Shown here: positions 1 to 64,000 of the stretch, piece after piece
Numbering within the stretch: position 1 is the first letter of the stretch
Layout of the letters: each line of letters starts with the position of its first letter
Assembly: GCA_963743885.1 (NCBI GenBank)
Contig: CAVURJ010000001.1
Location: 566,321-630,320, forward strand
Direction: 5' to 3'
DNA: 64,000 nucleotides
From: Candidatus Moraniibacteriota bacterium
Lineage (GTDB): Bacteria; Patescibacteriota; Minisyncoccia; Moranbacterales; UBA1568
Made by a program: the position numbers and the translations under genes
The notes under the pieces: generated by a model
The model's database searches: none
The model's input: the letters and a program-made list of their open reading frames with translations, nothing else
What the model was told of the DNA's origin: nothing

Positions 1-8606: not shown

Positions 8607-11244
8607 ATGAACATCGGAAAATTCACTACCAAGAGTCAGGAAGCCATCCGCAATGCGCAGGAGATCGCGCTTTCGCGGAACAACCCGCAGATGGATACAG
8701 CACACCTGCTCTATGCACTGTTGCTCCAGCCTGATTCCATCGTGCCGGCCGTTTTCGGCGAGCTTGAGGCGGATATTGAGAAGTTGAAGGGCGGCATCCT
8801 CGCTGAGATAGACAAGTTTCCGCAGGCGGAAGCGGGTGTACTTGGGAGTCTGTATTTGTCACCGGGATTTGCACGGACATTGTCTGAAGCTGAAGACCAG
8901 ATGGGAAAGATCGGGGATGATTTCGTCTCGACCGAGCATCTTTTGCTCTCACTGCTTTCCGTCGGCGGTCCCATGAAGACGCTCCTCGAGAAGAACGGTG
9001 TGAAGTATGATGATGTGCTCCGCATACTCTCTGAGCTCCGTGGCGGACAGAAGGTGGAAAGCCAGGACCCTGAGCAGACGTACCAGGCGCTCGAGAAGTA
9101 CGCTATCAATCTGACCGAGCTCGCACGCGCTGAGAAGCTCGATCCAGTCATTGGTCGTGATGACGAGATCCGCCGTGTGATGCAGATCCTTTCGCGTCGC
9201 ACCAAGAACAATCCCGTCTTGATTGGCGAGGCTGGCACTGGCAAGACCGCCATCGCGGAAGGTCTGGCGCAGCGCATCGTCTCGGGTGACGTGCCGGAGA
9301 ACTTGAAGGGCAAGGAAGTCATATCGCTCGATCTCGGAGCGCTCCTTGCGGGTGCGAAATTTCGCGGCGAGTTCGAGGAGCGGCTCAAGGCTATCCTCAA
9401 AGAGATTGAGCGTTCGGCTGACCGTTTCATCCTTTTCATCGATGAGCTGCATACGCTTGTGGGTGCCGGCGCGACCGAGGGTGCACTCGATGCGTCGAAC
9501 ATGCTAAAGCCCGCGCTCTCGCGTGGCAGACTCCGCACGATCGGCGCAACGACGATCAAGGAGTACCAGCGTTATATCGAGAAGGACGCAGCGCTTGAGC
9601 GGCGTTTCCAGCCGGTCATCGTGAGTGAGCCGTCGGAAGAGGATGCAATCGCCATCCTGCGCGGCATCAAGGAGAAATACGCGCTCCATCACGGCGTGAA
9701 GATCACCGATGATGCGCTCATCGCAGCTGTGAAGCTTTCCAAGCGTTATATCGCTGACCGTTTCTTGCCGGACAAGGCGATCGACCTCATCGATGAGGCG
9801 GCGTCGCTCCGCCGTATGGAGATTGATTCGATGCCGACTGAACTTGATCAGGATGAGCGGAGCATCCGGCGCCTGGAGATCGAGAAGCCGCGCGCTTGAG
9901 AAGGAGGGCGGCGCCGAGAAGAAGGTACGGGAAATCAACCGGGAGCTCGCGGAGCTCCGGGAGCGTTCGCAGAAGCTGTCGCTCCGTTGGAAGACCGAAC
10001 GCGAACTCATCATGGCGATGCGTGGGCACAAGGCTGATATTGATAAACTAAGGAGCGAGGCTGAGATGGCCGAGCGCCAAGGTGAGCTCGACCGTGTGGC
10101 GGAGATCCGCTATGGTCGCATCCCAGAGATCGAGAAGAAGCTCCTTGCTGAAGAGAAACGCCTTGTGAAGCTTCAGAAGGACGGTTCGATTCTGCACGAG
10201 GAGATCAGCGAGGAGGATATCGCCGCGGTCGTCTCGCGTGCGACTGGTATCCCAATCGCCAAGATGCTCGAGAAGGAAGCGGAGAAGCTCGTCCATATGG
10301 AAGCGGCGCTCCAGACGAGGGTCATTGGTCAGGATGATGCCGTGAAAGCGGTCGCGAGTGCGATCCGACGCTCGAGAGCAGGGCTCGCCGAGGAGACGAA
10401 GCCGATCGGATCATTCATTTTCCTTGGATTGACCGGCGTCGGCAAGACCGAGCTCGCCAAGGCTTTGGCGCAGTTCCTCTTTGATGATGAGAAAGCGCTG
10501 GTGCGCGTGGATATGAGCGAATACATGGAGTCGCACTCGGTCGCCAAGATGATTGGGTCGCCCCCGGGCTATGTGGGGTATGAGGAGGGTGGTCAGCTGA
10601 CGGAGACTATCCGTCGGAGGCCGTACAGCGTCGTGCTCTTCGATGAGATCGAGAAGGCGCATCCGGATGTTTTCAACGCGCTGCTCCAAATCCTCGATGA
10701 TGGACGCCTGACCGATAGCAAAGGGCGTGTCGTCAATTTCAAGAATACCGTCATTATCATGACGTCGAATGTCGGGTCCGATATCCTGGTCCGGGCCAAG
10801 GGCCTCGGTTTCAAGGGTGACCGGAGCGGTGATGATGGGACGTTGTCCGAGGATGAGATCCGCGAGCGTATCCTCTCCAGCCTGCGCGAGCGCTTCAAGC
10901 CGGAATTCCTGAATCGTATCGATGAGACGATTATCTTCCATCCGCTCTCTGAAAAGGTCTTCGGCGGCATCGTTGATTTGCAGCTCGCGCGTGTTGTCGA
11001 GCGCCTTGCGAAGCAGGGGGTGCGGATCCGGTTTGCGGCACAAGTAAAGGCGTATCTCGCGAAGAAGGGGTATGATCCCGCCTATGGCGCCCGCCCGCTC
11101 AAGCGGCTGATCCAGAACGAGATCCTCGATCCGCTGTCGCTTGAAATTCTCGAGAAAAAGGTGCAGGGGGGCGATGTAGTGGAAACCTCCATAGGGAAGG
11201 ACAGGGTGGTTTTTAAAAAGATGGAAAAGAAAAGGAAAAAATAG
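8607..11244 (+). CDS. clpB: Chaperone ClpB (Hsp100 disaggregase), interrupted by an apparent +1 frameshift near 9887-9895
   Basis: An N-domain, NBD1 ([27 protein letters not shown]), an M-domain coiled coil, NBD2 ([31 protein letters not shown]) and the [10 protein letters not shown] motif are all present. The reading frame switches in the gccgcgcgc run: IEK-PRA* in one frame, then ALEKEGG... in the next. Confidence 0.85.
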
Positions 11245-11245
11245 A

Positions 11246-11365
11246 ATCATGAATCAGGAATCATGAATCAAGAAACAGCATCTAGAGAGGCTGTTTTCGG
11301 TATGGTATAGTATGAGAAAGGGATTTCTCGTCATAATTCTCGATTCTTAATTCCTGATTCTTCTT
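11246..11365. repeat. Low-complexity imperfect inverted repeat spacer built from gaatca / tgattc words
   Basis: gaatcatgaatcaggaatcatgaatcaag ... attctcgattcttaattcctgattcttcttc. It also contains a short hairpin AACAGC...GCTGTT followed by TTTT. Confidence 0.5.
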
Positions 11366-11369
11366 CAGA

Positions 11370-12128
11370 ATGATCTTCCATTTCGCCGTACTCTTCTGGA
11401 CCGCTGTCTTTTCGTCCTGGCTGGGATATCTGGCTTTTTCGCCAGCTGAGCCGTCATGGGGATGGTATGCACTCTCTATCCTTCCGCTCGTCGCCATATC
11501 GCTCGTCGCCGGGCATCGGGTGGCTGGCGCATTCTCTGGTGCATCGCTTTCTGTGCTGTTGTCTGTCACGGCACCGGTTTTGCTTTCATTTATCGACCGG
11601 CCGGCTGAACGGCAGGCGTTCGTTGCGCTGACCGCTCTCATGTACTACGTGTCGCTCATCGGAGCATATCGACTGCGGCATGCGCCGAATGACCGTACTG
11701 CGCAGTCGATGCTCAATGCGTCAGCGATGGCGGCGATGTTTTTTTTCTTCGCTGGATTGTACGGCTTTTATCTCAACTTCTCTTTCCCGCTCTGGGGGCT
11801 GATGGTACTGTATTTCCTTGGAGCCGCGTTTGTTAGTCGGGAGACGTTCGTCGATGTCGACCGGGGCGATGAGAGCCCGCGCGTGACGGTCTACAGCGTG
11901 CTCATTGGTCTCGTGATGGGCGAGATGGCCTGGGTTTCAAGTCTTTGGCCGTTCGGTTATCTGACGGTCGGCGCTATCAACCTTGTGTTGTTTTTCATCG
12001 CGTGGGATGTGGCTTCCGATGCGTTCCGCAAGGAACTTTCGCTCAAGAAGGCCGTGGCGCGTATCCTCTTCTTCATCGCGGTTATTGCGGCGCTCTTCCT
12101 TTCTTCGCCTTGGAGAATCCTGGTCTGA
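11370..12128 (+). CDS. Polytopic membrane protein, function unknown
   Basis: 252 aa with six or more hydrophobic helices. No motif recognised. Confidence 0.5.
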   Translation: MIFHFAVLFWTAVFSSWLGYLAFSPAEPSWGWYALSILPLVAISLVAGHRVAGAFSGASLSVLLSVTAPVLLSFIDRPAERQAFVALTALMYYVSLIGAYRLRHAPNDRTAQSMLNASAMAAMFFFFAGLYGFYLNFSFPLWGLMVLYFLGAAFVSRETFVDVDRGDESPRVTVYSVLIGLVMGEMAWVSSLWPFGYLTVGAINLVLFFIAWDVASDAFRKELSLKKAVARILFFIAVIAALFLSSPWRILV

Positions 12129-12206
12129 TACGGAGCGGAGAATATCCGAGGTTTGCCATGGCGTCGGAAACGTGGTAGGAATAGTGATGTATATTGAGAA
12201 AGAAAT

Positions 12207-13334
12207 ATGTTCAAAAAGGCTATTTTTTGGTTTTCCATGGCAGCGCTCGTCGTCATGCTTGGCGGCGTCGGCAGCATCCTTTCTGATACCATTGTGGTGC
12301 CGCGTTTGGCTGCGATCCCAGCGTTTTCGAATTTTGGTTTCGTCAAGAATTTCAATGAGCGCGTGACGATTATCAACAAGACGGAGCAGGTGGTAGTGAA
12401 GGAGGAAGATCCGCTCGAGAAGGTGGTGTCACAGGCAGCGGCTGCTGTCGTGGCGCTCGTAGTATCAGACAAAACAGCTGGACGTGCGGAGACATCGACT
12501 GGTGTGCTTCTGACGAATGATGGGATGTTCGCTGCTTATAGTGGCCAGCCAGCCGACTCGAAGAGATTTTCTTACCAGGCGATCCTGCTTGATGGTTCCG
12601 TCAAGGCAGCCCAGCCAGCCGGTTATGATGCTTTGACTGGTCTTGCTTTCTTCCGTCTTGATGGCAATCCAAATACGCAGGCGATTGCTTTTGCTAATTC
12701 TGATGATGCCCGTATTGGCAAGAAGGTCTCGGCGCTCGGTCACGCCGAAGTGAGTTATCAGATCCGTGCTGCGACCGGTGTCATTGGCGATATCGACAAA
12801 TCGTTCAGTCTTTCCGGTAAGACGGTCGCTTCGTCGGAGAAGTGGCAGGGCGTATTCCGTCCGGATATCGCCGGATTGGAACGGTTCGTTGGCGGGCCGC
12901 TCGTCGATGCGAATGGGGAGATGGAGGGGATGATCGGTATGCTCGTGTTCGATGGCGAGCCGAAGGCGTTCGCGGTGCCATCGAATGCCGTCAAGGATGC
13001 GCTTGGACGCGTGATCAGCGGGACAGCGTACAAGACGTTTGGGGCGTATTATCTTCCGGTGACCAAGGCACTTGCTGCCGGGAGCGGACTTTCTCGTGAT
13101 CAGGGCGCGCTCATCTATTCGCTGTCCGGCAAGACTGGCCTCGCGCTCATCGCGGATTCTCCAGCCAATCGTGCTGGCCTCCAGGTTGGCGATATCATCA
13201 TTACGGCTGCGGGCGCTCCGGTGACGCTTGATGATCCGCTGCCAGAACTCCTCTCACGTCTCGGGACTCCTGACAGGACGGATATTTCTGTCGTACGAGA
13301 TGGAGAAGAGAAAGTGCTTACAGTAGAGTGGTAA
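12207..13334 (+). CDS. HtrA-like trypsin-fold protein with a PDZ domain; predicted to be catalytically inactive
   Basis: It aligns to HtrA, but the His context is lost (VLLTNDGMFAAYSG), and the Ser motif GNSGGPL is replaced by ERFVGGPL. The PDZ-like C-terminus is retained (GLQVGDIIITAAGAPV). Confidence 0.65.
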   Translation: MFKKAIFWFSMAALVVMLGGVGSILSDTIVVPRLAAIPAFSNFGFVKNFNERVTIINKTEQVVVKEEDPLEKVVSQAAAAVVALVVSDKTAGRAETSTGVLLTNDGMFAAYSGQPADSKRFSYQAILLDGSVKAAQPAGYDALTGLAFFRLDGNPNTQAIAFANSDDARIGKKVSALGHAEVSYQIRAATGVIGDIDKSFSLSGKTVASSEKWQGVFRPDIAGLERFVGGPLVDANGEMEGMIGMLVFDGEPKAFAVPSNAVKDALGRVISGTAYKTFGAYYLPVTKALAAGSGLSRDQGALIYSLSGKTGLALIADSPANRAGLQVGDIIITAAGAPVTLDDPLPELLSRLGTPDRTDISVVRDGEEKVLTVEW

Positions 13335-13356
13335 GCCTATCCATATTGAATTTTCA

Positions 13357-13390
13357 GCCTCCCATCGCTTTTGACGGGAGGCCTTTTTTT
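13357..13390 (+). terminator. Rho-independent terminator
   Basis: Stem GCCTCCC...GGGAGGC followed by TTTTTTT. Confidence 0.7.
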
Positions 13391-13433
13391 GTTGTAGAAT
13401 GAGGGAAATCCTGTATTTTCTAGCTACAAGCAT

Positions 13434-14672
13434 ATGCGTCAGAGTCAGTTGTTCTCGAAGACAAAAAAAGAAGCGCCGAAGGACGAGGTATCGAAGAACG
13501 CCCAGCTGCTCATCCGGGCTGGATTTATCCATAAGGAGATGGCGGGCGCCTATTCATTCCTACCTTTGGGTTTGCGCGTGCTCAACAAAGTCATCGGCAT
13601 CATCCGCGATGAGATGAATATGATCGGCGGACAGGAGATCTTGCTTACAGCACTTCAGGAGAAGGAACTCTGGGAGAAGACGGACCGTTGGGACGACAAG
13701 AAGGTGGATGTGTGGTTCAAGACGATGCTTAAGAATGGGACCGAGCTCGGCCTCGGGTCGACGCATGAAGAACCGGTCACACGGCTTATGGCGAACCAGA
13801 TATCCTCGTATCGCGATCTGCCAGCGCTTGCGTATCAGTTTCAGACCAAATTCCGCAACGAGACGCGCGCTAAGAGCGGTATCATGCGCGTGCGCGAGTT
13901 CATCATGAAGGACCTCTATTCCTTCGCGAAGTCGGAAGAAGAGCATGAGCGGATCTATGGATCGGTCAGGACCGCCTATAAGCGCATTTTTGAGCGCGTG
14001 GGTCTCGGTGATCGGACCTATGCGACATTTGCGTCGGGAGGCATCTTTAGTCGCTACTCGGAAGAGTTCCAGACGGTGTCTGATGCCGGGGAAGATCTGA
14101 TCTATGTGGATGAGAAGAGTGGACGCGCCCTCAATAAGGAAGTGCTTCAGGATGATGTGCTTGAGGATCTCGGCATCAAGCGCGAAGATCTCGTCGAGAA
14201 GAAGTCGATTGAAGTCGGCAATATCTTCACGCTCGGGACGCGGTTCTCCGATCCGCTCGGGCTTAAGTTTCGGGATGAGACGGGTGCTGAGCATCCGGTG
14301 CTCATGGGTTGCTACGGCATCGGTCCGGGCCGTGTGATGGGGACGATCGCCGAGACGCTGTCCGACGAGAATGGTCTTATCTGGCCGGAGAGTGTGGCGC
14401 CATTCCGTATCCATTTGCTCTCGCTCGGCGCAGATGCTGAAGCGACGGCTGTTTATGAAGCATTCATCTCTTCTGGTATTGAGGTCCTCTATGACGATCG
14501 TGACACATCTGCTGGTGCGAAGTTCGCTGAGAGTGATCTCATCGGTATCCCGTATCGTGTCGTCATCGGTAAGCGCTCGGCGGAGTCGGGTATGGCCGAA
14601 GTGAAGAAGCGCGGAGCGGCTGAAGCCGAGAATGTCCAGCTTTCTGATCTGATCAGGTATTTCAAATCGTAA
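13434..14672 (+). CDS. proS: Prolyl-tRNA synthetase, short form lacking the INS editing domain
   Basis: N-terminus MRQSQLFSKTKKEAPKDEVSKNAQLLIRAGFI, class II motifs, and a C-terminal anticodon-binding domain. At 412 aa it is shorter than bacterial ProRS with an editing domain. Confidence 0.9.
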   Translation: MRQSQLFSKTKKEAPKDEVSKNAQLLIRAGFIHKEMAGAYSFLPLGLRVLNKVIGIIRDEMNMIGGQEILLTALQEKELWEKTDRWDDKKVDVWFKTMLKNGTELGLGSTHEEPVTRLMANQISSYRDLPALAYQFQTKFRNETRAKSGIMRVREFIMKDLYSFAKSEEEHERIYGSVRTAYKRIFERVGLGDRTYATFASGGIFSRYSEEFQTVSDAGEDLIYVDEKSGRALNKEVLQDDVLEDLGIKREDLVEKKSIEVGNIFTLGTRFSDPLGLKFRDETGAEHPVLMGCYGIGPGRVMGTIAETLSDENGLIWPESVAPFRIHLLSLGADAEATAVYEAFISSGIEVLYDDRDTSAGAKFAESDLIGIPYRVVIGKRSAESGMAEVKKRGAAEAENVQLSDLIRYFKS

Positions 14673-15712
14673 TGGGCGGGCGTTTGGCCGGAGAGTCCGG
14701 AAGCATGGTTGTGCGGAAGGTCCTTCTGGCTTCGCCGAGGGGGTTCTGTGCCGGCGTAGCGCGCGCGGTAAAGGCAGTTGAGGATACGCTAGCAATTTTT
14801 GACTCACCCGCCTGCCCGAATCATTCTCTTGAAAAACAAGAGGATGGGCGGGTCTACGTGAAGCATGAGATCGTGCATAACAAGCACGTCGTCGCTATGC
14901 TCGAAGCGAAAGGGGCGGTGACGATTGAGGATCTTTCCGAAGCGCCGGATGGCGCGACAGTTGTTTTTTCTGCGCATGGGTCGACGCCGGGACAGTATGA
15001 GGAAGCGAAACGGCGCGGCATGCGGCTGATCGATGCGACGTGCCCCTTGGTAACCAAAGTGCATCTCGAGATGGCACGTTTCATCAGGGAAGGATACGAG
15101 GTGGTCTACATCGGGCATAAGGGACATATCGAGGGTATTGGCGTCCTAGCTGAGGCACCGGAAGGTGCAGTGCCAATCGTCGAGACGGTTCAGGATGTCG
15201 ATCGGCTTGAGATCGGGAGTCCGGAAAAGCTGGTATATCTCACCCAGACGACGCTCTCGGTCGGTGATACCGCTGTAGTGATTGATGCGCTCCGGAAGAA
15301 GTATCCACAGATTGTCGCGCCGCCGCTCTCTGATATCTGTTTTGCGACGACCAACCGGCAGGCAGCCGTGAAGGAGCTCGCGGGGGTTTCTGATCTCGTG
15401 CTGATCCTCGGATCCAAGACCTCATCCAACTCGACGCGCCTCATGGAGACGGCGCGGACCGTGGGAGCACATGCATATCTTATTGATGACGTATCGGAGA
15501 TTGATTCGTCGTGGCTCGAGGGTATCGAGACCGTCGGTTTAAGCGCCGGAGCGAGCGCGCCGGAGCATGTCGTACAGGAAGTAGCGCGGTATTTTGCGAC
15601 ACAAGGAGCAGTAATCGAGGATTTCATAGTGAAGCCGGAGAATATGTCATTCGCTGAGCCGATTGAGCTGATGCGGATCAAAGCGAGTGAAGGGCTGGGA
15701 GGCAAGGCGTGA
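14672..15712 (+). CDS. ispH: 4-hydroxy-3-methylbut-2-enyl diphosphate reductase (IspH/LytB)
   Basis: KVLLASPRGFCAGVARAV signature, plus the conserved Cys and His context (HNKHVV, ATCPLVTKVH). The start overlaps the proS stop as TAATG; an alternative start is at 14705 (MVVRK). Confidence 0.88.
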   Translation: MGGRLAGESGSMVVRKVLLASPRGFCAGVARAVKAVEDTLAIFDSPACPNHSLEKQEDGRVYVKHEIVHNKHVVAMLEAKGAVTIEDLSEAPDGATVVFSAHGSTPGQYEEAKRRGMRLIDATCPLVTKVHLEMARFIREGYEVVYIGHKGHIEGIGVLAEAPEGAVPIVETVQDVDRLEIGSPEKLVYLTQTTLSVGDTAVVIDALRKKYPQIVAPPLSDICFATTNRQAAVKELAGVSDLVLILGSKTSSNSTRLMETARTVGAHAYLIDDVSEIDSSWLEGIETVGLSAGASAPEHVVQEVARYFATQGAVIEDFIVKPENMSFAEPIELMRIKASEGLGGKA

Positions 15713-15720
15713 GAATAGGA

Positions 15721-15850
15721 AGTAACAAGAAACAAGCAACAAGAGACAAAGAAGATACAAAATTTAAAGAAGAAATTTCAATTTTTGATATTGGTTATTG
15801 GAATTTGTTTGTAACTTGTTTCTTGCGTCTTGTTTCTTTCTGTATCGTAT
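15721..15850. repeat. Low-complexity imperfect inverted repeat spacer (caagaaacaag... / ...cttgtttcttg)
   Basis: The left arm is rich in A, C and G, and the right arm is its approximate reverse complement. Confidence 0.5.
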
Positions 15851-15868
15851 TATTGATTTTTTTCTGAT

Positions 15869-16987
15869 ATGAATATAGTCGTACAGGCTTCCGATCTTGA
15901 TCACGCCCGTATTGACGGGACGCGTGTCTATCTTAGGGAGCTTCTCAAGCGTTTCGGTGCCATCATGCCTGAAGCGGAGTTTGCGTTGTATCATAAGGGC
16001 GTGTTCAATCCGGCGCTCGCACCACCTCGGATGGCGAACTATCAGGAGCGGACTCTGCCATTTCCATATGCGTGGATGCAGACCCGGTTCGCGCTCGAGA
16101 TGTTTCTCCGGAAGCCGGAGAAGCTCTTCTTGCCGATCCAGGCGGCGCCAATTATCCTGCCACGTGGCATCGAGGTGACGGCGACGATTCATGATCTCGC
16201 GTTCCGGCGGTATCCGGAGACGTTTCCGAAATCGCATCTCCAGAAGCTCAATCTAATGCTCGCTACGGCGGTGCGGCAAGCGGACAAGCTGATTGCGGTC
16301 TCTGAGTCGACCAAACATGATCTGCTCGAGTTTTTCCCGCATCTTTCACCGGAAAAGATCCGCGTTATTCATCACGGTTTTGACGCCGCTTTCTTTGGCG
16401 CGAAAATTTCGTCGGAAGAATTGGACGAAAAGCTAATGAAGCTAGTGAAGCTGAAAGCTACAAGCTATTGCTTGTACGTTGGTGCTCTCCAGCCAAGGAA
16501 GAACCTTGTGCGTCTCATTGAGGCGTTCGATATCGCGAAACAGAGTACCCCGGAGATGAAGCTCGTGCTTGCGGGGGAGCCAGCCTGGCTGTCGGATGGT
16601 ATTCTTGCGGCGCGGGAGAAGAGTCCGCATAAGGACGATATCATTCTGACGGGGCGTGTGACGTTCGAAGATCTGCGAGCGCTCTATCAGGGTGCGCGAT
16701 TCTTTGCCTTCCCGTCGCTCTATGAGGGATTCGGACTGCCGATTCTCGAAGCATTCGCTTCTGGTACGCCGGTACTTACAGCGGCCAATTCGAGCCTGGT
16801 AGAGGTGGCTGGAAAAGCGGCGCTCTACTGCCATGCGGAGAGCGTGCCGGATATCGCTGAGAAGCTTGAACGGCTCTGGGATGACGAAGCGCTCCGAGAG
16901 CATCTTGTCATGAGCGGCGAGGATCAGCTTCGGAAATTCTCCTGGGATACGTGTGCCGAGGAGACGCTCCAATACATCTCTGAATAG
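15869..16987 (+). CDS. Glycosyltransferase family 4 (GT-B, glycosyl transferase group 1)
   Basis: C-terminal EGFGLPILEAFASGTPVLTA motif and GT4 domain order. Confidence 0.8.
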   Translation: MNIVVQASDLDHARIDGTRVYLRELLKRFGAIMPEAEFALYHKGVFNPALAPPRMANYQERTLPFPYAWMQTRFALEMFLRKPEKLFLPIQAAPIILPRGIEVTATIHDLAFRRYPETFPKSHLQKLNLMLATAVRQADKLIAVSESTKHDLLEFFPHLSPEKIRVIHHGFDAAFFGAKISSEELDEKLMKLVKLKATSYCLYVGALQPRKNLVRLIEAFDIAKQSTPEMKLVLAGEPAWLSDGILAAREKSPHKDDIILTGRVTFEDLRALYQGARFFAFPSLYEGFGLPILEAFASGTPVLTAANSSLVEVAGKAALYCHAESVPDIAEKLERLWDDEALREHLVMSGEDQLRKFSWDTCAEETLQYISE

Positions 16988-17100
16988 CGGACTTGCATGG
17001 ATGGCAATTCTGTGTCAGAATACGTTTTGCCACGGGGCATTTTTTGCGATTGAAAATCGCACCCTGAGCTTGTCGAAGGGTTTTTATTATCTCTACAATC

Positions 17101-18558
17101 ATGGCCAAAGACTCGGTTGTCCTGCGTTTTGATAACGTATCATTCGAATATAGCCACGGGAAGCCGATTCTTGAGGAGGTGAGTTTTAGCGTGCGTAGTG
17201 GAGCGAAGTTCACGCTCATGGGACAGAACGGCGCCGGCAAGAGCTCGCTTTTTAAACTGATCACTGGTGAGAATGTGCCACAGTCCGGCCGTGTTTCGGT
17301 GGATCCGGGTGCGACCGTCGCGATCGCCCGCCAGGTCATCCCGCGCGCGGATCTCGATCTTACGGTCGAAGAGTTTTTCGCGAAGCACTTCAGCGGCAAG
17401 GACTGGGAGCTTCCGGGTCGTATCAAGGACGTGCTCGATGTCGTCAACATGCCGATGCCGCCGCTTGATAAGAAGATCATGGCGTTCTCCGGCGGGCAGC
17501 AGGCGCGAATCCTTCTCGCCTCGGCACTTATGGATGATCCAGATGTCCTCCTCCTTGATGAGCCGACCAACAATCTCGACTACGCTGGCATCGCGCACCT
17601 GACGCAGTTTCTGATTGAATACCAGAAGACCGTCATCGTCATTTCGCATGATGCGGAGTTTTTGAATTCCTTTACCCAGGGCGTGCTGTATCTCGATGTC
17701 TTCACACACAAGATGGAGCAGTATACCGGCGACTATTACGACGTGGTGGATGAGATCAAACGTCGCATCGAGAAGGCGCAGAGCGAGAACGTGCGCCTCG
17801 AGCGGACCATCCAGGAAAAGAAGGATCAGGCCAACGTCTTCGCCAACAAGGGCGGTAAGCTCCGCGGTGTCGCTAAGCGCATGCGTACTCTCGCATCCGA
17901 TCTTGAGGAGAACAAAGTCGATGTGCGGCAGGAAGATAAGACACTGACGCCGTTTGAAATCGCGTGCGAGGATATCCTCGGCCGTATCGTGCATATCAAG
18001 ACCGTATCGCTCATCACGGAGATGGGCCCGACGGTCAAACAGGTCGACATGGACCTTAAACGCAATACACACCTGCTCGTCTCGGGTCCGAACGGTATCG
18101 GTAAGAGCACGTTCCTCGAGTCGCTGGCCGCCGCTGATCCGGAGCGCGTGACAATCGCACCGGGAGTGAAGGTCGGATACTATCGCCAGGATTTCTCGAC
18201 GCTCGATTTCGACAAGACGGTGGCCGAGACGCTCATCAATGTGACGGAAGATCGGAATATGGAGACGGTCTATCGGACCGCGGCGCGCTTCCTTTTGCCG
18301 GCTGAGCTCGTCCAGAACAAAGTGGAGAGTCTGTCAGAGGGGCAGAAGGGGCTGCTCATGTTTGCTTATCTTTTTCTCCAGAAGCCGGACGTACTCATTC
18401 TTGATGAGCCGACCAATCATATCAACTTCCGCCATATCCCGGTTATTGCCGAGGCGCTCGACAAGTACAAGGGGACGATGATCTTCGTCTCACACGTGCC
18501 GGACTTCGTGGCCGAGATCCGCATCGATGAGGTGCTCGATCTCGAATCACTTGCCTAA
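17101..18558 (+). CDS. ABC-F family ATPase (two ABC cassettes, no transmembrane domain)
   Basis: Two Walker A motifs (GQNGAGKSSL and GPNGIGKST) and two signature motifs (LSGGQQARI, LSEGQKG). A TACAAT box ends 1 nt before the ATG and there is no Shine-Dalgarno sequence, so the transcript is possibly leaderless. Confidence 0.8.
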   Translation: MAKDSVVLRFDNVSFEYSHGKPILEEVSFSVRSGAKFTLMGQNGAGKSSLFKLITGENVPQSGRVSVDPGATVAIARQVIPRADLDLTVEEFFAKHFSGKDWELPGRIKDVLDVVNMPMPPLDKKIMAFSGGQQARILLASALMDDPDVLLLDEPTNNLDYAGIAHLTQFLIEYQKTVIVISHDAEFLNSFTQGVLYLDVFTHKMEQYTGDYYDVVDEIKRRIEKAQSENVRLERTIQEKKDQANVFANKGGKLRGVAKRMRTLASDLEENKVDVRQEDKTLTPFEIACEDILGRIVHIKTVSLITEMGPTVKQVDMDLKRNTHLLVSGPNGIGKSTFLESLAAADPERVTIAPGVKVGYYRQDFSTLDFDKTVAETLINVTEDRNMETVYRTAARFLLPAELVQNKVESLSEGQKGLLMFAYLFLQKPDVLILDEPTNHINFRHIPVIAEALDKYKGTMIFVSHVPDFVAEIRIDEVLDLESLA

Positions 18559-18568
18559 TTCTGTCGTA

Positions 18569-18597
18569 TTGACAGGATATGTTTTTTGGTGTATAAT
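18569..18597 (+). promoter_or_regulatory. Consensus sigma70 promoter: TTGACA, 17 nt spacer, TATAAT
   Basis: ttgacaggatatgttttttggtgtataat matches the consensus perfectly. An AGGAGAGAG ribosome-binding site precedes the 18653 ATG. Confidence 0.8.
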
Positions 18598-18652
18598 GGT
18601 ACGTTAGTATCAGTTCTTTTTTTGTTGTATTTTTTTCAATAGGAGAGAGAAA

Positions 18653-18886
18653 ATGGCAGTGATGACGGTTGATCAGTCCCAGGCAGTCGAGGCGTGTTGT
18701 GCCGCCCAAATCAAGATGAAGAGCGCGTTTCATGACGTTGGTCTGGCCGATAATGATCGGAAAGCTGTACTGGATGAGGCGCTCGTTCATGTTATGGGCG
18801 GTTCGTTTGTCGGAGACAAGAAGGGTACGTGTCCGGCGTGTTGGGGATTCTTCATGAATTACCTCAAGCACGGAAGGAAACAGTAG
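18653..18886 (+). CDS. Small Cys-containing peptide precursor with a double-glycine-type leader; a possible bacteriocin or RiPP precursor
   Basis: 77 aa in total. The leader ends ...AVLDEALVHVMGG, which fits the pattern L-x-x-x-L-x-x-V-x-GG. The putative 27-aa core is SFVGDKKGTCPACWGFFMNYLKHGRKQ. It sits between the consensus promoter and a strong terminator. Confidence 0.5.
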   Translation: MAVMTVDQSQAVEACCAAQIKMKSAFHDVGLADNDRKAVLDEALVHVMGGSFVGDKKGTCPACWGFFMNYLKHGRKQ

Positions 18887-18888
18887 GT

Positions 18889-18931
18889 AAAAGGCGGGAA
18901 TTCTCCATGAGAACTCCCGCCTGTATTTTTT
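18889..18931. terminator. Bidirectional rho-independent terminator
   Basis: Stem GGCGGGAATTCTC / GAGAACTCCCGCC (one mismatch), flanked by AAAA upstream and TGTATTTTTT downstream. Confidence 0.75.
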
Positions 18932-18956
18932 AAAAAATAGCGGCACGCTCTCCAGT

Positions 18957-19415
18957 TCACTCGTCTTTTCCGAAGAAGAGGGAAAGGAAGAGGTATCCGA
19001 TGCCGAGGAAGGCAAGGATGAGGATTGGGATGAGGATGAGCGGGAACTTGTAGAGCGAGACGGCGAGGATACCGACGATCCAGAGGATACCAATGGAGAG
19101 GAGCGGGTTGCGGCGGCGGAGTCCGGAGGCGAAGTCGAGATTGAGGAACCGTCCGAGGATGGAGAGTAGGAATGATCCGATGAGGAGGATGATGAGGAAG
19201 GTCGCGAGATTGAGTCGGACTGCGACGAAGGTAGGGAGAAGCGTCTCGAGTGTGAAGAGCGCCGCGAATACGGTGAAGCCGATGAGGAGCGCCTCAGCGA
19301 GCAATGCGTAAGCCACATGTAGCGATCCGGCAACTCGCCATCTTTCGAAGACTACCTTTATTTTTTGATTCAGAATACCCATAATTTTTCGTAAAGCACA
19401 ATTTTCAAAACACAA
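18957..19415 (-). CDS. Small four-helix membrane protein; a candidate immunity or accessory protein for the adjacent peptide
   Basis: Four hydrophobic helices. It is convergent with the peptide gene, and the start may instead be at 19382 (MGILNQ...). Confidence 0.45.
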   Translation of the reverse strand: MCFENCALRKIMGILNQKIKVVFERWRVAGSLHVAYALLAEALLIGFTVFAALFTLETLLPTFVAVRLNLATFLIILLIGSFLLSILGRFLNLDFASGLRRRNPLLSIGILWIVGILAVSLYKFPLILIPILILAFLGIGYLFLSLFFGKDE

Positions 19416-19530
19416 ACCCCAAACAAAACACAGATTTCAAATTTCAAAGCACGGATTTTCTTATAGTTTGTTTTGGTTTTGCGGATTGTGCTTTGTTTGG
19501 TTTTTGTGCTTTTTGTCTTTGTGTTTTTTA
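19371..19530. repeat. Low-complexity imperfect inverted repeat spacer (caaaccccaaacaaaacaca / tgttttggttttgcgg...)
   Basis: Read directly from the sequence. Confidence 0.45.
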
Positions 19531-20682
19531 TTAATTCCCAGCCCCAAAGCGGGCGAACAATCGTTGCTTGACCTGTGAGAGAAGTGTCAGCATGTTGCGG
19601 CTGCTCGTGCCGGTCTCGAGCGAGAGCGTGAGAGTGTTGATGTCTATGTCTGTGTCGCTGCCGCCCAAGCGGATCTCAAAATTGTTGCCATTGCCTGATG
19701 CGAGAGCGTCGATAGGGGTGGTGCAGGAAAAGGCGCGGCCAAAGGCAGTGGGAGTGGTATCGCAGGATGCCGAGACGAGGCTCGCGCTTCCCGAGACAGC
19801 GATCGGCGAGATATGCTCGAGGAGAAACGAAAGATAGTCCGTATCGGTGATCGGGTGTTTCGAGCCCTGATCGATCAAGAAGTAGTTTCTGGTGTCGGTA
19901 TCAAGGAAGAGGGTGCCGTCCGGATGCGTGTCGCCCAAGAGGAATATTCGGCCGCGCTTGTAGATACCGATCTCCTCTTCGCTTCCTGGGATAACGTCTT
20001 CGAAGCGGTAGCCGAGCCCGAGGAAGATCTCGGCGCTGCCGATTGGCCGCATCTCGGTATCAGAGACGATGACGAAGATACCGTCCGCGAATGAGACGAG
20101 CGATCCGATACGAAAGCCGATCCAGTCATCCGAGGCCGGATGCTGGGAGAGGAGGCTCTCGGTGACGCGGAGAGCATCCGGTGCGCGGTGGCGCGAGAGG
20201 TAGGCGGCTTCGCTTACGAACGGATGGAGCATGCCGTCGCGGAGGGCATAGTACGTATCGCCGACCTGGTAGAGTGTTCCTTCGTCTGGTCGTCCCAGAG
20301 TGGGGCCGTCCGGTAGGAGGAATCCGCGGTAGGAACGCCGGATGGAGAATCGGAGCGTTTCTGGTAGCTCGGATTTTTTCTCGAGCGCTGCTTCGATGGT
20401 TGCGGAGGAGAAATCGCCGAAAGCGGCGGCGTCGGCGACGAGTGTGCCAGCGGCTTCGATCTTGCCGTTCTCACGGAGTATCCCTGTGTCGGAACGGGGA
20501 TCAAGGAGCGTGTTCTTACTTGAACCTGGAGTCCGGAAGTCAAAGGGGAATCCGAGGATCGGGAAGAGCGTCCGATATGCGAATGACCCGATGAGGAAGA
20601 GCGCGATGACATAGAGGCCTATGCGGAGCTTGGTATAGGTCTGTTCGAGATGTTTCGGGATAGGAGAGATGGTCGGCAGCAT
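19531..20682 (-). CDS. Hypothetical membrane-anchored protein in an operon with the GT-C glycosyltransferase
   Basis: N-terminal TM (LRIGLYVIALFLIGSFAY), no recognised domain, and a 12-nt gap to the upstream gene. Confidence 0.45.
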   Translation of the reverse strand: MLPTISPIPKHLEQTYTKLRIGLYVIALFLIGSFAYRTLFPILGFPFDFRTPGSSKNTLLDPRSDTGILRENGKIEAAGTLVADAAAFGDFSSATIEAALEKKSELPETLRFSIRRSYRGFLLPDGPTLGRPDEGTLYQVGDTYYALRDGMLHPFVSEAAYLSRHRAPDALRVTESLLSQHPASDDWIGFRIGSLVSFADGIFVIVSDTEMRPIGSAEIFLGLGYRFEDVIPGSEEEIGIYKRGRIFLLGDTHPDGTLFLDTDTRNYFLIDQGSKHPITDTDYLSFLLEHISPIAVSGSASLVSASCDTTPTAFGRAFSCTTPIDALASGNGNNFEIRLGGSDTDIDINTLTLSLETGTSSRNMLTLLSQVKQRLFARFGAGN

Positions 20683-20694
20683 AAGGAAGAGGAA

Positions 20695-22488
20695 TCAGTA
20701 GATTCTGAAGAGAAGGTCGGTGACGCTGGTATCGATCTTTGTGGGCAGGCGAGGAGGTTCATTCCGGAGTGAGAGGCTTTCGAAGCGCGAGAGTGGAAAG
20801 GAGACGCGCTCCTCGAGGGTCATTCGGTCTCCGAAGGCTGCTGCGTAGCGCTCCAGGCTGTCTTCGGGGATGAGCAGGTAGACGCGGTCGAATCCGGAGG
20901 TATCGAGCCGGCCGAGGTCTTCGGTATTGAAGAAGTAGACGGCATTCTTGCTGGAGAGGAATTGGAGCGGACCAGAGAGCATGGCGAAATTGTCGCCAGT
21001 CGCGAAACGGTCGATGAGGATGAGATCGCGGTCGGTGAAGCGCGCACTCCAGGAAGAGGCTGCTTCGGTGAGGCCGCGGTGTTCAGCGAATGGCAGGGCG
21101 TAGAGGAAGGCGGGGAGCTCGAGGAAGAGCAGGCTTGCGAAGATGATACCGACGAAGAAGAGACGTTTGCCGCGTGGAGCAGGGATCGGGTCTTCGCCGG
21201 TCTTGTCGAAGAGGAGCGCGATGCCGAGCACGGCTGAGAAGAGGAGCGCCGGGAAGATCGAGAAGAGGTAGCGGCGGAGCATCCACGGATGGTCAGGCGT
21301 GATATTGGGCGAGAAGAGATAGATGAGGGTCGGTAGCGCGATGAGCGCCGGCAGGAGGAGTAGGAAGCGTCGTTTCTTGATGAAGACGAGGATGCCGAAG
21401 AGTCCGATGATGAAGAGGATGAGTAATCCGTAGATGAAGAGCGCACTGCCGATAGCGGTTGATCCGCTCGCTGCGGCTTTGCTGACCGAATCGGAGAATC
21501 CGAGGAGTCCCTTGCCGGCCATGCGGTAGTAGGGAAGATTGAGGAAGAAGTCGCGGAGGAGAAAGAGGCCAAAGACGAGTCCGGGGATGACGATGCTTTT
21601 CATCGGGTAGGCTTTCCAGATGGTGCGTGTGTGCGCTGAGAAGAGCATGATGAGAAGTGCGATCGCGAGGAAGGCGAAGCCCTCGAGCCGAGTGAAGGCG
21701 AAGAGTCCGCCTGAGAGGAGTGCGGCTGCGTAGAAGACGAACTTTCCACTTCGGAGATAGAGGATGAGGCTTTCAGCGAGGAAGAGGAAGAGGAAGAGGC
21801 CGAGGTTTTCGGTAAGCGTCAGTTTGGCGAACCATGACGGCAGGAAGGAGGCGCCGGCGAGGATGAGTCCGGCGAAGGCGTAGAACGGGCTTGCGAAGAG
21901 GCGGATGATTGAATAGAGGGTGATGAGGGAGAGGAAAAGCAGGAGTCCGTTGCCGATCGCGTATCCGGAGAGGCCGAAGATCGAGACGAAGCCGGCGAGC
22001 CAGGAGGTATAGCCGAGCGGGAAGGCGGTGATGAGGGCGTCTTCGCCGACGTAGGCGAAGCCGGGGAAATTGAGGGCAGGGTCTACGGGTGCTTCGGTAT
22101 CATAGATTTCGGCGAAGAGCTTGGCGGTCGGGAGTGAGAAGGCGAGTTGTCCGTTGTCAGCGAGGCGCCAGGCGGCTTCGGCGATGGAACCCTGGTCGCG
22201 GCCGGAGAAGACGGTCGGTTCGGAGAAGACGGCGGGCAGGAAGGCGAAGAGAAGAGCTGCCATGCAGGCAGTGCGGAAGATCCATGATGATCGGCGGATG
22301 ACTCGGACAGCGATGAGGACGCTCATTGCGGCGAGTATGGCTGACCCGGAGAAGACGAGTGGTGTGATGAAGAGTCCTCCCAAAGCGAGCGAAAGGAAGA
22401 ACCATCCGAGGACGACAAAAGAGAGCCCGAAGAGGATCGGGAGCGTGTTGTTTCCTTCGGTATCTGTGAAGAGTCTCATGTCAGTCAT
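20695..22488 (-). CDS. GT-C fold membrane glycosyltransferase (ArnT/PMT-like, GT39/GT83 type)
   Basis: About 12 TM helices. The first periplasmic loop carries an RDQGSIAEAAWRLADNGQ motif resembling the D-E-x-x-Y/A...G-x-W catalytic loop of ArnT/PMT. A soluble C-terminal domain follows. Confidence 0.55.
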   Translation of the reverse strand: MTDMRLFTDTEGNNTLPILFGLSFVVLGWFFLSLALGGLFITPLVFSGSAILAAMSVLIAVRVIRRSSWIFRTACMAALLFAFLPAVFSEPTVFSGRDQGSIAEAAWRLADNGQLAFSLPTAKLFAEIYDTEAPVDPALNFPGFAYVGEDALITAFPLGYTSWLAGFVSIFGLSGYAIGNGLLLFLSLITLYSIIRLFASPFYAFAGLILAGASFLPSWFAKLTLTENLGLFLFLFLAESLILYLRSGKFVFYAAALLSGGLFAFTRLEGFAFLAIALLIMLFSAHTRTIWKAYPMKSIVIPGLVFGLFLLRDFFLNLPYYRMAGKGLLGFSDSVSKAAASGSTAIGSALFIYGLLILFIIGLFGILVFIKKRRFLLLLPALIALPTLIYLFSPNITPDHPWMLRRYLFSIFPALLFSAVLGIALLFDKTGEDPIPAPRGKRLFFVGIIFASLLFLELPAFLYALPFAEHRGLTEAASSWSARFTDRDLILIDRFATGDNFAMLSGPLQFLSSKNAVYFFNTEDLGRLDTSGFDRVYLLIPEDSLERYAAAFGDRMTLEERVSFPLSRFESLSLRNEPPRLPTKIDTSVTDLLFRIY

Positions 22489-22612
22489 TATATCGTAAAC
22501 CGGCTGGCTCGGCCATATGGTATTGTTGAACGGAGCGTGGGTGAACTCTGTGGTAAATGTCCGTTATCTGATACAATAAAGAAGATAAACCCTCTCTCTT
22601 TTCCCGAACAGC

Positions 22613-25075
22613 ATGGACAAGAGCTTTCCTTTTTGGTATTACGCGGACGGTCTCAGCGGAGCCGCGCGCCTATTCAGGAATTATTCGCGATTCATCCCGT
22701 ACCGGTTTAATACGTGGGGACTGCTTTCGACGATCCTTTCGCCATGGAAGCGCGATGTCTCGCCGAAGACCTGGCGCGGGTTCCATCCGATCAAGTCGCT
22801 CTCGCTGCTTCTGAATAACATCATGTCGCGCATCGCCGGCATGTTCGTCCGGGTGCCGATGATCGTCTTTGGCTTAGTGTTCTGGATAATCGTGTCAGTG
22901 TTCGGTCTGGTACTCCTCGCGGCCTATACTCTCGCGCCGGCGCTCTTATCGGTCGGACTGGTGATGTTCCCATGGAACCCGGTCTTCGGCGGCCTAGCTG
23001 CTGGTCTTGGGGCTCTCGGCCTCGTGGCGGCAGTCATCGGCTATTCGTCTCGTGAGACTGATGATGGCGATAGATCTCTCGATATATCCGCGGTGCGGAA
23101 GAAGAAGTGGTTCCCGCGTGTGCTTGCTCGTCTTGGTGTCGAGGAGGGGATGGATGTCAGTGCTGCCATTCGCGATGCGGCGAGCTTTGCGGAGTTTCTC
23201 GCGTCGATCGGATCAGACCAGGCATCATACGAGCGGTCAGTTGGCATCGAGCGCGCTGCAGAAGACCGTCGTGCCGATGAGCGGCGTTTTTGGACGTGGG
23301 AAAAGCTTTCCGAGACGCAGCCGATCGGCAAGGGTTGGCGCTATGCGTACACGCCACACCTCGACCGGTATGCGCTCGACCTTTCCGAATACGATCCGAC
23401 CGAATACGACCGGGCTGTGCTCGTCGGGCGTGAGGAGGAGCTGCGTGTGGTCAAAATCGTCCTCGAGCGGCCGGTACAGAACAGTATCCTCTTGGTCGGT
23501 GATCCTGGCATCGGCAAGAAGACCTTCATCCATCATCTGGCCCGCCTCATCCGGACCAATGCGTTCCAGGACCCGTACTTCCGCGATATGCGCATCCTCA
23601 TGCTCGATCTGGGGCTCGCGGTGAGTGATGCAGTGAATAGCGGTGAGGATGTCGACAATGCCATCCGCACGCTTTTTCATGAAGCAGCATTTGCCGGCAA
23701 TGTTACTCTCGTCATCGAGGATTTCGATCTTTATATCGGCGGCGACGCTTCGCGGCACAATCTGGCACCGATCCTTTCTACATACCTCTCGTTGCCGTCG
23801 TTCCGTGTTATCGGCACGTCGACCGCGGCGCGCTATCATGCTGTCGCGAAGGCTGATGACCAGACGCTCAAGTCGCTCGAGGTCGTCTATCTGCGCGAGA
23901 CGAACGAGCAGCAAACTTTCGATATTCTCGTGCAGCATTTCGAAGAGACTGAAGCGCGGCAGGTTGTCTTCACACTCAAGGGCTTCGAGAGCATCATCAC
24001 AGCTGCCGGCCGCTACAATTGGGAGTTCCCGTTCCCTGAGCGCGCGCTCGATCTGGCTCAGGAAGTGCTCATCTACTGGTGCGATAGCGCTGAGAGCCGT
24101 TTCATCACTCCAGAGGTCGTGGATGCGTTTATCACAATCAAGACGGGTGTGCCGACCGGTACGATCAGTGCGGAAGAGAAGGACAAATTGCTCCGTCTCG
24201 AAGAGCATCTCCACGAACGTGTTATCGGTCAGGAAGAGGCGGTGAAGCAGGTGGCGGAAGCGATGCGCAAGTCGCGCGCCGGCTTCGGCAACAGGAAGCG
24301 TCCGCTCGGAAGCTTCATCTTCCTTGGTCCTTCCGGTGTTGGCAAGACGGAGACAGTCAAGGCGTTCGCTGAGAGCTATTTCGGCAGCGATGAGAAGATG
24401 ATCCGTCTCGACATGAGCGAATACCAGACAGAAGAGTCCGTCGAGCGTATGATCGGGTCGCGTGATACTGGTGTCCAGGGCCAGCTGACGGTCGCCGCCA
24501 AGGAACATCCATTCTCCATATTGTTGCTTGATGAGATCGAGAAGGCGTATCCACGGATGCTCGATTTGTTCCTTCAGATTCTTGATGAAGGTTACGTGAC
24601 GGATGCCTTCGGTGAGAAGGTGAGCTTCCGCAATATGGTGATTATCGCTACGTCGAATGCCGGTGCGCCGCTCATCAAGGACCTGGTCGCACAGGGAGTG
24701 AAGGGCGATGCGATCCGCAAGCAGGTGCTCGATGAGGTCGTGAAGAAAGGGCTATTCCGTCTCGAATTCTTGGGTCGTTTCGATGGCATCATTTTCTTCG
24801 AGCCGCTCCGGAACGAGCAGTTGTTCGAGGTGACCGAGCTCAAGTTGGCTGCTTTCGCCAAGCGGTTGAAGGAAGAGAAGGATATCGATATCCTCTTTGC
24901 GCCGGAAGTGACGGCAAAGATCGTAGAAAATGGGTTCGAGCCCGAGTTCGGCATGCGTTCCATCAACCGCTATATCGAGAATACTATCGAAGATGCCGTC
25001 GTGAAGAGAATCATCGCCGGAGAGCTCTCGTCTGGCGGGTCATTGACAGTATATCCGGATGATCTGGTAGAATAG
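22613..25075 (+). CDS. Hsp100/Clp-family double AAA+ ATPase with an N-terminal multi-pass membrane anchor
   Basis: Three or four TM helices in residues 60-150. D1 is degenerate (GDPGIGKKT; VIEDFD in place of a DE Walker B). D2 is canonical (GPSGVGKTE, LLLDEIEKA, ATSNAG, the LEFLGRFD motif). There is no coiled-coil M-domain and no IGF/IGL ClpP-docking loop. Confidence 0.7.
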   Translation: MDKSFPFWYYADGLSGAARLFRNYSRFIPYRFNTWGLLSTILSPWKRDVSPKTWRGFHPIKSLSLLLNNIMSRIAGMFVRVPMIVFGLVFWIIVSVFGLVLLAAYTLAPALLSVGLVMFPWNPVFGGLAAGLGALGLVAAVIGYSSRETDDGDRSLDISAVRKKKWFPRVLARLGVEEGMDVSAAIRDAASFAEFLASIGSDQASYERSVGIERAAEDRRADERRFWTWEKLSETQPIGKGWRYAYTPHLDRYALDLSEYDPTEYDRAVLVGREEELRVVKIVLERPVQNSILLVGDPGIGKKTFIHHLARLIRTNAFQDPYFRDMRILMLDLGLAVSDAVNSGEDVDNAIRTLFHEAAFAGNVTLVIEDFDLYIGGDASRHNLAPILSTYLSLPSFRVIGTSTAARYHAVAKADDQTLKSLEVVYLRETNEQQTFDILVQHFEETEARQVVFTLKGFESIITAAGRYNWEFPFPERALDLAQEVLIYWCDSAESRFITPEVVDAFITIKTGVPTGTISAEEKDKLLRLEEHLHERVIGQEEAVKQVAEAMRKSRAGFGNRKRPLGSFIFLGPSGVGKTETVKAFAESYFGSDEKMIRLDMSEYQTEESVERMIGSRDTGVQGQLTVAAKEHPFSILLLDEIEKAYPRMLDLFLQILDEGYVTDAFGEKVSFRNMVIIATSNAGAPLIKDLVAQGVKGDAIRKQVLDEVVKKGLFRLEFLGRFDGIIFFEPLRNEQLFEVTELKLAAFAKRLKEEKDIDILFAPEVTAKIVENGFEPEFGMRSINRYIENTIEDAVVKRIIAGELSSGGSLTVYPDDLVE

Positions 25076-25104
25076 CCGCTCTGATTGACTCGCTTATACT
25101 GTGT

Positions 25105-26310
25105 ATGGATATGGAAGAAGAGAGGCGAAAATTGAAGATTCTCGTCGTGGCACCGACCCCGTTTTTTTCAGATCGGGGCACGCATATCCGCATCCTCGAG
25201 GAGGCGCTGGCGCTTGAGAGTCGCGGCCATGAGGTGAAGATAGCGACGTATCATATCGGTAGTGACCTGCCAGAGTCGCTTGATACCACAATCGATATTC
25301 GCCGCATCCGCCGGCTGCTGTTCTGGTATAAGAAGCTTGAGGCAGGTCCGGATTGGCAGAAGATTCTGCTCGATATCATGCTTATCAGGAAGTCTTTTTA
25401 TCTGGCCCGGACTTGGAAACCGGATATTATCCATGGGCACCTGCATGAGGGCGCGCTCATTGGTTGGGTCGTGACGAAGTGTCTCTTCTGGCGCCGCATG
25501 AAGCTCGTGGCGGATTTTCATGGCAGCCTGACGCGTGAGATGGTCTCACATGCGTACCTGCGGGCCGTCGGCTTGCAGCGTCTGTTTGCGCTTGTCGAGC
25601 GATGGATCGACAACCTCGGCGATCGGGCAGTGGCGAGCTCATGGGACAATGCCGAGGAAATCAGCTCCATCCGTACCAAGAATCCTGTTGTGCCGATCAT
25701 CGACGGCACGCGTCTGTCGATGTTTTCGGGAGCGACGGATCGAGGAGCACTCCGGCAGCGGTACGGCATACCGGATGACAAAGTTCTCATCGCTTATACC
25801 GGCGCGCTCATCCCGAACAAGGGGATTGAGCTTTTCCTTGAGGCGGTGCCGCTCGTCTGTGCGAAGCATCCGGAAGCGCATTTTCTGATTGCTGGATTTC
25901 CGCTTGATCAGATCGGTGAGTATCTCGAGAAAGACGTCTTCCAGACACATGCGACAGTTGTGTCGCCACTCCCGTATTTCCGATTGCCGGAGATCCTCAT
26001 GATGAGCGATATCGGTGTCGATCCGAAGGAAGCGACGACCAAGCAGGCGAGCGGCAAGATGCTTAACTATATGGGCGCCGGGTTGCCGATTGCTTGTTTC
26101 GATACGCAGAACAATCGTGAGTATCTCGGTGATGGTGGATCGTATGCCACCTCTGGTACGCCAGAAGCGTTGGCCGAGGCGATCGGCCGGTTGATCCGCG
26201 ATCCAGAGCTTCGTCGTGCGAAGGGCGCCGTGGGTCGCGAGCGCGCCGCGATGTTCAGCTGGGAAAAATCGGCGGAAGAGCTGGAGAAGATATATTTGGA
26301 ACTGGTATGA
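25105..26310 (+). CDS. Glycosyltransferase family 4
   Basis: GT-B fold with an N-terminal LKILVVAPTPFFSDRGTHIRILE... segment and the C-terminal GT4 domain. Confidence 0.8.
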   Translation: MDMEEERRKLKILVVAPTPFFSDRGTHIRILEEALALESRGHEVKIATYHIGSDLPESLDTTIDIRRIRRLLFWYKKLEAGPDWQKILLDIMLIRKSFYLARTWKPDIIHGHLHEGALIGWVVTKCLFWRRMKLVADFHGSLTREMVSHAYLRAVGLQRLFALVERWIDNLGDRAVASSWDNAEEISSIRTKNPVVPIIDGTRLSMFSGATDRGALRQRYGIPDDKVLIAYTGALIPNKGIELFLEAVPLVCAKHPEAHFLIAGFPLDQIGEYLEKDVFQTHATVVSPLPYFRLPEILMMSDIGVDPKEATTKQASGKMLNYMGAGLPIACFDTQNNREYLGDGGSYATSGTPEALAEAIGRLIRDPELRRAKGAVGRERAAMFSWEKSAEELEKIYLELV

Positions 26311-27479
26311 AATTACTGCTCATAAAATTCGGCAAGGCATGGCATACGCTCAGACGGGAAGGTCTGGTGCGCGGCGGCCGGCGGGTGATGGCAGCGGCGC
26401 TCGCTTTGTTCAGGCGTGTACGTCCGGGCGATATCCTTTTCATCACGGGCGGCGTAGGGGACAGTGCCCGGTATCGGACGGAACACGTCGGCGAAGAGCT
26501 CCAGTTCCATGGGTTCAAAGTATCGTCGACGGTGCAGGACAATCCGTTCCTGTCGACGTATGCGGACCAGTTTTCGATATTTGTGTTCCATCGCGTGCTC
26601 TTTACGCCGAGTGTGGCTCGGCTGATCGCACGCATCAAAGAACAGGGGAAGGAGATCGTTTTCGAGACTGATGACCTCGTGTATGATCCGGCGTTCCTTC
26701 AGCATATGGATTACTTTACCACTATGAACGCGCTTGAGCGCAAGCTCTACGAGCATGGCGTGGGCGGCGAGATCTTGGCGGATCCGTATGTGAAGGTCGC
26801 GACGACGTCGACGGGCTATCTTGCCGAGAAGCTCCGTGAGCGTGGCAAGCGGGTGTTCATCGTGCGGAACAAGATGTCGGAGGAGGATGTGAAACGTTCG
26901 GAGATGATCTTGAAGGATATGAAGAAGGATGGATCGGTCGTGCGCGTCGGATACCTGTCTGGCACGCCGAGCCACAACAAGGATTTCGCGACGATTACTG
27001 CGGCGCTCGCAGAGCTGCTTGGGAAACATCCGGAGATGCGTCTCGTGCTTGCTGGACCGCTCGATACGGATGATGCACTTTCGACATTCGCCAGTCAGAT
27101 CGAACGGGTGCCATTCGCACCGCGGAAAGAATATTTCGAGACGGTCGCGAAGCTTGATATCAATCTAGCACCCCTGGAGATCGGCAATCCGTTCTGTGAG
27201 TCGAAATCTGAACTCAAATGGTTTGAGGCAGGACTTATGAGTGTGCCGACCGTCGCTGCTGCGACTGGGACGTTCAAGGAAGCAATCACGGAAGGCGTCG
27301 ATGGGTTCACAGCCGCTACGACAGCGGAGTGGATCGAGAAGGTCGGACAGCTTGTGGTGGACCGTAGTCTGCGCGAGCGGATGGGTAGCGAGGCAAGAAA
27401 GACAATCCTTGCGAAATATGCGACAATGGATGCTGACAATGAGGAATATTACGGATATCTAAGCAGTAAGCTGAAATAG
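26307..27479 (+). CDS. Putative GT-B fold glycosyltransferase
   Basis: C-terminal region ...ESKSELKWFEAGLMSVPTVAAATGTFKEAITEGVDGF resembles a GT1-type nucleotide-sugar binding domain. The ATGA start overlaps the stop of the upstream GT4. Confidence 0.5.
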   Translation: MKLLLIKFGKAWHTLRREGLVRGGRRVMAAALALFRRVRPGDILFITGGVGDSARYRTEHVGEELQFHGFKVSSTVQDNPFLSTYADQFSIFVFHRVLFTPSVARLIARIKEQGKEIVFETDDLVYDPAFLQHMDYFTTMNALERKLYEHGVGGEILADPYVKVATTSTGYLAEKLRERGKRVFIVRNKMSEEDVKRSEMILKDMKKDGSVVRVGYLSGTPSHNKDFATITAALAELLGKHPEMRLVLAGPLDTDDALSTFASQIERVPFAPRKEYFETVAKLDINLAPLEIGNPFCESKSELKWFEAGLMSVPTVAAATGTFKEAITEGVDGFTAATTAEWIEKVGQLVVDRSLRERMGSEARKTILAKYATMDADNEEYYGYLSSKLK

Positions 27480-27483
27480 CGGT

Positions 27484-28443
27484 ATGAAGATACTCATCAC
27501 AGGCGGGGCTGGTTTCATTGGGAGCGCGACAGCGAAGAAGCTCATGGATCGCGGTGATACGCCGATCTTGATCGACAATTTCAATGATTATTATGATCCG
27601 CAGTTGAAGAAGGATCGTATCTCGAAGTTGCTTAAGGGCTACAAGGGCCGGTACACGTTGTACAAGGGTGATATCCGTGATCAGAAGTTCATCGAACGCG
27701 TCTTCAAGAAGGAACGTCCGGCGAAGGTACTCAATCTGGCGGCGATGGCCGGCGTGCGCAATTCGCTCCTCGATCCGCGCCTGTATGCTGATGTGAATGT
27801 GATGGGCTTCATCAATCTGCTCGAGGCGGCGGTGAAGTACAAAGTCAAGAACTTCGTCTACGCGTCGTCCTCGTCGGTCTATGGCAACAATACCAAGGTG
27901 CCGTTTGCGGAGACTGATCCGGTTGATACACCGATCTCGCCGTATGCCGCGACCAAGAAAGCGAATGAGCTTATTGCACATACCTATAGTCATATCTATA
28001 AGCTTCCGACGACCGGGCTCCGCTATTTCACCGTTTATGGCCCGTGGGGTCGGCCGGATATGGCGCTCTACAAGTTCGTGAAGAATACGTTTTCCGGTGA
28101 GTCAATCGATGTCTACAACCGCGGCAAGATGAGCCGCAACTTCACGTATATCGATGATATCGTTTCCGGCACGATCGTCGCGCTCGATACGCTGCAGCCG
28201 TATGCGGTCATGAACATCGGTGGTGACCGCGAGGAGACGCTCATGCGCTTCATTGAAGTGATCGAGGAGAATGTCGGCAAGAAGGCGAAGAAGCGGATGC
28301 TGCCGATCCAGCCGGGCGACGTGCCGTCGACGGTCGCGGATATCCGGAAGCTCCGGAAGCTTGGCTGGAAGCCGACGACCCGAATCGAGCAGGGCATCAA
28401 GAATTTCGTCGATTGGTATCGCGAGTACTATAAGGTAGCGTAA
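27484..28443 (+). CDS. NAD-dependent nucleotide-sugar epimerase (UDP-glucuronate / UDP-GlcNAc 4-epimerase-like SDR)
   Basis: ILITGGAGFIGS Rossmann motif, the YAATK catalytic motif (SPYAATKKANE), and extended-SDR features. Confidence 0.85.
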   Translation: MKILITGGAGFIGSATAKKLMDRGDTPILIDNFNDYYDPQLKKDRISKLLKGYKGRYTLYKGDIRDQKFIERVFKKERPAKVLNLAAMAGVRNSLLDPRLYADVNVMGFINLLEAAVKYKVKNFVYASSSSVYGNNTKVPFAETDPVDTPISPYAATKKANELIAHTYSHIYKLPTTGLRYFTVYGPWGRPDMALYKFVKNTFSGESIDVYNRGKMSRNFTYIDDIVSGTIVALDTLQPYAVMNIGGDREETLMRFIEVIEENVGKKAKKRMLPIQPGDVPSTVADIRKLRKLGWKPTTRIEQGIKNFVDWYREYYKVA

Positions 28444-28631
28444 GAGCCTATCCCAATAGATTACCGCGGAAGTAAAAAAAGAAACCTCGCTTGTCGGCTG
28501 AAATTCCAGAATTTCGGCTGCAAATCCTGAAAGACTCGGCGGAATAGCTACAGTATCCCTTCTCCTCTTTCAGAGATTTTCGCTCGAAATTCTGGAATTT
28601 GCATCTCGACATACTCTATTGGGATAGGCTC
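28444..28631. repeat. Nested ~190-bp palindrome with three tiers of inverted repeats
   Basis: Outer arms gagcctatcccaataga / tctattgggataggctc (17 bp, perfect). Middle arms gaaattccagaatttc / gaaattctggaattt. Inner arms cctgaaaga / tctttcagag. Confidence 0.7.
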
Positions 28632-28760
28632 TAGGGGGAATGAATCCCGTTAGAAGCCGCGGCCACGACTGTTTTTTTGGTGGGATTTCGTTTGTCGATG
28701 ATAAGTATTGTATATTAGGTATGGCGCGACGATATGTGGTCGCGACCTGCTTCTAACGGG

Positions 28761-29933
28761 ATGAGAATAGCGCTGGTCCATGATTATCTGGTGCAGTACG
28801 GCGGAGCTGAGCGAGTGCTTGAAGCGTTCACCGAGCTTTATCCGTACGCGCCGATCTATACACTCATCCATGATCGCGAGGCGATGCATGGCGTTTTTGA
28901 CGATAAGCGGATCTACACGTCGTTTCTCCAGAAACTGCCGTTCTCGCGCAAGCGTCACCGCTTCTTCCCGCCACTCATGCCACTTGCGATCGAGCAGTTC
29001 GATTTTTCGAAATACGATGTCGTGCTGTCCGATTCGTCGAGCTATGCCAAGGGCATCATCACTCGTCCAGAGACACTCCATATCTCGTATGTGCATACGC
29101 CGATGCGCTATGCCTGGGACGACTGTCAGAAGTACACGCAGGACTTCGGCCTGCCGCGCTTCGTGAAGCGTTTGGTGCCGTTTTTCATGAATCCAATCCG
29201 GATCTGGGACAAGGCGAGCGCTGATCGCGTCGACCGTTTTTTGGCGAATTCTCAGTTCGTCGCCAAGCGTATTGCGAAATACTATCGCAAAGAGGCGACA
29301 GTCATCCATCCGCCGGTCAATGTGGACCGTTTCTATGTCGCTCGGCCGGAAGATCGCAAAGACTACTTTCTCATGGTAGGGCGGCTCATCGCGTACAAGC
29401 GTCACGATATCGCTATCGAGGCGTTCAACCGGCTGAAGCTCCCGCTCAAGATCATCGGTCGCGGTCCGGAGTTCGACCGTCTGAAGAAGCTGGCTGGACC
29501 GACGATCGAATTCCTCGGGCGTGTACCGGAAGAGGAGTTGCCGAAACAGTATGCTGAGTGTCGCGCGTTCGTCTTTCCACAGGAAGAGGATTTCGGCATC
29601 GTGGCGATCGAGGCGATGGCTGCCGGCCGACCGCTTATCGCCTATCGGGGCGGTGATATCGTCGAGCACCTCGAGGCAGGCAGGATGGGAGAGCTCTTCG
29701 ATGTCCAGAGCGCCGATGCGATCGAGGCGGCGGTACGCTCCTTCGATGAGAGCCACTATGACCCGGCTTATATTCGCTCCAAGTCGCTCTCCTTTGACAA
29801 AGAGCGGTTTAAGGCTACAATAAAGGACTATGTTGAAAATGCTCTCCAAGAGCATTTAATATCTAATTCCAAATTTCTAATTTCTAATGAAATATCTAAT
29901 GTCTCAATTCCGAATTCTAGCATTAGACATTAG
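28761..29933 (+). CDS. Glycosyltransferase family 4
   Basis: MRIALVHDYLVQYGGAERV is a typical GT4 N-terminus. The ORF track starts it at 28734. The C-terminal tail runs into the low-complexity spacer, so the true stop is uncertain. Confidence 0.8.
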   Translation: MRIALVHDYLVQYGGAERVLEAFTELYPYAPIYTLIHDREAMHGVFDDKRIYTSFLQKLPFSRKRHRFFPPLMPLAIEQFDFSKYDVVLSDSSSYAKGIITRPETLHISYVHTPMRYAWDDCQKYTQDFGLPRFVKRLVPFFMNPIRIWDKASADRVDRFLANSQFVAKRIAKYYRKEATVIHPPVNVDRFYVARPEDRKDYFLMVGRLIAYKRHDIAIEAFNRLKLPLKIIGRGPEFDRLKKLAGPTIEFLGRVPEEELPKQYAECRAFVFPQEEDFGIVAIEAMAAGRPLIAYRGGDIVEHLEAGRMGELFDVQSADAIEAAVRSFDESHYDPAYIRSKSLSFDKERFKATIKDYVENALQEHLISNSKFLISNEISNVSIPNSSIRH

Positions 29934-29960
29934 GATTTTTGTTAGGAATTAGTAATTAGA
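29856..29960. repeat. Low-complexity imperfect inverted repeat spacer (ctaatttctaat / attagaaattag words)
   Basis: Read directly from the sequence. Confidence 0.45.
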
Positions 29961-29976
29961 TATTGGAAATTATCTT

Positions 29977-30603
29977 ATGGAGTTTCGAGAGTATATTGAT
30001 ATCTTCAGGAAGCAGGCGAGGGCGTTCTGGCTCATTGCTGCTTTGCCGGTCGCAATCGCGTTCGCATGGCAGAGCCTCCAGCCGAAATCGTTCGATGCGG
30101 CTTTGCTCATCAATATCGGTCGTTCCGGCACACAGCAGACGACGGAGTATGCGTATGATGACTTCTATCGTCTCCAGGCCGATGAGCGGTTTGCTGATAC
30201 AGTGGTCCGCTGGCTCCAGTCGCCGCGCGTCGTCGAAGATATCTATGCCGAGGCCAAGATCGATACCGATGCGATCGGGCTGCGCGGGCTGAAGGGGTCG
30301 TTCTCTGGTAAGCGACTTTCTTCGCAGATGATCGAAGTGACGTATGGTGCCAGGAATGAACGCCAGGCCGTCGAGCTTTCGCGCGCCATCGTTTCCGTCC
30401 TCAATCGCTACACGGAAAGCTTGGATCAGGAGGGGAGCGAGCCGGGATGGTTCTCGGTGATCGGGAGTGATCCGGTCATCCGCGACGGTCGGACGAATCT
30501 TCTGGTCGCGCTCGGCATCGGCGCAGCCATCGGCATCTTCCTTGGGTTTTGGATTGTTCTCATCAGGCATTATTTCCAGTCAACAAAAAACAAACAACAG
30601 TAA
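29977..30603 (+). CDS. Wzz/PCP-like polysaccharide chain-length determinant domain protein (two TM helices, one at each end)
   Basis: N-terminal TM, a periplasmic segment and a C-terminal TM (LLVALGIGAAIGIFLGFWIVLI). Its topology and composition resemble Wzz N-terminal domain proteins. A paralog is at 56092. Confidence 0.45.
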   Translation: MEFREYIDIFRKQARAFWLIAALPVAIAFAWQSLQPKSFDAALLINIGRSGTQQTTEYAYDDFYRLQADERFADTVVRWLQSPRVVEDIYAEAKIDTDAIGLRGLKGSFSGKRLSSQMIEVTYGARNERQAVELSRAIVSVLNRYTESLDQEGSEPGWFSVIGSDPVIRDGRTNLLVALGIGAAIGIFLGFWIVLIRHYFQSTKNKQQ

Positions 30604-30670
30604 ACGGAGAATGGGATGCTGAAGACGGATGATTTCTTGTTAACTGTTAGCTGTTGATTGTTCGCTGGAT

Positions 30671-31828
30671 ATGAAGATTGGCATAGACGTGCGGTGCCTC
30701 GCGGAGGGGAAGCGTACCGGAGTCGAAGAATACGTGATCGGGCTTTTGGAGGAGCTCTTCAAGCAGGATACGGAGAACGAGTATGTGCTCTTTTTCAACG
30801 CGCGCCGGTATGCTGTTCCTGATATCGCTCTCCGATGGGAGGCGGAGCATTCTCGTGTTTCCATCAAGTCTTTCCGTTTTCCGAACAAGCTGCTCAATCT
30901 CTCGCTCTGGTATCTCGGTTGGCCGAAGCTCGACCGTCTCGTTGGCGGTACGGATGTTTTTTTCTTGCCCAATCTCAATTTTGCGGCCGTGTCGCGGAAG
31001 ACGAAGCTTGTTGTGACGGCGCATGACCTTTCCTTCGAGCTCTATCCCGAGACGTTCTCCTGGCAGCGTCGTTTCTGGCATTTTCTCGTTGATTTCCGCC
31101 GCCTTGTCCGCCGAGCGGATTGGATCATCGCTGTTTCGCAGTCGACCAAGAGCGATCTTTCCTCGTACTACGGCATTCCGGAAGCGAAGATCACTGTCGT
31201 TCGGAGCGGTATCGCGGAGCGGTTCGTGTCGCTTTCCCGGAACGACCCGGCGTTGCTCGCGGTCAAGGAACGCTACCATCTGCCGTACCGGTTTATCCTC
31301 TCGCTTGGTACGTTTGAGCCGCGCAAGAATGCTATCTCGCTCATCCGGGCTTATGAAGCACTCATGGACCTCAAGCACCCGGTCCTCAGCCGGTATCACC
31401 TGGTCCTTGCCGGAGCGCGGGGTTGGAAGTGTGAAGACATCTATCAAGCGATTGAACAGTCGCCGCATCGCGATACGATTATCCTGACTGGCTTCGTGGA
31501 TGACCAGGACAAGCCGGCGCTCTACAGTCTTGCATCCGTATTCGCCTACCCGTCATTCTACGAAGGATTCGGATTCCCGCCACTTGAGGCGATGGCGTGC
31601 GGTGTGCCGGTGATTGTCTCGCATTCGTCGTCGCTCCCCGAGGTAGTCGGGGATGCGGGCGTCATGATCGATCCCTATCGTCCTGATGAACTTTTCCGTG
31701 CGCTTGACGAGACGCTCCGCGACCAGGAATTCCTCCAGTCGCTCCGTACACGCGGATCGGCGCGCGCCGCTTCGTTTACCTGGCGTGAGACTGCTCGTCA
31801 GACGCTCGATCTTTTCCGCTCGTTTTAG
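30671..31828 (+). CDS. Glycosyltransferase family 4
   Basis: [20 protein letters not shown] motif. Confidence 0.8.
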
Positions 31829-32161
31829 TCGGGCGGTTTTTTCTGTGGGGGGGGTTGTAAGATTACTCTGAGCAGTGCGTTTTATACCATGACGGGCTAC
31901 GGACCCGGTCTTATTGACAGATATTTTTCTTTTCTCTTGAGAACAGGGGTAAGATAAGAAGGTATCGGTCGGTGGGCTTCGGTCCGTTCGCCTGTCGCCA
32001 ATGAATCAGATCAATAAAAGAAGAAAGAAAAGAGGCGTCGAGCCTCTTTTTCGTTTTTCGATTCGTCCGGAATTGGTTTTTTGTGTAGAATGCGAACGTG
32101 GGTCATGGTTCGTTCACAACATGGCTTTTTTTGTTTCCAATCTTTTCCAAGGAGAACAAAA

Positions 32162-33442
32162 ATGGATGCGGGATACCTTTCACGGTACAGGTCGTCGTAT
32201 AGTCTGTTTTATGAGGGTTGTCTTGAGAAAGGGAGATTCAGGAATCGGTATGTCGCCGAAGGGACATCACTCGGCACCGGGATCGTTATCGAGGGTATCG
32301 GGCCAGTGATTTCTTTTTCCAACTTCGATACTCTCGGTATCGGTGCCTCTGCCGAGGCTAAGGAAGCCGCGATGCGGAACCTCTCTGTGTATGGGTTCGG
32401 ATTCTCCAATTCCCGCATGGCGCTCGATTCGGACGCGCACGTCCGGCTCGAGCGGGTCATACGGCAGTTCAAGCGTGCGGAAGCGTGTGTCGGAGTGGTA
32501 GGCGGATACGCTGCCAACGAGATGCTCCTTTCGCTGCTTCTCGCGCGGAAGGTGAAGACGTTCGGTGGTGGCCGGCTGCGCATAGCATCGGATGCGCTTG
32601 TCTGCGTGGACGAGTTTTCTCATGCATCGATTCAGAACGCGGTCGGCGTGTATAGGAATGATCCGAAAGTCATCATCAGGCCGTTCCGTCATGCCGATTA
32701 CGTGCAGCTCGAAGAATTGCTGGCGCCGACGGCTGACAGGGATGATTTCGACCGCTTTATCGTGGTCGACAGCTTGTTTTCCGTGAATGGCGATTTCGCC
32801 GACGTGAAGCGGCTGCACGCGCTTGCCAGGCAGTATCGCGCCTTCCTCGTGATTGACAATGCTCATAGCGACGGAGGGTACGGACCGCAAGGGAGAGGGG
32901 TGGTCGAGGATGCAGGTATCTGCGATCCAGAGGATCTCGGATGCATCTTCCAGTCCGGAACGTTCAGTAAGACGCTGGCTGGGGCGGTCGGAGGATATGT
33001 AACTATTTTCTCCGAGTTAGCGGATCTGGCACGAGCTTCGGATCAGCGGGCGGTTTTTTCGGCCGGATTGCCGAGTTTCCTCGTAGCGACGTATGCGGAT
33101 CTCGTAGAGATGATCCAGGGACCGCTGGGCGACGAGCGCCGTACGCGTCTCGCGCGCAACTCGGCGTTCTTGCGCGAAGCATTGAAAGAGAAGGGATTCG
33201 ATACGATGGAATCGGCCTCCCATATCATCCCGGTCGTTACCGGGGATGAAGGTAGGAGGTGCTATGCCATCCAAGACTATCTTCTGCGTGATCGCCGCCA
33301 GTTCTACACCGCTATGAAGTGGCCGTCCGTACCGAAGAGGCGCGATCTCATAAGGATCGTCGTTTCAGCCCTGCATACGGATTCCCATCTTGAGCAGGTG
33401 GTGGGCGCCTTTGTCGGTGCGCGGGAAAAGTTCCGGTTCTGA
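32162..33442 (+). CDS. PLP-dependent alpha-oxoamine synthase family enzyme (8-amino-7-oxononanoate synthase / serine palmitoyltransferase-like)
   Basis: The PLP lysine sits in GTFSKTLAGAVGGYV, with class-II aminotransferase fold motifs. An AGGAGAA ribosome-binding site lies 7 nt before the ATG at 32162. The ORF track begins the frame at 32081. Confidence 0.7.
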   Translation: MDAGYLSRYRSSYSLFYEGCLEKGRFRNRYVAEGTSLGTGIVIEGIGPVISFSNFDTLGIGASAEAKEAAMRNLSVYGFGFSNSRMALDSDAHVRLERVIRQFKRAEACVGVVGGYAANEMLLSLLLARKVKTFGGGRLRIASDALVCVDEFSHASIQNAVGVYRNDPKVIIRPFRHADYVQLEELLAPTADRDDFDRFIVVDSLFSVNGDFADVKRLHALARQYRAFLVIDNAHSDGGYGPQGRGVVEDAGICDPEDLGCIFQSGTFSKTLAGAVGGYVTIFSELADLARASDQRAVFSAGLPSFLVATYADLVEMIQGPLGDERRTRLARNSAFLREALKEKGFDTMESASHIIPVVTGDEGRRCYAIQDYLLRDRRQFYTAMKWPSVPKRRDLIRIVVSALHTDSHLEQVVGAFVGAREKFRF

Positions 33443-33526
33443 ACCTCGTATAAGGTACCGCTCTCATGTTACAATGTGATATGAGGGCGGCACCTGTTTT
33501 TTTGCGTTATCGAATACCAGCTTAGT

Positions 33527-35149
33527 ATGGGCCAGATCATTCTTGTAGCAGCCATATTGAATATCTTCCTCGGGGCACTCGCTTTGGGAAGAGGCGAGAG
33601 AAAGAAAGAGATCATTTCTTTCGGTTGGTTCTGCATCATTACTGGCTTTTGGGGACTTTCGAATTTCATCGCGTACTATGTTTTTTTTGATGCGGTCCTT
33701 GTCCGGCTGACATATGCCTCTGGTGCGCTCATGGTCGCATCGCTCTTTGCCTGGTCGCTTTTCTACAACGGCCAACTCAAAAGCTATCGGTTGCATATCA
33801 CGGCCTATCTCGCCGGTATCATCATGGGAATACTCTCGATGTTTGACGGATTCGTTGTCGGGGCGATCCGAAGCGTGAGCGTGAGCGGCATCGACGCGGA
33901 TGAAGGCCGATTCTTCGGTCTCTTCAGTCTTTATCTTTTCCTGATGATTATCGGATCGGTTGTCCATGTCGCTATTCTTCGGCATCGGTTTTCCGGTCTT
34001 AAGAGACGTCAGGCGGGGTTTGTCCTGATCGGTGTCTCTATTTTCATGCTCAATACCCTTTTGGTGAGCGGTGTGTTGCCGACATTCGGTATTTTTGACT
34101 ATACCAATCTTGATAGCCCGAGTTCGCTCATCTTCGTCCTGTTCACTATGGTAGCCGTGGTACGTCATAGGCTGCTTGGCGCTAAAGTCATCCTGGCGCA
34201 GGTTTTGGTGGGTGTCCTTGTGGCGACTTCGCTCATCCAGCTGCTTAATTCCCGATCCTTTTCGGATTGGGTGATGAATTCTGTGGCATTGATGACGGTT
34301 CTTGTTGTTGGAGCGCTTCTTGTGAAAAGCGTTATGGACGAAGTGCGGCGCAAGGATGAGCTCGAAAGGATGACGAAGCAGCTGAAGGCTGCCAATCAGG
34401 AGCTGCGTCGATTGGATGTCGCCAAGTCGGAGTTCATTTCCATCGCGTCGCATCAGCTGCGCACGCCGCTCTCCGCCGTCAAAGGCTATGTTTCGCTCAT
34501 GCTCGAGGGATCATATGGTGTAGTAAGCACCAAGATGCAGGACGCACTCGATAAGGTGTATCTCATCAATGGTCACCTTGCTTCGCTCGTTGATGACCTC
34601 CTGGATATCTCACGTATCGAATCCGGGAAGGTAGAGTACCATTTTATCCCGCTCAGCCTTGAGCTGATCGTCTCTGAGATTGCCGACATGTTCGCTGTCT
34701 TAGCAAGGAGTAGGGGGGTATCTTTGGAGCTAGTCTCTCCGAAGAAACCGTTGCCGAAACTTCCGCTCGACGAGAGCAAGATACGTGAAGTCGTTTCGAA
34801 CCTCATCGACAATGCTCTCAAGTATACCGAGCGGGGCAGGGTGAAGGTGTCTTTCGAATCGCATGCGCGGTCGGTGCGGCTCATCGTTGAAGACACGGGC
34901 GCAGGCATCGCTGCTGAGGATATGCCGCGCCTTTTTGAGAAATTCATCCGCAGCCGCAACACATCGGTAATCGATGTCTCGGGCACTGGTCTCGGGCTCT
35001 ATGTGAGCCGCAATTTCATCGAAGCGCACGGCGGCCGGATCTGGGCAGAGTCTGAAGGTCTCGGCAGAGGCTCGCGTTTTATCGTGGAGTTGCCAATCCG
35101 ACGGGAGAAAAAAGTGGTTTCACTAGCAAAAACCGATTTTAGTCATTGA
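33527..35149 (+). CDS. Sensor histidine kinase with a polytopic N-terminal membrane domain
   Basis: HisKA H-box SEFISIASHQLRTPL, and HATPase_c motifs (N box, G1 DTGAGI, G2 GTGLGLYV). Confidence 0.85.
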   Translation: MGQIILVAAILNIFLGALALGRGERKKEIISFGWFCIITGFWGLSNFIAYYVFFDAVLVRLTYASGALMVASLFAWSLFYNGQLKSYRLHITAYLAGIIMGILSMFDGFVVGAIRSVSVSGIDADEGRFFGLFSLYLFLMIIGSVVHVAILRHRFSGLKRRQAGFVLIGVSIFMLNTLLVSGVLPTFGIFDYTNLDSPSSLIFVLFTMVAVVRHRLLGAKVILAQVLVGVLVATSLIQLLNSRSFSDWVMNSVALMTVLVVGALLVKSVMDEVRRKDELERMTKQLKAANQELRRLDVAKSEFISIASHQLRTPLSAVKGYVSLMLEGSYGVVSTKMQDALDKVYLINGHLASLVDDLLDISRIESGKVEYHFIPLSLELIVSEIADMFAVLARSRGVSLELVSPKKPLPKLPLDESKIREVVSNLIDNALKYTERGRVKVSFESHARSVRLIVEDTGAGIAAEDMPRLFEKFIRSRNTSVIDVSGTGLGLYVSRNFIEAHGGRIWAESEGLGRGSRFIVELPIRREKKVVSLAKTDFSH

Positions 35150-35197
35150 CAAAGTGGCTTTATTCTACTATTATTTAATGTGTAAGTTTTGAGTTAG

Positions 35198-35617
35198 TTG
35201 GTTTTTTTATACTATTTTTTAATGGATATGGAGGGACAGACGCATTTCGGTGAACATTTGATGCTGGATGGTTACGGTGGATCATTCGAAAAACTGAACG
35301 ACAAGGACTTGGTGCTCGCGTCGCTCAATGAACTACCAGAAATGCTTGATATGCATAAGCTGGCCGAACCTGAAGTATACTTTGCTGAGGGTAATGGAGG
35401 GAAGGATCCGGGCGGTTGGAGCGGCTTCGTTGTCATCCAGGAGAGTCATATCAGCATCCATACTTTTCCAGCTCGCGGATTCGTGAGCATCGATGCGTAT
35501 ACCTGTAAGAACGGACTGGATACGGAGAGGGTTATCGGGTATTTCACTGATCGTTTCGAACTCAAGGATACTGAAGTGAATCTTATTGAGAGAGGAAAAA
35601 AATATACACAAGAATAA
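35198..35617 (+). CDS. speH: S-adenosylmethionine decarboxylase proenzyme (SpeH-type, pyruvoyl-dependent)
   Basis: ESHISIHTFP self-cleavage motif and DAYTCKNG. The protein is small, as in the archaeal/bacterial SpeH type. An alternative start is at 35225/35231. Confidence 0.75.
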   Translation: MVFLYYFLMDMEGQTHFGEHLMLDGYGGSFEKLNDKDLVLASLNELPEMLDMHKLAEPEVYFAEGNGGKDPGGWSGFVVIQESHISIHTFPARGFVSIDAYTCKNGLDTERVIGYFTDRFELKDTEVNLIERGKKYTQE

Positions 35618-35623
35618 ATTTCT

Positions 35624-35700
35624 TATTACCAAACGAAGCGAGTGAAACGAAAGCGTACTTTTGTTTCCGAGCGCAGTGTTGGTAAAATCGGGTCAATACC
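35624..35700 (+). repeat. ~80-nt intergenic repeat, copy 2
   Basis: attaccaaacgaagcgagtGAAACGAAAGcgtaCTTTTGTTTCcgagcgcagtgttggtaaaatcgggtcaataccc. Confidence 0.7.
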
Positions 35701-35770
35701 CGTTATTTTGATGTCACACTGGATATTTTCCAGGACATATTTCGGAATGAGTTATTTTGACAACCTTTGA

Positions 35771-36241
35771 TTGCCGAGGAGGCAGGAAATGAAACTGAGA
35801 AAGCAGCTGAGCTGGTTTACTGGCGCGCTGTTCGCGCTTCTTTGTGTGTTGTTTATCGTAACCTGGTGGCGTGACGGGTCAGAGTTTTTCAATGAGTCGT
35901 ATGGTATCGATCCGGTGCTTCTGACGGTAATTGCGATAGGTACGGAAGTGCTGTTCAATATCGGTGTCGTCATGATGCTGGTCGGGAGCGGGATGCACAG
36001 GCTGACCATTAAGGAAATATGGGATTTTGATTTTGAGAGAATCCGTTTTTCTGGTAATTTGGTGCATGTTGGATTCTGGTTGAACCGCGTTGTCTCGGCT
36101 GTGCCATCGAGCTATGTCTTGCTCGTCGGGTTTTCGAAGCTGCCTGGCTGGGTGAATACCCTTCTTTTTCTCGAGCTTTTTGGCGTAGTATTGGCCGGAT
36201 TTCTCATCAAGTCGTATCTTTTGGAAGAACGAACGGTTTGA
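35771..36241 (+). CDS. Small membrane protein, function unknown
   Basis: Three or four hydrophobic helices. Confidence 0.4.
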   Translation: MPRRQEMKLRKQLSWFTGALFALLCVLFIVTWWRDGSEFFNESYGIDPVLLTVIAIGTEVLFNIGVVMMLVGSGMHRLTIKEIWDFDFERIRFSGNLVHVGFWLNRVVSAVPSSYVLLVGFSKLPGWVNTLLFLELFGVVLAGFLIKSYLLEERTV

Positions 36242-36266
36242 AAGTATCTGGTTGGCATGTGTGACG

Positions 36267-36311
36267 AAAAAAAACAGCGGGAACGTTCCGAATGGAATGT
36301 TCCCGCTTTTC
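36267..36311. terminator. Bidirectional rho-independent terminator between convergent genes
   Basis: AAAAAAAA, then AGCGGGAAC ... GTTCCCGCT, then TTTT. Confidence 0.7.
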
Positions 36312-36313
36312 CT

Positions 36314-37030
36314 TTAGAGTAGCCATCGGCGAGCGAGACGCGCAATGTTGTCCATAATCTTTTTCGGAATCCATCGTGTGTATCGGTAGAACGGATTCGG
36401 ATAAAACATCAGGACCCCATAGTTACAACTGTCAGGATCTTCCATATATCCAGGAATAATCCGGATGACGTTGAATCCGTCGTTTTGATACATGCGAACT
36501 TCTGGGTCGCGGCTCCGACCGTTTTTACCGAAGACATGATCTTCTATGGTTGTTGTCGCTGACCGTTTTCTAAATCCCGGGACTCGTGATCCAAGGAAGA
36601 CTCCTTTTTTTCCGGAGAGAATCACGAAGAACAGGATACTTTTTTCGACTAATTGATCGCCTACATCTTTTCCTTGGGCAGATGGTAGGACCGAAAGGTC
36701 GAGACCGAATGCGCTATCACCATTTTTGTTGTGGGTTAAAAATGTTCCATCGGCACTGGTGATTTCCCAAGTTTCTGCATTGAGCGCATCGTGTTCATTT
36801 AAGTAAATAGCACTCATAGTTCCTACAACTACACCATTTTTTGTAGCGCAATAAATAGTGTTGGGACAATGTAGAAATTGAGAGAGAACCTTTTCTCTGG
36901 TCCATAAATAACGCTCTGGAACATCTGGCCATACTTCTCGATTGATTTCGACGAATCGGTCAGCAAGGGCGATTTGGTCGTGGCCATGATGAAGTAAATC
37001 AGCGATGCACTTAATTGTGGTGCGGTACAT
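36314..37030 (-). CDS. Putative GNAT-family N-acetyltransferase, encoded in an AT-rich region
   Basis: VLPSAQGKDVGDQLVEKSI resembles the GNAT acetyl-CoA binding motif A (Q/R-x-x-G-x-G/A). Composition is markedly lower in GC than the flanking sequence. Confidence 0.35.
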   Translation of the reverse strand: MYRTTIKCIADLLHHGHDQIALADRFVEINREVWPDVPERYLWTREKVLSQFLHCPNTIYCATKNGVVVGTMSAIYLNEHDALNAETWEITSADGTFLTHNKNGDSAFGLDLSVLPSAQGKDVGDQLVEKSILFFVILSGKKGVFLGSRVPGFRKRSATTTIEDHVFGKNGRSRDPEVRMYQNDGFNVIRIIPGYMEDPDSCNYGVLMFYPNPFYRYTRWIPKKIMDNIARLARRWLL

Positions 37031-37168
37031 GTAAGCTTCCTTTCTTTGTTAAAGATCAGCCAGGATTATCTCAAAATATTCTTGTTTAGTCAAGCCATTC
37101 CATACTAGTTGTCTTGCTGTTGAGAACAGAAAAAGATACTATGGTAGTAAATAAACCTGTATTCATTT

Positions 37169-38857
37169 ATGTTACTTATTCCTGAAAGCATCTTTCTGTG
37201 GGGAACAGTGTTCCTTGTATTTTTTATTGGAGCCTTTGTTGTTTATAAAGATCCGAAACAATATTTGAATAAGAGTTTTTTTCTATTCACGTTGGCAGTG
37301 ATAATTTGGATTATTGCTGTATACTTTGAGGATAATGTTTCCAATCCGATAACGCGCATTTATTTACTTAATCTTGATTTTTCAGCAGGCGCTTTTTTGG
37401 TGTTTAGTTTGTTGCTGTTGTGTCTTGATATGGTCCAGTCTGATTTGGTGAGAAGGCCACTAGCAAGAGTGTTAATTTTTGTTATTCCGGTTATTTTGAG
37501 TGTTCTTATTTTTAGTTCAGATTTTATTATAAGTGGTTATGAATTTTCAAAATTTGGCATACTAGTTCCGATGTATGGTAGTTTTGGATTTCTTTATGAT
37601 GTGATAGTTGCTATTGTCGCTTTGGCTGGACTTGGCATTGTGTTATGGAAATATAATGACGTTGGTTCTGCTGATAAGACTCGTTACGCATATTTCATGG
37701 TTGGACTTCTTCTTTCTATATTGACCGCGCTGGTCACTAATGTCATCCTTGGCGATTATATACAGAATAGCCCGTATTATAGTATTTATTCTCGCTTCGG
37801 AATTTATGGGATGCTTTTTATAGTCTTGTTTCCGGGTTACGCGATTATTCGGCATAAGCTTTTTAATATTCGTGTAATTGCTGCTGAGACGCTTTCTTTT
37901 CTGATGCTACTTATCATGTTCGTTCAGATATTCTTTTCTGAGAACATGTTCCAGATTTTTGCCAGAGCCCTTTTGTTTCTCGTGTTCTTTATTCTTGTCG
38001 TCATGCTTATTCGTTCCATTGAGAACGAAGTCGAGCGCAAGGAGGAGCTGCAGATGATCTCGGACAGCTTGGCGTCGGCCAATGAGCGGCTGCGACGGCT
38101 CGATAACGCCAAGTCGGAGTTCATCTCCATCGCGTCGCACCAGTTGCGCACACCGCTTACTGCCATCAAGGGATATGTCTCGCTCATCCTCGAGGGGTCG
38201 TACGGCAAGGTGAGCGCGGAAGTGGAGGACGTGCTCGAGAAAGTGTACGGGGTCCAGGGGCAGCTCGCGCAGCTCGTCGAGGATTTGCTCAATGTCTCTC
38301 GCATCGAGTCTGGTCGTATCCAGTATCAGTATGCGCCGGTCCGACTTGAGATGATCATCACTGATCTGGTTGATATGTTTTCAATCACAGCCAAGGACAA
38401 GGGAATCGCGCTTCGGATGCATCTCTCCAAGAAGGCGTTGCCACAGCTTACGATCGATGCCGGGAAGATCAAGGAGACAATCTCCAATCTTATCGATAAC
38501 GCCGTGAAGTATACGCCGCAGGGTGGGGAAGTAAGGATTTTTCTTGAGGGCGATGAAGAGCGTCACGTGGCGCGCGTGACCGTCGAGGATACCGGTGTCG
38601 GCATCCTTCCGGAAGATAAGGACAGACTGTTTGAAAAGTTCGTGAGGAGCAAGGAGACGGCGAAGATGGTGACATCTGGCACGGGTCTCGGCCTGTACGT
38701 TGGCAAGAACTTCGTCGAGGCGCATGGCGGCCGGATCTGGGCAGAATCGGAAGGTCAGGGGCAAGGGGCGCGTTTCATTGTGGAGCTGCCGTACGAGTAT
38801 TCCGCTGCCGGTCGTGATGAGGTCGCGACATTCGGCAAGAGCTATGAGGGGAAGTAG
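37169..38857 (+). CDS. Sensor histidine kinase, paralog of the gene at 33527, with a different AT-rich N-terminal membrane sensor domain
   Basis: H-box SEFISIASHQLRTPL and HATPase_c motifs. The N-terminal ~260 codons are AT-rich, while the kinase core is GC-rich. Confidence 0.85.
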   Translation: MLLIPESIFLWGTVFLVFFIGAFVVYKDPKQYLNKSFFLFTLAVIIWIIAVYFEDNVSNPITRIYLLNLDFSAGAFLVFSLLLLCLDMVQSDLVRRPLARVLIFVIPVILSVLIFSSDFIISGYEFSKFGILVPMYGSFGFLYDVIVAIVALAGLGIVLWKYNDVGSADKTRYAYFMVGLLLSILTALVTNVILGDYIQNSPYYSIYSRFGIYGMLFIVLFPGYAIIRHKLFNIRVIAAETLSFLMLLIMFVQIFFSENMFQIFARALLFLVFFILVVMLIRSIENEVERKEELQMISDSLASANERLRRLDNAKSEFISIASHQLRTPLTAIKGYVSLILEGSYGKVSAEVEDVLEKVYGVQGQLAQLVEDLLNVSRIESGRIQYQYAPVRLEMIITDLVDMFSITAKDKGIALRMHLSKKALPQLTIDAGKIKETISNLIDNAVKYTPQGGEVRIFLEGDEERHVARVTVEDTGVGILPEDKDRLFEKFVRSKETAKMVTSGTGLGLYVGKNFVEAHGGRIWAESEGQGQGARFIVELPYEYSAAGRDEVATFGKSYEGK

Positions 38858-38935
38858 TGGAAAAGATTGATTTTCCGGTCTTTTTCTGCTACCGTAAAGG
38901 GGAAATTTGCTTTCAGAAAAAAATAATATATCAAT

Positions 38936-39778
38936 ATGCCGAAGATACTGTTTGTCGAGGATGATCCGTTCATCGCTGAGATCTACAAGAAGAAGTTCGA
39001 GTCATCCGGCTTTGATGTGCTCAATGTCGCAAATGGTAAGGCCGTCCTTAAGGAAGCCAAGGAACAGAAGTTCGACCTCATCCTCTTGGACCTGGTGATC
39101 CCAGAGATGAGCGGCACTGAGGTGCTCCGTGAGCTCCGGCACAATCCGGACTATGATCCAGATATGAAGATTGTCGTCTTCAGCAACCTTTCCAGTCAGG
39201 AGGATCGCGACCAGTGTCTCAAGCTCGGAGCCAATGGCTTTATTTCCAAGACTGAGTTTTCTCCGTCCGAGGTAATCGGAGAAATCAATCGTTTCCTCCG
39301 CCAGTTCGATGAGCGCGAAAAAAATCTCGAGCGCGATGGCCAGGATGAGCAGGCGGCCGAGGAAGTGCGTCGCCAGGGCAAGGGTGCTGGCAAGAAAATT
39401 CTCTTTATCGAGGATGAGCCGGTCTTTGTCGAGATGTTTGGCAAGCGCCTTCGCGACGAAGGGTACGGAGTGACGGCGGTGCGCGATGGTGTCTCGGGTC
39501 TCCAGGCGGCGATCGATGGGACGTTTGATCTCGTCATCTGCGATATCATGATGCCGGGTATGGATGGCCGTGAGCTTGTGACCAAGTTGCGCGAGGCCGA
39601 GAAGGAGAATAATACGCCAGTCTTTGTATTCTCAGCATCGCTCGATACGGCCGAGCTCAAGGAGCTTGAGGCGACGCATGATGTGGAAAAGACGTTCCTC
39701 AAGACTCAGATCACGCCGAGCGAGCTGACATATGCTGTGAATGATTTTTTCAAGGAACGCGAGGAGAAAACTGCCTAA
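38936..39778 (+). CDS. Response regulator with two tandem receiver domains and no output domain
   Basis: REC1: ILFVEDDP...DLILLDLVIPEMSG...K. REC2: ILFIEDEP...DLVICDIMMPGMDG. An acidic linker separates them. Confidence 0.8.
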   Translation: MPKILFVEDDPFIAEIYKKKFESSGFDVLNVANGKAVLKEAKEQKFDLILLDLVIPEMSGTEVLRELRHNPDYDPDMKIVVFSNLSSQEDRDQCLKLGANGFISKTEFSPSEVIGEINRFLRQFDEREKNLERDGQDEQAAEEVRRQGKGAGKKILFIEDEPVFVEMFGKRLRDEGYGVTAVRDGVSGLQAAIDGTFDLVICDIMMPGMDGRELVTKLREAEKENNTPVFVFSASLDTAELKELEATHDVEKTFLKTQITPSELTYAVNDFFKEREEKTA

Positions 39779-39799
39779 CTGATTGACTGAACGACCGAT

Positions 39800-41206
39800 A
39801 TGGAAAGGATACTGATCGCTGAGACACCGAAGCATACAGGGGAAGAAGTGAAGCTCGCCGGGTGGGTGCATGTGCGCCGCGATCATGGCAAGCTCGTGTT
39901 CATCGATCTCCGCGATCGGAGCGGTAAGGTGCAGATGGTGGTGCTGCCGCATCATCCGGAGGCACATGCCGCCGCCCAGGCGCTCCGTTCTGAGTGGGTC
40001 ATTGAGGTGACTGGCAACGTCAATCCGCGTCCGGAAAAGCTCGTCAATCATGACCAGCCGAATGGCGCCATCGAGATAGAAGTGCTTTCAATCAAAGTGC
40101 TGAACGAGGCAGAGACACCAGTGTTTGATATCGATTCGGATGGCAAGGAGATTGGCGAAGAGACGCGCCTCACATACCGGTATCTTGATTTGCGCCGTGA
40201 GCGGATGCAGCAGAATATCCGCAAGCGTCATGAAGTCATGCTCCGTCTCCGCCAGTCCTATTCAAACGAAGGTTTCGTCGAGATCGAGACGCCGTACATG
40301 ACCAAGTCGACACCGGAAGGTTCGCGCGACTATGTCGTCCCGTCCCGCATCGAGCAGGGCAAATTCTATGCGCTCCCGCAGTCGCCGCAGCAGTACAAGC
40401 AGCTCTTGATGTCTGCCGGGTTCGAGCGGTATTTCCAGATTGCTCGTTGTTTCCGCGATGAGGATACTCGTGGTGATCGCCAGCCGGAGTTCACCCAGGT
40501 GGATATGGAGATGAGCTTCGTCACGCAGGAAGATGTGATGCGGATCAACGAGGCGGTCATCGTGGATGCGGTCAAGACAATCTACCCGGAGAAGAGGATT
40601 CAGGAACTGCCGTTCCCGCGCATTACCTACAAGGAAGCGATGGAGAAGTACGGTTCCGATAAGCCGGATATCCGTACCGACAAGAACGATCCGAATCTGC
40701 TCGCATTCTGCTGGGTGATCGACTTCCCGTTCTTCGAGAACGATGACAAGGGTGGATGGACATTTACGCACAATCCGTTCTCCGCACCGAAGCCCGAGTG
40801 CATGGGCGACCTCATGGAGAAGAAGAATATCGGAGAGATTGTCGCAGCTCAGTATGATATGGTGCTCAATGGCTACGAGATCGGTGGCGGTGGTATCCGC
40901 AATCATGACCCGGAAGCGCTCAAGCGCGTGTTCCAGGTGATGGGCTATGAGGATGAGCGCATCGAGAAGAATTTCGGCCATATGCTCCAGGCGCTCGCTT
41001 CTGGCACGCCTCCACATGGCGGTTTGGCATTCGGTTTTGATCGTCTGATGATGCTTCTTCAGGGCGAGCCGAACATCCGCGAGGTCATCCCGTTCGCCAA
41101 GACCGGCGAGGGCAGGGATCTCATGATGCAGGCGCCTTCAGATATCTCTTCCGAGCAGTTGGCTGAGCTTGGTATCCGTATCGTGAGGCCGGAAAAAGCC
41201 GATTAA
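39800..41206 (+). CDS. aspS: Aspartyl-tRNA synthetase, short form lacking the GAD insertion
   Basis: An OB-fold N-domain, the QSPQQYKQLLM motif, and class II motifs 2 and 3 (FRDEDTRGDRQPEFTQVDME; GGGIRNHD). Confidence 0.9.
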   Translation: MERILIAETPKHTGEEVKLAGWVHVRRDHGKLVFIDLRDRSGKVQMVVLPHHPEAHAAAQALRSEWVIEVTGNVNPRPEKLVNHDQPNGAIEIEVLSIKVLNEAETPVFDIDSDGKEIGEETRLTYRYLDLRRERMQQNIRKRHEVMLRLRQSYSNEGFVEIETPYMTKSTPEGSRDYVVPSRIEQGKFYALPQSPQQYKQLLMSAGFERYFQIARCFRDEDTRGDRQPEFTQVDMEMSFVTQEDVMRINEAVIVDAVKTIYPEKRIQELPFPRITYKEAMEKYGSDKPDIRTDKNDPNLLAFCWVIDFPFFENDDKGGWTFTHNPFSAPKPECMGDLMEKKNIGEIVAAQYDMVLNGYEIGGGGIRNHDPEALKRVFQVMGYEDERIEKNFGHMLQALASGTPPHGGLAFGFDRLMMLLQGEPNIREVIPFAKTGEGRDLMMQAPSDISSEQLAELGIRIVRPEKAD

Positions 41207-41281
41207 CGGCTTAACTGGAATATTTTTCAGGAATGGGATACAATGGGGTGTATCCCATTTTTTGTGGCATGTTTCTGTATG

Positions 41282-42373
41282 AGCAAGCTGGAGCAATTCC
41301 TCTCTGATATTCAAAAAGGCTTGATAGAGCGTTTTTTCAGCAATCTTTCTCCGGATATTGGCATTGATCTTGGGACAGCCAATACGCTCGTTTATGTGAA
41401 GGGGCGCGGTATCGTGATCAATGAGCCGTCGGTCGTGGCGGTCAACCAGCGGACCGGACAGATCCTCGCTATCGGCCGCGAGGCCAAGAAGATGGTCGGC
41501 AAGACCCCGAGTCATATCGTGGCGACTCGGCCGCTCGTCGATGGCGTGGTGAGCGATTTCGAGGTGACCCAGCAGATGCTCCGTTATTTCATCAACAAGG
41601 TGACGAAGGACGGCTTTTCGTTCCTGCGTCGGCCGCGCCTTCTCATCGGTATCCCGTCTGGTGTGACCGAAGTGGAGAAGCGTGCCGTGATTGAGGCAGG
41701 TCTCAGTGCCGGAGCGCGCCAGGTGTTCCTGATCGATGAGCCGATGGCAGCTGCTATTGGCGCCCGTCTGCCGGTCGTTGATGCTGGTGGCAATATGGTC
41801 GTCGATATCGGCGGCGGTACGACGGAGATCGCAGTCATCTCGCTCGGAGGTGTGGTCATCTCGCGCAGCCTTCGCGTGGCTGGTGATGAGATGAACGAAG
41901 ACATCGTGCGCTACAGTCGTGATGAGTTCAATATCTTGATTGGCGAGAAGACGGCTGAAGAGGCGAAGATCGCTATCGGCAATGCGTACCAGCAGCGCGA
42001 GCGGCTGACGTTTCCAATGCGCGGACGCGATCTGGTCTCTGGGTTGCCCAAGGAAGTGATTGCCAATGACGAGCATATGCGTGAGGCGCTTTCTCGTTCG
42101 ATTCGCATCATCGTGAACAATATCAAGACGATTGTCGAAGAGACACCGCCAGAGCTTCTAGCTGATGTTATGCAGCGCGGTATCATCCTGGCCGGTGGCG
42201 GCAGCCTCATCCGTGGCCTCGACAAGCTCATCGCCAACCAGACCGGCATTCCGGTGCGCATGATGGAAGATCCGCTTACGGCTGTTGTGCGCGGTACCGG
42301 CATCGTGCTCGATGATATGGAGCATCTCAAGGAAGTACTCATCGAAGAAGAAGAAGGAAGACCTCTGGGATAA
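41282..42373 (+). CDS. mreB: Rod shape-determining protein MreB
   Basis: DIGIDLGTANTLVYVKGRGIV, EPMAAAIGA and DIGGGTTEIAVISLGG actin-fold motifs. The ORF track starts the frame at 41243. Confidence 0.9.
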   Translation, partial: SKLEQFLSDIQKGLIERFFSNLSPDIGIDLGTANTLVYVKGRGIVINEPSVVAVNQRTGQILAIGREAKKMVGKTPSHIVATRPLVDGVVSDFEVTQQMLRYFINKVTKDGFSFLRRPRLLIGIPSGVTEVEKRAVIEAGLSAGARQVFLIDEPMAAAIGARLPVVDAGGNMVVDIGGGTTEIAVISLGGVVISRSLRVAGDEMNEDIVRYSRDEFNILIGEKTAEEAKIAIGNAYQQRERLTFPMRGRDLVSGLPKEVIANDEHMREALSRSIRIIVNNIKTIVEETPPELLADVMQRGIILAGGGSLIRGLDKLIANQTGIPVRMMEDPLTAVVRGTGIVLDDMEHLKEVLIEEEEGRPLG

Positions 42374-42375
42374 AG

Positions 42376-42540
42376 AATGGTGAATTGAGAATCAAGAATT
42401 ATGAATGGGATGGGATCCGGAGAGTGTATTTCCAGGAATGGATGCTTTGCAGTTTTTGTCAGCAAATCGTACAAGAAAGGGAAACGGCTGATATGCAAAT
42501 CTTGATTCTTAATTCTTGATTCTGGATTCTTTTCCTATTA
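42376..42540. repeat. Low-complexity imperfect inverted repeat spacer (gaatcaagaattatgaatgg / aatcttgattcttaattcttgattc)
   Basis: Uses the same word family as the spacer at 11246. Confidence 0.45.
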
Positions 42541-43397
42541 TGGCTTTACGGAGGAAATTCACACAGACCAAATTCTTCAAAGCGATGGTCGTTGCCGCCA
42601 TCCTTGGTCTGTTCATGGTGTTTCCGCCACGTTTTCTTTCTGACCCGCTCCGCGCGTTTTTTTCGATGGTTGCCTGGCCGATCGGGAAGGTGGCGTCATT
42701 CGTATCTTTCGAGGCGAGTGATGCCGCGCGCTTCTTCTCTTCCATAGGCAGCTTGAAGGATGAGAATATCCGTCTCGAGAAGGAGCGCTTGGTTCTTCTT
42801 GCTGAGAATGCCCGGCTTGCCGATCTGGTGAAAGATGATGAGACGCTCCGGAGCGAGCTTGGTCTTTTGCCGCGCGACGCGTTCGATCTTGCAGCCGTAT
42901 CAGTCATCGGACGTGAGGACGCTGATGGATCCGGGCACGCACTTATCATCGACCATGGATCCCTTTCTGGTATTGCAGAAGGAATGCCAGTCATCGTGTC
43001 GGGTGGCAAGACGGCTGCCGGCGCGTCTTCTGGCGTGCTCGTTGGACGTGTCGACCAGGTTTTCCCAGCGAGCGCTCGAGTGATGCTGGTTTCTGATCCT
43101 GAGAGTCGTATCAACGCTATCGTTCCAGATACCGATGCGCGTGGCATCGTGAAGGGTGAACATGGGCTCGGGGCGATGCTTGATATGGTGCTCCAAGCGG
43201 ATGCTATCCATGCTGGCGATACGGTTGTGACATCAGGGCTTGGCGGCGATATGCCAGAAGGTCTCCTTATCGGTACGCTCCAGGACCCGAGCTTTTCGCC
43301 TGACCGACTTTTCCGCCGCGCTGCGGTGGTCTTTCCTGTCCGTCATGATCGCCTGCGATACGTCTTTGTCATAATCGGTCCAGCAAAGAAACCATGA
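42540..43397 (+). CDS. mreC: Rod shape-determining protein MreC
   Basis: N-terminal TM, a coiled coil (LKDENIRLEKERLVLLAEN), and a beta-barrel domain. It lies directly downstream of mreB. Confidence 0.75.
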   Translation: MALRRKFTQTKFFKAMVVAAILGLFMVFPPRFLSDPLRAFFSMVAWPIGKVASFVSFEASDAARFFSSIGSLKDENIRLEKERLVLLAENARLADLVKDDETLRSELGLLPRDAFDLAAVSVIGREDADGSGHALIIDHGSLSGIAEGMPVIVSGGKTAAGASSGVLVGRVDQVFPASARVMLVSDPESRINAIVPDTDARGIVKGEHGLGAMLDMVLQADAIHAGDTVVTSGLGGDMPEGLLIGTLQDPSFSPDRLFRRAAVVFPVRHDRLRYVFVIIGPAKKP

Positions 43398-43942
43398 AGA
43401 TATTCCTTCTCCGATCTTCTGCTATCGTTATCGCTGTCGCACTGCAGCTGTCATTCTTCGATATCGCTTTTCCGTGGTTCCATGTGCCGCTCCTGCTCAT
43501 AGCGTGTGTGGTGGCCTGGACGCTCGCACTCGGCTTTCCTGAATCGCTTCGGATGACCGTGCCGCTCTCGGTCGCTTTCGAGGTGTTTTCCTCGGGTACT
43601 GTCGGTATTTTCTCGCTCTACGCCGTCCTCCTCGCGTATGCGACGAGCTTCCTGTCGCGCCGTATTTTGGTCGGGCAGCGCGGTGCCGGTGCATTTTTGT
43701 ATGCAGTCTTCACGGCGGCGATGGCGCTCGCTTATCAGGGAGCGATGTATCTGCTTCTGCGTAGCCGGACAGATGCCGCCGAGTCGGATCTTCTGCGTCT
43801 CCCATCTGAATTTTCACCTGGTATGCTGTTCCTTTCTGTCGCTCTTGCCATCCTAGCGTTCCTCATCGCCTATCCGGCCATCTTACGCTTCGAAGAGCGT
43901 GCGAAATCAATTGCCCAGAAGCAGTTTTTGAATGTCAGGTAA
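43394..43942 (+). CDS. mreD: Putative rod shape-determining protein MreD
   Basis: A small polytopic membrane protein that overlaps the mreC stop, between mreC and mrdA. Confidence 0.5.
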   Translation: MKIFLLRSSAIVIAVALQLSFFDIAFPWFHVPLLLIACVVAWTLALGFPESLRMTVPLSVAFEVFSSGTVGIFSLYAVLLAYATSFLSRRILVGQRGAGAFLYAVFTAAMALAYQGAMYLLLRSRTDAAESDLLRLPSEFSPGMLFLSVALAILAFLIAYPAILRFEERAKSIAQKQFLNVR

Positions 43943-44099
43943 TATGCCCGGTAGTAGAATTTCGAAATGAGATTCTTCCAGGGAATGAAAAAACCGATGT
44001 ACGTATTTTTCCACGGTCGTAGGAAAATATGTACATTCTGAATCAAAAGAGATATAGACGTGATTAAGTTAATTGTTCGAAATTTCACTACCGGGTATG
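43941..44099 (+). promoter_or_regulatory. Long-range inverted repeat, copy B. The 5' arm is atatgcccggtagtagaatttcgaa (43941-43965) and the 3' arm is ttcgaaatttcactaccgggtATG (44076-44099), containing the mrdA start codon
   Basis: The arms are reverse complements of each other at 20 of 22 positions. An internal GTACGTATTTTTCC...GGAAAATATGTAC inverted repeat lies between them. Confidence 0.6.
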
Positions 44100-45986
44100 A
44101 AGCTGTTCGTGAAGAAAAATGAGTACCGGAGTGGCAGCATGGAGATTGATGATGCCGTGCTGACCGTGACGGAGACGGGCGCAGCCAAGATCGAGTGGCC
44201 ACTCAATCGTTCGGTGCTCGGCGTATTCTTTGTTGTTGCAGTGCTCGGCCTCGCAGCGCTCGCTGGCCGCATCTTTTATCTCGATATCGTCAAGGGAGCG
44301 GAATACCAGGAGAAGGCGGCTCGCAATAGCCTTCGCCAGATCGTCATACCGGCGCCGCGCGGCATCGTCTACGACCGTTTCGGCAAGGCGCTTGTGCGCA
44401 ATACGCCGAGTATGGACGCGGTCCTTATCCCGACGGATGTTCCCGAAGGCGATGGACGCGACCGGCTCCGAGAGACGCTGATTGGACTGCTTTCGCTCGA
44501 TCGAAGCGAAGCCGAAGATGTGTTTTCGCGTCTCGATCGCCGTTCTACCAAGCCGGTACTACTTAAGGAGCGTATCAGTCAGGAAGAAGCGCTCCTTATC
44601 GCTGGACAGGGCCGGGAGCTCCGGGGCGTTGGCCTCTACCGATCGGCATATCGGGATTATATGGATGGTCTCATCTTCTCGCATATTCTGGGGTATGAAG
44701 GCAAGATCAAGAAAGAAGAGCTTGAGGAGCATCCCGAGTATCTCATGACCGATGCTATCGGCAAGCAGGGCATCGAGAAGAGCTACGAGTCCGTCTTGCG
44801 CGGTCGACATGGTTTCCAGCGTGTGGAGGTGGATGCACTCGGCCAGGTGAAGAAGGACCTTGGGACCGTGTATCCGGAGGCGGGAAATGATCTCTTCCTC
44901 AATATTGATGCCGATCTTCAGAAGAAGATTTTCGATAGCCTTCAGACGTTGCTCGAGAAGAATGGTCTGCATCGGGCTGCCGCTGTCGCGATCGATCCGC
45001 GCGATGGCGCTGTGCGGGCGCTGGTCAGCCTGCCGAGCTTCGATAACAATCTCTTTTCGCAAGGCATTTCCTCGGCTGATTATCGGATGCTTGCTGATGA
45101 TCCGTCGCAGCCACTCTTCAATCGTGCGGTCTCGGGTGAGTATCCGCCTGGTTCGACTATCAAGCCGGTCGTCGCGGCCGCTGCGCTCGCAGAAGGCGTC
45201 GTCAGTCCCGACACGGTCGTCGATAGTCTCGGTGGCGCGCTCCGCATTGGGGCGGCGTCATTTCGCGACTGGACGGTCCATGGGCCGAGTGCTATCCGTC
45301 AAGCGATCGCAGAGAGTAATGACATCTTCTTTTACACGATTGGCGGCGGATACGGTCCGGTCCGTGGCTTGGGGATGGACCGCATGAAGAAGTACGAGGG
45401 ACTCTTCGGTTATGGAGAAAGGACCGGTATCGATACGACCGGTGAGGCGGATGGCCTGGTGCCGGATGCTCGTTGGAAGGAAGAAAAAATTGGTGAACGG
45501 TGGAGCATCGGCAATACGTACCATGCTTCCATTGGGCAGGGCTTCGTGCTTTCGACGCCGCTCCAGATCCTCAATTCCGTCGCCGCGATAGCGAACGGAG
45601 GTACGCTCTATGAGCCGCATATCGCTGCCCAGGTTCGTTCGGCTGGCGGTCAGGCATCGGTCATTGCACCCAAGGTTATCCGGAGTGGATTCATCGATCC
45701 AGGAGTGCTCCGGGTCGTGCGTGAGGGGATGCGGCAGACAGTGACCGGGGGCACGGCGCAGTCGCTTCAGGATCTGCCGGTCGAGACTGCTGGCAAGACC
45801 GGTACGGCGCAGTTCGGCGGTGATGGCAAGACGCATGGTTGGTTCGTCTCATTCGCGCCATATGAACATCCGGAGCTCGCGATGATCGTGCTGGTCGAGG
45901 GGCAGGGCGAGGAGGGATACAACGCTGTACCTGTGACCAAGGAAGCTTTTAGCTGGTATTTCTCACGTCCGTCGGAAAGTAGATAA
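44097..45986 (+). CDS. mrdA: Penicillin-binding protein 2 (peptidoglycan D,D-transpeptidase MrdA)
   Basis: A PBP dimerisation domain, and the transpeptidase motifs STIKP (PGSTIKPVV), SND (ESNDIFFY) and KTGT (GKTGTAQ). The ORF track starts the frame at 44073. Confidence 0.85.
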   Translation: MKLFVKKNEYRSGSMEIDDAVLTVTETGAAKIEWPLNRSVLGVFFVVAVLGLAALAGRIFYLDIVKGAEYQEKAARNSLRQIVIPAPRGIVYDRFGKALVRNTPSMDAVLIPTDVPEGDGRDRLRETLIGLLSLDRSEAEDVFSRLDRRSTKPVLLKERISQEEALLIAGQGRELRGVGLYRSAYRDYMDGLIFSHILGYEGKIKKEELEEHPEYLMTDAIGKQGIEKSYESVLRGRHGFQRVEVDALGQVKKDLGTVYPEAGNDLFLNIDADLQKKIFDSLQTLLEKNGLHRAAAVAIDPRDGAVRALVSLPSFDNNLFSQGISSADYRMLADDPSQPLFNRAVSGEYPPGSTIKPVVAAAALAEGVVSPDTVVDSLGGALRIGAASFRDWTVHGPSAIRQAIAESNDIFFYTIGGGYGPVRGLGMDRMKKYEGLFGYGERTGIDTTGEADGLVPDARWKEEKIGERWSIGNTYHASIGQGFVLSTPLQILNSVAAIANGGTLYEPHIAAQVRSAGGQASVIAPKVIRSGFIDPGVLRVVREGMRQTVTGGTAQSLQDLPVETAGKTGTAQFGGDGKTHGWFVSFAPYEHPELAMIVLVEGQGEEGYNAVPVTKEAFSWYFSRPSESR

Positions 45987-46111
45987 GCGGCTCACGGAAT
46001 GATGCCGGAGGAGATGAAGAGGAGCACGCGCCCCGTTGCAAATCTGAGGAAAATTCTCCGATATAAAGGTATAACGGGTATTCACCTCAGGGCAAGCCCT
46101 GGACTAAAAAA

Positions 46112-46183
46112 ACGAACCGATTTTACCAGCACTCGCTCGGAAACGAAAGTACACTTTCGTTTCGCTCGCTTCGTTTGGTAATA
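46112..46183 (-). repeat. ~80-nt intergenic repeat, copy 3 (reverse orientation)
   Basis: Its reverse complement reads attaccaaacgaagcgagcGAAACGAAAGTgtacACTTTCGTTTCcgagcgagtgctggtaaaatcgg. Confidence 0.7.
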
Positions 46184-46350
46184 AAAACCGTAGGGGATTG
46201 CTTTCGAGTTGATGTAAAATACCTCTATCAAGCCTCATTTGCAATGGGGTTGACAATACCCCGCCTTCTGATACCATAAGAGGCGCTTTCGATAATTCTC
46301 TTCCTTCGGGAATGAGAGTTTTTGTTTCAATACTGATAATACCAACCATC

Positions 46351-46806
46351 ATGGCGCGGATTTTTACTGAAGAAGGTCTCCGGAAGATAAAGGAGGAGCT
46401 CGAGGATCGCAAGACGACGCTTCGCCAGGAGATCGCGGCCGCTATCAAGGAAGCCAAGGAGCAGGGCGACCTCTCCGAGAACGCTGAGTACAGCGAGGCC
46501 AAGCATCAGCAGAACGAGAATGAGTCGCGCATCGCTGAGCTCGAGACCATGCTCAAGGATTCCGTCGTCGCTGCGAAGCACCGGAGCACCTCGACCGTCG
46601 GCATCGGCTCGCGTCTTACCGTGAAGGTCGGCCACAAGGAGATGCAGTTCACGATCGTCGGTTCGAATGAAGTCGATCCGGCCCAGGGCAAGATCTCCAA
46701 TGAGTCTCCGCTCGGCAAGGAGTTCATGGGCAAGGGGAAGGGCGATAAGATTGAGTTCGCTGCTCCGGCTGGCAAGGTCAAATACGAGATCCTTGAGATC
46801 AAGTAG
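46351..46806 (+). CDS. greA: Transcription elongation factor GreA
   Basis: MARIFTEEGLRKIKEELE... with DLSENAEYSEAK in the N-terminal coiled coil, and a C-terminal FKBP-like domain. Confidence 0.9.
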   Translation: MARIFTEEGLRKIKEELEDRKTTLRQEIAAAIKEAKEQGDLSENAEYSEAKHQQNENESRIAELETMLKDSVVAAKHRSTSTVGIGSRLTVKVGHKEMQFTIVGSNEVDPAQGKISNESPLGKEFMGKGKGDKIEFAAPAGKVKYEILEIK

Positions 46807-46814
46807 ATATTTCA

Positions 46815-46846
46815 AGCCCCTCCTGCGTGGAGGGGCTTTCTTTTTG
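46815..46846 (+). terminator. Rho-independent terminator of greA
   Basis: AGCCCCTCC tgcgt GGAGGGGCT, then TTCTTTTT. Confidence 0.8.
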
Positions 46847-46926
46847 GCTTGACAGAACGGAAAATATTGATTAATCTTCCGATAAGATTTTCTGTTAATC
46901 TTTTTAAAACATTTTATGTATACTCT

Positions 46927-47352
46927 ATGAGCAAAAAACTTCTTATGGCTTTAGGACTGATAACTCTCCTTGGGGGATGGCTTTTTTTTGTTCCTGCTAA
47001 GCCACAATTTCCGGTCGATTACCTACCACTCTATAGTGTTGATGATTATATTAATGGCAATGCTATTGCGCCCACGACCAAAAGGGAAAATTTCCTCAAG
47101 ACGTATATCTATGGATGGAAAGACTGGACCAAGGAGGGCCACGACCCGCTTATCACTGAAGACGATTGGATTATCGCTATGATTGATAGCGGTCAACAGA
47201 AAAAAGCCTGGGGAATTGAGTATTCTAAACAAGAGTTGTTGACTACAGCACAAAAGGAAATAGAGTGGAGACAAAAAGTAAACAAAGATGGTCATAGAGA
47301 TAAAGAAATCGCTCGAATACAAAGTTTCATCGATATCCTCTCAAAGCACTAG
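46927..47352 (+). CDS. Hypothetical secreted or membrane-anchored protein in an AT-rich patch
   Basis: MSKKLLMALGLITLLGGWLFFVPA signal/anchor sequence. No domain recognised. The ORF track starts the frame at 46849. Confidence 0.4.
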   Translation: MSKKLLMALGLITLLGGWLFFVPAKPQFPVDYLPLYSVDDYINGNAIAPTTKRENFLKTYIYGWKDWTKEGHDPLITEDDWIIAMIDSGQQKKAWGIEYSKQELLTTAQKEIEWRQKVNKDGHRDKEIARIQSFIDILSKH

Positions 47353-47461
47353 CATACGGTCATTGCCTGCCTGCGGGCTGATGGCGGGACTCCCGTAGGT
47401 AATCCCAACACGGAAGTCTGTACCACTTACGGGCGATATTCGAAGAAGTAGTTTCCTTCCT

Positions 47462-47493
47462 CATCCGAGAAGTCTCTCGGATGGGGATTTTTT
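47462..47493 (+). terminator. Rho-independent terminator
   Basis: CATCCGAGA agtc TCTCGGATG, then GGGATTTTTT. Confidence 0.75.
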
Positions 47494-47546
47494 CTTGCCT
47501 TTTCGCTTGGAAAAGGCTAAAATATGGCTACTATCTTGTGAAAACA

Positions 47547-47680
47547 CTATGCCTGGTAGTAGAACTTCGACCGAGCATTCAGAATTATTACAAAAAGGCA
47601 GGTATTTCCGATATAACAAGAACTAATCAATCTTCCTCGATTTCATAAGAAATTGTCGAAGTTTCACTGACTTAGGTATG
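47547..47680 (+). promoter_or_regulatory. Long-range inverted repeat, copy C. The 5' arm is ctatgcctggtagtagaacttcga (47547-47570) and the 3' arm is tcgaagtttcactgacttaggtATG (47656-47680), containing the lysS start codon
   Basis: The match between arms is less perfect than in copies A and B: an 8-bp perfect core AACTTCGA plus flanking matches. Confidence 0.5.
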
Positions 47681-49138
47681 CGCGAAGACATTCTGGCGAC
47701 CAAAGAAGAAAAACTCGGTACCCTGACTAAGGCTTTCGGGACAGCGTATCCGGAGCAGTGCGGCCGTACCCACGCCGTGGCTGATGTACTCGGTGGCTTT
47801 GACGCACTTCTACAATCAGGCGACCAGGTGACGATTGCGGGCCGTGTGAAGTCTCTTCGCATGATGGGCAAGATCGGTTTCGCACACATCGAGGATGGGA
47901 GCGGCAAGATGCAGATTTTTCTTTCCGAGCAGGCGACCGGTCTGGATACGCTCAAGCTCTTTGCAGATACTATCGAGATTGGCGATTTCGTCGAGGCGAC
48001 CGGTAAGGCGTTCCTGACCAAGAAGGAAGAGAAGACGATCGAGGTGGCTGGCTGGAAGATCCTCGGTAAGTCCATGCGTCCGATCCCGACCGAGCACTTC
48101 GGACTCCAGGATGAGGAGGAGAAGCTTCGCCGCCGCTATCTTGATTTGCTTTCCAATCCTGAGACGCGCGATATCTTTGTGAAGAAGAATGCTTTCTGGC
48201 AGACGGTACGTACGTTGCTCTCGAGCGAGAAGTTTCTTGAGGTCCAGACGCCAGTCCTCGAGCATATCCCGGGCGGCGCCGAAGCCGAGCCGTTCGTCAC
48301 GCATCACAATGCGCTCGATGCTGATTTTTATCTTCGCATCTCACTCGAGCTTTCGCTCAAGCGTCTCCTGGTCGGCGGATACGAGCGGGTCTTCGAGATC
48401 GGTCGCGTCTTCCGCAACGAGGGCATCGACCGCGAGCATCTCCAGGAGTTCGACCACATGGAGTTCTATGCGGCCTATATGGACATGGAGCAGGGTATGG
48501 CGCTTGTGGAGAAGATGTATCGGGATATCGTGCGCGCGGTCGCTGGCGAGGCTTTGACGACTTCGTACGAGGGCGAGACGATCGATTGGTCGAAGCCATT
48601 CCCGCGCGTCGACTATTTCACCGAATTTAAGAAAGAGACTGATATCGATCTTTCGGATGACGTCAGCGTCGAGGAACTCCAGAAGAAAGCCGATGAGCTC
48701 GGTATCAAGTACGAGAAGAATTACGGTCTCGGTCGCATGATCGATACGCTTTACAAGAAGACGGTCCGTCAGCGCCTGATGCAGCCGTGCCTCCTCGTGG
48801 GACATCCGCTCGCGGTATCGCCCTTGGCGAAGATCGACCCGAAGGATCCGAAGAAGGTGCTTCGCTTCCAGCCGGTCGCGGTCCGAAGCGAGCTCGGCAA
48901 CGGGTTTGCAGAGCTCAATGATCCGGCCGACCAGCGTCGCCGTTTCGAAGAGCAGATGAAGCTCCGCGCCGCGGGCGATGCCGAAGGTATGATGCTCGAT
49001 GAGGATTTCCTCGAAGCGCTCGAATACGGCATGCCGCCGGCGTGCGGCTTCGGCATGAGCGAACGGCTCTTCGCTATTCTCATGGATCGATCCGTTCGCG
49101 AGACGGTCATCTTCCCGCCGATGAAGGGGAGGGAGTAG
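47678..49138 (+). CDS. lysS: Lysyl-tRNA synthetase, class II
   Basis: An OB-fold anticodon-binding N-domain, and class II motifs (FRNEGIDREHLQEFDHMEFY; GFGMSERL). Confidence 0.9.
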   Translation: MREDILATKEEKLGTLTKAFGTAYPEQCGRTHAVADVLGGFDALLQSGDQVTIAGRVKSLRMMGKIGFAHIEDGSGKMQIFLSEQATGLDTLKLFADTIEIGDFVEATGKAFLTKKEEKTIEVAGWKILGKSMRPIPTEHFGLQDEEEKLRRRYLDLLSNPETRDIFVKKNAFWQTVRTLLSSEKFLEVQTPVLEHIPGGAEAEPFVTHHNALDADFYLRISLELSLKRLLVGGYERVFEIGRVFRNEGIDREHLQEFDHMEFYAAYMDMEQGMALVEKMYRDIVRAVAGEALTTSYEGETIDWSKPFPRVDYFTEFKKETDIDLSDDVSVEELQKKADELGIKYEKNYGLGRMIDTLYKKTVRQRLMQPCLLVGHPLAVSPLAKIDPKDPKKVLRFQPVAVRSELGNGFAELNDPADQRRRFEEQMKLRAAGDAEGMMLDEDFLEALEYGMPPACGFGMSERLFAILMDRSVRETVIFPPMKGRE

Positions 49139-49275
49139 TATTTTGTATAGTGTATTAAGTATTATGTATGAAGAGAGCAAGGCTTTGCCTTGCCAAACGC
49201 TTTAAAATAGATTAAAGTTTCTGGGTGCTTTTGTCGCACAATACGCGATACGGCATACGTGATATAGATGAGTTT

Positions 49276-49341
49276 GGATGATTAGCTCAGTTGGTTACCC
49301 GCCCGAACGTACCGTTCGGTACGGGCGGGGAGCACAGCATT
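49276..49341 (+). other. tRNA-like 5' fragment (acceptor GGATGAT, D-arm GCTC-AGTTGGTTA-GAGC) carrying a 32-nt GC-rich palindromic insert in the D-loop
   Basis: GGATGATTAGCTCAGTTGGTTA [cccgcccgaacgtaccgttcggtacgggcggg] GAGCACAGCATT. The anticodon stem cannot close, so this is not a functional tRNA as written. Confidence 0.45.
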
Positions 49342-49349
49342 AACAACCT

Positions 49350-49423
49350 GGTCGCATAGTTCAGTTGGTTAGAACGTTCGATTCACATTCGAAAGGTCCC
49401 TGGTTCGAGTCCAGGTGCGACCA
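49350..49423 (+). tRNA. tRNA-Val (anticodon CAC)
   Basis: Clean cloverleaf: acceptor GGTCGCA/TGCGACC, D-arm AGTTCAGTTGGTTAGAACG, anticodon stem TTCGA/TCGAA with loop TTCACAT, T-arm CCTGG-TTCGAGT-CCAGG, discriminator A. No CCA is encoded. Confidence 0.85.
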
Positions 49424-49440
49424 CAGGAGGAGTTTAAGTG

Positions 49441-49560
49441 GTTCAGTTTCTGCTCGGAGTTGAGCAGTTGGTTACCCGCCCGTACCGAACGGTACGTTCG
49501 GGCGGGGAGCACAGCATTCACATTGCTGGGGTCACTGGTTCGAATCCAGTATTGTCCACA
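49441..49560 (+). other. tRNA-derived partial duplicate: D-loop, the 32-nt insert in reverse orientation, and a tRNA-Val(CAC) 3' portion (CAGCATTCACATTGCTG-GGGTC-ACTGGTTCGAATCCAGT-ATTGTCC)
   Basis: It shares a 40-nt exact block with 49613-49653. No matching 5' acceptor strand is present. Confidence 0.45.
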
Positions 49561-49564
49561 GGAG

Positions 49565-49662
49565 GTTCAGTTTCCGCCAAAGGTGGACCCGCCTCAGGCG
49601 GGGGTTAGAGCGCAGCATTCACATTGCTGGGGTCACTGGTTCGAATCCAGTATCATCCGCAA
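49565..49662 (+). other. tRNA-derived partial duplicate: 3' portion of tRNA-Val(CAC), whose acceptor strand ATCATCC is perfectly complementary to the GGATGAT at 49276
   Basis: ...GAGCGCAGCATTCACATTGCTGGGGTCACTGGTTCGAATCCAGTATCATCCG. Joining 49276-49297 to this 3' portion would reconstitute a perfect 73-nt tRNA-Val(CAC). Confidence 0.45.
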
Positions 49663-49761
49663 AGGTTCACTGGTTCAGAGTCCCCGCCCGAAATCCTCTG
49701 TGTTTAGCACTTCTGCGTACACTTATTAGATTTTCATCTTGATCTGCGCTATTATTGAGAT

Positions 49762-49998
49762 ATGAATAAAAAAGCTTTGCAAAAAAGTCTCATCAGTAAG
49801 GTTGCCTCAAAAGGTGCCGTAAAAAAGAATGTCACCGCCTTTGAGGTATATGGTAACTATAGAAAAGCCGCGGATATTATTGAGCGTGTTGATTTTGCTT
49901 CGGGCAAGAGAGTTATTTTCAAGTCAGATACTGGCTCCACGCTGAATTTTGAGATTAACCGTCATGGAGCCTACTCCACAACAGCGCAAACGATTTAG
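49762..49998 (+). CDS. Hypothetical small protein in a low-GC islet
   Basis: 78 aa, AT-rich, overlapping the next ORF in another frame. It may instead be a frameshifted N-terminal piece of that gene. Confidence 0.3.
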   Translation: MNKKALQKSLISKVASKGAVKKNVTAFEVYGNYRKAADIIERVDFASGKRVIFKSDTGSTLNFEINRHGAYSTTAQTI

Positions 49999-50977
49999 GA
50001 CGACGCAGGATTGGAATGACTACCTTGGTCCGCTTCTCCAATCTGGTACTCCCATCACAGGAGGACAGCTATTTGATTTGCGGAAGGCGTGCTATGTCGA
50101 GATTGAATCACTACGCGGTCGCCCGCTTCTCGTATACGCAACAAAGTTTTTGGAAGGTGTCTTTCCGGGCACGCCGAATCAAATTGATCTGCCGGATATT
50201 GATGGATTTACTGATCTCATCAACTCCATATCCGATTCTGATTCAGTAGATATCTTACTCCATAGTCCGGGTGGGCGTCCCGACGCAACAGAGCGCATCG
50301 TAGAGATACTTCGCAACAAGTTCAAGGAAGTTCACTTTCTTGTCCCGCACTCCGCGTATTCAGCGGCTACCATGCTCGCGCTCTCTGGCGATACTATTGT
50401 TTTGCACCCGAGCGCAACTCTTGGCCCGATTGACCCACAACTTGGTATTCCGACCAAGGAGGGTATGGTGCGCTTTACGCCAGCAAAATCTATTCTCAAT
50501 GGCTTTGCAAAAGCGAAAGCCGTTCTCAAAAAGGAGGGGCCGGAATCTCTTCCTGCTTATATCCCGCTTATTGAGAAATATTCCCTTGACCTGCTCGAAT
50601 TATGTGAGGATTCCGAGAAACTCTCGAAGGATTTGGTGTCTTCATGGCTCAGGAAATATATGTTTGCTGGAGAGCATGGCGCTCCGCTCACTCGCAAGGT
50701 AAAGAAAATTGCCAATTTCTTTTCAGATTACGACACCCATCACAGTCATTCACGCTCTTTGTCGCCAGCTAAACTCCAAAATGGGTTTGGCTTGAAAGTA
50801 GAAGTTGCGGATGATGGACTTTGCGATTTGCTTTGGGAGGCACATATTTTACTCAGTGGGTTTTTTAACGCAAGCCAGTTCGTTAAACTTTATGAAAGCA
50901 CTCATGGAGTATCGTGGGGTAAACAATTTCAAGTAACGCTTGCTCCACAACAAGCTCCTCAGCAGAAACCGAAATAA
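49964..50977 (+). CDS. ClpP/S49-fold serine peptidase-like protein (SDH 'serine dehydrogenase proteinase' family-like)
   Basis: LLHSPGGRPDATERIVEIL...HFLVPHSAYSAATMLALSGDTIVLHPSATLGPIDPQ resembles the S49/SppA-ClpP fold nucleophile region. It sits in a low-GC region adjacent to the tRNA fragments. Confidence 0.5.
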   Translation: MEPTPQQRKRFRTTQDWNDYLGPLLQSGTPITGGQLFDLRKACYVEIESLRGRPLLVYATKFLEGVFPGTPNQIDLPDIDGFTDLINSISDSDSVDILLHSPGGRPDATERIVEILRNKFKEVHFLVPHSAYSAATMLALSGDTIVLHPSATLGPIDPQLGIPTKEGMVRFTPAKSILNGFAKAKAVLKKEGPESLPAYIPLIEKYSLDLLELCEDSEKLSKDLVSSWLRKYMFAGEHGAPLTRKVKKIANFFSDYDTHHSHSRSLSPAKLQNGFGLKVEVADDGLCDLLWEAHILLSGFFNASQFVKLYESTHGVSWGKQFQVTLAPQQAPQQKPK

Positions 50978-51107
50978 TAAGGAATGAGGGAGAGCGGCTC
51001 TGTTGGGGGCTTTTCTTTTTGCTTTTTTCAGCCAAAACCGCTACACTAGGAGCTGTAATCACCGTTTTTCTTGATTCTTGTCTCTTGATTCTTTACTCTT
51101 CTTCAAT

Positions 51108-52442
51108 ATGTTAGATATCCAATTCATCCGCACCAATAAGGAAAGAATCGCCGAGGCGGCGAAGAATAAGAACCTGTCTTTCGACGTGGAGGCGCTCTTA
51201 GTGAAGGATCAGGAGCGCGTAGCGCTGCTCCAGGAGATCGAGGAGCTCAAGTCGCTCAAGAATGACATCAACGAGCTGATACAGAAGGCCGCGACGCCTG
51301 AGGAGCGCACAGAGATCATCGCGAAGGGCAAGGAGATCAAAGCGAAGCTTGATGAGGTTGAACCGCGCTATGCTGCGGTCAAGGAAGAGTATGTCGAGCT
51401 CATGGCTCAGGTGCCGAATATCGTCTCTCCGGATACGCCAGTAGGCAAGACCGATGCGGAGAATGTCGAGATCATGCAGTGGGGGACGAAGCCTGCTTTC
51501 GAGTTTACACCGCGCACGCATATCGAGCTCGGCGAGATGCTCGATATCATCGACTTCGAGCGTGGGACCAAGGTCTCTGGCTATCGCGGCTACTATCTCA
51601 AGAACGAAGGCACGCTCCTCGTGATGGGGCTCATGCTCTATGCGATCCAGAAGATGGTATCCAAGGGTTATGCGCCGATGATTCCGCCGACCCTCGTGAA
51701 GGGCTTCCCGCTTTTCGGCAGCGGCTACTTCAAGGGGCTCGAGTATGACGGTGGCGTCGATGAGATCTATCAGGTCGCGACATCTGACAAAGAGGCTGAT
51801 GGCAGCGCATCCAAGGAATCAAAGTTCTTGGTCGGGACGGCTGAGCCGTCACTTCTCGCCTATTATTCCGGCGAGGTGCTCGATGGCGCCACGCTTCCGA
51901 TGCGGCTCGCTGGATTCAGCCAGTGCTATCGGAGCGAGATTGGCAGCTATGGCAAGGATACCAAGGGCATGTACCGCGTGCACGAGTTCTTCAAGGTGGA
52001 GCAGGTGGTCATCGCGCCAGCCGATATCGAGGCGGTCGATGCACTCCAGGAAGAGATGATCGGCATTTCCGAAGAGATGCATCGCGAGCTCGGGCTGCCA
52101 TACCGCAAGATCCAGATCTGCACGGGTGATATGAGTGCTGGCAAGTACCGCGCATTCGATCTCGAGGCTTGGATGCCGGGCATGGACCGCTACGGCGAGA
52201 CCGGTTCTGCTTCTGATTTCCTCGATTGGCAGTCGCGTCGTCTGGATGTGAAATACAAGGACGCTGCGACCGGCGAGCGCAAGCATGCCTATATGCTCAA
52301 CAACACTGCTTTGCCGAGTCCGCGCATTCTGATCGCTATTCTCGAGAATTACCAGCAGGCGGATGGCTCGGTCGTTGTGCCGGAAGTCCTCCGTCCGTTC
52401 GTCGGCAAGGATGTGATTGTTCAGAAAACAGCCAACAAATAA
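51108..52442 (+). CDS. serS: Seryl-tRNA synthetase
   Basis: An N-terminal coiled-coil tRNA-binding arm, and class II motifs (FRSEIGSYGKDTKGMYRVHEF; GSAS). The ORF track starts the frame at 51078. Confidence 0.9.
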   Translation: MLDIQFIRTNKERIAEAAKNKNLSFDVEALLVKDQERVALLQEIEELKSLKNDINELIQKAATPEERTEIIAKGKEIKAKLDEVEPRYAAVKEEYVELMAQVPNIVSPDTPVGKTDAENVEIMQWGTKPAFEFTPRTHIELGEMLDIIDFERGTKVSGYRGYYLKNEGTLLVMGLMLYAIQKMVSKGYAPMIPPTLVKGFPLFGSGYFKGLEYDGGVDEIYQVATSDKEADGSASKESKFLVGTAEPSLLAYYSGEVLDGATLPMRLAGFSQCYRSEIGSYGKDTKGMYRVHEFFKVEQVVIAPADIEAVDALQEEMIGISEEMHRELGLPYRKIQICTGDMSAGKYRAFDLEAWMPGMDRYGETGSASDFLDWQSRRLDVKYKDAATGERKHAYMLNNTALPSPRILIAILENYQQADGSVVVPEVLRPFVGKDVIVQKTANK

Positions 52443-52536
52443 CAGTCAACAAGGGAAGAGGTTGGTCACGTCTTGGTCTTGATTTTGTTTGGTTTTTGTT
52501 GTTAACTGCTTAATGTTGTCTGTTGATTGAAATTTC
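52443..52536. repeat. Low-complexity imperfect inverted repeat spacer (acagtcaacaag / cttgttgac... words)
   Basis: The same word family recurs at 53948-54103 and 30600-30665. Confidence 0.4.
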
Positions 52537-52609
52537 GGGTGCGTAGCTCAGTCGGTAGAGCAGTGGCCTTTTAAGCCAACGGTCGAGGGTTCGATTCCCC
52601 CCGCACCCA
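52537..52609 (+). tRNA. tRNA-Lys (anticodon TTT)
   Basis: Acceptor GGGTGCG/CGCACCC, D-arm GCTC-AGTCGGTA-GAGC, anticodon stem GTGGC/GCCAA with loop CTTTTAA, T-arm GAGGG-TTCGATT-CCCCC, discriminator A. Confidence 0.85.
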
Positions 52610-52611
52610 CA

Positions 52612-52770
52612 ATTTTTCCCCCGCGGAGTACGCAAATGGCTTTGCGTATGCGGGGAATCGAAGGGTATTCCAGTGCTTTTTCAGCAGAAAAAGACGGAAT
52701 ACCGGGGTCGAGGAGTCCGGGCGCGACGGCGCACGGATGAGGTAACCGATTCCCTGTATTCACTCAAAAT
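52612..52770 (+). ncRNA. Candidate structured RNA or structured spacer downstream of tRNA-Lys (three strong hairpins); identity unknown
   Basis: Hairpins CCCGC-GGAG-TACGCAAA...TTTGCGTA-T-GCGGG, GTATTCC...CTTTTT-cagcag-AAAAAG...GGAATAC, and TCCG-GGCGC-gacg-GCGC-ACGGA. The region ends at a bidirectional terminator. Confidence 0.25.
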
Positions 52771-52771
52771 A

Positions 52772-52800
52772 GGAAAAAGGCTTCGAGAGAAGCCTTTTTT
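52772..52800. terminator. Bidirectional rho-independent terminator
   Basis: AAAAAGGCTTC gaga GAAGCCTTTTTT. Confidence 0.7.
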
Positions 52801-52855
52801 CTTTTGTATTGAGGATTTTACTGGTATAATAGGAAAGTATTTAGTATAGATTCTT

Positions 52856-53947
52856 ATGATAAAGAAAATAGCGGCAGCGGTATTCGGAGCAATCGTGCTT
52901 TCTGGTTGTAGCGCGCCAATACCTGGTCCGAGTGGTGATAGGGGGAGTATTTGGAAATCGTTTGATGGTGGACAGACATTTTCTATACGATCGACAGTGG
53001 ATGAGACGCGTTCCATCTCGAGTGCCGATGTTCTTTCATTTTCTTTTCATCCGCACGATTCTAGTATTATTTATATTGGCACGGTGGATAACGGTATTTT
53101 TAGGACAAAAAATGGCGGAGAGACTTGGGAGCCGATCGATTTTCCACCCAAGAAGATTTACAGCTTCATCCTCGATCGGAATGACCCGGACAATCGTATG
53201 TTCGCGTCTGGAATGATGAACAATGTTGGCAAGATCTACCGGACTGATGATACTGGGCAGAATTGGCGCGAGGTGTATTCGGAGCCGGGCACTGGCGCAG
53301 TCATGACGGCGGTCGCCGAGCATCCGCGTGATACCAATGTGCTCTTTGGTGGCACGAGCGCTGGTACGGTCGTGAAGAGCGTTGATGGCGGTGAGACATG
53401 GAAGAATATCGGCGCGACGCTTGATGGGCCGATCACTCAGTTCGTATTCGATGCCGATCGACCGTATGTTTTGTATGCTCTCATTTTCAATCGTCAGATC
53501 TTCTACTCTCCGGATGGTGGTGTTACTTGGGTTGATTGGGAGAAGGAGAAGTCGAAAGATGTTTCCGCGCGGACGTCTTCGTTAGTTGATCAGACGCTTT
53601 TAACCAAGGCTCCTGATGGTATCCTTTCGATTATACCGGACCCATTGGTTTCCGGAATGCTCTATGCTACGAAGCAGGGAGGTGTCTATCGCAGCCGCGA
53701 TTTCGGCAAGTACTGGGAGAAGCTCAATATCATCGAGAGCGCCGAGAAACTTCCGATTCGATCGTTCGCTGTCAACCCGCATGATTCGAATGAGATTGTC
53801 TTTGTGGCCGGGAATGCATTTTATAAGTCGAAGAATGCCGGAGAGACCTGGTCGGTGACCGAGCTCGGCGTCGACAGGAGCGTTTCGGTGATTGCTTATG
53901 ATCCGATGCATCCGGAGATCATCTACCTAGCACTCCGCAAGCTGTAG
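52856..53947 (+). CDS. Lipoprotein with seven BNR/Asp-box repeats (predicted beta-propeller; Ycf48/sialidase-like fold)
   Basis: Signal peptide with an LSGC lipobox. Seven S/D-x-D/N-G-G-x-T-W repeats: FDGGQTF, KNGGETWE, DDTGQNWR, VDGGETWK, PDGGVTWV, RDFGKYWE, KNAGETWS. Confidence 0.7.
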   Translation: MIKKIAAAVFGAIVLSGCSAPIPGPSGDRGSIWKSFDGGQTFSIRSTVDETRSISSADVLSFSFHPHDSSIIYIGTVDNGIFRTKNGGETWEPIDFPPKKIYSFILDRNDPDNRMFASGMMNNVGKIYRTDDTGQNWREVYSEPGTGAVMTAVAEHPRDTNVLFGGTSAGTVVKSVDGGETWKNIGATLDGPITQFVFDADRPYVLYALIFNRQIFYSPDGGVTWVDWEKEKSKDVSARTSSLVDQTLLTKAPDGILSIIPDPLVSGMLYATKQGGVYRSRDFGKYWEKLNIIESAEKLPIRSFAVNPHDSNEIVFVAGNAFYKSKNAGETWSVTELGVDRSVSVIAYDPMHPEIIYLALRKL

Positions 53948-54103
53948 AGGCAGTCAACAATCAACAGTCAACGAGATACAGTTAGCAGGAAATATTAAAT
54001 AGTATGAAAAAAAGTAGCAATGATTTCAATACGGATTTTTCCGAGTGAATCCGTTTCTGTTAATTGTTAGTTGTTATCTGTTAACTGTTTTAACTGAACA
54101 TAT
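53948..54103. repeat. Low-complexity imperfect inverted repeat spacer (cagtcaacaatcaacagtcaacg / ctgttaattgttagttgttatctgttaactg)
   Basis: Read directly from the sequence. Confidence 0.45.
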
Positions 54104-54661
54104 ATGGTGAAAGAACTGATAGATGGGAAGAGGGAGAGTTTCGAGAATGCCGTGACGCATTTCGCTGAGGAGGCGACCAAGCTTCGCACCGGCCGCGCCA
54201 ATCCGGCGCTCGTCGAGCACATCATGGTCGATTATTACGGTACCAAGACGCCGCTTCTCCAGATCGCGAGCATCAGCATCCCTGAGGCGCGGCAGATCCT
54301 TATCCAGCCGTGGGACAAGGGTGCGATGCAGCCGATCGAGACCGCGATCCGCGATTCCGACCTTGGTCTCAACCCTGGCAATGATGGTCAGAACATCCGT
54401 ATCGTACTACCAGCGCTCAATGAGGAACGTCGCCGCGACCTGGTGAAGTCGCTCGGCGCTCGTGCCGAAGAGGCCCGCATCGCCATCCGCACCGTTCGTG
54501 AGGATGTTTGGAAGGAGATCCAGGATCTTGAGAAGGAGGGCGTAATCAGCGAGGATGACAAATTCCAGGGCAAGGACGCGCTCCAGAAGGTCATCGATGA
54601 ATACAATTCCCGAATCGAGGATTTGCGTGTTAAAAAAGAACAAGAGATACTTACAGTATAG
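54104..54661 (+). CDS. frr: Ribosome recycling factor
   Basis: 185 aa with the conserved IRIVLPALNEERRRDLVK... pattern. Confidence 0.9.
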   Translation: MVKELIDGKRESFENAVTHFAEEATKLRTGRANPALVEHIMVDYYGTKTPLLQIASISIPEARQILIQPWDKGAMQPIETAIRDSDLGLNPGNDGQNIRIVLPALNEERRRDLVKSLGARAEEARIAIRTVREDVWKEIQDLEKEGVISEDDKFQGKDALQKVIDEYNSRIEDLRVKKEQEILTV

Positions 54662-54773
54662 TAACGAGTAATTGGTAACCGGTAACTGGGTAGGAATCAT
54701 GTTTTTGTGGCATTTCCTAGTTACGAGTTGCTAGTTACAAATTACTTTTTTAAGTTTATAAAACGATGTTGGC
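54662..54773. repeat. Low-complexity imperfect inverted repeat spacer (taacgagtaattggtaaccggtaactgg / ttcctagttacgagttgctagttac)
   Basis: Read directly from the sequence. Confidence 0.45.
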
Positions 54774-55922
54774 ATGCTGACAATTATCATATTTGTGGTC
54801 ATATTAGGATTACTGGTCTTCGTCCATGAGTTCGGGCATTTTATCACGGCCCGCTGGAACGGGATCAAGGTGGATGAGTTCGGTTTCGGTTTTCCGCCGC
54901 GTATCGGTGGCTTCGTGAAGGACAGCGTGACCGGCAAGTACCGCTTCATCCTGGGCGACAAGGACGAGCGGAGCGAGCATACTATTTACTCGATCAACTG
55001 GATTCCGCTCGGCGGCTTCGTCCGCATCGAAGGGGAGGATGGCGGGCATGCGGATGATCCAAACAGCTTCGTGAATAAGCCAGCCTGCGTCCGTGTGCTC
55101 GTGCTGGCTGCCGGCGTCCTCATGAACTTCTTCCTCGCTTGGATACTGTTCTCTGTTGTTTTTGGTCTCGGGCTGCCGCAGCCGATCGATGATGCTGATC
55201 GCCACCTGTATCCGGATGCCCGCGTTCAGATCGTTGATGTCCGTCGGGATTCGCCAGCCTCCGCTATGGGTCTCCAGCCGGGCGATGCCATCGTGGCTAT
55301 CGAAGGTGTGAAAGTCGATGGTCTCCAGTCCGTGAGCGATATTATCTCGGCCAACAAGGGCCGTGAGATTGCTGTCGAGGTGGACCGTTTCGGCAAGGAC
55401 ATGACACTCCGCGGCACGCCGCGTATGGAGTCTCCGCAGGGGGAAGGTGCTCTCGGTATCTCGTTCTCCGAGACAGCGACGGTTTCGTATCCGTGGCACG
55501 AGGCGATCCTTCATGGCGCCCAGGCGACGTATACGGTCACGGTGTCTATTCTCGAGGCGTTCGGTCAGATGATCGCATCGCTCTTCGGAGCACCGAAGGT
55601 TCCGATCGACGTCACTGGGCCGGTCGGCATTGTCTATATGACGAAGCAGATGAGCGACCTTGGAATCGCCTATCTCCTCCAGTTCGCAGCGCTCCTCTCG
55701 ATCAATCTCGGCATCATCAACATCCTGCCAATCCCGGCGCTCGATGGCGGCCGCATCCTTTTCGTGCTCATCGAGAAGCTGAAGGGGAGTCCGGTCAGTC
55801 GGAAGATAGAGGGGATGATCCATCAGGTCGGCTTCATTCTGCTCCTGCTCCTCATGCTCTTCGTCACGATCCGCGATTTCTCGCAGTTCAAGCTTCTGGA
55901 GAAGCTTACGAGCTTTTTTTAG
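54774..55922 (+). CDS. rseP: Site-2 protease, RseP-type M50 zinc metalloprotease with a PDZ domain
   Basis: HEFGHF zinc motif within TM1, a PDZ domain (GLQPGDAIVAIEGVKV), and the C-terminal LDGG motif (PALDGGRILF). Confidence 0.85.
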   Translation: MLTIIIFVVILGLLVFVHEFGHFITARWNGIKVDEFGFGFPPRIGGFVKDSVTGKYRFILGDKDERSEHTIYSINWIPLGGFVRIEGEDGGHADDPNSFVNKPACVRVLVLAAGVLMNFFLAWILFSVVFGLGLPQPIDDADRHLYPDARVQIVDVRRDSPASAMGLQPGDAIVAIEGVKVDGLQSVSDIISANKGREIAVEVDRFGKDMTLRGTPRMESPQGEGALGISFSETATVSYPWHEAILHGAQATYTVTVSILEAFGQMIASLFGAPKVPIDVTGPVGIVYMTKQMSDLGIAYLLQFAALLSINLGIINILPIPALDGGRILFVLIEKLKGSPVSRKIEGMIHQVGFILLLLLMLFVTIRDFSQFKLLEKLTSFF

Positions 55923-56091
55923 ATGAATCGCTAGGCAGGCAAACCTTTCCGGTGAGTGCTCATCGTTTTTCGATTGTAGAATACAGAAAAATCCCTAATA
56001 TAAGGGATTTTTCGTTATACCATCTTGACAGATGTCTATTTTTTTGATACAATGAACGGTTTCAAGTATAAAGAGTTGTCATATCCATACT

Positions 56092-56745
56092 ATGAATTTC
56101 GTACGGAAACAGCCGCTTTCGTCGGTCATAAGGAAGAATGTTTCGCGGGCAGTCGTGCTTGGTATTTTGCTTGCCTTCGTTTCAATCGCGTTCATGTTTG
56201 TGATGCAGTCGAAGTACCGTGCGGATACGGATTTTCTTATCGTCCAGGTCGGATCGGAGAATAAGGATTTCTATACGCTCTTCAAGTCATCCGAGTATCT
56301 TGGCAACGTGTTTTCGAATGCCGTCGGTAGCGAGCGCTTCATCGATGCGGTCGCAGAGACTGGCGCTCTCAGTTCCAAGACGCTTCCAGCCGGAAAGTCT
56401 GACCGATTGAAGGTATGGCGCGATATGGTATCCGTCAAAAACAACCTTGATATCAGCGTTATGTCAGTGACGGTGAAGGCTGCGAACGAGCGCGATGCTG
56501 CGCGCATCGCTTCAGGTGTCGCTCAGGTGCTCATTGAGAAGAACTCGCTCTTCCGGAGCGGTGATGAGAAGAGTGTCGAGATCCGCACGCTCTCTGGTCC
56601 GATCATCAGGTACAACCTCGGATCCGATAAGGTTGGAGCAGCGGCAGTTGCCGGCTTCTTTGCGGGTTTCCTTATCGTGCTCCTTTCCGCTGTCATCAGG
56701 AATGAGACTCGTTCCGGACGCGCAGAATATCCGGACGCCGAATGA
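56092..56745 (+). CDS. Wzz/PCP-like chain-length determinant domain protein, paralog of the gene at 29977
   Basis: N-terminal and C-terminal TM helices bracket a soluble domain. The C-terminal helix is AAAVAGFFAGFLIVLLSAVI. Confidence 0.45.
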   Translation: MNFVRKQPLSSVIRKNVSRAVVLGILLAFVSIAFMFVMQSKYRADTDFLIVQVGSENKDFYTLFKSSEYLGNVFSNAVGSERFIDAVAETGALSSKTLPAGKSDRLKVWRDMVSVKNNLDISVMSVTVKAANERDAARIASGVAQVLIEKNSLFRSGDEKSVEIRTLSGPIIRYNLGSDKVGAAAVAGFFAGFLIVLLSAVIRNETRSGRAEYPDAE

Positions 56746-56869
56746 GAAGCATAGTCTTCTGGACGGGGAGTGTTATCCGGCAGGGATAATACTCCTGATC
56801 CAGGAGGGTAATAGACTCCCGAAAGTAGCTTAACAATCTCAATTCATTGCGAAAGAAAAGGAGGACATC

Positions 56870-58027
56870 ATGTCCATGCTGAGAAGGATCGTATTACCGC
56901 TGTTTATCGCAGCGAGCGCGGCCCTCTCGGGCTGCGCGACCAACCCTCGCTTCGATACGTCGCTTTCGAGCAATCGTATCAGCGGGGAGGGTGTTTGTGA
57001 GGTTCCTCAGCACTGGAAGGCGCTTGCGCTTGAAGGTGTGAGGACGAGCGATCTCTCGCGAGCTACCGTCGTGCAAGTCGCTATGACGCCAGAATGGATC
57101 GGTGACGCCCTCGGGTGGCCCGTTCCTATCAATGACAGGGAAGTGAGATATCTGCCTCGTCTTGTCTGGTCTGCTCTTCTGGTTACCAAATCTGGAGAGC
57201 AGCGGTTCTATCCGGCGATAGCCAAGAGCCCACTCATCAATCCATACTTCACCGTCGTGATCCCTGACCGTTCTGCGGCAGAGGTGAATGACGGCGATCG
57301 GATCATCATTCTGTCTGGGGCGCATACGAAGGCGCTCACGACGAAGGGGGATACCGTTTCGCTTCGCGCGGACAAGAATTGCATCAGTGCAATCGACGAG
57401 GGATTCTTCAACGACTTCCCGTCGCCTGCTTCTGGTGCCGTCGATCTCTCTGGCGATCATGCGATCATCCGGGATATCAAGAAGAAATTCCTTTGGCCAA
57501 AGCGTTCCGATGGTGTGGTGTATTCAGTGCATTCTGATGCGATGTCGCCGGAAGTATTCGGCGATGTGCGTCAGGCTACCTATGGCGAACGGTTCCGCAG
57601 CCACGGGGGAGGGAAAGTCTCTCTTCCGATCGGTGCGCTTCCTGCAGCCGTGGTGGTGGGCAATCTGCTCAATAACGTCGTGCCAGCAGTCCAGGCTTTC
57701 GATGAGCGGTATGTCGGTCCTTTCGGGGAGCGGCAGTATTCCGCTGAGGAGGCCGGAATGATCCTCGCGAGCAGCTTCAGGCAATATAGCACCTATGTCC
57801 ATGATCTCGAGCGCAGGCTCGGCAGGGAAGAGACGCCGCTTGCGGCTCCAGTAGTCTCTTTTGAGGGCAGCCGTTCCGGATGGCAGATCGCTCGTGACCT
57901 TTACCTCGACATCGAGGATATGTGGTCACGAGTAGAGGCTCTCAGGGCGGCATCCGTCAGAAGCAATCCAGTCCAATCGACCGGACTGCTTGCTGGCGGT
58001 CCGAACTCACAAGGAGAGAAGAAATGA
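56870..58027 (+). CDS. Hypothetical lipoprotein
   Basis: Signal peptide and lipobox ALSGCAT. No domain recognised. Confidence 0.45.
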   Translation: MSMLRRIVLPLFIAASAALSGCATNPRFDTSLSSNRISGEGVCEVPQHWKALALEGVRTSDLSRATVVQVAMTPEWIGDALGWPVPINDREVRYLPRLVWSALLVTKSGEQRFYPAIAKSPLINPYFTVVIPDRSAAEVNDGDRIIILSGAHTKALTTKGDTVSLRADKNCISAIDEGFFNDFPSPASGAVDLSGDHAIIRDIKKKFLWPKRSDGVVYSVHSDAMSPEVFGDVRQATYGERFRSHGGGKVSLPIGALPAAVVVGNLLNNVVPAVQAFDERYVGPFGERQYSAEEAGMILASSFRQYSTYVHDLERRLGREETPLAAPVVSFEGSRSGWQIARDLYLDIEDMWSRVEALRAASVRSNPVQSTGLLAGGPNSQGEKK

Positions 58028-59538
58028 AACGCATGTTGTTGTGGCTTGTTTGGCTTCTGGCATTCTTCGGAATGTCGGCAGTGCAGGCAGCCGAGCTGGC
58101 AACCCATGTTGTGAGACCTGGGGAAACGTTCGGCAAGATTTCCGGTGCGAATTGGAAGGCAGACTGCAAGCTGAACAAGCTTGCGGATTGCAACAAGATT
58201 CATGTCGGTCAAGTGCTAAAGCTAACTGCCGCTCCTCGTGCTCATAAAGCGCGTGTGGCAGCGGTCGTTCCTCATCCATCCTGTATCACGCTGGGAGTGG
58301 CGCCGTGGAATCCGGAGCATCAGCTCGAACGCACGCTCGCAGGCATCAACCAACTGACGACGCTCACGCCCGCACAAAAGGCGGTGGCGAAGCAGAAGGT
58401 AACGGCTGGTGAGAAGACGTCCGAGAATAAGCTGACCGGCCATACGGTCTTCCGTGAGATGCTCTACCAGAGTAAGGTGTTCGGCCAAGCTAAGCACGTC
58501 TACGACAAGCCGGTCTGCACTCCTGAAGAAGGGGGCAAGCCGGAAGTCATGGATACGTACGACCTGGGCGATGGCACTTATCTCGCTATACCGCGACGTT
58601 GTGGCAATCCGGCAGTCTTTATGAAGCCGGTTGCTCCGCCACCTGTTGAACTGAGGTCGCTGTCGAAGGAGGAAACTCCCCAGGCGCCGCCGCAGAAAGA
58701 CATCATCACTGAGCGGTACGACCCCGATTACGACCTGGCTGAATATGCCGGAGCGGATAAGGATGTCATGTTTGCCGGATTCGAGGGTGCCTACTACCCG
58801 CGTCCCAAGAACGTCGCGACCGGCCGTCATGCGGTTGGTATCGGCGTCAAGGGCGACTGGTGGGATGGACATACTCATACTGGCTTCCAGTATGACGGAT
58901 ATGCTTTTGCTCCAGGCCTGGCCTACAAGTGGTCCGGCAAGGATAGGCGTGATGTCAATCTGAAACTGCTCTTCGGTCGTGTGAAAGAAAACGGCCATCA
59001 GGGTGCCTACGAGAGCGACCAGTTGTATCGGTCGGTATGCCTTGCTTCCAACTACACGGACGCTTCGCGCGAACGTGAAGGCAAGAAGGCGCTTCCCGAA
59101 TGGACGTTCTGGATGAACTACTGCCAGCTGAAGGCCAAGAGTTATGGCCATACCTGGCAGGGTCAGCCGATCGCGGATACGTCCGCACTCGGCAAGTCCA
59201 CAGCGCTCGTGAGCATCGGTTTCAGGCTCTATCTTCATCGCGATCTGGAAACGGCCGGTGTCGCCTCTGGCGATGTCGCTCGCAAGCTCCAGCCGTTCTT
59301 CGAACTGGGTGTCAACCAGGAAGTTCCGATGGATCCTTCTGGCCATGCGTATCTCGGTGTCAGAACGTCCGATAAACTCTGGACGTTTGGTGCCGGGCCG
59401 CATTTCAGTCACCTGGGAACAGTCCTCGGTGCCGGCATCACGCATGATGGCGGCCGAGCGATGAAGATGTCGATCGAGAATGCCCGTTGGCAAGAGACCT
59501 ACAAGGCGCTCAAGGCCGAAGGTATCGATCTCGATTGA
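58024..59538 (+). CDS. Secreted LysM-domain protein with a large C-terminal domain of unknown function
   Basis: Signal peptide MKRMLLWLVWLLAFFGMSAVQA followed by a LysM domain (HVVRPGETFGKISG...IHVGQVLKL). An ATGA overlap joins it to the upstream stop. The ORF track starts the frame at 57922. Confidence 0.55.
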   Translation: MKRMLLWLVWLLAFFGMSAVQAAELATHVVRPGETFGKISGANWKADCKLNKLADCNKIHVGQVLKLTAAPRAHKARVAAVVPHPSCITLGVAPWNPEHQLERTLAGINQLTTLTPAQKAVAKQKVTAGEKTSENKLTGHTVFREMLYQSKVFGQAKHVYDKPVCTPEEGGKPEVMDTYDLGDGTYLAIPRRCGNPAVFMKPVAPPPVELRSLSKEETPQAPPQKDIITERYDPDYDLAEYAGADKDVMFAGFEGAYYPRPKNVATGRHAVGIGVKGDWWDGHTHTGFQYDGYAFAPGLAYKWSGKDRRDVNLKLLFGRVKENGHQGAYESDQLYRSVCLASNYTDASREREGKKALPEWTFWMNYCQLKAKSYGHTWQGQPIADTSALGKSTALVSIGFRLYLHRDLETAGVASGDVARKLQPFFELGVNQEVPMDPSGHAYLGVRTSDKLWTFGAGPHFSHLGTVLGAGITHDGGRAMKMSIENARWQETYKALKAEGIDLD

Positions 59539-59905
59539 CGCGCGCAATGAAGAGAAGTCGCGGAACTATGGTCCGTAAGTCTTATACAGTCTAAGGGTAA
59601 CCACCCCCGGAAACCCTCCCGAATGGGAGCGGTGATAAAAAGGTCTGTCCGGCACGTGCGCAAGCATCCGAGATAGGCGGCTATAAGCAGGCAAGAGAAG
59701 CGGCTTCGACGAAGCAATTACGAAGGGCGTTTTGGTGGAATTATACCATACGCCCTTTACTTTTTCCCTTTAAAAAGCAATTTTTATACTATTGACCCCG
59801 TACGAATTCTTTTTCTAGTTAGTGTTGACAGTGCGTTTGAGCTGATAGGCGACTTCGTCTCGAGATATCATTTTTTAGCTTGTTTATGCCGGAATTCGTA
59901 CGGGG

Positions 59906-59934
59906 TTGACAAAAATATCATTTGGGTGTATTAT
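59906..59934 (+). promoter_or_regulatory. Near-consensus sigma70 promoter: TTGACA, 17 nt spacer, TATTAT
   Basis: ttgacaaaaatatcatttgggtgtattat. It is immediately preceded by the right arm of a 14-bp inverted repeat (gaattcgtacgggg at 59892-59905), whose partner is ccccgtacgaattc at 59796-59809. Confidence 0.65.
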
Positions 59935-60043
59935 GTAGTGTCATCATCAGAAGGATCGATGGCACAGGTTTCAATGCAGTACCTTAACGCCAGAGATAGT
60001 ATCAACGGCACTCCCATAGCGCTTTTCCTAAGGAGGAATCCAA

Positions 60044-60673
60044 ATGCGCAAACTCGTTCTGTTGTTCCTGTCCCTGTTCGGCCTCGTCGGTCTGGCTCAT
60101 GCGGCTGGCAATCTTGACGGCGTCAGTGGTTTCGATGGCAAGTCGTCGGTCAATGATGGTCCGCTCGCACTGGCGTTTACGTCGGTTGCGGCCGATGGTG
60201 CCTACACCGTCACGGCCAACAACGTTGTTGGCATCTTTACCGAAAACCCCAGCATCGCTGCTGCGGTCGAGGTGAAGAGTCCCTACGACGATCAGCCCAA
60301 CTGGATCCTGAAGGCTCTGCCCCCTGGCTCCATGCTGTACGCGATGGGTCTCGGCGGCGAGTGGGGTGCCCTTGATGCCAACATCAATAACCTCGACCTT
60401 TCCAAGGCCAAGGCCAAGGGTGAAATCAAGGGTAGTACGGCGGTGCTTACCTTCGTGCGTCCAGCTGGTCAGACTTGCCGCGTGGTGAACTGGGTGATCG
60501 TATTGCCCGACGGCAAGCGCACCTGGGGTCCCAACGGCGACAACAACGAAACCGGCCAGCATTCGCCGAACTTCGTCAAGGTGGGCGGCAAGCCGGCCAC
60601 GGCCTGGTGCTTCAACGGCCCGCAGGTGGTCGCCATGGACGCGGACCGGAAGACTGGTCTCGCCAGCAAGTAA
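60044..60673 (+). CDS. Secreted protein of unknown function, probably strongly expressed
   Basis: Signal peptide MRKLVLLFLSLFGLVGLAHA, an AAGGAGG ribosome-binding site, a strong promoter upstream and a strong terminator downstream. No domain recognised. Confidence 0.5.
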   Translation: MRKLVLLFLSLFGLVGLAHAAGNLDGVSGFDGKSSVNDGPLALAFTSVAADGAYTVTANNVVGIFTENPSIAAAVEVKSPYDDQPNWILKALPPGSMLYAMGLGGEWGALDANINNLDLSKAKAKGEIKGSTAVLTFVRPAGQTCRVVNWVIVLPDGKRTWGPNGDNNETGQHSPNFVKVGGKPATAWCFNGPQVVAMDADRKTGLASK

Positions 60674-60700
60674 CAAGGCGGCAACGCCGTCTCGCAGCAA

Positions 60701-60741
60701 GGGCTCCCTCGATGTAACAATCGACGGAGCCCTTTTTCTTT
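60701..60741 (+). terminator. Rho-independent terminator
   Basis: 13-bp stem GGGCTCCCTCGAT / ATCGACGGAGCCC (one mismatch), then TTTTTCTT. Confidence 0.8.
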
Positions 60742-60889
60742 GTCTAAAAAGTTTTTTTGTAGTTTTTCAAGTAAGTCTGACAATGTACACAATCGCGAAA
60801 AGAGTCAGATACCACGTTTTGCTATAAGCTTACTTAAGTAAGTCTTACTATTTGTGCAATTGCTTAAATAGTAAGACTTGAAGTTTTCC

Positions 60890-62302
60890 TTACAAGCTTT
60901 TCGCTCGAGAAGTTTTTTCGTTTTGTGAGAGCGCGAGGAGCGATCCCAAAACGATGAAGAAGAGCCACTGAACCGGCGTGTTCTTGAAGACGTTGTCGGT
61001 GAGGGCCGAGAGTTCGAGTGCGAGGAAGAAGAGGATGAGGATGCCGTAGGAGAGACGGAGTACGCTTTCCGGTCGAGCGGCGAGGTAGCGGCGGACCATG
61101 ATGGTGAGAAGCGAGCCGAGATAGAGGATGAAGACGGCGAGCCCGACCCAGCCGCCTTCGACGAAGAACTTCACAAAATCGTTGTGTGGTTCGTTGGGGC
61201 CGAGCGCGGTGCCGCGGAGGCTTTCTGAGAAGCGGGGGAACGTATCGAAGCCGGTTCCGAAGAGCGTGATGTCCTTCTGTTTCGCATATTCTGTGACATC
61301 GTGCCAGAGTGTCTGCCGCCAGACGATCGAGCTGTCCGGACCGGGACGGAGGCTCTCGTCGACGCGGGCTTGGAAGGCGGGCGAGAAGAAGAGGAGTGCG
61401 GCGGGGACGAACATGAGTGGTAGGAGGAGGATGCGGTAGCGGAAGAGCGCGAGAAGAAGGATGAAGACGGCGAGCGCCACCCAGGCGACGCGGGCGAAGG
61501 TGAGGAAGAGCATGCCGGAGGAGGCGAAGAGGAAGAGAAGAGCGAAGAGCTTTTCCTCGCGGTCGCGAGCGTAGGCGACGAGGAAGAGTCCGGAGATGAC
61601 GATCAGCGCGAAGAGGTAGAGGCTGTAGACGTTTGGATGGCTGAAGGTGCCGAAGATGCGCGGAATGGAGACATTTTCGTCGGTGAGACCGATATGAAAA
61701 AGATACTGATAGATGCCGAAGCCGATCGGTAGGATGCCGGAGATGAGGATGGCTCGGAGTACCGCCCGGAAATGGTCAGCGTTCTTGATGGTGGCGTAGG
61801 CGAGAAAGGCGAGTGCGTAGAGGTCGAAGAAGCGGAGAAGTTCCTGGAGTGTGTTCTTCGGCGCGATGGAAGAGACGATGGTGAGGATGCCCCAGAGAGC
61901 CATGATGAGAAATGGGGTCTTGAGTGGGAAGCGGAGAAGTTTTTTCCGATAGAGGAGTGCGATAATGATCCCGAGCGCTGCGATGCCGATGCCGAGCATC
62001 TGTGAGAGCGAGAGTGTGATGCCGTAGAGTGTGACGCTCATGTATTGGGCGGAATAGTCGAGCGACATGCGGATGACGATGAGAAGACAGAGGAGCGCGA
62101 GCGGGGCGCGGAAGGCGAGAATGATGGCAGCCGCGGCGAAAGCGAGCGTGGCCGGGAGGAAGAGTGGTAGCTCGAGTCCGAGCGCTGCGACCACTCCGAA
62201 GGCGGCAAGGGTCAGGATAAATATCCAGAAGGAGGCTTGTCGGAGGATCGGTGTCGGTGTATTCATAGTGTGAGATGGTTTGGTGGCTGCCCCAATTCTC
62301 AC
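60890..62302 (-). CDS. O-antigen ligase / Wzy-like polymerase family membrane protein
   Basis: About 10-12 TM helices, and a Wzy_C-like motif GTFSHPNVYSLYLF in a periplasmic loop. Confidence 0.65.
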   Translation of the reverse strand: MRIGAATKPSHTMNTPTPILRQASFWIFILTLAAFGVVAALGLELPLFLPATLAFAAAAIILAFRAPLALLCLLIVIRMSLDYSAQYMSVTLYGITLSLSQMLGIGIAALGIIIALLYRKKLLRFPLKTPFLIMALWGILTIVSSIAPKNTLQELLRFFDLYALAFLAYATIKNADHFRAVLRAILISGILPIGFGIYQYLFHIGLTDENVSIPRIFGTFSHPNVYSLYLFALIVISGLFLVAYARDREEKLFALLFLFASSGMLFLTFARVAWVALAVFILLLALFRYRILLLPLMFVPAALLFFSPAFQARVDESLRPGPDSSIVWRQTLWHDVTEYAKQKDITLFGTGFDTFPRFSESLRGTALGPNEPHNDFVKFFVEGGWVGLAVFILYLGSLLTIMVRRYLAARPESVLRLSYGILILFFLALELSALTDNVFKNTPVQWLFFIVLGSLLALSQNEKTSRAKSL

Positions 62303-62333
62303 CGCGTATGAGAATCAGGTGGTTTTTTTTGTA

Positions 62334-62984
62334 TTATTTCTTCCAGATGACCGTGAAGGTCATCGGGAATCCGAAGAAGCGGTTCTTGATGAATGTGTAG
62401 TCCGTGATGCCGGAGTCGGCGAAGAGCGAGCGGAGTTCGCGCTCGGAGAGAAGATACATGTAGTCGCCGGCTGCCCAGCCTTTGCCGATCATGCGGAGGA
62501 GGGCGTCGAAGCGGCGCTTAGAAAGAATGAGGTGAAGGAGAGGTATTCTCGTATGGAGCTCGATCGGGAAGAGCCGGTTCGGAGTCGTCAGATAGCCGCG
62601 CTTGCTGATGCGGATGAGCTCGACGAGGAAAGCATGCTGTGCGTCGCGGCCGCCTACGTGCTCGATGACAGCGTTGGAGTAGGCGATGTCAAAGGCGTCA
62701 TCAGCAAAGGGGAGGGATTTTCCGTCGCCGGAAACAGTGTGGATCGCCGGGTAGCGCTTGGCAAAATCGCTCATATCACCTTCGCCGATAGCGGTGACTT
62801 GTTCTGGATAGGTGTAGTGCTTCTCAAGGTAGTTGTCGGTTGTCGAGTACTCCTTGGTGTTGACGCCGATATCAGCGATGGTTTCATGCGGTGCTGGCGC
62901 GATGAGCGCGAGAAACTGCGCGAATTTCCGTTCGCGGCTCGTTTTTGATACAGCGTAAGCGATGAGTTCAAGAAGCGATGACAT
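62334..62984 (-). CDS. Class I SAM-dependent methyltransferase
   Basis: Motif I IADIGVNT, and post-I / motif II LPFADDAFDIAYSNAVIEHV. Confidence 0.7.
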   Translation of the reverse strand: MSSLLELIAYAVSKTSRERKFAQFLALIAPAPHETIADIGVNTKEYSTTDNYLEKHYTYPEQVTAIGEGDMSDFAKRYPAIHTVSGDGKSLPFADDAFDIAYSNAVIEHVGGRDAQHAFLVELIRISKRGYLTTPNRLFPIELHTRIPLLHLILSKRRFDALLRMIGKGWAAGDYMYLLSERELRSLFADSGITDYTFIKNRFFGFPMTFTVIWKK

Positions 62985-63063
62985 GATTGATAGGATAATA
63001 TTGCGATGTTTCGTATTTTATTCTATAATCCCATAAGAAAGCCAAAAAGTCAACCGGATTTAT

Positions 63064-64000
63064 ATGAAGGTTCTTCTGATTAACAAGTATCATTTCTTGA
63101 AGGGCGGCGCTGAGCGCGCCTATTTCGATATGGCCAAGATGCTTGAGGCACGCGGTCATGAGGTCGCGTTCTTTTCGATGAAGCATCCGGAGAATATCAG
63201 GACGCCGTGGGAGAAGTATTTTGTGGAGAACGCCGAGTATCAGGATGGCAGCCAATCACTCTGCAAAAAGCTTGCGCTTGCAGCGAAGATTATCTACAGC
63301 TTTGAAGCGAAGCGCAATCTGGAGAAGCTCCTCGATGAGTTCCGTCCGGATATCGCGCATGTCCATAATATCTATCATCAGCTCTCACCGTCGATTTTCG
63401 CTCCGCTCAAGAGGCGCGGTATCCCGATCGTCATGACGCTACATGATTACAAGCTGGTCTCGCCGAATTACAGCCTCTTCGTACGTGGGAAGATCTGGGA
63501 GCACACATCGGGTCTCCGTTGTATCCTAGACCGCTCGGTGAAGGATTCATATGCGAAGAGCCTGGTCTGCGCGCTCGAGCAGTGGCTGCATGCACTTATC
63601 GGTAGCTATAGGAAAGTAGATGCCTTCGTTGCACCGAGCCGGTTCCTCATACAGAAGTTCAAGGACCTAGGTTTCCGACGGGAAATTAGCTATATACCCA
63701 ATCCGCTCGTTTCGGTGGATACGGCAGTTTCGGGCGAAGAGCGCGAAGTAGGTGTACTTCTCTCTTTTGGGCGGGTATCCAAAGAGAAGGGTATCGATCT
63801 GCTGATTGAAGCACTTGTGTCGCTCCCTGATAAAAAGCTCTGGGTAGTCGGAGACGGTCCTGATCGCGAGCGGCTGGAACGTCTTGCTGCTGAACGCGGT
63901 GTCGCCGGGCGAGTGAGGTTTTTCGGGGCTCTGTATGGCGATGACCTGGAGCGGATGAAGCAGCGCGCGCAGGCAATTGCTATACCGTCGGTTTGGTATG
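63064..64000 (+). CDS. Glycosyltransferase family 4 (3' end beyond the window)
   Basis: MKVLLINKYHFLKGGAERAYFDM N-terminus typical of GT4. The C-terminal domain is just beginning when the window ends. Confidence 0.75.
   Translation, partial: MKVLLINKYHFLKGGAERAYFDMAKMLEARGHEVAFFSMKHPENIRTPWEKYFVENAEYQDGSQSLCKKLALAAKIIYSFEAKRNLEKLLDEFRPDIAHVHNIYHQLSPSIFAPLKRRGIPIVMTLHDYKLVSPNYSLFVRGKIWEHTSGLRCILDRSVKDSYAKSLVCALEQWLHALIGSYRKVDAFVAPSRFLIQKFKDLGFRREISYIPNPLVSVDTAVSGEEREVGVLLSFGRVSKEKGIDLLIEALVSLPDKKLWVVGDGPDRERLERLAAERGVAGRVRFFGALYGDDLERMKQRAQAIAIPSVWY

Follow-up and report, generated by a model that had tools for sequence, protein, structure and literature searches.

A probable orphan small-protein gene cassette at a variable junction of two core genes in a Candidatus Moranbacteria lineage

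Introduction

What does a short gene encode that stands behind a perfect consensus promoter, alone between two convergent core genes, in a Candidatus Moranbacteria genome? A preliminary description of this locus took its 77-residue product for a double-glycine-leader peptide and the small four-helix membrane protein encoded next to it for the immunity protein. Here we follow up both proposals in the window (the whole stretch of 64,000 nucleotides that was analysed, to which all positions refer) and in related loci. The window holds housekeeping genes, among them those for ProS, IspH, an AspS/AsnS-type synthetase, LysS and SerS, for MreB, MreC, PBP2, GreA, RRF and RseP, and for glycosyltransferases, ClpB-like ATPases, two 7TM histidine kinases and a VirD4/TrwB-like ATPase. 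By the genes on its flanks, the locus belongs to Candidatus Moranbacteria/Moraniibacteriota (CPR/Patescibacteria).

Results

The gene, here called pep77, lies in a lineage-specific segment of about 400 bp (18559–18956) that comprises the whole cassette and is bounded on either side by the stop codon of a core gene, the two core genes being convergent. The upstream flank is a conserved core gene for an ABC-F ATPase (17101–18558, plus strand; 485 aa, soluble). That this protein has no membrane domain, as described before, is borne out by Pfam, which finds two ABC_tran domains; its best NCBIfam match is ribo_prot_ABC_F with 313 bits, under the 380-bit cutoff. The other flank is the gene for a membrane protein with four transmembrane helices (4-TM; 18957–19382, minus strand; 141 aa). 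This gene closes the array p597–p383–memb and lies outside the cassette.

The cassette had been presented as a stand-alone unit with unusually strong transcription signals, and this was found to be so: promoter, Shine–Dalgarno (SD) sequence, open reading frame (ORF) and terminator form a self-contained unit. The sigma-70-type promoter (18569–18597, plus strand) consists of TTGACA and TATAAT separated by 17 nt. Its score of 12/12 makes it the sole perfect match on both strands of the 64-kb window, for which shuffled sequences give an expectation of 0.02. The AGGAGA reported as ribosome-binding site is read directly at 18641–18646 (plus strand), 6 nt before the ATG of pep77. Such a signal is not the rule in this genome, as an SD core precedes four of 46 window genes, which is below the background frequency (12.7% of 15-mers).

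An intrinsic terminator, a hairpin with a T-run (18892–18931, inverted repeat I3), follows the ORF. It had been described as having a 13-bp stem. Hairpin and T-run are present, but the arms (18892–18905 and 18909–18922) are 14 nt long and 93% complementary (13 of 14 bp) with one A–C mismatch, and do not form a perfect 13-bp stem. The loop has 3 nt, then comes GTATTTTTT. The calculated energy of the hairpin is −21.9 kcal/mol (z = −3.5). On its upstream side an A-run yields TTTT on the minus strand, 36 nt past the stop codon of the convergent gene. Since the hairpin is thus followed by TTTT on the minus strand too, the terminator is probably bidirectional and shared by pep77 and the 4-TM gene.

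The ORF (18653–18886, plus strand) has 77 codons, and its product is the 77-residue protein quoted before, with an N-terminal part ending in Gly-Gly and a C-terminal part of 27 residues containing two Cys. The N-terminal 50 residues are acidic (net charge about −3) and end with VHVMGG. The C-terminal 27 residues, SFVGDKKGTCPACWGFFMNYLKHGRKQ, are cationic (about +4) and aromatic and include the sequence CPAC. In total there are four cysteines, Cys15 and Cys16 in addition to the two of CPAC. The proposed processing site, Gly49-Gly50, can be read directly from the codons at 18797–18802 (plus strand).

Whether this ORF is a gene was assessed by statistical analysis. When the 289 nt from the likely transcription start to the hairpin were shuffled, the same strand contained an ORF of 77 codons or more in only 0.4% (with ATG as start) to 1.1% (with any start codon) of the cases. 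The GC content at codon positions 1/2/3 is 0.60/0.39/0.60, compared with 0.60/0.40/0.67 for the host genes (31 long window genes). Because a chance ORF of this kind is rare and the codon-position GC is host-like, pep77 is most likely a real protein gene; that these signals and the ORF occur together by chance is very unlikely. From signals and statistics, translation into a small protein is far more likely than an RNA product. The GC content of the ORF is native-like (0.526, window 0.535), and gene callers predicted the gene in each of two independent assemblies, where its neighbours are identical. The codon log-likelihood of 0.168 per codon exceeds that of 92% of off-frame windows and corresponds to the 11th percentile of in-frame 77-codon windows from real genes. 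The codon usage of pep77 is thus at the low end of the range of real genes. As to purifying selection, pep77 offers no homologue for comparison; the case for translation is one of signals and statistics.

A homology search, which the preliminary description had proposed, was carried out for pep77 and returned only the self-match in all databases. No relatives were found among 5.8 billion protein clusters by word-indexed search, nor among 1.84 billion representatives by exhaustive HMMER search. Back-translated scans of JGI metagenome and IMG/VR viral contigs, tblastn against phages and plasmids, and a search of the PDB sequences were equally negative. No family matched in Pfam or NCBIfam at E-values up to 1, there was no hit in PHROGs or PADLOC, and no HMA, thioredoxin or glutaredoxin model recognized the protein. 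At the DNA level, blastn of the cassette against all 22 related loci matched only the flanking genes. By these comparisons, neither the DNA of the cassette (about 400 bp) nor its protein has a counterpart in the relatives and databases that were searched. With its intact ORF, expression signals, coding-like statistics and lack of homologues, pep77 presents itself as a taxonomically restricted orphan small-protein gene.

Several candidate origins were tried and rejected. Insertion of a mobile element was dismissed, because apart from the terminator no direct or inverted repeats flank the cassette and there is no second copy in the 64-kb window; nor is there a prophage or mobile-element context at the cassette, with neither an integrase nor a PHROG match. 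Duplication of a part of the ABC-F gene was rejected as well. Residues 26–53 of pep77 show a recurrent weak tblastn similarity to the ABC-F N-terminus of every relative (25–36% identity over 28 aa, E = 2–38), and a 16-nt near-repeat (14/16 identical) occurs at the 3′ end of the ABC-F gene (18526–18541) and within the ORF (18773–18788), but neither is significant, and the Pfam model ABC_tran gives no match to pep77 at E-values up to 1. Descent from the junction gene of the close relatives (see below) was discarded because blastp similarities are at chance level and blastn matches are confined to the flanks.

The site itself was compared with 22 related loci, which were fetched for this purpose; 17 relatives keep both flanks, and 11 of these belong to the set fetched first. 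The array p597–p383–memb, convergent with ABC-F–GT4, is kept in relatives, and the ABC-F protein is 75–85% identical across 11 of them. In eight of the 11 first-fetched relatives with both flanks (L001, L003, L004, L005, L007, L008, L010 and L011) the junction is empty, with the stop codons of the ABC-F and 4-TM genes 0–50 nt apart. DNA homology to the relatives ends at the ABC-F stop codon and restarts at that of the membrane gene (blastn, alignment A1), so that 18559–18956 is a clean block of about 400 bp which is missing from them. A relative of pep77 was found in none of the 22 related loci.

The remaining three of the 11 carry inserts unrelated to pep77. L006 has a 48-aa DUF5670 membrane peptide in membrane-gene orientation, L009 an ORF for a membrane protein of about 213–230 aa in ABC-F orientation, and L002 a promoter-to-terminator unit of 145 nt without ORF. 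In the closest relatives, as judged by a membrane protein 70–76% identical (L018, L019/L020 and L021/L022), the junction encodes a protein of 151–175 aa with a signal peptide, in ABC-F orientation. When pep77 was compared with these proteins and the other junction ORFs by blastp, similarities were at chance level only (best E = 29). In L018, L019 and L021 the junction gene is in each case equipped with its own promoter of the form TTGAC(A/G)–17–TA(C/T)AAG, a GGAGG-type SD sequence and an intrinsic terminator. Strong signals are therefore the usual pattern among accessory units of the junction. The stop-to-stop junction of ABC-F and 4-TM genes is a variable, cargo-swapping hot spot across Moranbacteria lineages.

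The 4-TM gene behaves differently from the cassette. The gene and its four transmembrane helices exist as described, but the start assigned to it was at 19415. This TTG codon, which would give 152 aa, is unlikely, and the ATG at 19382 (141 aa), used in the gene call, is almost certainly the true start, as 30 homologues have lengths of 130–147 aa. The family comprises 49 homologous clusters, and the few named by a source bear the label Moranbacteria/Moraniibacteriota. Invariant are G19, Y25, E30 and the motif ETLLPTF. In all 17 relatives with both flanks the gene is found in the same p597–p383–memb/ABC-F synteny, always last after p383, whether the junction is filled or empty. The AlphaFold2 model (pLDDT 72) has an amphipathic N-terminal helix and four long transmembrane helices; no fold match was obtained in the PDB, and a metagenome scan with this protein found nothing. 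On these comparisons the 4-TM protein is a member of a conserved core family and independent of the cassette. It had been proposed as the immunity protein of the peptide. Because the family is a conserved core family that is present where the peptide is absent, and pep77 is confined to one lineage, the protein is not its dedicated immunity partner, and by the comparison of loci that claim is refuted. A bacteriocin/immunity pair was accordingly rejected, given the conservation of the 4-TM family in 49 clusters, in the same synteny, and the lack of any pep77 relative in the 22 loci.

The Gly-Gly motif was compared with the leader consensus ELx3E(I/L)x2(I/V)xG(G/A), as quoted in PMC3140520. The residues at positions −1 and −2 (Gly, Gly for G(G/A)), −4 (Val for I/V) and −7 (Leu for I/L) fit, and Val at −12 is a conservative replacement of Leu. 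Misfits are Ala for Glu at −8 (a Glu is found at −9), Ala for Glu at −13 and Arg at −15, where the consensus is hydrophobic. A relaxed pattern, hydrophobic residues at −12, −7 and −4 before x-GG, occurs nine times in 17,792 residues of ordinary window proteins, or about 0.04 times per 77 aa. The exact variant of pep77, acidic at −9, is not found in these 17,792 residues and appears in 0.17% of shuffled pep77 sequences. The motif is, by its sequence, suggestive but not diagnostic.

The search for a matching export system, which covered the window and the adjoining 5 kb or so on its left, was negative. The statement that no C39-peptidase ABC exporter is encoded in the window proved correct: among its 48 large ORFs there is no domain of Peptidase_C39, of an ABC exporter membrane part, of HlyD or of a RiPP-modifying enzyme, and no domain of LanM/LanBC, radical SAM/SPASM, YcaO, ATP-grasp or similar modification enzymes was seen among the window proteins. 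In the roughly 5 kb past the left end of the window, genes for a C39-peptidase ABC exporter (PCAT), an accessory protein of the HlyD type, a modification enzyme or a dedicated immunity protein were likewise not found. No bacteriocin, Nif11 (TIGR03798) or NHLP (TIGR03793) model matched pep77, and the literature gave nothing specific on bacteriocins or PCATs of CPR bacteria.

Single-sequence AlphaFold2 prediction for pep77 gave a model of low confidence (pLDDT 57.7) with helices at 8–27, 33–48 and 61–73. In this low-confidence model Gly49-Gly50, together with the sequence SFVGDKKGTC, belongs to the loop 49–60 that connects helices 2 and 3, helix 3 begins with CPAC, and helix 1 carries Cys15/Cys16. 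The confidence is too low for a fold search, and the picture of three helices and four Cys is a weak one.

Discussion

The data are best explained by an orphan, autonomously expressed gene for an accessory small protein at a variable stop-to-stop junction of Moranbacteria, and we regard this reading as probable, though by no means assured. An autonomous accessory cassette (promoter, SD sequence, 77-codon ORF and terminator) would have settled at the variable junction of two convergent core genes in one Candidatus Moranbacteria lineage. Its transcription by the housekeeping sigma factor would be strong and constitutive, translation would start at the ATG behind the SD sequence, and transcription would end at the hairpin, which the convergent membrane gene would use as well. 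This would yield a small, soluble, taxonomically restricted protein. Its predicted fold would consist of two helices of acidic character, a loop rich in Gly and, starting from CPAC, a C-terminal helix that is basic and aromatic, and the four Cys could, according to the model, make up a site for redox chemistry or metal binding. An accessory, strain-specific role would be most likely, for example in host interaction or conflict, as with the other genes that occupy the junction. The context of the Gly-Gly and the division into an acidic leader and a basic core would also be expected of an exported peptide, and to that extent they count against this explanation.

The same unit may be viewed as a non-coding RNA gene of about 330 nt between strong promoter and strong terminator, with the ORF and the AGGAGA being fortuitous. 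Units without ORF, running from promoter to terminator, do seem to be present at the junction, in L018 (about 115 nt) and in L002, and the full transcript of the cassette folds better than shuffled sequences (z = −3.35). However, once the terminator hairpin is left out, folding is unremarkable (z = −2.15; 8 of 200 shuffles are as good). Rfam detects only three tRNAs in the window at the gathering threshold, and even at E-values up to 10 the best result in 18500–19600 is a chance match of 19 bits. The lack of a pep77 protein homologue and the rare use of SD sequences by the core genes of this genome fit an RNA. An ORF that fills the unit is rare by chance, though, its SD sequence is at optimal spacing, its codon-position GC is coding-like, and the accessory protein genes at the junction in relatives share the promoter–SD–terminator style. 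We consider an RNA gene rather unlikely. The unit might otherwise be a functionless, decayed remnant, expressed or not, either a fragment of an earlier junction gene or a partial duplication of a neighbour. The similarities to the ABC-F gene and protein described above point in this direction, and so may an apparent resemblance of TCPAC and the following helix to the start of a glutaredoxin-type CPxC sequence, after which the ORF ends 14 residues on. But none of these similarities is significant, there is none to the 151–175-aa proteins of the closest relatives, and intact, perfect expression signals are not expected in decay. A remnant is accordingly the least probable of the explanations weighed here, to be given very little credence.

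The export proposal deserves more attention. On this reading pep77 is a double-glycine-leader precursor, which a distant PCAT cuts after Gly50 and from which it exports the cationic, aromatic 27-residue peptide SFVGDKKGTCPACWGFFMNYLKHGRKQ as bacteriocin, signal or effector. Several features are as would be expected: the Gly-Gly is preceded by a predicted helix with Val, Leu and Val at −4, −7 and −12, the exact pattern is absent from the 17.8k residues of window proteins and rare in shuffles, leader and core differ in charge, and the closest relatives encode secreted proteins at the same junction, so that an exported product would suit the site. Precursors encoded far from their exporter are known, for example the prochlorosins and the pneumococcal Blp/Cib peptides. 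On the other hand, Ala at −8 and Arg at −15 depart from the consensus quoted in PMC3140520, and the relaxed pattern recurs in ordinary window proteins. The leader would have 50 residues, compared with the 15–30 aa given as typical of class II bacteriocins in PMC2850506. The Nif11, NHLP and bacteriocin models do not match, and neither a PCAT nor an HlyD-type, modification or dedicated immunity gene is found in the 64 kb and about 5 kb to the left. Furthermore, no family of related precursors appears in the clusters and representatives searched. Taken together, we judge export by a distant PCAT to be improbable. Still more doubtful is the full scenario, in which a CPR episymbiont whose genome measures about 650 kb would produce a strongly transcribed Gly-Gly-leader precursor. 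Its CPAC core, exported by a distant C39 ABC transporter, would have the host bacterium or competitors as its target and represent a new bacteriocin or effector family without relatives, at a junction where secreted cargo is exchanged from lineage to lineage.

The cassette was also compared with known systems. Pep77 is like the Gly-Gly-leader precursors (class II bacteriocins, competence/Blp pheromones, Nif11/NHLP RiPPs) in its small size, in having its Gly-Gly preceded by an amphipathic helix in which positions −4, −7 and −12 are hydrophobic, and in the combination of an acidic N-terminal part with a basic aromatic C-terminal part containing two Cys. It differs from them by the lack of Glu at −8 and of a hydrophobic residue at −15, by its 50-aa leader, and by having no curated model match and no relatives; its locus differs in that the 64 kb contain neither a PCAT nor genes for accessory functions, modification or dedicated immunity, and in that the 4-TM neighbour is a core gene which also occurs where the peptide is absent. 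Autonomous ‘moron’-style cassettes and orphan small-gene cassettes are similar in being self-contained units. The pep77 cassette lies exactly between the stop codons of two conserved genes in one lineage only, and other, unrelated self-contained units occupy the junction in relatives. Unlike ‘moron’-style cassettes, it has no integrase, flanking repeats or PHROG match, and its composition is native-like rather than foreign. With the junction cargo of the Moranbacteria relatives it shares the position, and with that of L009 and L018–L022 also the ABC-F orientation. The near-consensus promoter, SD sequence and intrinsic terminator are found likewise in L018, L019 and L021. That cargo has signal peptides or transmembrane helices, whereas pep77 has neither, and there is no sequence similarity.

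On the likeliest reading, an orphan accessory small-protein gene, pep77 is a further example of a lineage-specific small gene, nothing out of the ordinary in CPR genomes assembled from metagenomes. Should the Gly-Gly reading be correct, this phylum would have yielded a first peptide serving as weapon or signal, a claim for which the evidence is thin. The junction offers a clear, alignable site for studying gain and loss of accessory genes in minimal symbiont genomes. Moreover, the accessory units have a canonical promoter and an SD sequence, whereas the core genes are almost without SD sequences, a contrast suggesting that translation may be initiated in two ways.

Accessory units and a spacer hairpin around the membrane gene

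In related Moranbacteria loci, other units occupy the junction between the ABC-F gene and the gene for the conserved four-TM membrane protein. Locus L018 carries on the minus strand (approximately 5130–5330) a promoter-to-terminator unit without an ORF, in which TTGACA-17-TACACT is followed by about 115 nt and then by a GC-rich hairpin with a T-run. A further ORF-less promoter-to-terminator unit, 145 nt long, is found at this junction in L002 (1650–1800). Neither unit gave a match in Rfam, and both are candidate small RNAs. The junction of L006 (11540–12030) encodes a 48-residue peptide with two TM segments that belongs to DUF5670 (E = 1.5e-13), and this unit has its own terminator.

On the other side of the membrane gene, which is the last of the p597-p383-memb array, a long imperfect hairpin with approximately 30 paired positions (19392–19513, minus strand) lies between the p383 stop (19531) and the membrane-gene start (19382). 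One of its arms is A/C-rich on the transcribed strand and the other G/U-rich. The hairpin folds with an energy of −37.3 kcal/mol (z = −4.97), a value equalled by 0 of 200 shuffled sequences. Only chance-level matches (mir-578, MIR2599) were obtained from Rfam. The length of the spacer is not constant in the relatives, where it ranges from 25 to 130 nt.

Shine-Dalgarno motifs and a non-significant resemblance of pep77 to ABC-F

The upstream regions of 46 ORFs of the window were searched for a GGAG, GAGG or AGGA core at positions −18 to −4. Such a core was present for four of the 46, compared with 12.7% of background 15-mers; core genes of the window almost never have a Shine-Dalgarno motif. Many genes of the window show a TATA-like A/T-rich sequence directly at the ATG. 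Clear GGAGG-type motifs are found for accessory genes of the junction, namely the 77-codon orphan ORF pep77 and those of L018, L019 and L021.

A 16-nt near-repeat (14/16 identical) connects the 3' end of the ABC-F gene (18526–18541) with the pep77 ORF (18773–18788). At the protein level, residues 26–53 of pep77 resemble the ABC-F N-terminus (residues ~10–37) with a non-significant 25–36% identity over 28 residues (E = 2–38), which recurs in every relative. Both similarities probably reflect chance plus codon bias.

Other genes of the window

Two ClpB-like AAA+ genes were found (9793–11244 and 22613–25075). The short form (483 residues) consists of AAA_2 and D2-small domains only; the long form (820 residues) has an N-terminal membrane region, and its gene adjoins the p597-p383-memb array in all relatives. 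Two tRNA-Val(CAC) genes are arranged in tandem, 63 nt apart (49350–49424 and 49487–49559). The second may be a degenerate duplicate, because it scores only 32.6 bits versus 72.3 bits for the first.

A VirD4/TrwB-like coupling ATPase of 710 residues (1950–4082) ends in a C-terminal treble-clef zinc finger. Its gene is preceded, just beyond the window edge, by that of a DUF8128 protein, and the two may form a DNA-uptake or conjugation-type module.

Signalling genes comprise two paralogous histidine kinases (33527–35149 and 37169–38857), each with an N-terminal 7TM sensor (HisKA_7TM), and a 280-residue response regulator with two receiver domains (38936–39778). Two 7TM kinases and a regulator represent a notable signalling outlay for a genome of ~650 kb.

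Follow-up and report, generated by a model that had tools for sequence, protein, structure and literature searches.

The three copies of a structured intergenic repeat in the 64-kb window, the whole stretch of DNA analysed here, probably belong to a family of small, non-coding and non-autonomous mobile repeats of REP/BOX/MITE-like character, which is carried by a clade of Moranbacteria (CPR/Patescibacteria), inserts at TTAT and would move through a folded intermediate. The copies have defined boundaries, are present many times, are inserted at TTAT, are variably present at orthologous loci and are placed independently of gene orientation. The family is previously undescribed; small structured interspersed repeats as a kind are already familiar.

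Three copies of a repeat with a conserved stem-loop had been proposed from the window sequence, and all three are located where they had been placed, with aligned similarity that reaches well beyond the stem. Three sites in the window, and no more, match the palindrome GAAACGARAG-N4-CTYTYGTTTC (six strand-matches) versus 0.08 expected by chance. The covariance model R1, based on 22 short forms (window copy 2 and 21 copies of other genomes), gave with filters off bit scores of 106.1 for copy 2, 89.3 for copy 1 (8329–8412) and 87.2 for copy 3; the next match in the 64 kb, the reverse strands of the same palindromes set aside, reached 13.5 bits under the same setting. The window thus holds no fourth copy, and its copy number is exactly three. 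While the positions in the original prediction hold, the lengths do not, as the elements are longer (Table 1): each spans TTATTACC to CCCGTTAT, starts with (T)TATTACC and contains, further downstream and outside the extents first assigned, the sequence (A/G)TACCCGTTAT. The two long forms, copies 1 and 3, carry GC-rich hairpins between GGTAAAATCGG and the common 3′ end. In copy 1, the internal loops of the 5′ module contain tandem G.A pairs, and the linker AAAT comes next. Compensatory base changes had been read into the stem as well. One true double change is present (A-T to G-C at stem position 8 of copy 1), whereas the supposed matched pair of a G-to-A and a C-to-T change does not hold, the C-to-T change in copy 2 giving a G.T wobble.

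Table 1. Features of the three repeat copies in the window.
Feature	Position	Strand	Basis or remark
Copy 1, long form, 154 nt	8329–8482	+	R1 match, alignment
Copy 1, 5′ module, long imperfect hairpin	8329–8394	+	Fold
Copy 1, outer stem, TTACC with GGTAA	8332–8336 with 8387–8391	+	Fold
Copy 1, terminal 10-bp hairpin GAAACGAGAG-TTTA-CTCTCGTTTC	8350–8373	+	Palindrome search
Copy 1, three inserted GC-rich hairpin modules, inside the 3′ hairpin	8405–8470	+	Fold, −44 kcal/mol
Copy 1, first module, CTTG loop	8405–8424	+	
Copy 1, second module	8426–8444	+	
Copy 1, third module, CTTG loop	8445–8470	+	
Copy 1, conserved 3′ end GTACCCGTTAT	8472–8482	+	
Copy 2, short form, 84 nt	35623–35706	+	106.1 bits
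Copy 2, terminal hairpin GAAACGAAAG-CGTA-CTTTTGTTTC	35644–35667	+	One G.T wobble
Copy 2, 3′ hairpin CGGGT-CAAT-ACCCG, then terminal TTAT	35689–35706	+	Terminator-like with T-rich flank
Copy 3, long form, 114 nt, one GC module	46071–46184	−	90.4 bits in a separate search
Copy 3, terminal hairpin GAAACGAAAG-TGTA-CTTTCGTTTC	46140–46163	−	
Copy 3, GC module CCAGGGCTTGCCCTGAGG	46085–46102	−	
Copy 3, conserved 3′ end ATACCCGTTAT	46071–46081	−	

An alignment of 47 copies displays sharp edges of conservation at (T)TATTACC and CCCGTTAT, with unrelated flanks beyond, and divides into 24 short forms of 83–85 nt and 23 long forms. The short form reads TTATTACCAAACGAAGYGAGYGAAACGAAAG-N4-CTTTCGTTTCCGAGCG(N)AGTGCCGGTAAAATCGGGT-NAAT-ACCCGTTAT. 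Its 5′ module is an imperfect hairpin of approximately 60 nt, in which the outer stem TTACC/GGTAA is followed by a short helix of 2–4 bp and, further inward, by a 3×3 loop of G-N-A over G-N-A, a GC/GC step, a 2×2 tandem G.A loop and a bulged pyrimidine, and the tip of which is formed by the 10-bp stem GAAACGAAAG/CTTTCGTTTC capped by a freely varying tetraloop. After the 5′ module come an invariant AAAAT linker, the 5-bp hairpin CGGGT-NAAT-ACCCG and the terminal TTAT. In the long forms, the loop of the 3′ hairpin houses one to three GC-rich hairpin modules, CTTG-looped types included (for example CCCCGCGG-CTTG-CCGCGGGG, GAAACGAAC-ATCA-GTTCGTTTC and CCAGGG-CTTG-CCCTGG); as a stand-alone repeat, these modules are found nowhere else in the window. 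Two copies (L005 and L031) possess an additional hairpin in the 5′ arm and one (L016) is truncated; modular variants, truncation and 5′-arm hairpin insertions of this sort are typical of decaying or mosaic repeats. The tetranucleotide GTAG characterizes one subfamily (window copy 1, L012, L015, L018, L022, L025, L034, L036, L041 and L043), and GAAG occupies the same position in most copies. Between species the element is 85–95% identical in sequence, with flanking DNA that ranges from 42 to 56% GC.

The element is far from limited to the three sites at which it was noticed. When 185,579 species genomes (one per species) were scanned with a 21-base pattern taken from the 5′ module (3′ half), 44 loci were retrieved, where by our own estimate about two chance matches are expected, and 43 of the 44 are located in MAGs labelled Candidatus Moranbacteria/Moraniibacteriota, Patescibacteria, Minisyncoccota or 'uncultured Bdellovibrionales'. 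The 'Bdellovibrionales' label is doubtful: the contigs concerned have genes in common with the window and with bona fide Moranbacteria contigs, at 72–80% identity in nucleotides. The match in a Clostridia genome (L044) was discarded as a chance match inside an ORF, with the rest of the element absent. In total, about 45 occurrences were found in about 25 species genomes of Moranbacteria (CPR), and nowhere else among the genomes scanned. Seven exact-pattern copies lie on 0.83 Mb of contigs of CAYLJX01 and three within 8 kb at L038, compared with three in the 64 kb of the window; extrapolation from such densities suggests roughly 10–50 copies per genome of approximately 1 Mb. The scan of viral contigs retrieved no element, and the 72,556 plasmids searched by blastn contained no match to it. 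Nor does the element occur in 80 metagenomic loci (322 kb) that encode a GreA 60–82% identical to the GreA of the window. The absence from these GreA-relative loci and from viral contigs indicates that the family is confined to a sub-lineage of Moranbacteria. Judging by the distribution of the element, the GreA relatives and the shared genes, the window evidently derives from a carrier genome of this kind.

Mobility is supported by orthologous sites with and without the element. The loci L030 (filled) and L011 (empty) stem from two species with orthologous genes on both sides, and the joined flanks of L030 align with L011 as one block. The filled junction reads CCCTTATT|ACC...TTTATT|AGAGCC and the empty one CCCTTATT|CAAGCC; written out, the empty L011 site is TCCCTTATT|CAAGCCAAAAAATAG and the filled L030 site TCCCTTATT[ACCAAACG...ATACCCTTTATT]AGAGCCAAAAAATAG. 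By this insertion, the C-terminus of a glycosyltransferase was swapped from ...LIQAKK* to ...LITKRSE*. The filled/empty junction of L030 versus L011 is the one that is exact to the base, and two further pairs are approximate: at L023, the element adjoins a tRNA gene, with an equal tRNA flank but no element at L034, and the copy L038:1658-1741 occupies a T-run in an intergenic region of which L025 has a conserved but empty counterpart. Two other candidates for exact empty sites, L011:1234 versus L030 and L025:4054 versus L038, were rejected as their flanks are too diverged or non-syntenic. The spacer between mrdA and greA, which in the window extends over 325 nt (45987–46311) with 114 nt contributed by the element, measures only about 50–60 nt and is empty in L047, L049 and L050. 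Close relatives have site pairs in common (L006/L009 and L013/L037). Diagnostic substitutions and sets of modules recur among the copies of a genome, as in MFSB01 (L002, L023 and L039), CAYLJX01 and JAYTWI01, and subfamilies with shared variants and module sets also cross genomes.

The two ends of the element point to the target. At the 5′ end, the conservation profile is t 77%, T 94%, T 89%, A, T and T 100% each, A 98%, C 96% and C 100%; at the 3′ end, C-C-G is followed by T 100%, T 100%, A 100%, T 96%, T 74%, t 55% and t 55%. These profiles argue for a T-rich target with a TTAT(T) core that is seen at both borders of the element, and once in the empty site, the 5′ TTAT being less conserved than the 3′ one. 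None of the 5′ variants CTAT, TCAT, TGAT and CGAT has a counterpart at the 3′ end and the bases further out disagree as well, which makes a simple duplication of 4–5 bp unlikely. As TCAT, within the 5′ variant TCATTACC, is common to L012 and L041 of the same genome, these 5′ bases probably travel with the element. This picture of the ends fits recombination or cleavage within a TTAT core common to the element junction and the target.

The fold is conserved together with the sequence. Throughout the alignment of 47 copies, 98% of the cells in helices 1–3 of the 5′ module are paired and both-sided changes occur at nine pairs of the module, amounting to 40 cells, while none of 500 column shuffles reaches any of the observed pairing measures and slid-partner controls are paired at 25–49%. 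Examples are the double change that in seven copies turns the G-C pair at stem position 6 into A-U, the alternation of C-G, U-A and U-G at the pair flanking the G.A loop and, in the 'GTGTAG' subfamily, an inner-helix change from A-U to G-C; covariation extends to the GC modules (CGCGG/CCGCG to CGTGG/CCACG to CGCAG/CTGCG). The fold is stable, with a z of about −4. On the element strand, 42 G.U pairs are counted versus 13 A.C combinations, an excess which argues that the named strand, and not its complement, is under selection to fold; pairing and G.U counts alike are phylogenetically non-independent and are taken as support, not as a probability. Comparative sequence analysis thereby lends strong support to a strand-specific single-stranded structure, with which RNA and single-stranded DNA are alike compatible. 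Of the earlier assessment that the stem changes are typical of a structured RNA, the conserved and strand-specific fold consequently stands, whereas RNA as its substance is not established, as single-stranded DNA would account for it equally well.

With respect to the neighbouring genes, the contexts initially described for the three window copies are correct. Copy 1 is located in sense orientation within the 5′ UTR of clpB, downstream of the promoter TTGACA-17-TATTTT (8271–8299), which overlaps a perfect CIRCE operator; given this upstream promoter, copy 1 is part of the clpB leader. Copy 2 begins 5 nt past the stop codon of speH, and 82 nt separate its end from the ATG (35789) of the following ORF. 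Copy 3 is found between the stop codon (45986) of mrdA, which encodes PBP2, and the promoter of greA (46250–46277), antisense to both genes, and on its own strand no promoter-like site is present. In a public assembly, one gene call of 81 aa overlaps copy 3. Considering all copies, the element is found between genes or at their extreme ends, and among 38 classified copies the orientation relative to the upstream and downstream gene is opposite/opposite in 16, same/same in 12, same/opposite in five and opposite/same in five; the ORF calls behind these classes are rough, window copy 1 for example being mis-called with clpB split into two ORFs. Over the 47 copies, orientation relative to the flanking genes is random. 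Among 336 clustered ORFs of the 44 loci, no transposase or recombinase linked to the element and no recurrent neighbour was found save for GT4 glycosyltransferases, whose recurrence is taken as coincidental. The loci L007 and L039 have a glycosyltransferase gene in common and differ in their other neighbours. No promoter is conserved at a fixed distance from the element, conservation upstream being limited to T-richness. Random orientation, the filled and empty sites and the shared variants thus bear out the original prediction in its argument against a 5′ leader and, of the two alternatives it had offered, favour the small mobile repeat.

Some of the same data can be read as effects on the host. 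A cassette kept by the host as a terminator or insulator, whose hairpins and TTAT/T-rich flank end transcription and supply stop codons, would be compatible with mobility and is of the other explanations the one that survives best, although we consider it unlikely. At least five T are present in the eight bases after the 3′ hairpin in 34 of the 47 copies, a simple terminator criterion, and the 3′ hairpin of copy 2 with its tail is terminator-like right after speH; in addition, seven copies supply, with their terminal TTAT, the TAA stop codon of a converging gene, and several reach into the end of the ORF upstream. On the other hand, the stem of the short form comprises just 5 bp, copies 1 and 3 are devoid of a U-rich tail, five of the 38 classified copies are located between diverging genes with no depletion there, and the T-rich tail may be no more than a consequence of insertion into T-rich targets. 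The large conserved 5′ module, moreover, is left unexplained. As a possible side effect of a mobile repeat, the element can supply stop codons to its host, and the sense-oriented 3′ hairpin with a U-rich tail may act as a terminator.

That the fold itself is the functional product, either of an independently transcribed small RNA gene family or of a domesticated protein-binding RNA module, appears improbable. The strongly conserved fold with its compensatory changes, the excess of G.U on one strand, the CUUG tetraloops of the extra modules, the high identity between species despite differing genomic GC and the terminator-like U-rich tail after the 3′ hairpin in the majority of copies noted above would all suit such an RNA. 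However, an autonomous small RNA gene, which had been offered as the alternative to a mobile repeat, is not supported by the random orientation, the unrelated neighbours and the upstream sequence, which provides neither conservation nor a promoter at fixed distance; the strand of copy 3 is equally devoid of a promoter-like site. Furthermore, copy 1 resides inside the clpB 5′ UTR and copy 2 abuts the speH stop codon, some copies overlap ORF ends and even encode a C-terminus (ITKRSE* in L030), and insertions are polymorphic.

A cis-regulatory leader of the downstream gene, be it a riboswitch, a protein-binding leader or a thermometer, for which the sense position of copy 1 between the CIRCE-regulated promoter and the clpB start and the stable fold might speak, is effectively refuted by the orientation statistics and is given hardly any probability. 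Only about one third of the copies are co-oriented with the downstream gene, many face a converging gene or are antisense to both neighbours, the downstream genes are unrelated, the element is absent upstream of greA in the 80 related loci and no riboswitch or leader family of Rfam matches; orientation, unrelated neighbours and lack of upstream conservation together exclude this function.

No match to a known Rfam family was obtained: at gathering thresholds, Rfam 15 gave three tRNA matches only over the whole window, and in permissive scans of copies 1 and 2 all matches had an E of at least 0.4. Distant membership in the lactis-plasmid RNA family RF01742, possibly in reality an origin-of-transfer hairpin, is as good as ruled out: it is the best sub-threshold match, with a full-model alignment over exactly 35619–35705, similar loop nucleotides (GAAnCGAG / CGAGnGnA) and a small 3′ hairpin in common, but with 17.4 bits (E = 2.2 over the 241 nt searched) it stays below the gathering score of 70, the plasmid search with the element gave no match, and in the reciprocal test R1 assigns the genuine motifs (L045 and L046) 7.6–9.6 bits, below unrelated hairpins there, upon which membership was rejected. 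Both combine a long A/U-rich hairpin, whose internal loops contain GA, with a small hairpin behind it, a similarity which is statistically unsupported in both directions, and the plasmid mobC regions of RF01742 differ from the chromosomal intergenic sites of the element. On Lactococcus plasmids, pNZ4000 among them, the genuine lactis-plasmid motif lies at mobC or overlaps it, which suggests that the motif marks an origin of transfer.

For the mobile repeat as the preferred reading, a mechanism can be outlined. One specific strand would fold as a single-stranded intermediate and be mobilised in trans by an enzyme encoded elsewhere in the genome, which would recognise the hairpins and the G.A loops; recognition of the folded strand would explain why sequence and pairing are kept across species of different GC. 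The identity of 85–95% exceeds the expectation for neutral relics, and fits a host RNA function as well. We tentatively propose, as a possibility that is itself doubtful, that the intermediate is single-stranded DNA processed by an HUH-type nuclease or by another site-specific recombinase acting on the TTAT core. An HUH-type enzyme is favoured by the lack of terminal inverted repeats and of a clear duplication, by the apparent cleavage after TTAT(T) at both ends and by the weak excess of the G-rich strand (31 of 47 copies by GC skew); the left junction TATT|AC also resembles HUH nick sites. The junction of a circle or an excision product would read ...ATACCCGTTAT|TACCAAACG.... As a counter-point to a DNA intermediate, the element also has traits reminiscent of RNA, namely its CUUG tetraloops, G.U pairs and tandem G.A loops.

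As to the enzyme, tblastn with approximate sequences of IS608 TnpA, IS200 TnpA and the E. coli RAYT detected no IS200-type or RAYT-type homologue, and no Y1 HUH gene, in the 714 kb sampled, a few percent of each genome (best E 0.19). With Pfam, 20 ORFs of the window outside the element flanks were housekeeping or without match, with no transposase among them, and NCBIfam equally returned housekeeping functions or no match for the genes flanking copies. More speculatively, and with rather low probability, the conserved module with its G.A loops, AAAAUC linker and expandable CUUG hairpins might be more than a selfish repeat and be bound by a CPR-specific protein, which could be a new hairpin-guided mobiliser with a TTAT core that is unlike recognisable transposases of the IS200 or RAYT type; or the module itself could be a domesticated RNA with a cellular role, spread by transposition in genomes that are otherwise stripped of repeats.

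CPR bacteria possess tiny, streamlined genomes and have, to our knowledge, rarely been described to carry interspersed repeats; a search of the full-text literature brought up no account of a repeat of this kind in Moranbacteria or in CPR bacteria at large. Through its filled and empty sites, the element is a ready marker of strain and population variation in metagenomes, while it is also a likely source of assembly breaks and spurious ORF calls, and its distribution provides a handle to find the mobilising enzyme by phyletic profiling. By insertion it alters the ends of genes, as in the new C-terminus at L030 and the stop codons in seven copies, and the insertion in the heat-shock leader of clpB may affect expression locally.

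Among known mobile elements, several can be set aside on the end sequences of the repeat. An integron attC site is rejected, as the 3′ end GTTATTT departs from GTTRRRY, no 5′ ATAAC complementary to the 3′ end is present and the copies are dispersed in both orientations, in contrast to the one-orientation arrays of attC sites (R″ RYYYAAC, R′ GTTRRRY). Readings as Xer/dif sites or as TA-duplicating MITEs were equally rejected on the end sequences. With the Correia/NEMIS, RUP and ERIC MITEs, the element nevertheless shares its nature as a small non-autonomous insertion in intergenic regions and at gene ends, filled/empty polymorphism, altered 3′ ends of genes and added terminator-like hairpins; presence/absence polymorphism at orthologous sites, a feature of mobile repeats in general, is indeed observed. 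The terminal inverted repeats of classical MITEs are lacking: the element is bounded by TTATTACCAAAC and GAATACCCGTTAT, its 3′ end, once reverse-complemented (ATAACGGGTATT), agrees with the 5′ end at only about four of six positions, TTATTACC and CCCGTTAT are thus not inverted repeats of each other, and no clean duplication of TA or of other bases is seen.

Closer are REP/REPIN-RAYT systems and the PATEs of IS200/IS605, with which the element has in common the lack of terminal inverted repeats and of an evident target duplication, strand-specific hairpins, insertion beside a short fixed sequence (TTAT for the element) and sequence conservation between species, which recognition of the repeat by a vertically inherited enzyme would lead one to expect; the weak bias to the G-rich, leading-type strand is counted as a further likeness. 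In line with PATE insertion, the junction is TTATT|ACC and the element ends in TTAT, but TCAT in L012/L041 suggests that these bases travel with the element. While the ends of IS200/IS605 carry similar hairpins, those of the element are dissimilar, the hairpin with the GAAACGAAAG stem being unrelated to the subterminal CGGGT/ACCCG hairpin. Likewise, a palindrome after GTAG or GGAG, which defines REP sequences, is not general, as GTAG is restricted to one subfamily and most copies possess GAAG.

BOX of Streptococcus pneumoniae and the enterobacterial BIME/REP sequences resemble the element in being small, non-coding, intergenic and multi-copy, in occurring in either orientation and in lacking an internal transposase. 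The mosaic architecture is shared as well, with constant end modules, a variable number of internal hairpins (24 short versus 23 long forms for the element) and a stable single-strand fold. In contrast to BOX and BIME, to which it has no sequence similarity, the element resides in a CPR host with a very small genome and at modest copy number, its 5′ part is a long hairpin with non-Watson-Crick G.A loops and not a simple palindrome, and it has a defined TTAT site. Cumulatively, the behaviour of the element comes closest to that of BOX, of BIME/REP-REPIN mosaics and of IS200/IS605 PATEs.

The promoter of clpB is overlapped at its -35 and -10 hexamers by a perfect CIRCE operator (window 8262-8299), so that clpB in this CPR genome appears, as judged from sequence, to be under HrcA control. 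The leader of the same gene is the insertion site of the first copy of the hairpin-forming mobile repeat of Moranbacteria, and clpB itself consists of two overlapping ORFs in different frames (window 8607-11244), of which 8607-9899 matches the N-terminal half of ClpB (TIGR03346 positions 1-421) and 9793-11244 the C-terminal half (positions 423-853). The split could stem from a frameshift or a sequencing error, or clpB could be a pseudogene here. In the spacer between mrdA and greA, the public gene calls for the source contig include a minus-strand 'gene' of 81 aa that overlaps the third copy of the mobile repeat; this call is likely a spurious ORF produced by the repeat.

Coordinates of features in the window and in comparison loci
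Feature	Location	Remark
CIRCE operator, perfect	window 8262-8288	TTAGCACTC-N9-GAGTGCTAA
clpB promoter	window 8271-8299	TTGACA-17-TATTTT
mrdA-greA spacer gene call, 81 aa	within window 46104-46502	(-)
Second-repeat motif	window 4222-4356, 43941-43966, 47546-47571	
Second-repeat motif, another Moranbacteria genome (locus L039)	about 1900-2035 and 3555-3578	
GAATCAAGAATCA-type AT-rich repeats	window 11243-11275, 11337-11360, 42382-42406, 42505-42529, 51067-51099	
tRNA-Val(CAC)	window 49350-49424	
tRNA-Val-like copy, weak	window 49487-49559	32.6 bits; downstream of tRNA-Val(CAC)
Third tRNA-Val copy, partial	window around 49608-49661	
lactis-plasmid RNA motif	L045 1501-1604, L046 1501-1606	Lactococcus plasmids pHP003, pNZ4000

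The Moranbacteria element is also present in MAGs named 'uncultured Bdellovibrionales' (loci L006, L007, L009, L011-L013, L015, L018, L021, L022, L025, L028, L030, L035, L040, L041 and L043). Because these MAGs share with Moranbacteria not only the element but also genes that match both the window and Moranbacteria contigs at 72-80% DNA identity, their taxonomic label looks wrong from the sequence comparison.

The window contains three occurrences of a second repeat without relation to the element, AATATGCCCGGTAG(C/T)A(C/G)AA(C/T)TTC(A/G)AA. Two inverted arms of this motif, 4225-4247 and 4334-4356, are separated by 86 nt and make a pair that looks like a MITE bordered by terminal inverted repeats, and in another Moranbacteria genome the motif likewise has an inverted partner. 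AT-rich short repeats of the GAATCAAGAATCA type recur directly past gene ends, often as inverted pairs, with sites 3' of clpB, 3' of mreB and ahead of the gene at 51078. A direct repeat of 116 nt with 78% identity (34979-35094 versus 38675-38790) is shared by two histidine-kinase genes (33527-35149 and 37169-38857), in the 3' part of each; the two genes are probably paralogues. The tRNA region at window 49288-49661 has undergone rearrangement or duplication, and a perfect 32-nt inverted repeat is found at 49298-49329 and 49475-49506.

With respect to the Rfam 'lactis-plasmid RNA' motif, mobC is overlapped by it or located directly downstream of it at the two Lactococcus plasmid loci L045 and L046. 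The motif is found on 349 plasmid records, mostly of Lactococcus (300) with Enterococcus second (41), and 230 of the 349 are of the mobilizable type. Instead of an RNA, the motif may represent a DNA hairpin of an origin of transfer.

Follow-up and report, generated by a model that had tools for sequence, protein, structure and literature searches.

Several families of short, hairpin-forming repeats have been described in bacteria, and they differ in the enzyme that serves them and in the trace that they leave at the target. The Correia or NEMIS elements of Neisseria are bacterial MITEs that generate a TA duplication and have a DDE transposase as their partner; their stems are substrates of RNase III, and processing by this enzyme has been reported for the Correia elements. 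REPINs with their RAYT enzymes, as well as the IS200/IS605 elements and their PATE derivatives, are served by Y1/HUH enzymes and make no target duplication, and the tetranucleotide GTAG is typical of REPs. Homing enzymes such as the products of the T4 seg genes and the relatives of I-TevI possess a large DNA-binding domain, and their genes are copied into one allelic site by recombination. GIY-YIG enzymes hydrolyse DNA, but to our knowledge they do not act as transposases, and we know of no insertion-sequence family that uses one. At the level of RNA, the coat and replicase cistrons of MS2 illustrate how long-range pairing can couple the translation of two cistrons.

The Ssn nucleases are single-domain GIY-YIG proteins of about 94 amino acids, devoid of a separate DNA-binding domain, that cut single-stranded DNA beside a cognate SRM/NTS hairpin repeat (Chenal et al. 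2025, Nat Commun 16:2388, PMC11893778). The repeat is present in many copies, outside and next to genes, as self-contained hairpins of 20-50 nt, and the ssn genes are flanked by it on both sides, a layout that the authors remark is IS-like (PMC11893778). The system is delimited by the CDD family cd10448 and the SRM consensus HGTCWY...RNCYNB. The same paper also discusses the REPIN/RAYT elements, IS200/IS605 and the PATE derivatives; it makes no mention of Patescibacteria or of start codons (PMC11893778).

The locus described here lies in a stretch of 64,000 nucleotides (the window) from a Candidatus Moraniibacteriota bacterium, where a long inverted repeat encloses the start codon of mrdA, the gene for penicillin-binding protein 2 (PBP2). 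The 149 bp at 43947-44095 very probably belong to a family of tiny mobile elements that extends across the Patescibacteria, of which they form a non-autonomous, MITE-like member.

The mrdA start codon and its inverted repeat

The nearest homologues of the PBP2 encoded in the window come from Candidatus Moranbacteria, a Patescibacteria (CPR) lineage. The gene order mreB-mreC-(182 aa, mreD position)-mrdA is common to four relatives (L001-L003 and L117), and the ORF in the mreD position matches no NCBIfam family. An earlier note on this DNA had taken the ATG at 44097 as the start of PBP2, and the comparison with the relatives bears this out: the N-terminus MKLFVKKNEYRSGSMEIDD is kept in four orthologues, the residues MKLFVKKNEYRSGS that follow the ATG are conserved in all of them, and the mreD stop stands immediately upstream. 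The other candidate that the note had raised, at 44073, turns out to be a TTG within the inserted element that has no counterpart in the four orthologues. The database copy of the protein begins at the internal Met15 and has thus been called 14 residues short, while exact-protein look-ups of the window PBP2 (with both candidate starts) and of LysRS returned no match. This population has been assembled a second time, independently; there PBP2 is 100% identical and the distance from the end of mreD to the internal Met15 is 197 nt, exactly as in the window; the insert is therefore no assembly artefact and belongs to the lineage.

The inverted repeat that had been noticed around this start codon is present. 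Its arms, 43944-43966 (ATGCCCGGTAGTAGAATTTCGAA) and 44076-44098 (TTCGAAATTTCACTACCGGGTAT), each comprise 23 nt, show Watson-Crick complementarity at 87% of positions and enclose 109 nt, and the arm sequence had zero matches in 100 shuffles of the window. The mrdA copy (copy B) is predicted to fold as RNA with a minimum free energy of -56.3 kcal/mol (z = -5.6; none of 200 shuffles equals it), with a closing stem of about 26 bp that includes G.U pairs and a single A.C mismatch and in which the whole AUG at 44097-44099 is paired. Both strands also fold as single-stranded DNA (z = -4.4 and -3.6). The second, internal repeat that the note had placed between the arms was found as well, at 43997-44015 and 44018-44036 (19 nt, 84% complementary), within a mreD-mrdA spacer whose G+C content of 34-40% makes it AT-rich beside the adjoining genes (55-60%). 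The start codon thus does reside in the 3' arm, inside the predicted stem; the proposed masking of the ribosome-binding region, on the other hand, stands only in part. No Shine-Dalgarno sequence was seen upstream of mrdA, or of most genes in the window, so that what the stem would sequester shrinks from a ribosome-binding region to the AUG. Table 1 lists the features of the locus.

Table 1. Features of the mrdA locus, its sister copies and the corresponding empty junctions
Feature	Position	Strand	Basis or remark
ORF in the mreD position	43394..43942	+	ORF list; TAA stop 43940-43942 directly before the left TATG
Left TATG target duplication	43943..43946	+	Original mrdA start site in its original context; single TATG in relatives
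Relic upstream ORF MPGSRISK-stop, spanning exactly the left arm	43944..43970	+	Direct translation
Left terminal inverted repeat, core CCCGGTAGTAGAATTTCGAA, 'Y' arm type	43947..43966	+	20-bp stem defined on 227 arm pairs
AT-rich non-coding interior	43967..44075	+	Holds the inner hairpin 43997-44036
Right terminal inverted repeat TTCGAAATTTCACTACCGGG, reverse complement of an 'X' arm	44076..44095	+	Arm pairing
Right TATG copy	44096..44099	+	ATG 44097-44099 is the working mrdA start codon
mrdA (PBP2), 629 aa	44097..45986	+	TIGR03423 pbp2_mrdA, E 7.5e-168; Candidatus Moranbacteria homologues
Sister copy A: TATG, 126-bp core, TATG	4224..4357	+	Right ATG 4355 opens a 36-aa hydrophobic ORF
Sister copy C: TATG, 125-bp core, TATG	47548..47680	+	Degenerate right arm; right ATG 47678 opens lysS
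Empty mrdA junctions in relatives			L001 TAAggTATGaag; L003 TAGTATGaag; L002 TGAtagcaTATGagg; L117 TAGccTATGcca

Empty sites, sister copies and the target of insertion

A stable predicted stem that includes the AUG, and whose arms covary across copies (see below), could be read as a dedicated cis-regulatory RNA leader of mrdA that evolved to mask the start codon and acts as thermosensor, attenuator or translational operator. A search of Rfam at gathering and E-value thresholds returned only tRNAs and noise, with no family for the element, and the related genomes speak against such a leader. In the mrdA loci fetched from the four relatives, with PBP2 proteins that are 90, 89, 85 and 73% identical, the mreD stop and the mrdA start are separated by 1-6 nt, with 0-6 nt between the stop and a single TATG, and there is no insert. 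In the window the same junction reads TAAtATG[ CCCGGTAG...CTACCGGG ]tATGaag, with an extra 149 bp and another TATG. Conservation at the orthologous mrdA position accordingly failed, and since these 153 bp are missing in the four relatives the repeat is not a conserved RNA leader. Moreover, the same arms stand before the 36-aa ORF, before lysS and before hundreds of unrelated genes in many phylum-level lineages, the element is flanked by a 4-bp duplication, and related copies encode a nuclease. A leader evolved for the control of mrdA, as the earlier note would have it, is in our judgement highly improbable. The long-range repeat is the two ends of a mobile element, and the presence of the AUG in the stem is a by-product of insertion: the codon lies in the arm because the element went into a TATG, and TATG is itself partly self-complementary (U.G, A-U, U-A, G.U).

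The lysS site offers a second case. In L002 it is empty and reads ...cacagcTATGcgcgaag after a conserved promoter-like stretch, and in the window it reads ...aacacTATG[ CCTGGTAG...CTTAGG ]TATGcgcgaag. Presence/absence polymorphism with a precise empty site is hence seen at mrdA (against L001, L002, L003 and L117) and at lysS (against L002), and together with the 4-bp target duplication these clear empty sites make mobility directly visible. No copies of the element were encountered in the relatives within the 36 kb examined.

The arm sequence, used as a query, led to copies A and C, and both were recovered when the whole window was searched for repeats. All three copies lie on the + strand, start with TATG-CCYGGTAG and end with GG-TATG, the last ATG being the start codon of the next ORF; the identity of lysS rests on NF001756 (E 7e-158). 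Arm position 14 varies among the three. Their interiors are unrelated and give no alignment, so that the copies are either old or derived from different source copies. The fold of copy C is no better than that of shuffles (z = -1.1).

Inverted repeats about 110 bp apart directly upstream of genes also call to mind an invertible promoter switch (inverton), in which they would serve as recombinase sites around a promoter, and a weak promoter-like match (ATGTCA-17-TAGAAT) does overlap the left arm. Against this, the targets include essential genes (mrdA, lysS, gyrA and further aminoacyl-tRNA synthetase genes), the 4-bp duplications at the flanks are direct, sites are empty in closely related genomes, and both orientations of one interior at one locus were never seen. 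Such a switch can be set aside almost completely. A promoter inside the element was rejected in its own right, for it would depend on this single weak match and on a loosely conserved AAGWTAATT that precedes the right arm, neither of which is convincing.

More than 250 copies of the element were collected across public genomes and metagenomes, nearly all of them in Patescibacteria. A scan of genomes, one per species, with a left-arm pattern that included the left ATG yielded at least 113 loci; as this pattern forced the ATG, the scan was repeated in metagenomes with the arm alone, which gave at least 120 loci. Among the matches listed, the genome-scan hosts are MAGs of Saccharibacteria and of Kaiser-, Moran-, Uhr-, Sung-, Buchanan-, Adler- and Kerfeldbacteria, and a few element-bearing MAGs carry, as deposited, the labels Bdellovibrionales or Gammaproteobacteria. 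Roughly 85 of the at least 113 genome loci have a complementary right arm 53-371 nt downstream (mostly 105-140 nt) that ends in ATG. TATG flanks both sides in 75 of the 98 two-arm elements among the genome matches listed, and in 90 of these 98 the flanking ATG opens an ORF that is at least 60 aa long or runs off the contig. The partner arm is present in 101 of 119 arm-only matches listed from the metagenomes. TATG occurs on both flanks, in either orientation, in 58 of these 101 listed copies, and about 70 of the 101 have identical flanking 4-mers when those without ATG are counted in; the latter (TACG, AAAA, TGGA, TGAA, CCAG, TCAA and CTTG) belong mainly to a short class of 60-80 nt. Finally, 58 of the 64 ATG-flanked arm-only copies listed adjoin an ORF that either measures 60 aa or more or leaves the contig. 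Start codons account for 24 of the 86 non-coding TATGs in the window, which sets the expectation at 28% (P about 1e-22 against the observed share). Insertion, then, duplicates 4 bp of the target, with a preference for TATG, and the copies are over-represented at start codons. A duplication of 3 bp, ATG only, with the T supplied by the element was entertained, given that the base before the left ATG varies, and was discarded on the matching 4-mers of the arm-only scan. One copy, in L084, had appeared to lie in a 16S rRNA gene (flank AGAGTTTGATCATG), a reading that was dropped because the flank is the start of a protein gene on the reverse strand.

The terminal inverted repeats of the family are 20 bp long, CCCGGTAG-nnn-AAYTTCGA and its complement, with the stem counted from CCCGG across 227 distinct arm pairs. 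Compensatory changes occur in these pairs at arm position 14 (C-G in 109 versus T-A in 93) and at positions 17, 18 and 20, and at positions 10-11 the commonest state is a G.T plus A.C pair (about 160 of 227). The compensatory changes, along with the variation of position 14 within the window, argue that pairing itself is constrained, be it in single-stranded DNA or in RNA. An asymmetry between G.U and A.C mispairs was considered as a sign of selection at the RNA level and rejected: the wobbles at the base of the stem stem from the TATG duplication, and positions 10-11 are symmetric. Paralogous short copies in the same MAG (seven of them in JBDRFP01) have interiors that are 72-90% identical, which fits a recent amplification, and the Moranbacteria copies are without shared interiors. 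In one short subfamily half of the copies keep a 43-codon ORF that spans the element from end to end; its TAA lies in the right arm, and 6 nt separate it from the host ATG.

These observations bear on a further possibility, namely that an element of mobile origin has since been retained as useful, its hairpin and relic ORF setting the translation or mRNA stability of mrdA (and lysS), for instance through RNase III processing. The arms are almost perfectly paired even though the interiors have diverged beyond alignment, half of one subfamily preserves its ORF, and the host genes are often essential. Arm conservation would be equally expected if mobility requires the arms or if the insertions are recent, however, and in copy C the right arm has decayed along with the fold. 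Domestication of this kind appears unlikely, if less far-fetched than a purpose-built leader.

On the mobile-element reading the locus resembles the Correia/NEMIS elements, in that both are non-coding units of 100-160 bp with terminal inverted repeats and a short duplication, present in many gene-adjacent copies and co-transcribed into a long RNA stem. The Patescibacteria elements differ from them in their unrelated sequence, in duplicating TATG rather than TA, in being associated with a GIY-YIG protein instead of a DDE transposase and in their fixed position at the start codon.

The coding form and its GIY-YIG nuclease

Longer members of the family carry a gene. Among the matches listed there are ten distinct full-length elements of 298-345 bp that have the same arms and one ORF of 93-106 aa. 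In all ten the ORF is bounded by the arm repeat on both sides, is co-directional with the host gene and begins at the left duplicated ATG, its first eight codons being the left arm; the stop lies 4-57 nt before the host ATG, and in one subfamily the TAA is inside the right arm. As the nuclease ORF starts at the left duplicated ATG, the element has taken over the initiation site of the host gene, and the right ATG serves the host. Unrelated genes carry at their start codons full-length elements whose DNA is 86-92% identical, which shows that the coding form moved as a unit; the products of these host genes, judged by their N-termini, include ArgRS, SerRS and GyrA.

The encoded protein contains PF01541 (GIY-YIG; E 1e-14 to 1e-16) as its sole domain. 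It has 88 database homologues of 73-119 aa that share the arm-encoded N-terminus MPGSTTS, and those named by their source are annotated as GIY-YIG nuclease family protein or putative endonuclease. The nearest solved proteins are UPF0213 BH0048 and EF2693, followed by SLX1. The predicted structure (pLDDT 87) has the GIY-YIG fold, and fold comparison gives the same ranking, with I-TevI and UvrC more distant. The nuclease resembles the UPF0213/SLX1/Ssn-like branch of the GIY-YIG enzymes.

The relic ORF of copy B corresponds to the arm-encoded N-terminus of this nuclease, since the full-length ORFs start with MPG[SR]..[TI]S[NK]. A tblastn search of the 64-kb window for the nuclease gene matched only the eight arm-encoded codons. 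Copy B has the dimensions of a MITE (a 149-bp core, only the 8-codon relic ORF and no transposase gene), and structural hallmarks of MITEs are in evidence: small size, terminal inverted repeats, a fixed 4-bp duplication, empty sites and a longer coding element. With coding relatives that carry the GIY-YIG gene and no nuclease of its own, the window copy is a non-autonomous derivative.

In its protein and in its layout the element is like the Ssn system, for here too a single-domain GIY-YIG protein, of 93-106 aa, is encoded between repeats. The two repeats of the element, however, pair with each other across its whole length and do not form separate hairpins; the SRM consensus matches none of 98 elements and none of the three window copies; the element has a 4-bp target duplication and empty sites; it sits at start codons, with the nuclease ORF using the host ATG; and its hosts are Patescibacteria.

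Palindromic elements of the REP/REPIN or IS200/IS605 type provide another point of comparison. Like them, the family has hairpin repeats with a variable loop and compensatory changes in the stem, its arm contains GTAG, and REPINs and IS200/IS605 elements are thought to move as single-stranded DNA. One might accordingly imagine a Y1 (HUH) transposase as the mover and the GIY-YIG protein as unrelated cargo. Yet a 4-bp duplication is present, which argues that the element is not of REP/IS200 type, and the sole ORF between the arms is GIY-YIG, from the left ATG, in ten of ten full-length elements among the matches listed. We regard this origin as very unlikely. Homing endonuclease genes share with the coding form the character of a selfish GIY-YIG gene lodged between host genes, but the element's protein consists of the catalytic domain only, and there are inverted ends and TATG duplications; the many unrelated target genes argue that it is not a homing endonuclease gene.

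Proposed movement and translation, and consequences for the host

The mobile-element reading leads to a broader proposal, which we put forward tentatively and hold at somewhat less than even confidence. The family may represent a hitherto unrecognised class of prokaryotic transposons; with a length of about 300 bp its members would be smaller than any other autonomous transposon known, and a 95-residue Ssn/UPF0213-like GIY-YIG nuclease would mobilise them via the hairpin of their ends in single-stranded DNA. Such an element would target the TATG of start codons as a translational parasite and leave the host gene with a substitute ATG, which would stay usable through termination-reinitiation or through ribosomes that melt the stem. 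By analogy with Ssn, the nuclease would be the mobilising enzyme and would read the hairpin that arises when the two ends pair in single-stranded DNA. Translation of the nuclease in the long form would start from the initiation site of the host gene, with the host gene following by termination-reinitiation a few nucleotides later.

At mrdA a copy inserted into the TATG of the gene, directly after the mreD stop. On the mreBCD-mrdA mRNA the resulting stem would mask the mrdA AUG. The left AUG of copy B is 1 nt after the mreD stop, so that the presumed ancestral coupling arrangement is retained. The relic ORF ends 126 nt ahead of the mrdA AUG, which counts against coupling. Ribosomes that finish mreD may re-start at the left AUG and read the 8-codon relic ORF; because this ORF covers exactly the 5' arm, they would pull the stem apart and make the mrdA AUG accessible. 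Alternatively, RNase III could provide the rescue by cleaving the 26-bp stem. The arrangement is reminiscent of MS2 in that a start codon would be masked by pairing to a distant upstream segment that is itself translated, with coupling at mrdA presumed; here, however, the pairing is a by-product of transposon ends.

A search of open-access full text found no published description, in CPR or elsewhere, of start-codon elements that combine inverted ends with a GIY-YIG gene, and the family, which extends through the phylum and joins very small elements at start codons to a minimal GIY-YIG nuclease, is apparently undescribed. For annotation, gene callers misplace starts at element sites, and the elements inflate the counts of 'intergenic regulatory hairpins' in CPR genomes. 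The pairs of nuclease and hairpin are a possible source of new sequence-specific cutters of single-stranded DNA. For the host, the genomes concerned are very small and poor in Shine-Dalgarno sequences, and insertions fall exactly at the starts of genes as essential as those for PBP2, aminoacyl-tRNA synthetases and gyrase; this raises the testable question of how ribosomes gain access to an AUG that is enclosed in a stem of 26 bp and lies 130 nt away from its former context. If the proposal is true, autonomous transposons could be smaller than known so far, down to a 300-bp element that encodes its nuclease, and nucleases of the Ssn type would acquire the direct link to mobility that their discoverers could only suggest.

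Arm subfamilies and size classes of the element

Among the metagenome loci, a short class of 60-80 nt (L121, L149, L182, L183, L195, L200, L213 and L220) carries the same arms as the longer copies, flanked by non-ATG 4-bp duplications. Unlike copies of 120-140 nt, these shorter ones appear not to favour start codons. The arms themselves fall into subfamilies. One of these, 'GAC', comprises L016, L032, L039, L046, L076, L080, L097, L105 and L107, mostly from Kaiserbacteria; about half of its 138-bp short copies retain a 43-codon ORF that spans the entire element, running from the left ATG to a TAA within the right arm, 6 nt 5' of the ATG of the host gene. The bulge in the right arm of this subfamily is the extra A belonging to that stop codon. 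Members of the 'TGA' subfamily (L010, L011, L017, L091, L098, L101, L114 and others) have a small hairpin immediately inside the left arm, followed by an A-run. The hairpin varies with compensatory changes: GAGTCC..GGACTC, GGCCGC..GCGGCC and GATTTTCC..GGAAAATC.

Other repeats and a neighbouring gene in the window

The window holds further inverted repeats, listed below together with the gene next to element copy A.

Further features of the window
Feature	Position	Setting
710-aa protein	1950-4082	directly 5' of element copy A
Long-range inverted repeats, GAATCA/AGAAT-like units	42374-42529 and 11245-11365	bracketing intergenic spacers
Nested or paired inverted repeats, 21-26-nt arms	28443-28632 and 28501-28600; 29858-29964	intergenic
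Perfect 32-nt inverted repeat	49298-49329 / 49475-49506	on either side of tRNA-Val(CAC), 49350-49424

The 710-aa protein has weak, sub-threshold matches to the TraD/VirD4-type coupling-protein ATPase families, and also contains a CxxC-x17-CxxC domain. The GAATCA/AGAAT-like repeats, in the mreB-mreC spacer and upstream of an ORF at 11370, form a second family unrelated to the element. To judge from spacer lengths, the repeat between mreB and mreC may be an insertion too, since three relatives have a spacer of 110-177 nt here and L117, the mrdA locus of another relative, has one of only 28 nt. The nested or paired repeats are sited between convergent and divergent genes and are unrelated to the CCCGGTAG family, to which the element belongs. 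Each arm around tRNA-Val is a GC-rich palindrome in its own right, and a weak second tRNA-Val call (32.6 bits, 49487-49559) overlaps the right arm.

Start codons and the element boundary

Across about 50 gene starts in the window, no Shine-Dalgarno-like sequence was seen 5' of most genes, and the common start context is a T at -1 (TATG; 24 of the 49 ORFs counted as genes). In the public database the window's PBP2 (P0001, 615 aa) has its start called at the internal Met15 (window 44139), as do the entries of several relatives. The element lying between the true start and mreD may have caused the P0001 miscall; L002 and L003, two of the relatives with Met15-called PBP2, lack the element.

Elsewhere the element occurs in tandem. 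L077 (7436-7864) carries at least four copies, neighbours sharing one TATG and two having identical interiors; this array could have arisen by insertion into the element's own duplicated target or by tandem duplication. Single elements at L023 (6413-6539) and L073 (1245-1449) lie between divergent genes and have CATG at both ends, so that the start codons of both flanking genes come from the element boundary.

Follow-up and report, generated by a model that had tools for sequence, protein, structure and literature searches.

A MITE-like element on the start codon of lysS, probably a member of a GIY-YIG nuclease-encoding family widespread in Patescibacteria

In a 64,000-nt stretch of a Candidatus Moraniibacteriota genome (the window), the gene for lysyl-tRNA synthetase, lysS, is preceded by a long-range inverted repeat whose 3' arm contains the start codon of the gene. 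This repeat, copy C, probably belongs, as a miniature and non-coding MITE-like copy, to a family of selfish elements found widely among Patescibacteria (CPR). The family sits on host start codons, and its full-length form encodes a GIY-YIG nuclease. We assign copy C to the family on the basis of a common architecture, since full-length copies built in the same way carry a nuclease ORF that ends in the arms. We observed the architecture of the family, its link to the nuclease ORF, the polymorphism and relocation of insertions, the covariation of the arms, and the maintenance of the ORF in one lineage. No published description of such an element was found in the searchable full-text literature, which leaves out most subscription journals.

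Results

An inverted repeat at lysS is one of three copies in the window

A sequence-only reading of the window had proposed the inverted repeat at lysS as one of three related copies, and had named two tests of it: a comparison with shuffled sequence, and an alignment of lysS leaders from relatives, in which absent arms were to count against it. Copy C is 133 nt long and has arms of ~24 nt (Table 1). The duplex formed by its 28-nt ends reached -25.5 kcal/mol, compared with -6.65 ± 2.72 kcal/mol for 2000 dinucleotide shuffles of the element, none of which was as good (0/2000); the repeat is therefore real, and the similarity of its arms exceeds chance. The perfect core of the arms comprises 9 bp (AACTTCGAC/GTCGAAGTT) rather than the 8 bp first reported, and a repeat search extended the complementarity to 14 nt at 86%. 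By itself, the 8-mer core is found at the chance rate (4 matches in the window, 3.1 expected). It was rejected as a marker for other copies, the two other matches of TCGAAGTT lying inside coding sequence. The closing helix of the copy C leader is predicted in both the minimum free energy and the centroid folds, and the folding energy of the whole leader is not exceptional (z = -1.63 and -0.79).

A mismatch-tolerant search for the 23-nt 5'-arm motif (up to 3 mismatches), together with local BLAST, recovered copies A and B; the motif occurs three times in the window where none is expected, which bears out the claim of three related copies. Each copy terminates in the ATG of a downstream ORF. This ATG opens a putative 36-aa hydrophobic ORF at copy A and PBP2 (mrdA) at copy B, where the 5' TATG adjoins the TAA stop codon of a preceding MreD-like ORF. 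At copy C it is the lysS start (47678-47680), as the sequence-only reading had stated. Copies A and B have near-perfect arms with duplexes of -32.8 and -33.0 kcal/mol, and the 3' arm of copy C, which reads CTGACTTAGG where the family has CTACCNGG, is the most degenerate of the three, in line with the earlier remark that copy C is the most diverged.

A chance inverted repeat devoid of biological meaning would be compatible with the chance rate of the 8-mer core and with the weak z-scores of the whole-leader fold. We rejected this explanation, to which we give practically no credence: no shuffle matched the energy of the arm duplex, three copies of the 23-nt motif stand against none expected, and the motif recurs, with cognate 3' arms, at no fewer than 114 loci of CPR (see below).

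Table 1. Coordinates of copy C, its surroundings and the other two copies, numbered from the first letter of the window
Feature	Position	Strand	Sequence or remark
Terminator-like hairpin and T-run of the preceding transcription unit	47458..47487	+	outside the element
Promoter-like site of lysS, TTGCCT-17-TAAAAT	47495..47523	+	
5' arm of copy C, outer extent	47547-47571	+	cTATGCCTGGTAGTAGAACTTCGAC
Upstream TATG, apparent 4-bp target-site duplication, 5' copy	47548..47551	+	filled versus empty alleles
uORF in copy C	47549..47626	+	MPGSRTSTEHSELLQKGRYFRYNKN, then stop
5' arm (terminal inverted repeat)	47552..47571	+	CCTGGTAGTAGAACTTCGAC
Interior of copy C, 83 nt	47572..47654	+	
3' arm of copy C including the lysS ATG	47655-47680	+	GTCGAAGTTTCACTGACTTAGGTATG
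Degenerate 3' arm	47655..47676	+	GTCGAAGTTTCACTGACTTAGG; family consensus ...CACTACCNGG
Downstream TATG, likely target site, 3' copy; its ATG starts lysS	47677..47680	+	
lysS, class II lysyl-tRNA synthetase, 486 aa, host gene	47678..49138	+	PF00152 and PF01336
Copy A	4224-4357	+	5' arm 4224-4247, 3' arm 4334-4357; ATG at 4355
Copy B	43943-44099	+	5' arm 43943-43966, 3' arm 44076-44099; ATG at 44097, the PBP2 (mrdA) start

Copy C is a lineage-specific insertion

The lysS leaders of all five related Moranbacteria that we aligned are free of the element: L115 (92% LysRS identity), L116 (90%), L117 (90%), L118 (86%) and L066 (76%). Among named proteins, the closest matches to the LysRS of the window are from Moranbacteria as well. 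The window and its three closest relatives (90-92%), whose lysS leaders are element-free, have in common the promoter-like site TTGCCT-17-TAAAAT, the short leader behind it and the terminator of the unit upstream; the native lysS leader has no Shine-Dalgarno (SD) sequence. The lysS transcript is predicted to start at about position 47530, ~19 nt before the element ATG. The empty junction of L115 reads ...gaaactacT/ATGCGC and that of the window ...aaacacTATG-(about 131 nt)-TATGCGC; in full, the former is ...ggctaaaatggggctactatcttgtgaaactacT/ATGCGCGAAGAT, and the latter is ...ggctaaaatatggctactatcttgtgaaaacacTATG, followed by the insert (CCTGGTAG...CTTAGG) and TATGCGCGAAGAC. The ATG at 47549-47551 in copy C, which opens the uORF, has the position of the lysS ATG in the element-free relatives. 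Copy C was thus inserted after the lineage of the window had split from relatives with 92% LysRS identity. The comparison of filled and empty alleles also bears on the -35/-10 pair (TTGTGA...TAGAAC) that had been placed over the 5' arm. This promoter is unsupported, because TTGTGA is ancestral leader sequence that predates the insert and is also found in the empty L115, while TAGAAC lies within the inserted element.

Elsewhere, too, the sites are polymorphic. The PBP2 junction that holds copy B in the window has no element in L121, L122 or L066, and the mreC/mreD junction is filled in the syntenic locus of L066 and empty in the window, where the two genes overlap by ATGA; the elements of this syntenic locus sit at other gene junctions than those of the window. 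Moreover, a copy in front of serS in L118 matches copy C at ~85% identity from end to end, also in the interior, and the flanks of the two copies are unrelated. Where the L118 copy has CCCGG in the 5' arm and GGG in the 3' arm, copy C has CCTGG and AGG, a compensated change from C-G to U-A in copy C, and the rest of the 3' clamp of copy C has decayed relative to the L118 copy. Past the first ~17 nt, the interior of copy C could not be aligned with those of other Moran-type copies. Given the empty orthologous junctions and the relocated copy in L118, copy C is a lineage-specific insertion of a mobile subfamily and not an old lysS leader, and such presence and absence at shifting loci characterizes a mobile, MITE-like element. 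From the divergence of copy C, the sequence-only reading had argued that the element is old and conserved, and not a recent MITE insertion. This inference is contradicted by the five leaders without arms and by the copy at serS in L118. A regulator specific to lysS is likewise largely refuted by the empty orthologous leaders.

TATG flanks all copies at both ends, and of eight empty sites six have a T before the ATG, the exceptions being L066 and the empty mreD site of the window. This count makes it simplest to view the element as an inverted repeat, CCNGGTAG...CTACCNGG, within a duplication of TATG, and a 4-bp target-site duplication is likely, resting on few empty sites. It falls short of proof, since the 5' TATG was forced by the pattern used in the family scan (see below) and an ATG is needed for coding in any case. 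In L059, a decayed full-length copy is directly followed by a miniature, in tandem, with one TATG in common.

The family occupies start codons of unrelated genes across Patescibacteria

We scanned one genome per GTDB species for exact matches to the 23-nt 5'-arm motif TATGCCNGGTAGNANAANTTCNA and found at least 114 loci, compared with ~17 expected by chance according to our estimate. Because the exact scan fixed TATG and the conserved arm bases, diversity and conservation at these positions are biased. Nearly all listed matches come from metagenome-assembled genomes (MAGs) of Patescibacteria, that is, Kaiser-, Moran-, Gottesman-, Portnoy- and Yanofskybacteria and some labelled 'Saccharibacteria'. 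For a handful of TPA MAGs labelled Gammaproteobacteria or Bdellovibrionales, we suspect that the label is wrong, since the subfamilies in them also occur in named CPR MAGs. Copies can be numerous within a genome, with at least seven in MAG CAZTRS01, at least four in several others, and the three in the 64-kb window. Viral contigs contained only two exact matches.

The matches share one architecture: a 5' arm TATGCCNGGTAG..AAYTTCRA, an interior, and a complementary 3' arm ending in GGTATG, followed by the host ORF. The inverted repeats are ~20-24 bp long (CCNGGTAG...AAYTTCRA and TYGAARTT...CTACCNGG). Among the matches listed, a cognate 3' arm ending in ATG was found for 112 of 120 5' arms, and 104 of the 112 lead, from that ATG, into an ORF of at least 60 aa. 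The 3' arm usually lies 120-155 nt downstream, with a few at ~79, ~210 or 305-353 nt, and miniatures with unrelated interiors hold a length of ~130-150 nt across lineages. In the copies listed, the orientation is always sense to the host gene, with both ATGs built into the helix. This near-exclusive position at start codons could reflect targeting or purifying selection.

The proteins encoded downstream are almost all different, comprising more than 100 host genes and 162 Pfam families among the matches listed. They include aminoacyl-tRNA synthetases, ribosomal proteins, gyrA, topA, dnaB, ribonucleotide reductase and sigma-70, and this set of genes is not a regulon. A search of the whole window against Rfam 15 at gathering thresholds returned only tRNAs, and with the threshold relaxed to E values of 1 to 5 there was no match on the elements.

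The arms are the coding termini of a GIY-YIG nuclease gene

Full-length copies measure ~306-353 nt and contain a single ORF for a GIY-YIG nuclease of 93-106 aa. In the seven longest copies, the ORF runs from the ATG of the 5' arm into or just past the 3' arm, for example from MPGRTISNRFYYVYVLQS to GGRRFLAKRLKDYYGRNNSKLY and the stop codon. The first codons of the nuclease (MPGxTxSN) and its last ones (NSKLY and stop) correspond to the two arms, and its ATG has the position of the original ATG of the host gene. The ORFs match the GIY-YIG family PF01541 with E values of 1e-14 to 1e-18, and their closest solved structures are the UPF0213 proteins 1ZG2 (E = 1e-5) and 1YWL (E = 1e-4). Against the NCBIfam model grpIintron_endo, they score 18-23 bits where the cut-off is 56, and no DNA-binding domain is recognizable in the nuclease beside the catalytic domain. 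A search for homologues gave 330 clusters, and those with a source name come from Patescibacteria/CPR MAGs or from unclassified 'bacterium' MAGs. Of the best 120 homologues, 70 start with MPG (66 with MPGR or MPGS) and 32 end with NSKLY. From these MPG starts and NSKLY ends among homologues, it follows that the arms are the coding termini of the nuclease gene.

Full-length and miniature forms are connected in several ways, of which the tandem in L059 is one. A full-length copy (L017) and a miniature (L057) on one contig have identical arms and sub-terminal bases, and another copy (L012) is an internal-deletion derivative of the nuclease ORF. In the Kaiser-type lineage, the stop codon TAA of the nuclease is part of the 3' arm and precedes the host ATG by 6 nt. 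No GIY-YIG gene is present in the 64-kb window. The uORF of copy C appears to retain, as a remnant, the N-terminus (MPGS..) encoded by the GIY-YIG ORF of full-length elements. A more extensive relic of this ORF in copy C was dismissed as noise: the tblastn match had an E value of 0.15, crossed a stop codon and entered lysS. A conserved leader peptide was also rejected, because MPGS/R is kept only as part of the arm, the serine/arginine position does not vary synonymously, and the N of CCNGG changes together with the 3' arm.

The arms covary, and two lineages carry signals of selection on the transcript

In 60 distinct ungapped arm pairs, 96.5% of the cells are standard pairs. The helix comprises 23-24 bp, and an A.C mismatch at its centre and a G.U pair are conserved. 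Two-sided changes were found in 113 cells, distributed over seven base pairs of the helix, compared with 35 ± 5 in shuffles, none of which was as high (0/500), and the covariation score was 0.227 versus ~0.03 with slid partners. All four bases occur at the N of CCNGG, which is complementary in 57 of the 60 pairs. This covariation argues for intramolecular base pairing of the arms, and would fit an RNA helix, a single-stranded DNA hairpin or concerted evolution of the repeats alike. An excess of G.U pairs had to be abandoned as proof of pairing in the sense RNA: the count of 26 versus ~4 was an artefact of bulged variants, and the clean alignment has 17 G.U and 16 A.C/C.A. A strand-specific signal is therefore absent, as sporadic G.U pairs do not outnumber A.C/C.A.

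The interiors differ among lineages. In Kaiser-type miniatures of in-frame length, frame 0 is open from the element ATG to the TAA of the 3' arm in eight of ten copies, whereas frames 1 and 2 are open in one and in none, respectively, and shuffles predict 1.9; the amino-acid sequences of these interiors are unrelated. Gottesman-type miniatures have a conserved interior with GAAAGGA, UGAAAUUUCG and an internal CUACCUGG box. An extension helix (UUGCC/GGCAA) that covaries is present too, as is a crossing, pseudoknot-like pairing (ACGCUUU/AAAGCGU) with an A-rich linker behind it; the crossing pairing covaries as well (ACAC/GUGU, ACGG/CCGU, ACGA/UCGU). In the Moran-type lineage, to which the window belongs, the closing helix alone is conserved and the interiors are unconstrained. 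The uORF of Moran-type copies, including A, B and C, stops early, after 8-25 codons, and translational coupling therefore cannot explain the translation of their host genes. Taken together, the maintenance of the Kaiser-type ORF and the Gottesman-type pseudoknot seem to point to selection on the transcript.

These data bear on a rather unlikely explanation that we nevertheless take seriously, namely that the arms are transposon ends at the DNA level only, either repeats recognized by the nuclease or single-stranded DNA hairpins as in IS200/IS605, REP and attC, with any pairing in the mRNA being incidental. The classical anatomy of inverted repeat and duplication, the insertion polymorphism, the lack of a G.U excess over A.C mismatches and the unconstrained Moran-type interiors all agree with it. 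It does not account for the invariable sense orientation with both ATGs within the helix, nor for the ORF maintenance and the covarying pseudoknot in the Kaiser- and Gottesman-type copies, which suggest selection on the transcript. Furthermore, the N of CCNGG varies freely and yet stays complementary, which speaks for base pairing rather than read-out by a protein, and a single-stranded DNA hairpin would fit this as well.

The Gottesman-type interior, in which a pseudoknot is accompanied by a CUACCUGG box as a potential alternative partner of the 5' arm, together with a start codon predicted to lie inside a ~24-bp helix, might instead suggest that the leader RNA acts as a regulator in cis, for example as a riboswitch, a thermometer or a switch controlled by the uORF, and masks the start codons of lysS and other genes. 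We regard such a leader as improbable: the five orthologous lysS leaders are devoid of it, the host genes of 162 Pfam families have no common pathway, the interiors are not conserved in the lineage of the window, and Rfam gave no match at E values up to 1. The pairing of the 5' arm with the internal box was no better within copies (7.1 bp) than between a copy and the box of another (6.9 bp), and this pairing was rejected. By eye, the N position is compatible with pairing to the CUACCUGG box, an observation that serves as a lead only.

The element stands in for the host ATG at starts with short leaders

SD-like motifs upstream of the element ATG are found in 6 of 105 copies versus 14 in a background window, and -10-like boxes are enriched (21 versus 8 in the background window). 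In 33 of the 105, no more than 30 nt separate the end of a preceding ORF from the element ATG. Most genes of the window have no SD sequence and many have a -10-like box near the ATG, and the 3' arm does not provide the host ATG with an SD sequence either. The rarity of SD motifs, the enrichment of -10-like boxes and the abutting ORF ends indicate that the element probably replaces the host ATG behind very short leaders, at leaderless starts or at stop/start junctions. A sigma-70 promoter at a fixed distance, which would make the motif the 5' end of the transcript, was rejected as a general rule: it suits some copies only, the -10-like boxes are not at a fixed distance and a third of the copies abut an upstream stop codon.

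Discussion

In the mechanism that we propose, the element, which sits exactly on the host start codon, would take over with its upstream ATG the transcription and translation start context of the host gene, the downstream ATG remaining the start of that gene. It would use the start signals of the host for its own ORF, and the nuclease would mobilize the elements. In the mRNA the arms may pair with each other, and the helix would loop out the insert and bring the host AUG back beside the original short, SD-less leader. Where the ORF of the element is open, a terminating ribosome could reinitiate 6 nt downstream and so couple the translation of the host gene to that of the element. Insertions before essential genes would be tolerated because the host gene would still be translated.

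As a variant of this mechanism, the arm helix may create a putative processing site for RNase III, whose cleavage would remove the insert and leave a short, SD-less, native-like leader. The helix of 23-24 bp with its conserved central A.C mismatch and G.U pair, and the short, SD-less native leader of lysS, agree with such a site. The helix resembles RNase III sites with internal loops, and Correia inverted repeats are RNase III substrates. We consider this variant unlikely.

The family has the features of a MITE: copies that are short and non-coding, with terminal inverted repeats, in multiple copies and at polymorphic sites, and a coding partner with the same ends. The GIY-YIG coding copies appear to be this autonomous partner, with a putative role of the nuclease as transposase. 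From a homing endonuclease cassette the family has the GIY-YIG domain, and lacks the single cognate site and the C-terminal DNA-binding domain. Nor does it behave as a conserved lysS leader, being absent in orthologues and having no Rfam family. The element thus resembles a MITE with an autonomous partner and has a protein like those of homing cassettes, whereas the defining features of homing cassettes and of regulatory leaders are missing.

Comparison with known systems brings out the same combination. Correia repeat-enclosed elements of Neisseria are ~100-155 bp long with inverted repeats of ~25 bp, a short target duplication, many gene-adjacent copies and a stem in the mRNA. By this description, the CPR miniatures are alike in size, repeats and copies beside genes and, probably, in having a short duplication; a stem in the mRNA would be a further likeness. 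The Correia duplication is TA, the elements show no attachment to start codons and their ends lack an ATG, and we know of no cognate protein-coding form. The CPR element carries the host start codon within its ends and has a full-length form that codes for a GIY-YIG nuclease. REP/REPIN systems consist of many dispersed short palindromic copies and a few coding copies with the same repeats, whose RAYTs are relatives of HUH/Y1 transposases, and the usual place of REPs is downstream of genes or between them. The CPR family likewise has many miniatures and few protein-coding copies, but its protein is a GIY-YIG nuclease and its position is exactly at the start codon, in sense orientation.

GIY-YIG homing genes (phage T4 seg/mob, I-TevI and the mobE/gene 60 cassette) are selfish insertions in which the nuclease is the only gene, as it is in the CPR element, and in gene 60 a trick at the RNA level keeps the host gene expressed despite the insert. 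These homing enzymes have ~250 aa and DNA-binding domains, act at one cognate site through double-strand-break repair, and come without inverted repeats or miniatures. The CPR protein, in contrast, has ~95 aa and the catalytic domain only, and the element occupies more than 100 host sites and has inverted repeats and miniatures. The closest solved relatives, the stand-alone GIY-YIG proteins of the UPF0213/YhbQ type (1ZG2, 1YWL), are of similar size, and to our knowledge neither mobility nor flanking inverted repeats have been reported for them; what sets the CPR proteins apart is their arm-encoded MPGxTxSN and NSKLY ends. Hairpins that mask start codons and split ribosome-binding sites, as in RNA thermometers and T4 genes 38 and 25, are gene-specific and vertically conserved. 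They also include or reposition the start codon by long-range pairing in the leader, but the CPR element is an insertion, absent from orthologues and placed before unrelated genes.

On these grounds, we tentatively propose, as a possibility that we would not yet call probable, that the family is an unrecognized class of prokaryotic transposable element. Its sole protein would be a ~95-aa UPF0213-type GIY-YIG nuclease with an ORF running from repeat to repeat. The element would have no start codon of its own; by inserting at a host TATG and duplicating it, it would borrow the promoter, the leader and the ATG of the host. Pairing of the ends in the mRNA, and in some lineages the stop codon 6 nt before the host ATG, would keep essential genes expressed, and miniatures, some with pseudoknotted interiors, would have spread over CPR gene starts.

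CPR genomes are tiny and gene-dense, and the element seems to occupy the start codons of many of their housekeeping genes in several lineages. If the proposal is correct, the annotation of these genomes faces a hazard, as gene callers can be misled by short MPGS... uORFs and shifted starts, and the repeats can pass for regulatory leaders, as they did here at lysS. Mobility would then be a first candidate function for the small 'GIY-YIG nuclease family proteins' that abound in CPR. The element would also bear on SD-less and leaderless translation starts in CPR, and would be a selfish element that survives in essential transcription units by borrowing the start codon and hiding itself through RNA pairing or translational coupling.

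Repeated insertion and length constancy in other lineages

At one CPR locus (L059), a full-length GIY-YIG element has decayed: its arms are degenerate and it contains an internal stop codon. An intact miniature follows it at once and has one TATG in common with it; this start codon has been hit twice. Meanwhile, the Kaiser-type miniatures, the subfamily in which an ORF is kept open from the element ATG to a TAA in the 3' arm, are fixed in length at 141-142 nt and maintain a 43-codon ORF despite unrelated interior sequences. Exact matches to the 5'-arm motif in IMG/VR viral contigs numbered two (L119 and L120), and one of these contigs is a giant-virus MAG.

The surroundings of lysS and serS

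The greA-lysS interval is a variable spot within conserved synteny. The 167-aa ORF that the window carries there is absent from three relatives (L117, L118 and L066), and a fourth, L116, has in its place a different ORF of 117 aa with a weak match to DUF3135. A Pfam search with the 167-aa ORF gave no match. Between this ORF and the terminator lies a G+C-rich segment of ~100 nt with local hairpins, for which an Rfam search returned no match (top hit anti-hemB, E = 4.6); the equivalent greA-lysS spacer of L066 has a different, long hairpin.

The gene order downstream of lysS differs between the window and the relatives L121 and L122, since serS directly follows lysS in the latter two. The start codon of serS in L118 is occupied by a sister of the window's lysS miniature (copy C); this sister is ~85% identical to copy C, and its 3' arm is intact. 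The candidate serS of the window has no element.

Elsewhere, a TrwB/TraD-like type IV coupling protein (710 aa) with a treble-clef zinc finger is encoded just 5' of another window miniature, copy A, and a Portnoybacteria contig (L073) contains a 6S RNA-like match (E = 1e-4) whose 39.9 bits fall under the Rfam gathering score of 46.4 bits.

Coordinates of the features discussed
Feature	Locus	Position	Remark
Full-length element plus miniature	L059	6529-6974
Kaiser-type miniature (example)	L013	3583-3728
Kaiser-type miniature (example)	L045	916-1061
5'-arm motif	L119	514-536
5'-arm motif	L120	6003-6025
167-aa ORF	window	46849-47352
G+C-rich segment	window	47353-47457
Long hairpin	L066	6317-6450
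tRNA genes 3' of lysS	window	49350-49558, 52537-52609	two confident, one weak (32.6 bits)
Candidate serS	window	start 51108
Sister of copy C	L118	4255-4394
Coupling protein	window	1950-4082
6S RNA-like match	L073	4136-4291	- strand
TTCTTGATTCT-like clusters	window	11243-11361, 42388-42530, 51068-51092	gene starts 11370, 42540, 51108
Further TTCTTGATTCT-like repeats	window	36618, 37985

A second family of leader repeats

Pyrimidine-rich TTCTTGATTCT-like repeats also occur in the window, where they cluster immediately 5' of several genes. At up to one mismatch, 13 matches were found against 1.9 expected, and none of 100 shuffles yielded as many. These repeats are a second family of leader repeats, unrelated to the inverted-repeat element.

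Follow-up and report, generated by a model that had tools for sequence, protein, structure and literature searches.

The window, that is, the whole 64,000-nt stretch of DNA analysed here, belongs to a metagenome-derived Candidatus Moranbacteria (CPR) genome and carries a tRNA-Val cluster in the gap between lysS and serS (Table 1). One gene of this cluster, at 49350–49423, is intact. It scores 72.3 bits with Rfam, is identified as Val-CAC by ARAGORN and is the only strong tRNA at the locus. It is flanked by one 5' fragment (fragment A) and two 5'-truncated copies (C and D), which derive from two other tRNA-Val alleles, and all broken copies contain hairpin inserts in the D-loop. None of the pieces outside 49350–49423 combines a complete cloverleaf, an Rfam gathering score and a paired acceptor stem. 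Fragment A gives no tRNA call with ARAGORN or Rfam, and copy D reaches 28.0 bits in Rfam, under the 29-bit threshold. A second call, which stems from copy C (49487–49558; 32.6 bits, ARAGORN and Rfam, threshold 29 bits), has one acceptor mismatch and an atypical D-loop. Because it borrows its acceptor and D arm from one half of the palindromic insert, we treat it as a pseudo-call. In line with this, an earlier note on this DNA had stated that 49350–49423 alone folds as a normal tRNA.

Table 1. Features of the tRNA-Val locus and the adjoining islet, numbered from the first letter of the window.
Feature	Position	Strand	Remarks
Promoter-like site TTGCCA-17-TAAAGT	49190–49218	+	Consensus scan only; upstream of original tRNA-Val position
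Fragment A, left: A1 positions 1–21 (GGATGATTAGCTCAGTTGGTTA)	49276–49297	+	Identical to intact A1 in L003, L128, L001
Hairpin P, orientation P+, CCCGCCCGAACGTACCGTTCGGTACGGGCGGG	49298–49329	+	D-loop position 21/22 (GGTTA^GAGC)
Fragment A, right: A1 positions 22–33 (GAGCACAGCATT), ends in anticodon loop	49330–49341	+	
8-nt junction aacaacct	49342–49349	+	Related loci carry GIY-YIG gene here
Intact tRNA-Val(CAC), allele B	49350–49423	+	Identical to sole tRNA-Val of L002, different flanks
Copy C start: D-arm remnant TTCAGTT, small hairpin CTGCTCGGAGTTGAGCAG (49450–49467), TTGGTTA	49442–49474	+	Read from sequence; D3 repeat
Hairpin P, orientation P-	49475–49506	-	Position 21/22 again; exact reverse complement of 49298–49329; flanks as in first copy (CAGTTGGTTA / GAGCACAGCATT)
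Copy C: allele A2 positions 22–76, ends ATTGTCCA	49507–49558	+	
Copy D start: TTCAGTT, mini-hairpins TCCGCCAAAGGTGGA (49573–49587) and CCCGCCTCAGGCGGG (49588–49602), GGTTA	49566–49607	+	
Copy D: allele A1 positions 22–76, ends ATCATCCG	49608–49659	+	Other half of gene begun at 49276; two differences from A1 of L003
Degenerate D-arm-like stretch, then truncated third P (CCCGCCCGAA, 49683–49692)	49666–49692	+	Cargo-islet border; tentatively a fourth unit
Strain-specific cargo islet	49693–51044	+	Neighbour of tRNA-Val cluster
Islet ORF, 78 aa	49762–49998	+	
Islet ORF, 342 aa, SDH-type ClpP-like protease	49949–50977	+	
Terminator-like site in islet	50996–51011	+	
Conserved border motif TTTTCAGCCAAAACCGCTA	ends at 51044	+	

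Fragment A corresponds to tRNA positions 1–33, interrupted in the D-loop by a 32-nt palindrome, hereafter hairpin P, whose DNA fold has an energy of -12 kcal/mol. The same palindrome recurs in copy C between the same flanks as an exact reverse complement, a match that was seen in 0 of 100 shuffled sequences. Copy D carries a different insert, composed of two mini-hairpins at AGTT^GGTTA. The 3' parts of copies C and D are 93% identical over 54 nt (49608–49661 vs 49507–49560). The earlier note had recognised the interrupted 5' half, the two 3' portions, the opposite orientations of the D-loop palindrome and a third cccgcccgaa motif, all of which are present as described. Clamp hairpins of this type are restricted to the tRNA-Val locus within the 64 kb, where P amounts to two and a third copies, and the window as a whole shows no excess of GC hairpins (86 vs 67 in shuffles, shuffle maximum 87).

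All three alleles have intact counterparts in relatives. The outer halves belong to allele A1 (GGATGAT/ATCATCC) and the middle 3' copy to allele A2 (ATTGTCC), each of which is an intact gene at this locus in related genomes. A1 occupies exactly the same place in L003, L128 and L001, which bears out the earlier proposal that the outermost 5' half and the outermost 3' portion once formed a single gene. A2 of L132/L134 matches copy C through the compared part, ending ...CCAGTATT, while L005 and L129 show the ATTGTCCA end in their A2 genes. The double mini-hairpin insert of copy D has a homologue in L001, where the first stem shows a compensatory change, and another in L011 (Bdellovibrionales). 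Upstream, the promoter-like block is kept in the relatives L001, L002 and L003 and, judged from its sequence, is probably the native tRNA promoter. Allele B is the only functional tRNA-Val copy at the locus and probably its most recent arrival.

The cluster is directly followed by a cargo islet. We record the islet as a neighbour and make no claim that it forms a common element with the cluster. GC content is 0.475–0.488 at 49001–51000 and ~0.54 in the surroundings, in agreement with the low-GC stretch of the earlier note, and the cargo of the lysS-serS gap differs in every relative examined. Partial 3' tRNA copies beside a lower-GC islet with foreign, variable cargo might suggest a classical genomic island, in which a tyrosine-integrase element repeatedly integrated and excised at a tRNA-Val attachment site, and the earlier note had interpreted the cluster as such a scar. 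A scar of mobile-DNA turnover at a tRNA gene is indeed supported, but the integrase mechanism is not. Neither an integrase gene nor 3'-end direct repeats flanking the islet are found at the locus, no integrase occurs at the syntenic locus of any relative examined, and the distal islet end has no tRNA piece. Moreover, the duplicates include a 5' half, and all are placed upstream of the islet and no more than 400 nt apart. Among the neighbours of P at 120 loci, no recombinase family is recurrent; the recurrent partner elsewhere is a GIY-YIG nuclease. The island reading is thus largely refuted, and we regard it as very improbable. A lox-like recombinase site for P (12-bp arms, 8-bp spacer) was likewise rejected, as no recombinase recurs nearby.

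Hairpin P belongs to a family that spans several phyla. At least 120 exact matches to its 20-nt core were found in ~70 genomes (CPR, Bacteroidota, Bdellovibrionales, Planctomycetota and others), where simple arithmetic predicts ~1 match by chance. Nearly all copies comprise the full 32-mer (103 perfect, 26 with one mismatch), and in many phyla its position within the tRNA is that seen in the window. Two carriers are cultured isolates (L051 and L111, both Bacteroidota), and in one of them, Cecembia lonarensis LW9 (L051), a nuclease gene lies ~100 nt from the hairpin. Insertion of the 32 nt is exact and without target duplication, with a preference for T at -2 and A at +2, and the hairpin structure is conserved with compensatory changes. 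In 26 of 131 copies P resides inside tRNA-derived sequence with an intact twin nearby, mostly at position 20–23 (others at 9, 13, 16, 17, 50, 55 and 61) and in both orientations. A 5S rRNA gene shows the same pattern, with P in a redundant copy and an intact copy nearby. None of the loci examined has the hairpin in the sole copy of a gene; the hairpins are restricted to redundant gene copies. Otherwise, P is found in other repeats, and also outside RNA genes and far from any nuclease gene, which suggests that the hairpin is able to spread alone. Many copies per genome are often seen in Bacteroidota, including tandem short repeats.

The P core has 0 matches in 2.9 million viral contigs, and a phage origin was dropped on this ground. 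Insertion into the loops of pre-existing palindromes was also considered, with striking cases in L052, L078 and L116. It was dropped as a rule because flanking stems of at least 6 bp, found at 5 of 125 copies, are not in excess of shuffled controls (mean 3.2, maximum 10).

The geometry of the locus poses the question whether the hairpins act at the level of RNA, either as an intron-like insert or through a 32-bp P+/P- duplex that joins split or permuted tRNA halves, or whether the inverted pair flips the DNA segment with tRNA-Val allele B. When the locus is folded in full, P+ and P- pair around tRNA B (z = -13). As read from the sequence, GGATGAT is able to pair with ATTGTCC (two G-U) or, perfectly, with ATCATCC. 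The region as a whole also lies between the only promoter-like site and the only terminator-like site. However, in silico deletion of P restored a detectable tRNA across the junction in none of 129 copies. Rfam returned no group I intron and no other RNA family beyond tRNA, either at the gathering threshold on the window or at E<=10 on 49150–49800, and the intron-like element offered by the earlier note is not supported. The hairpins lie in both orientations relative to transcription (46 vs 29), never in the only copy of a gene, and inverted P pairs around an intact tRNA do not recur at other loci. We know of no bacterial splicing system for such hairpin inserts. The locus does not resemble archaeal-type split or intron-containing tRNA genes either, the host being a CPR bacterium and the interrupted copies redundant. 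As every hairpin subtype is seen in both orientations, the two orientations in the window, correctly noted before, are a property of the hairpin family and provide no evidence for a local invertible switch. Taken together, an RNA-level function or a flipping segment is extremely unlikely.

The only protein family that recurs near P is a stand-alone GIY-YIG nuclease of ~80 aa (Pfam PF01541, E ~1e-12), which is found at 15–16 loci at a median distance of 44 nt. Its alignment shows no variation in the catalytic columns (Tyr, Tyr, Arg, His and Glu), and NCBIfam has no model for this family. With UPF0213 proteins and SLX1 as the nearest solved relatives, the nuclease is placed by its sequence in the UPF0213/SLX1-like, structure-specific branch. 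The association of hairpin, nuclease and tRNA holds in both directions, as is seen in an independent test sample of 80 nuclease genes chosen by protein alone. An intact tRNA lies 0–120 nt downstream of the nuclease gene in 68 of 73 loci (mostly within ~10 nt). A CCCGCCCG...CGGGCGGG clamp hairpin is present in the 200 nt preceding the start codon at 66 of 75 loci and mostly ends 12–35 nt from this codon; the control gave 6 matches in 71 kb on two strands. In 41 of the 66, the hairpin sits at GGT(T)A^GAGC, which corresponds to 21/22 in the 5' fragment of a tRNA.

In other genomes, the intact cassette is ordered as a 5' fragment of the old tRNA, a D-loop hairpin (CCCGCCCG-core-CGGGCGGG), the nuclease gene and a complete tRNA gene, which abuts the end of the ~80-aa GIY-YIG gene. 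Hairpin, small nuclease gene and tRNA gene together make up an apparently undescribed, putatively mobile cassette that is widespread in many bacterial phyla. A text search of the literature found the P 20-mer, in either orientation, in no paper, a keyword search found no description of the hairpin or the cassette, and a paper on tRNA introns in Patescibacteria mentions neither (PMC13011429).

The window itself holds no GIY-YIG gene. The best tblastn match has an E value of 0.03, and weak matches at ~14 kb fall inside a class II aminoacyl-tRNA synthetase gene and were discarded. The link of the window to the nuclease therefore rests on other genomes. What the window does have is a clamp hairpin at the T-A^G of a tRNA 5' fragment (49276–49341) and, downstream on the same strand, an intact tRNA of the same isoacceptor (49350–49423). 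In place of the ~80-aa ORF between them there is a gap of 8 nt, so that we file the window as a cassette relic and not as an intact member. We infer that the junction aacaacct is the remnant of a deleted ORF. Nuclease-bearing loci with a similar layering are L139, L166 and L177. Displaced 3' copies like C and D occur downstream in 5 of 61 nuclease loci, one of them a neighbouring different tRNA, which makes the window an unusually layered case.

We propose, as a probable though by no means secure reading, that a small selfish cassette replaced the resident tRNA-Val several times in succession, and that the locus is the wreckage of these events. It looks like a nested cassette relic from which the nuclease gene has been lost. 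The oldest gene, A1, would have been split into the outermost pieces (49276–49341 and 49566–49659), the next gene, A2, would have been left as the inner truncated copy (49442–49558), and the youngest gene, B, would be the intact copy at the centre. Later deletions would have removed the nuclease genes and the 5' piece of A2, leaving 8 nt between fragment A and B.

A tandem array of this kind could alternatively be created during assembly, if co-existing strains with A1, A2 and B were falsely joined via shared k-mers in the D-loop, the palindrome and the 40-nt block. The source genome is metagenome-derived, each of the three alleles is a single gene in related strains, and the repeats are of a kind that confuses assemblers. 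Yet similar layering is present in many independent assemblies (L001, L021, L098, L139, L166, L177), P also occurs in the two cultured isolates, and the junctions (the aacaacct and caggagg spacers and the mini-hairpins) are unique and absent from the single-gene relatives. As the contig is also 652 kb long, we judge an artefact to be quite improbable.

A further possibility is that the hairpins, as autonomous small repeats of a REP/MITE-like kind, simply accumulate in dead DNA. The tRNA fragments would then stem from a hot spot at which foreign DNA was taken up and joined by homology-assisted illegitimate recombination, and no nuclease would be at work here. This would be consistent with the absence of a nuclease gene from the window, with the many non-tRNA sites of P and its tandem short repeats in Bacteroidota, with the lack of an adjacent nuclease gene in about half of the tRNA-associated P copies, and with the locus being a cargo hot spot in all relatives. 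Against it, clamp hairpins are confined to this locus in 64 kb, and the left junction (fragment 1–33, hairpin at 21/22, intact tRNA) has the exact architecture of a cassette. Furthermore, 88% of the independently sampled nuclease genes have a hairpin 9–90 nt upstream at a defined tRNA position, which is far too regular for passive accumulation. P also lacks what would mark a REP/RAYT system or a MITE: there is no dispersion in 64 kb, no duplication and no recurrent transposase family near it. Passive accumulation is thus unlikely, although it deserves more weight than an artefact of assembly.

How might successive replacement by the cassette proceed? The nuclease probably breaks tRNA-gene DNA at or near the T-A^G sites that flank the D arm. 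Repair from a cassette-bearing copy would then install the nuclease gene and a new tRNA, while part of the old gene stays behind. The hairpin may fill the cut site in the leftover copy and thereby destroy it, and may interrupt a direct repeat that would otherwise delete the cassette. In addition, the hairpin may itself be a DNA substrate of the nuclease, which would account both for the spread of the hairpin and for its occurrence in two orientations. A point against this model is the immunity of the donor, which it leaves unexplained because the presumed cut site is retained in the intact tRNA. A separate idea, that the hairpin marks the border between resident and incoming tRNA sequence, was rejected: it holds in L001 and perhaps L139, and fails in the window and L210.

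More tentatively, and with less than even confidence, we suggest that the clamp hairpin is the substrate of the UPF0213/SLX1-like GIY-YIG nuclease, and that the pair represents a class of mobile element, so far undescribed, by which tRNA and 5S rRNA genes are overwritten in CPR, Bacteroidota, Bdellovibrionales and other bacteria. If so, a hairpin of 32–47 nt could be mobilised alone, in trans, and enter T-N^N-A sites in both orientations. It would then rank with the smallest known mobile DNAs of conserved sequence and would be the first to have a GIY-YIG partner.

Short imperfect palindromes without target duplication are also known from REP/REPIN-RAYT and IS200/IS605-derived elements, which are probably moved in trans by a hairpin-reading nuclease. 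P inserts in the same manner. Unlike in REP/RAYT systems, however, no HUH/RAYT gene recurs near P, there is no conserved GTAG head, the partner is a GIY-YIG protein, and the copies are nearly identical across phyla instead of species-specific and strongly prefer remnants of RNA genes. GC-rich palindromic, insertion-like units of 20–50 nt, sometimes nested and associated with recombination, are found as GC clusters in yeast and fungal mitochondria and as small dispersed repeats in Nostoc. These differ in hosts and sequences and have no defined nuclease partner, whereas for P both a partner gene and a target (T-A^G of the tRNA D-loop) are defined. The flip/flop terminal hairpins of parvoviruses and poxviruses, which are replication telomeres of linear genomes, resemble P in being imperfect palindromes with bulged bases and two mutually inverted forms. 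P, in contrast, is internal to the chromosome, and no hairpin-ended intermediate was seen.

With integrative elements that target tRNA genes by means of tyrosine integrases and have a partial tRNA duplication at attL/attR, the cassette shares its target, the displaced partial copies that remain and the supply of a replacement tRNA, by which the cell keeps a working gene. It differs in the absence of an integrase, in its size of only ~0.4 kb, in the hairpin within the displaced copy and in that the displaced piece is usually the 5' part. Group I introns found within tRNA genes of Patescibacteria are ribozymes of 184–894 nt that splice from the anticodon loop of a working gene (PMC13011429). They occur in the same bacterial group and likewise interrupt tRNA genes near the anticodon loop, but the inserts described here are D-loop hairpins of 15–47 nt, lie in dead copies only and match no intron model. 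A parallel in gene content is SegB, a free-standing GIY-YIG homing endonuclease of the phage T4 tRNA cluster. There, cutting of tRNA-region DNA drives the inheritance of the nuclease gene and its flanks (PMC2330249), and SegB is reported to be able to promote local segmental amplification (PMC13096335). In both cases, the gene of a small GIY-YIG nuclease lies among genes for tRNAs. Unlike the phage gene, the cassette resides in cellular genomes of several phyla, the P core being absent from the viral contigs scanned, and its nuclease consists of no more than an 80-aa catalytic domain, which is of the UPF0213/SLX1-like branch. It also abuts a complete tRNA, leaves a duplicated tRNA fragment and carries a conserved GC-clamp hairpin, none of which is known of SegB.

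Genes for tRNAs are usually taken to be fixed landmarks. The loci described here suggest that a selfish cassette of 0.4 kb, equipped with a tRNA allele of its own, overwrites them again and again. Through such turnover, tRNA alleles would pass from one lineage to another, and pseudogenes tagged with hairpins would be left to mislead tRNA annotation, as illustrated by the one false call in the window. The 32-nt sequence of P hardly varies between phyla, and neither Rfam nor the papers searched contain a match to it. For UPF0213-type GIY-YIG proteins, the fixed genomic partnership with hairpin and tRNA provides a directly testable hypothesis of function, and the cultured Bacteroidota that carry the hairpin make experiments possible. 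The solved structures of stand-alone UPF0213-type GIY-YIG proteins are deposited only as 'Hypothetical UPF0213 protein'.

The earlier note had described the tRNA-Val locus as scrambled and accompanied by direct and inverted repeats. This description is correct: all pieces were found by direct reading of the sequence, and a repeat comparison returned the repeats as described. The intact tRNA-Val(CAC), gene B, is surrounded by a 5' fragment (A) and two 5'-truncated copies (C and D), and a 32-nt GC-rich palindromic hairpin, P, interrupts A and, inverted, C. No further copy of P was found in the 64-kb window, and shuffled sequences gave zero matches. ARAGORN and Rfam call a second tRNA at 49487-49558 (32.6 bits), which is a pseudo-call because half of P serves as its acceptor and D arm in the alignment.

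Coordinates and composition of the features discussed (window positions unless a comparison locus, L, is named)
Feature	Position	Description
Promoter-like block	5' of fragment A	first piece; sequence reading
Fragment A	49276-49341	tRNA-Val positions 1-33, interrupted by P; sequence reading
P (CCCGCCCGAACGTACCGTTCGGTACGGGCGGG)	49298-49329	inserted in fragment A, GGTTA on one side, GAGC on the other
Junction		8 nt, separates fragment A from gene B
Gene B	49350-49423	intact tRNA-Val(CAC), 72.3 bits
Copy C	49442-49558	degenerate D-arm start, small hairpin, inverted P, positions 22-76, terminus ATTGTCCA
Inverted P in copy C	49475-49506	exact reverse complement of P
Copy D	49566-49659	TTCAGTT, two mini-hairpins, GGTTA, positions 22-76, terminus ATCATCCG
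Degenerate D-arm-like stretch	3' of copy D	terminates in P's first 10 nt, 49683-49692
Allele A1	L001, L003, L004, L128	GGATGAT...ATCATCC
Allele A2	L005, L129, L132, L134	GGACAAT...ATTGTCC
Allele B	L002	GGTCGCA...TGCGACC
5S copies	L087 417-523 and 590-710	P in loop E region of second copy
Mirrored cassettes	L094 7620-7900; L023 840-1000; L014 5700-5900	Bacteroidota
P in 12-nt repeats	L009, L015, L025, L028, L039, L042, L047, others	CSMAG_1309, CSMAG_1571
Border motif	51020-51044; L001 2565-2590 and 3150-3175; L002 7690-7715; L003 8228-8250	
tRNA-Lys(TTT), + strand	52537-52610; L001 4658-4733	downstream of serS
tRNA-Lys(TTT), - strand	L002 9157-9232; L003 10352-10426; L005 10452-10525	downstream of serS

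LysRS homologues place the host in Candidatus Moranbacteria. The locus is preceded by aspS, mreBCD, a PBP2 gene, greA and lysS, and followed by serS, tRNA-Lys, frr and rseP. Across eight related assemblies, one intact tRNA-Val(CAC), never more, lies between lysS and serS, together with small cargo genes that differ among all eight. The upstream region is collinear with that of L003, an A1-bearing locus, right up to where fragment A starts; A is therefore the resident A1 gene, severed after position 33. Copy D is the remainder of A1 with 2 differences. The 3' part of copy C corresponds to the A2 allele; it matches L132 and L134 over the available stretch of that gene, and its ATTGTCCA terminus is found in the A2 genes of L005 and L129. 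Gene B is 100% identical to the L002 gene, with different flanks. Remnants of three alleles thus lie in the window, the oldest outermost and the youngest innermost. A smaller equivalent exists at L001: its 5' fragment, 5 nt upstream of the intact gene, has both mini-hairpins of copy D at AGTT^GGTTA, and the stem of the first shows a compensatory change.

When one genome per species was scanned, the 20-nt core of P was found at no fewer than 120 loci, where about one is expected by chance according to our own arithmetic. Those listed come from about 70 genomes of many CPR lineages, Bacteroidota, Bdellovibrionales, Planctomycetota (Scalindua) and a few others. The isolates Cecembia lonarensis LW9 and Zeaxanthinibacter enoshimensis DSM 18435 (both Bacteroidota) also carry P. 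An assembly chimera at the window locus is improbable, since comparable layered loci occur in many independent assemblies and P itself is present in cultured organisms. The core had no match in the viral contigs scanned, P had none among Rfam models, and its sequence was not found in the literature searched. Over every P copy in the collected loci and the window, the clamps flanking the core are nearly always intact (103 perfect, 26 with one mismatch). Insertion is exact, 32 nt long and without target duplication, with a preference for T at -2 and A at +2 (59 distinct targets after clustering).

P lies inside tRNA-derived sequence in 26 of 131 copies, in both orientations and in nine isotypes, mostly at tRNA positions 20-23 but also at 9, 13, 16, 17, 50, 55 and 61. 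Deleting P in silico never restored a tRNA across the junction, and the distance from the P-bearing copy to an intact tRNA of its kind ranges from a few nucleotides up to a few hundred. On the Moraniibacteriota contig L087, the rRNA operon closes with an intact 5S rRNA gene, followed by a diverged, 5'-truncated 5S copy bearing P. P is thus a mark of stable-RNA gene copies that are broken and redundant, with an intact gene beside them. The intron-like insert proposed as an alternative in the earlier note, or a split tRNA, is not supported, as the hairpins occur in both orientations, are confined to redundant copies and match no intron model. A 32-bp duplex between the two orientations is predicted in a long transcript; it follows from the inverted copies and does not speak for a function.

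Some Bacteroidota additionally carry P in many copies within other repeats. In the MAGs CSMAG_1309 and CSMAG_1571, dozens of copies lie within tandem 12-nt repeats (ggactg^ccgact) adjoining a conserved AT-rich block (attaactaattatttatgaaacctgaaaattaag), which looks like a larger repeat family having captured the hairpin. More clamp-like hairpins occur shortly 3' of the truncated 5S copy of L087 (820-900). L035 (Candidatus Moranbacteria RIFCSPHIGHO2_01_FULL_54_31) has a P copy near 4905, whose flanks gave no tRNA match.

At several loci, the P-bearing fragment is separated from the intact tRNA by an ORF of ~80 aa, which encodes a GIY-YIG domain (PF01541, E ~1e-12). Among the P-selected loci listed, it is present at 16 of 120, nearly always 20-300 nt from P, and is the sole recurrent protein family near P. 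In a reverse test of this link, 12 GIY-YIG proteins were aligned, with invariant catalytic Tyr, Tyr, Arg, His and Glu columns, and relatives were fetched from metagenomes. There were at least 600 pattern matches; of the 600 listed, relatives are encoded by 576, and the sample consists of the best 80. In this sample, an intact same-strand tRNA follows the ORF within 120 nt at 68 of the 73 loci with sufficient downstream DNA, mostly within ~10 nt, and a CCCGCCCG...CGGGCGGG hairpin lies within 200 nt 5' of the start codon at 66 of 75. This 88% occupancy of a fixed site 5' of the nuclease gene would be unaccounted for if P were an unrelated repeat accumulating passively, which we consider unlikely. 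The clamp hairpin ends 9-90 nt, mostly 12-35 nt, before the start codon (control: 6 matches in 71 kb, two strands), and most of the nine loci lacking a matching hairpin have degenerate versions. Its site is GGT(T)A^GAGC in 41 of 66 cases; about a dozen others are at GTA^GCTC and a few at 13/14 or in the anticodon loop. P itself accounts for 13 of the 80 sampled loci, the others carrying related cores.

The 3' end of the ORF overlaps the first tRNA bases, a TAG inside the tRNA being its stop codon. The upstream 5' fragment matches the downstream tRNA (at most 3 mismatches in the first 16 nt) at 34 of the 63 assessable loci among the best 80. At several matching loci, and at failed-match loci such as L139, the acceptor strand of the fragment is unlike that of the intact tRNA; the cassette therefore carries in a complete tRNA of its own. 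L139 is one of four sampled loci with tRNA-Val(CAC), and the 5' part of its upstream fragment is the Moranbacteria A2 sequence. Among solved structures, the nuclease comes closest to two UPF0213 proteins (E 1e-12, 3e-9) and to SLX1, a structure-specific endonuclease (E 1e-4). Mirrored cassettes occur in Bacteroidota, where an intact tRNA and the GIY-YIG gene precede a 5'-truncated tRNA copy with P in the T-loop (55/56); this copy also bears other, longer or nested D-loop hairpins.

Every hairpin subtype occurs in both orientations (46 vs 29 relative to the ORF strand). Two small overlapping palindromes lie between the clamps, and therefore either strand can fold into clamp, 4-nt bulge, inner helix and loop. 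In a 36-nt subfamily, the clamp and inner helix 12-17/24-29 are paired 100%, with compensatory changes at two pairs, and an alternative inner helix is 90% paired. As DNA, P has a predicted fold of -12 kcal/mol. Nucleases at least 90% identical have hairpin class and orientation in common, whereas those 80-84% identical may differ (few pairs).

The window locus is probably best read as a relic of this hairpin/GIY-YIG/tRNA cassette family, of which no description was found in the literature searched. Its left junction, an old 5' fragment with a hairpin at 21/22, a short tRNA remainder and an intact foreign-allele tRNA, is the cassette architecture minus the ORF; in other genomes, the ORF is likewise absent beside about half of the P copies associated with tRNAs. 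Copies C and D resemble displaced downstream copies at L166 and L177, which retain the nuclease gene. The order A1(5'), B, A2(3'), A1(3') would result from nested insertions, followed by loss of inner 5' pieces and ORFs. The tRNA attachment-site scar of the earlier note, and with it an integrase-type genomic island at tRNA-Val, is not supported: no integrase and no distal repeat were found, and the 5' tRNA half is present. What the window contains is a dead copy, and its interest lies in the family it revealed.

The nuclease belongs to a structure-specific branch and has no DNA-binding domain; the hairpin sites are T-A^G on both sides of the D arm, and hairpins are found solely in dispensable copies. 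In the simplest account, the nuclease would cut tRNA-gene DNA at T-A^G sites beside the D arm, and a cassette-bearing copy would serve as repair template, so that a new tRNA is installed along with the ORF. The hairpin would fill the site in the leftover copy and block re-cutting, and would also split a 30-45-nt direct repeat that could otherwise delete the cassette. Because it has itself spread to other T-N^N-A sites, in two orientations, the hairpin may be the nuclease's substrate.

In the islet 3' of the tRNA remnants (49762-50977) lie a 78-aa ORF and the gene for an SDH-type ClpP-like serine protease of 342 aa (PF01972, E 8e-15). The genes that relatives have in this place are quite different: unknown ORFs and genes for a methyltransferase, a DUF1360 protein and an MFS transporter. 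Every lysS-serS cargo cassette terminates in a terminator-like hairpin, then the border motif TTTTCAGCCAAAA(C/G)CG(C/A)TA, which is also present 5' of serS in the empty locus and brackets the second cargo gene of L001 as a direct repeat. Small gene cassettes may insert at this motif, which would make it a second insertion site, independent of the first. The strand difference of tRNA-Lys(TTT) suggests that a second tRNA gene is polymorphic, through a small inversion or a replacement. Elsewhere in the window, 35000-38000 is markedly low in GC (0.355 at 37001-38000 vs ~0.54 elsewhere).
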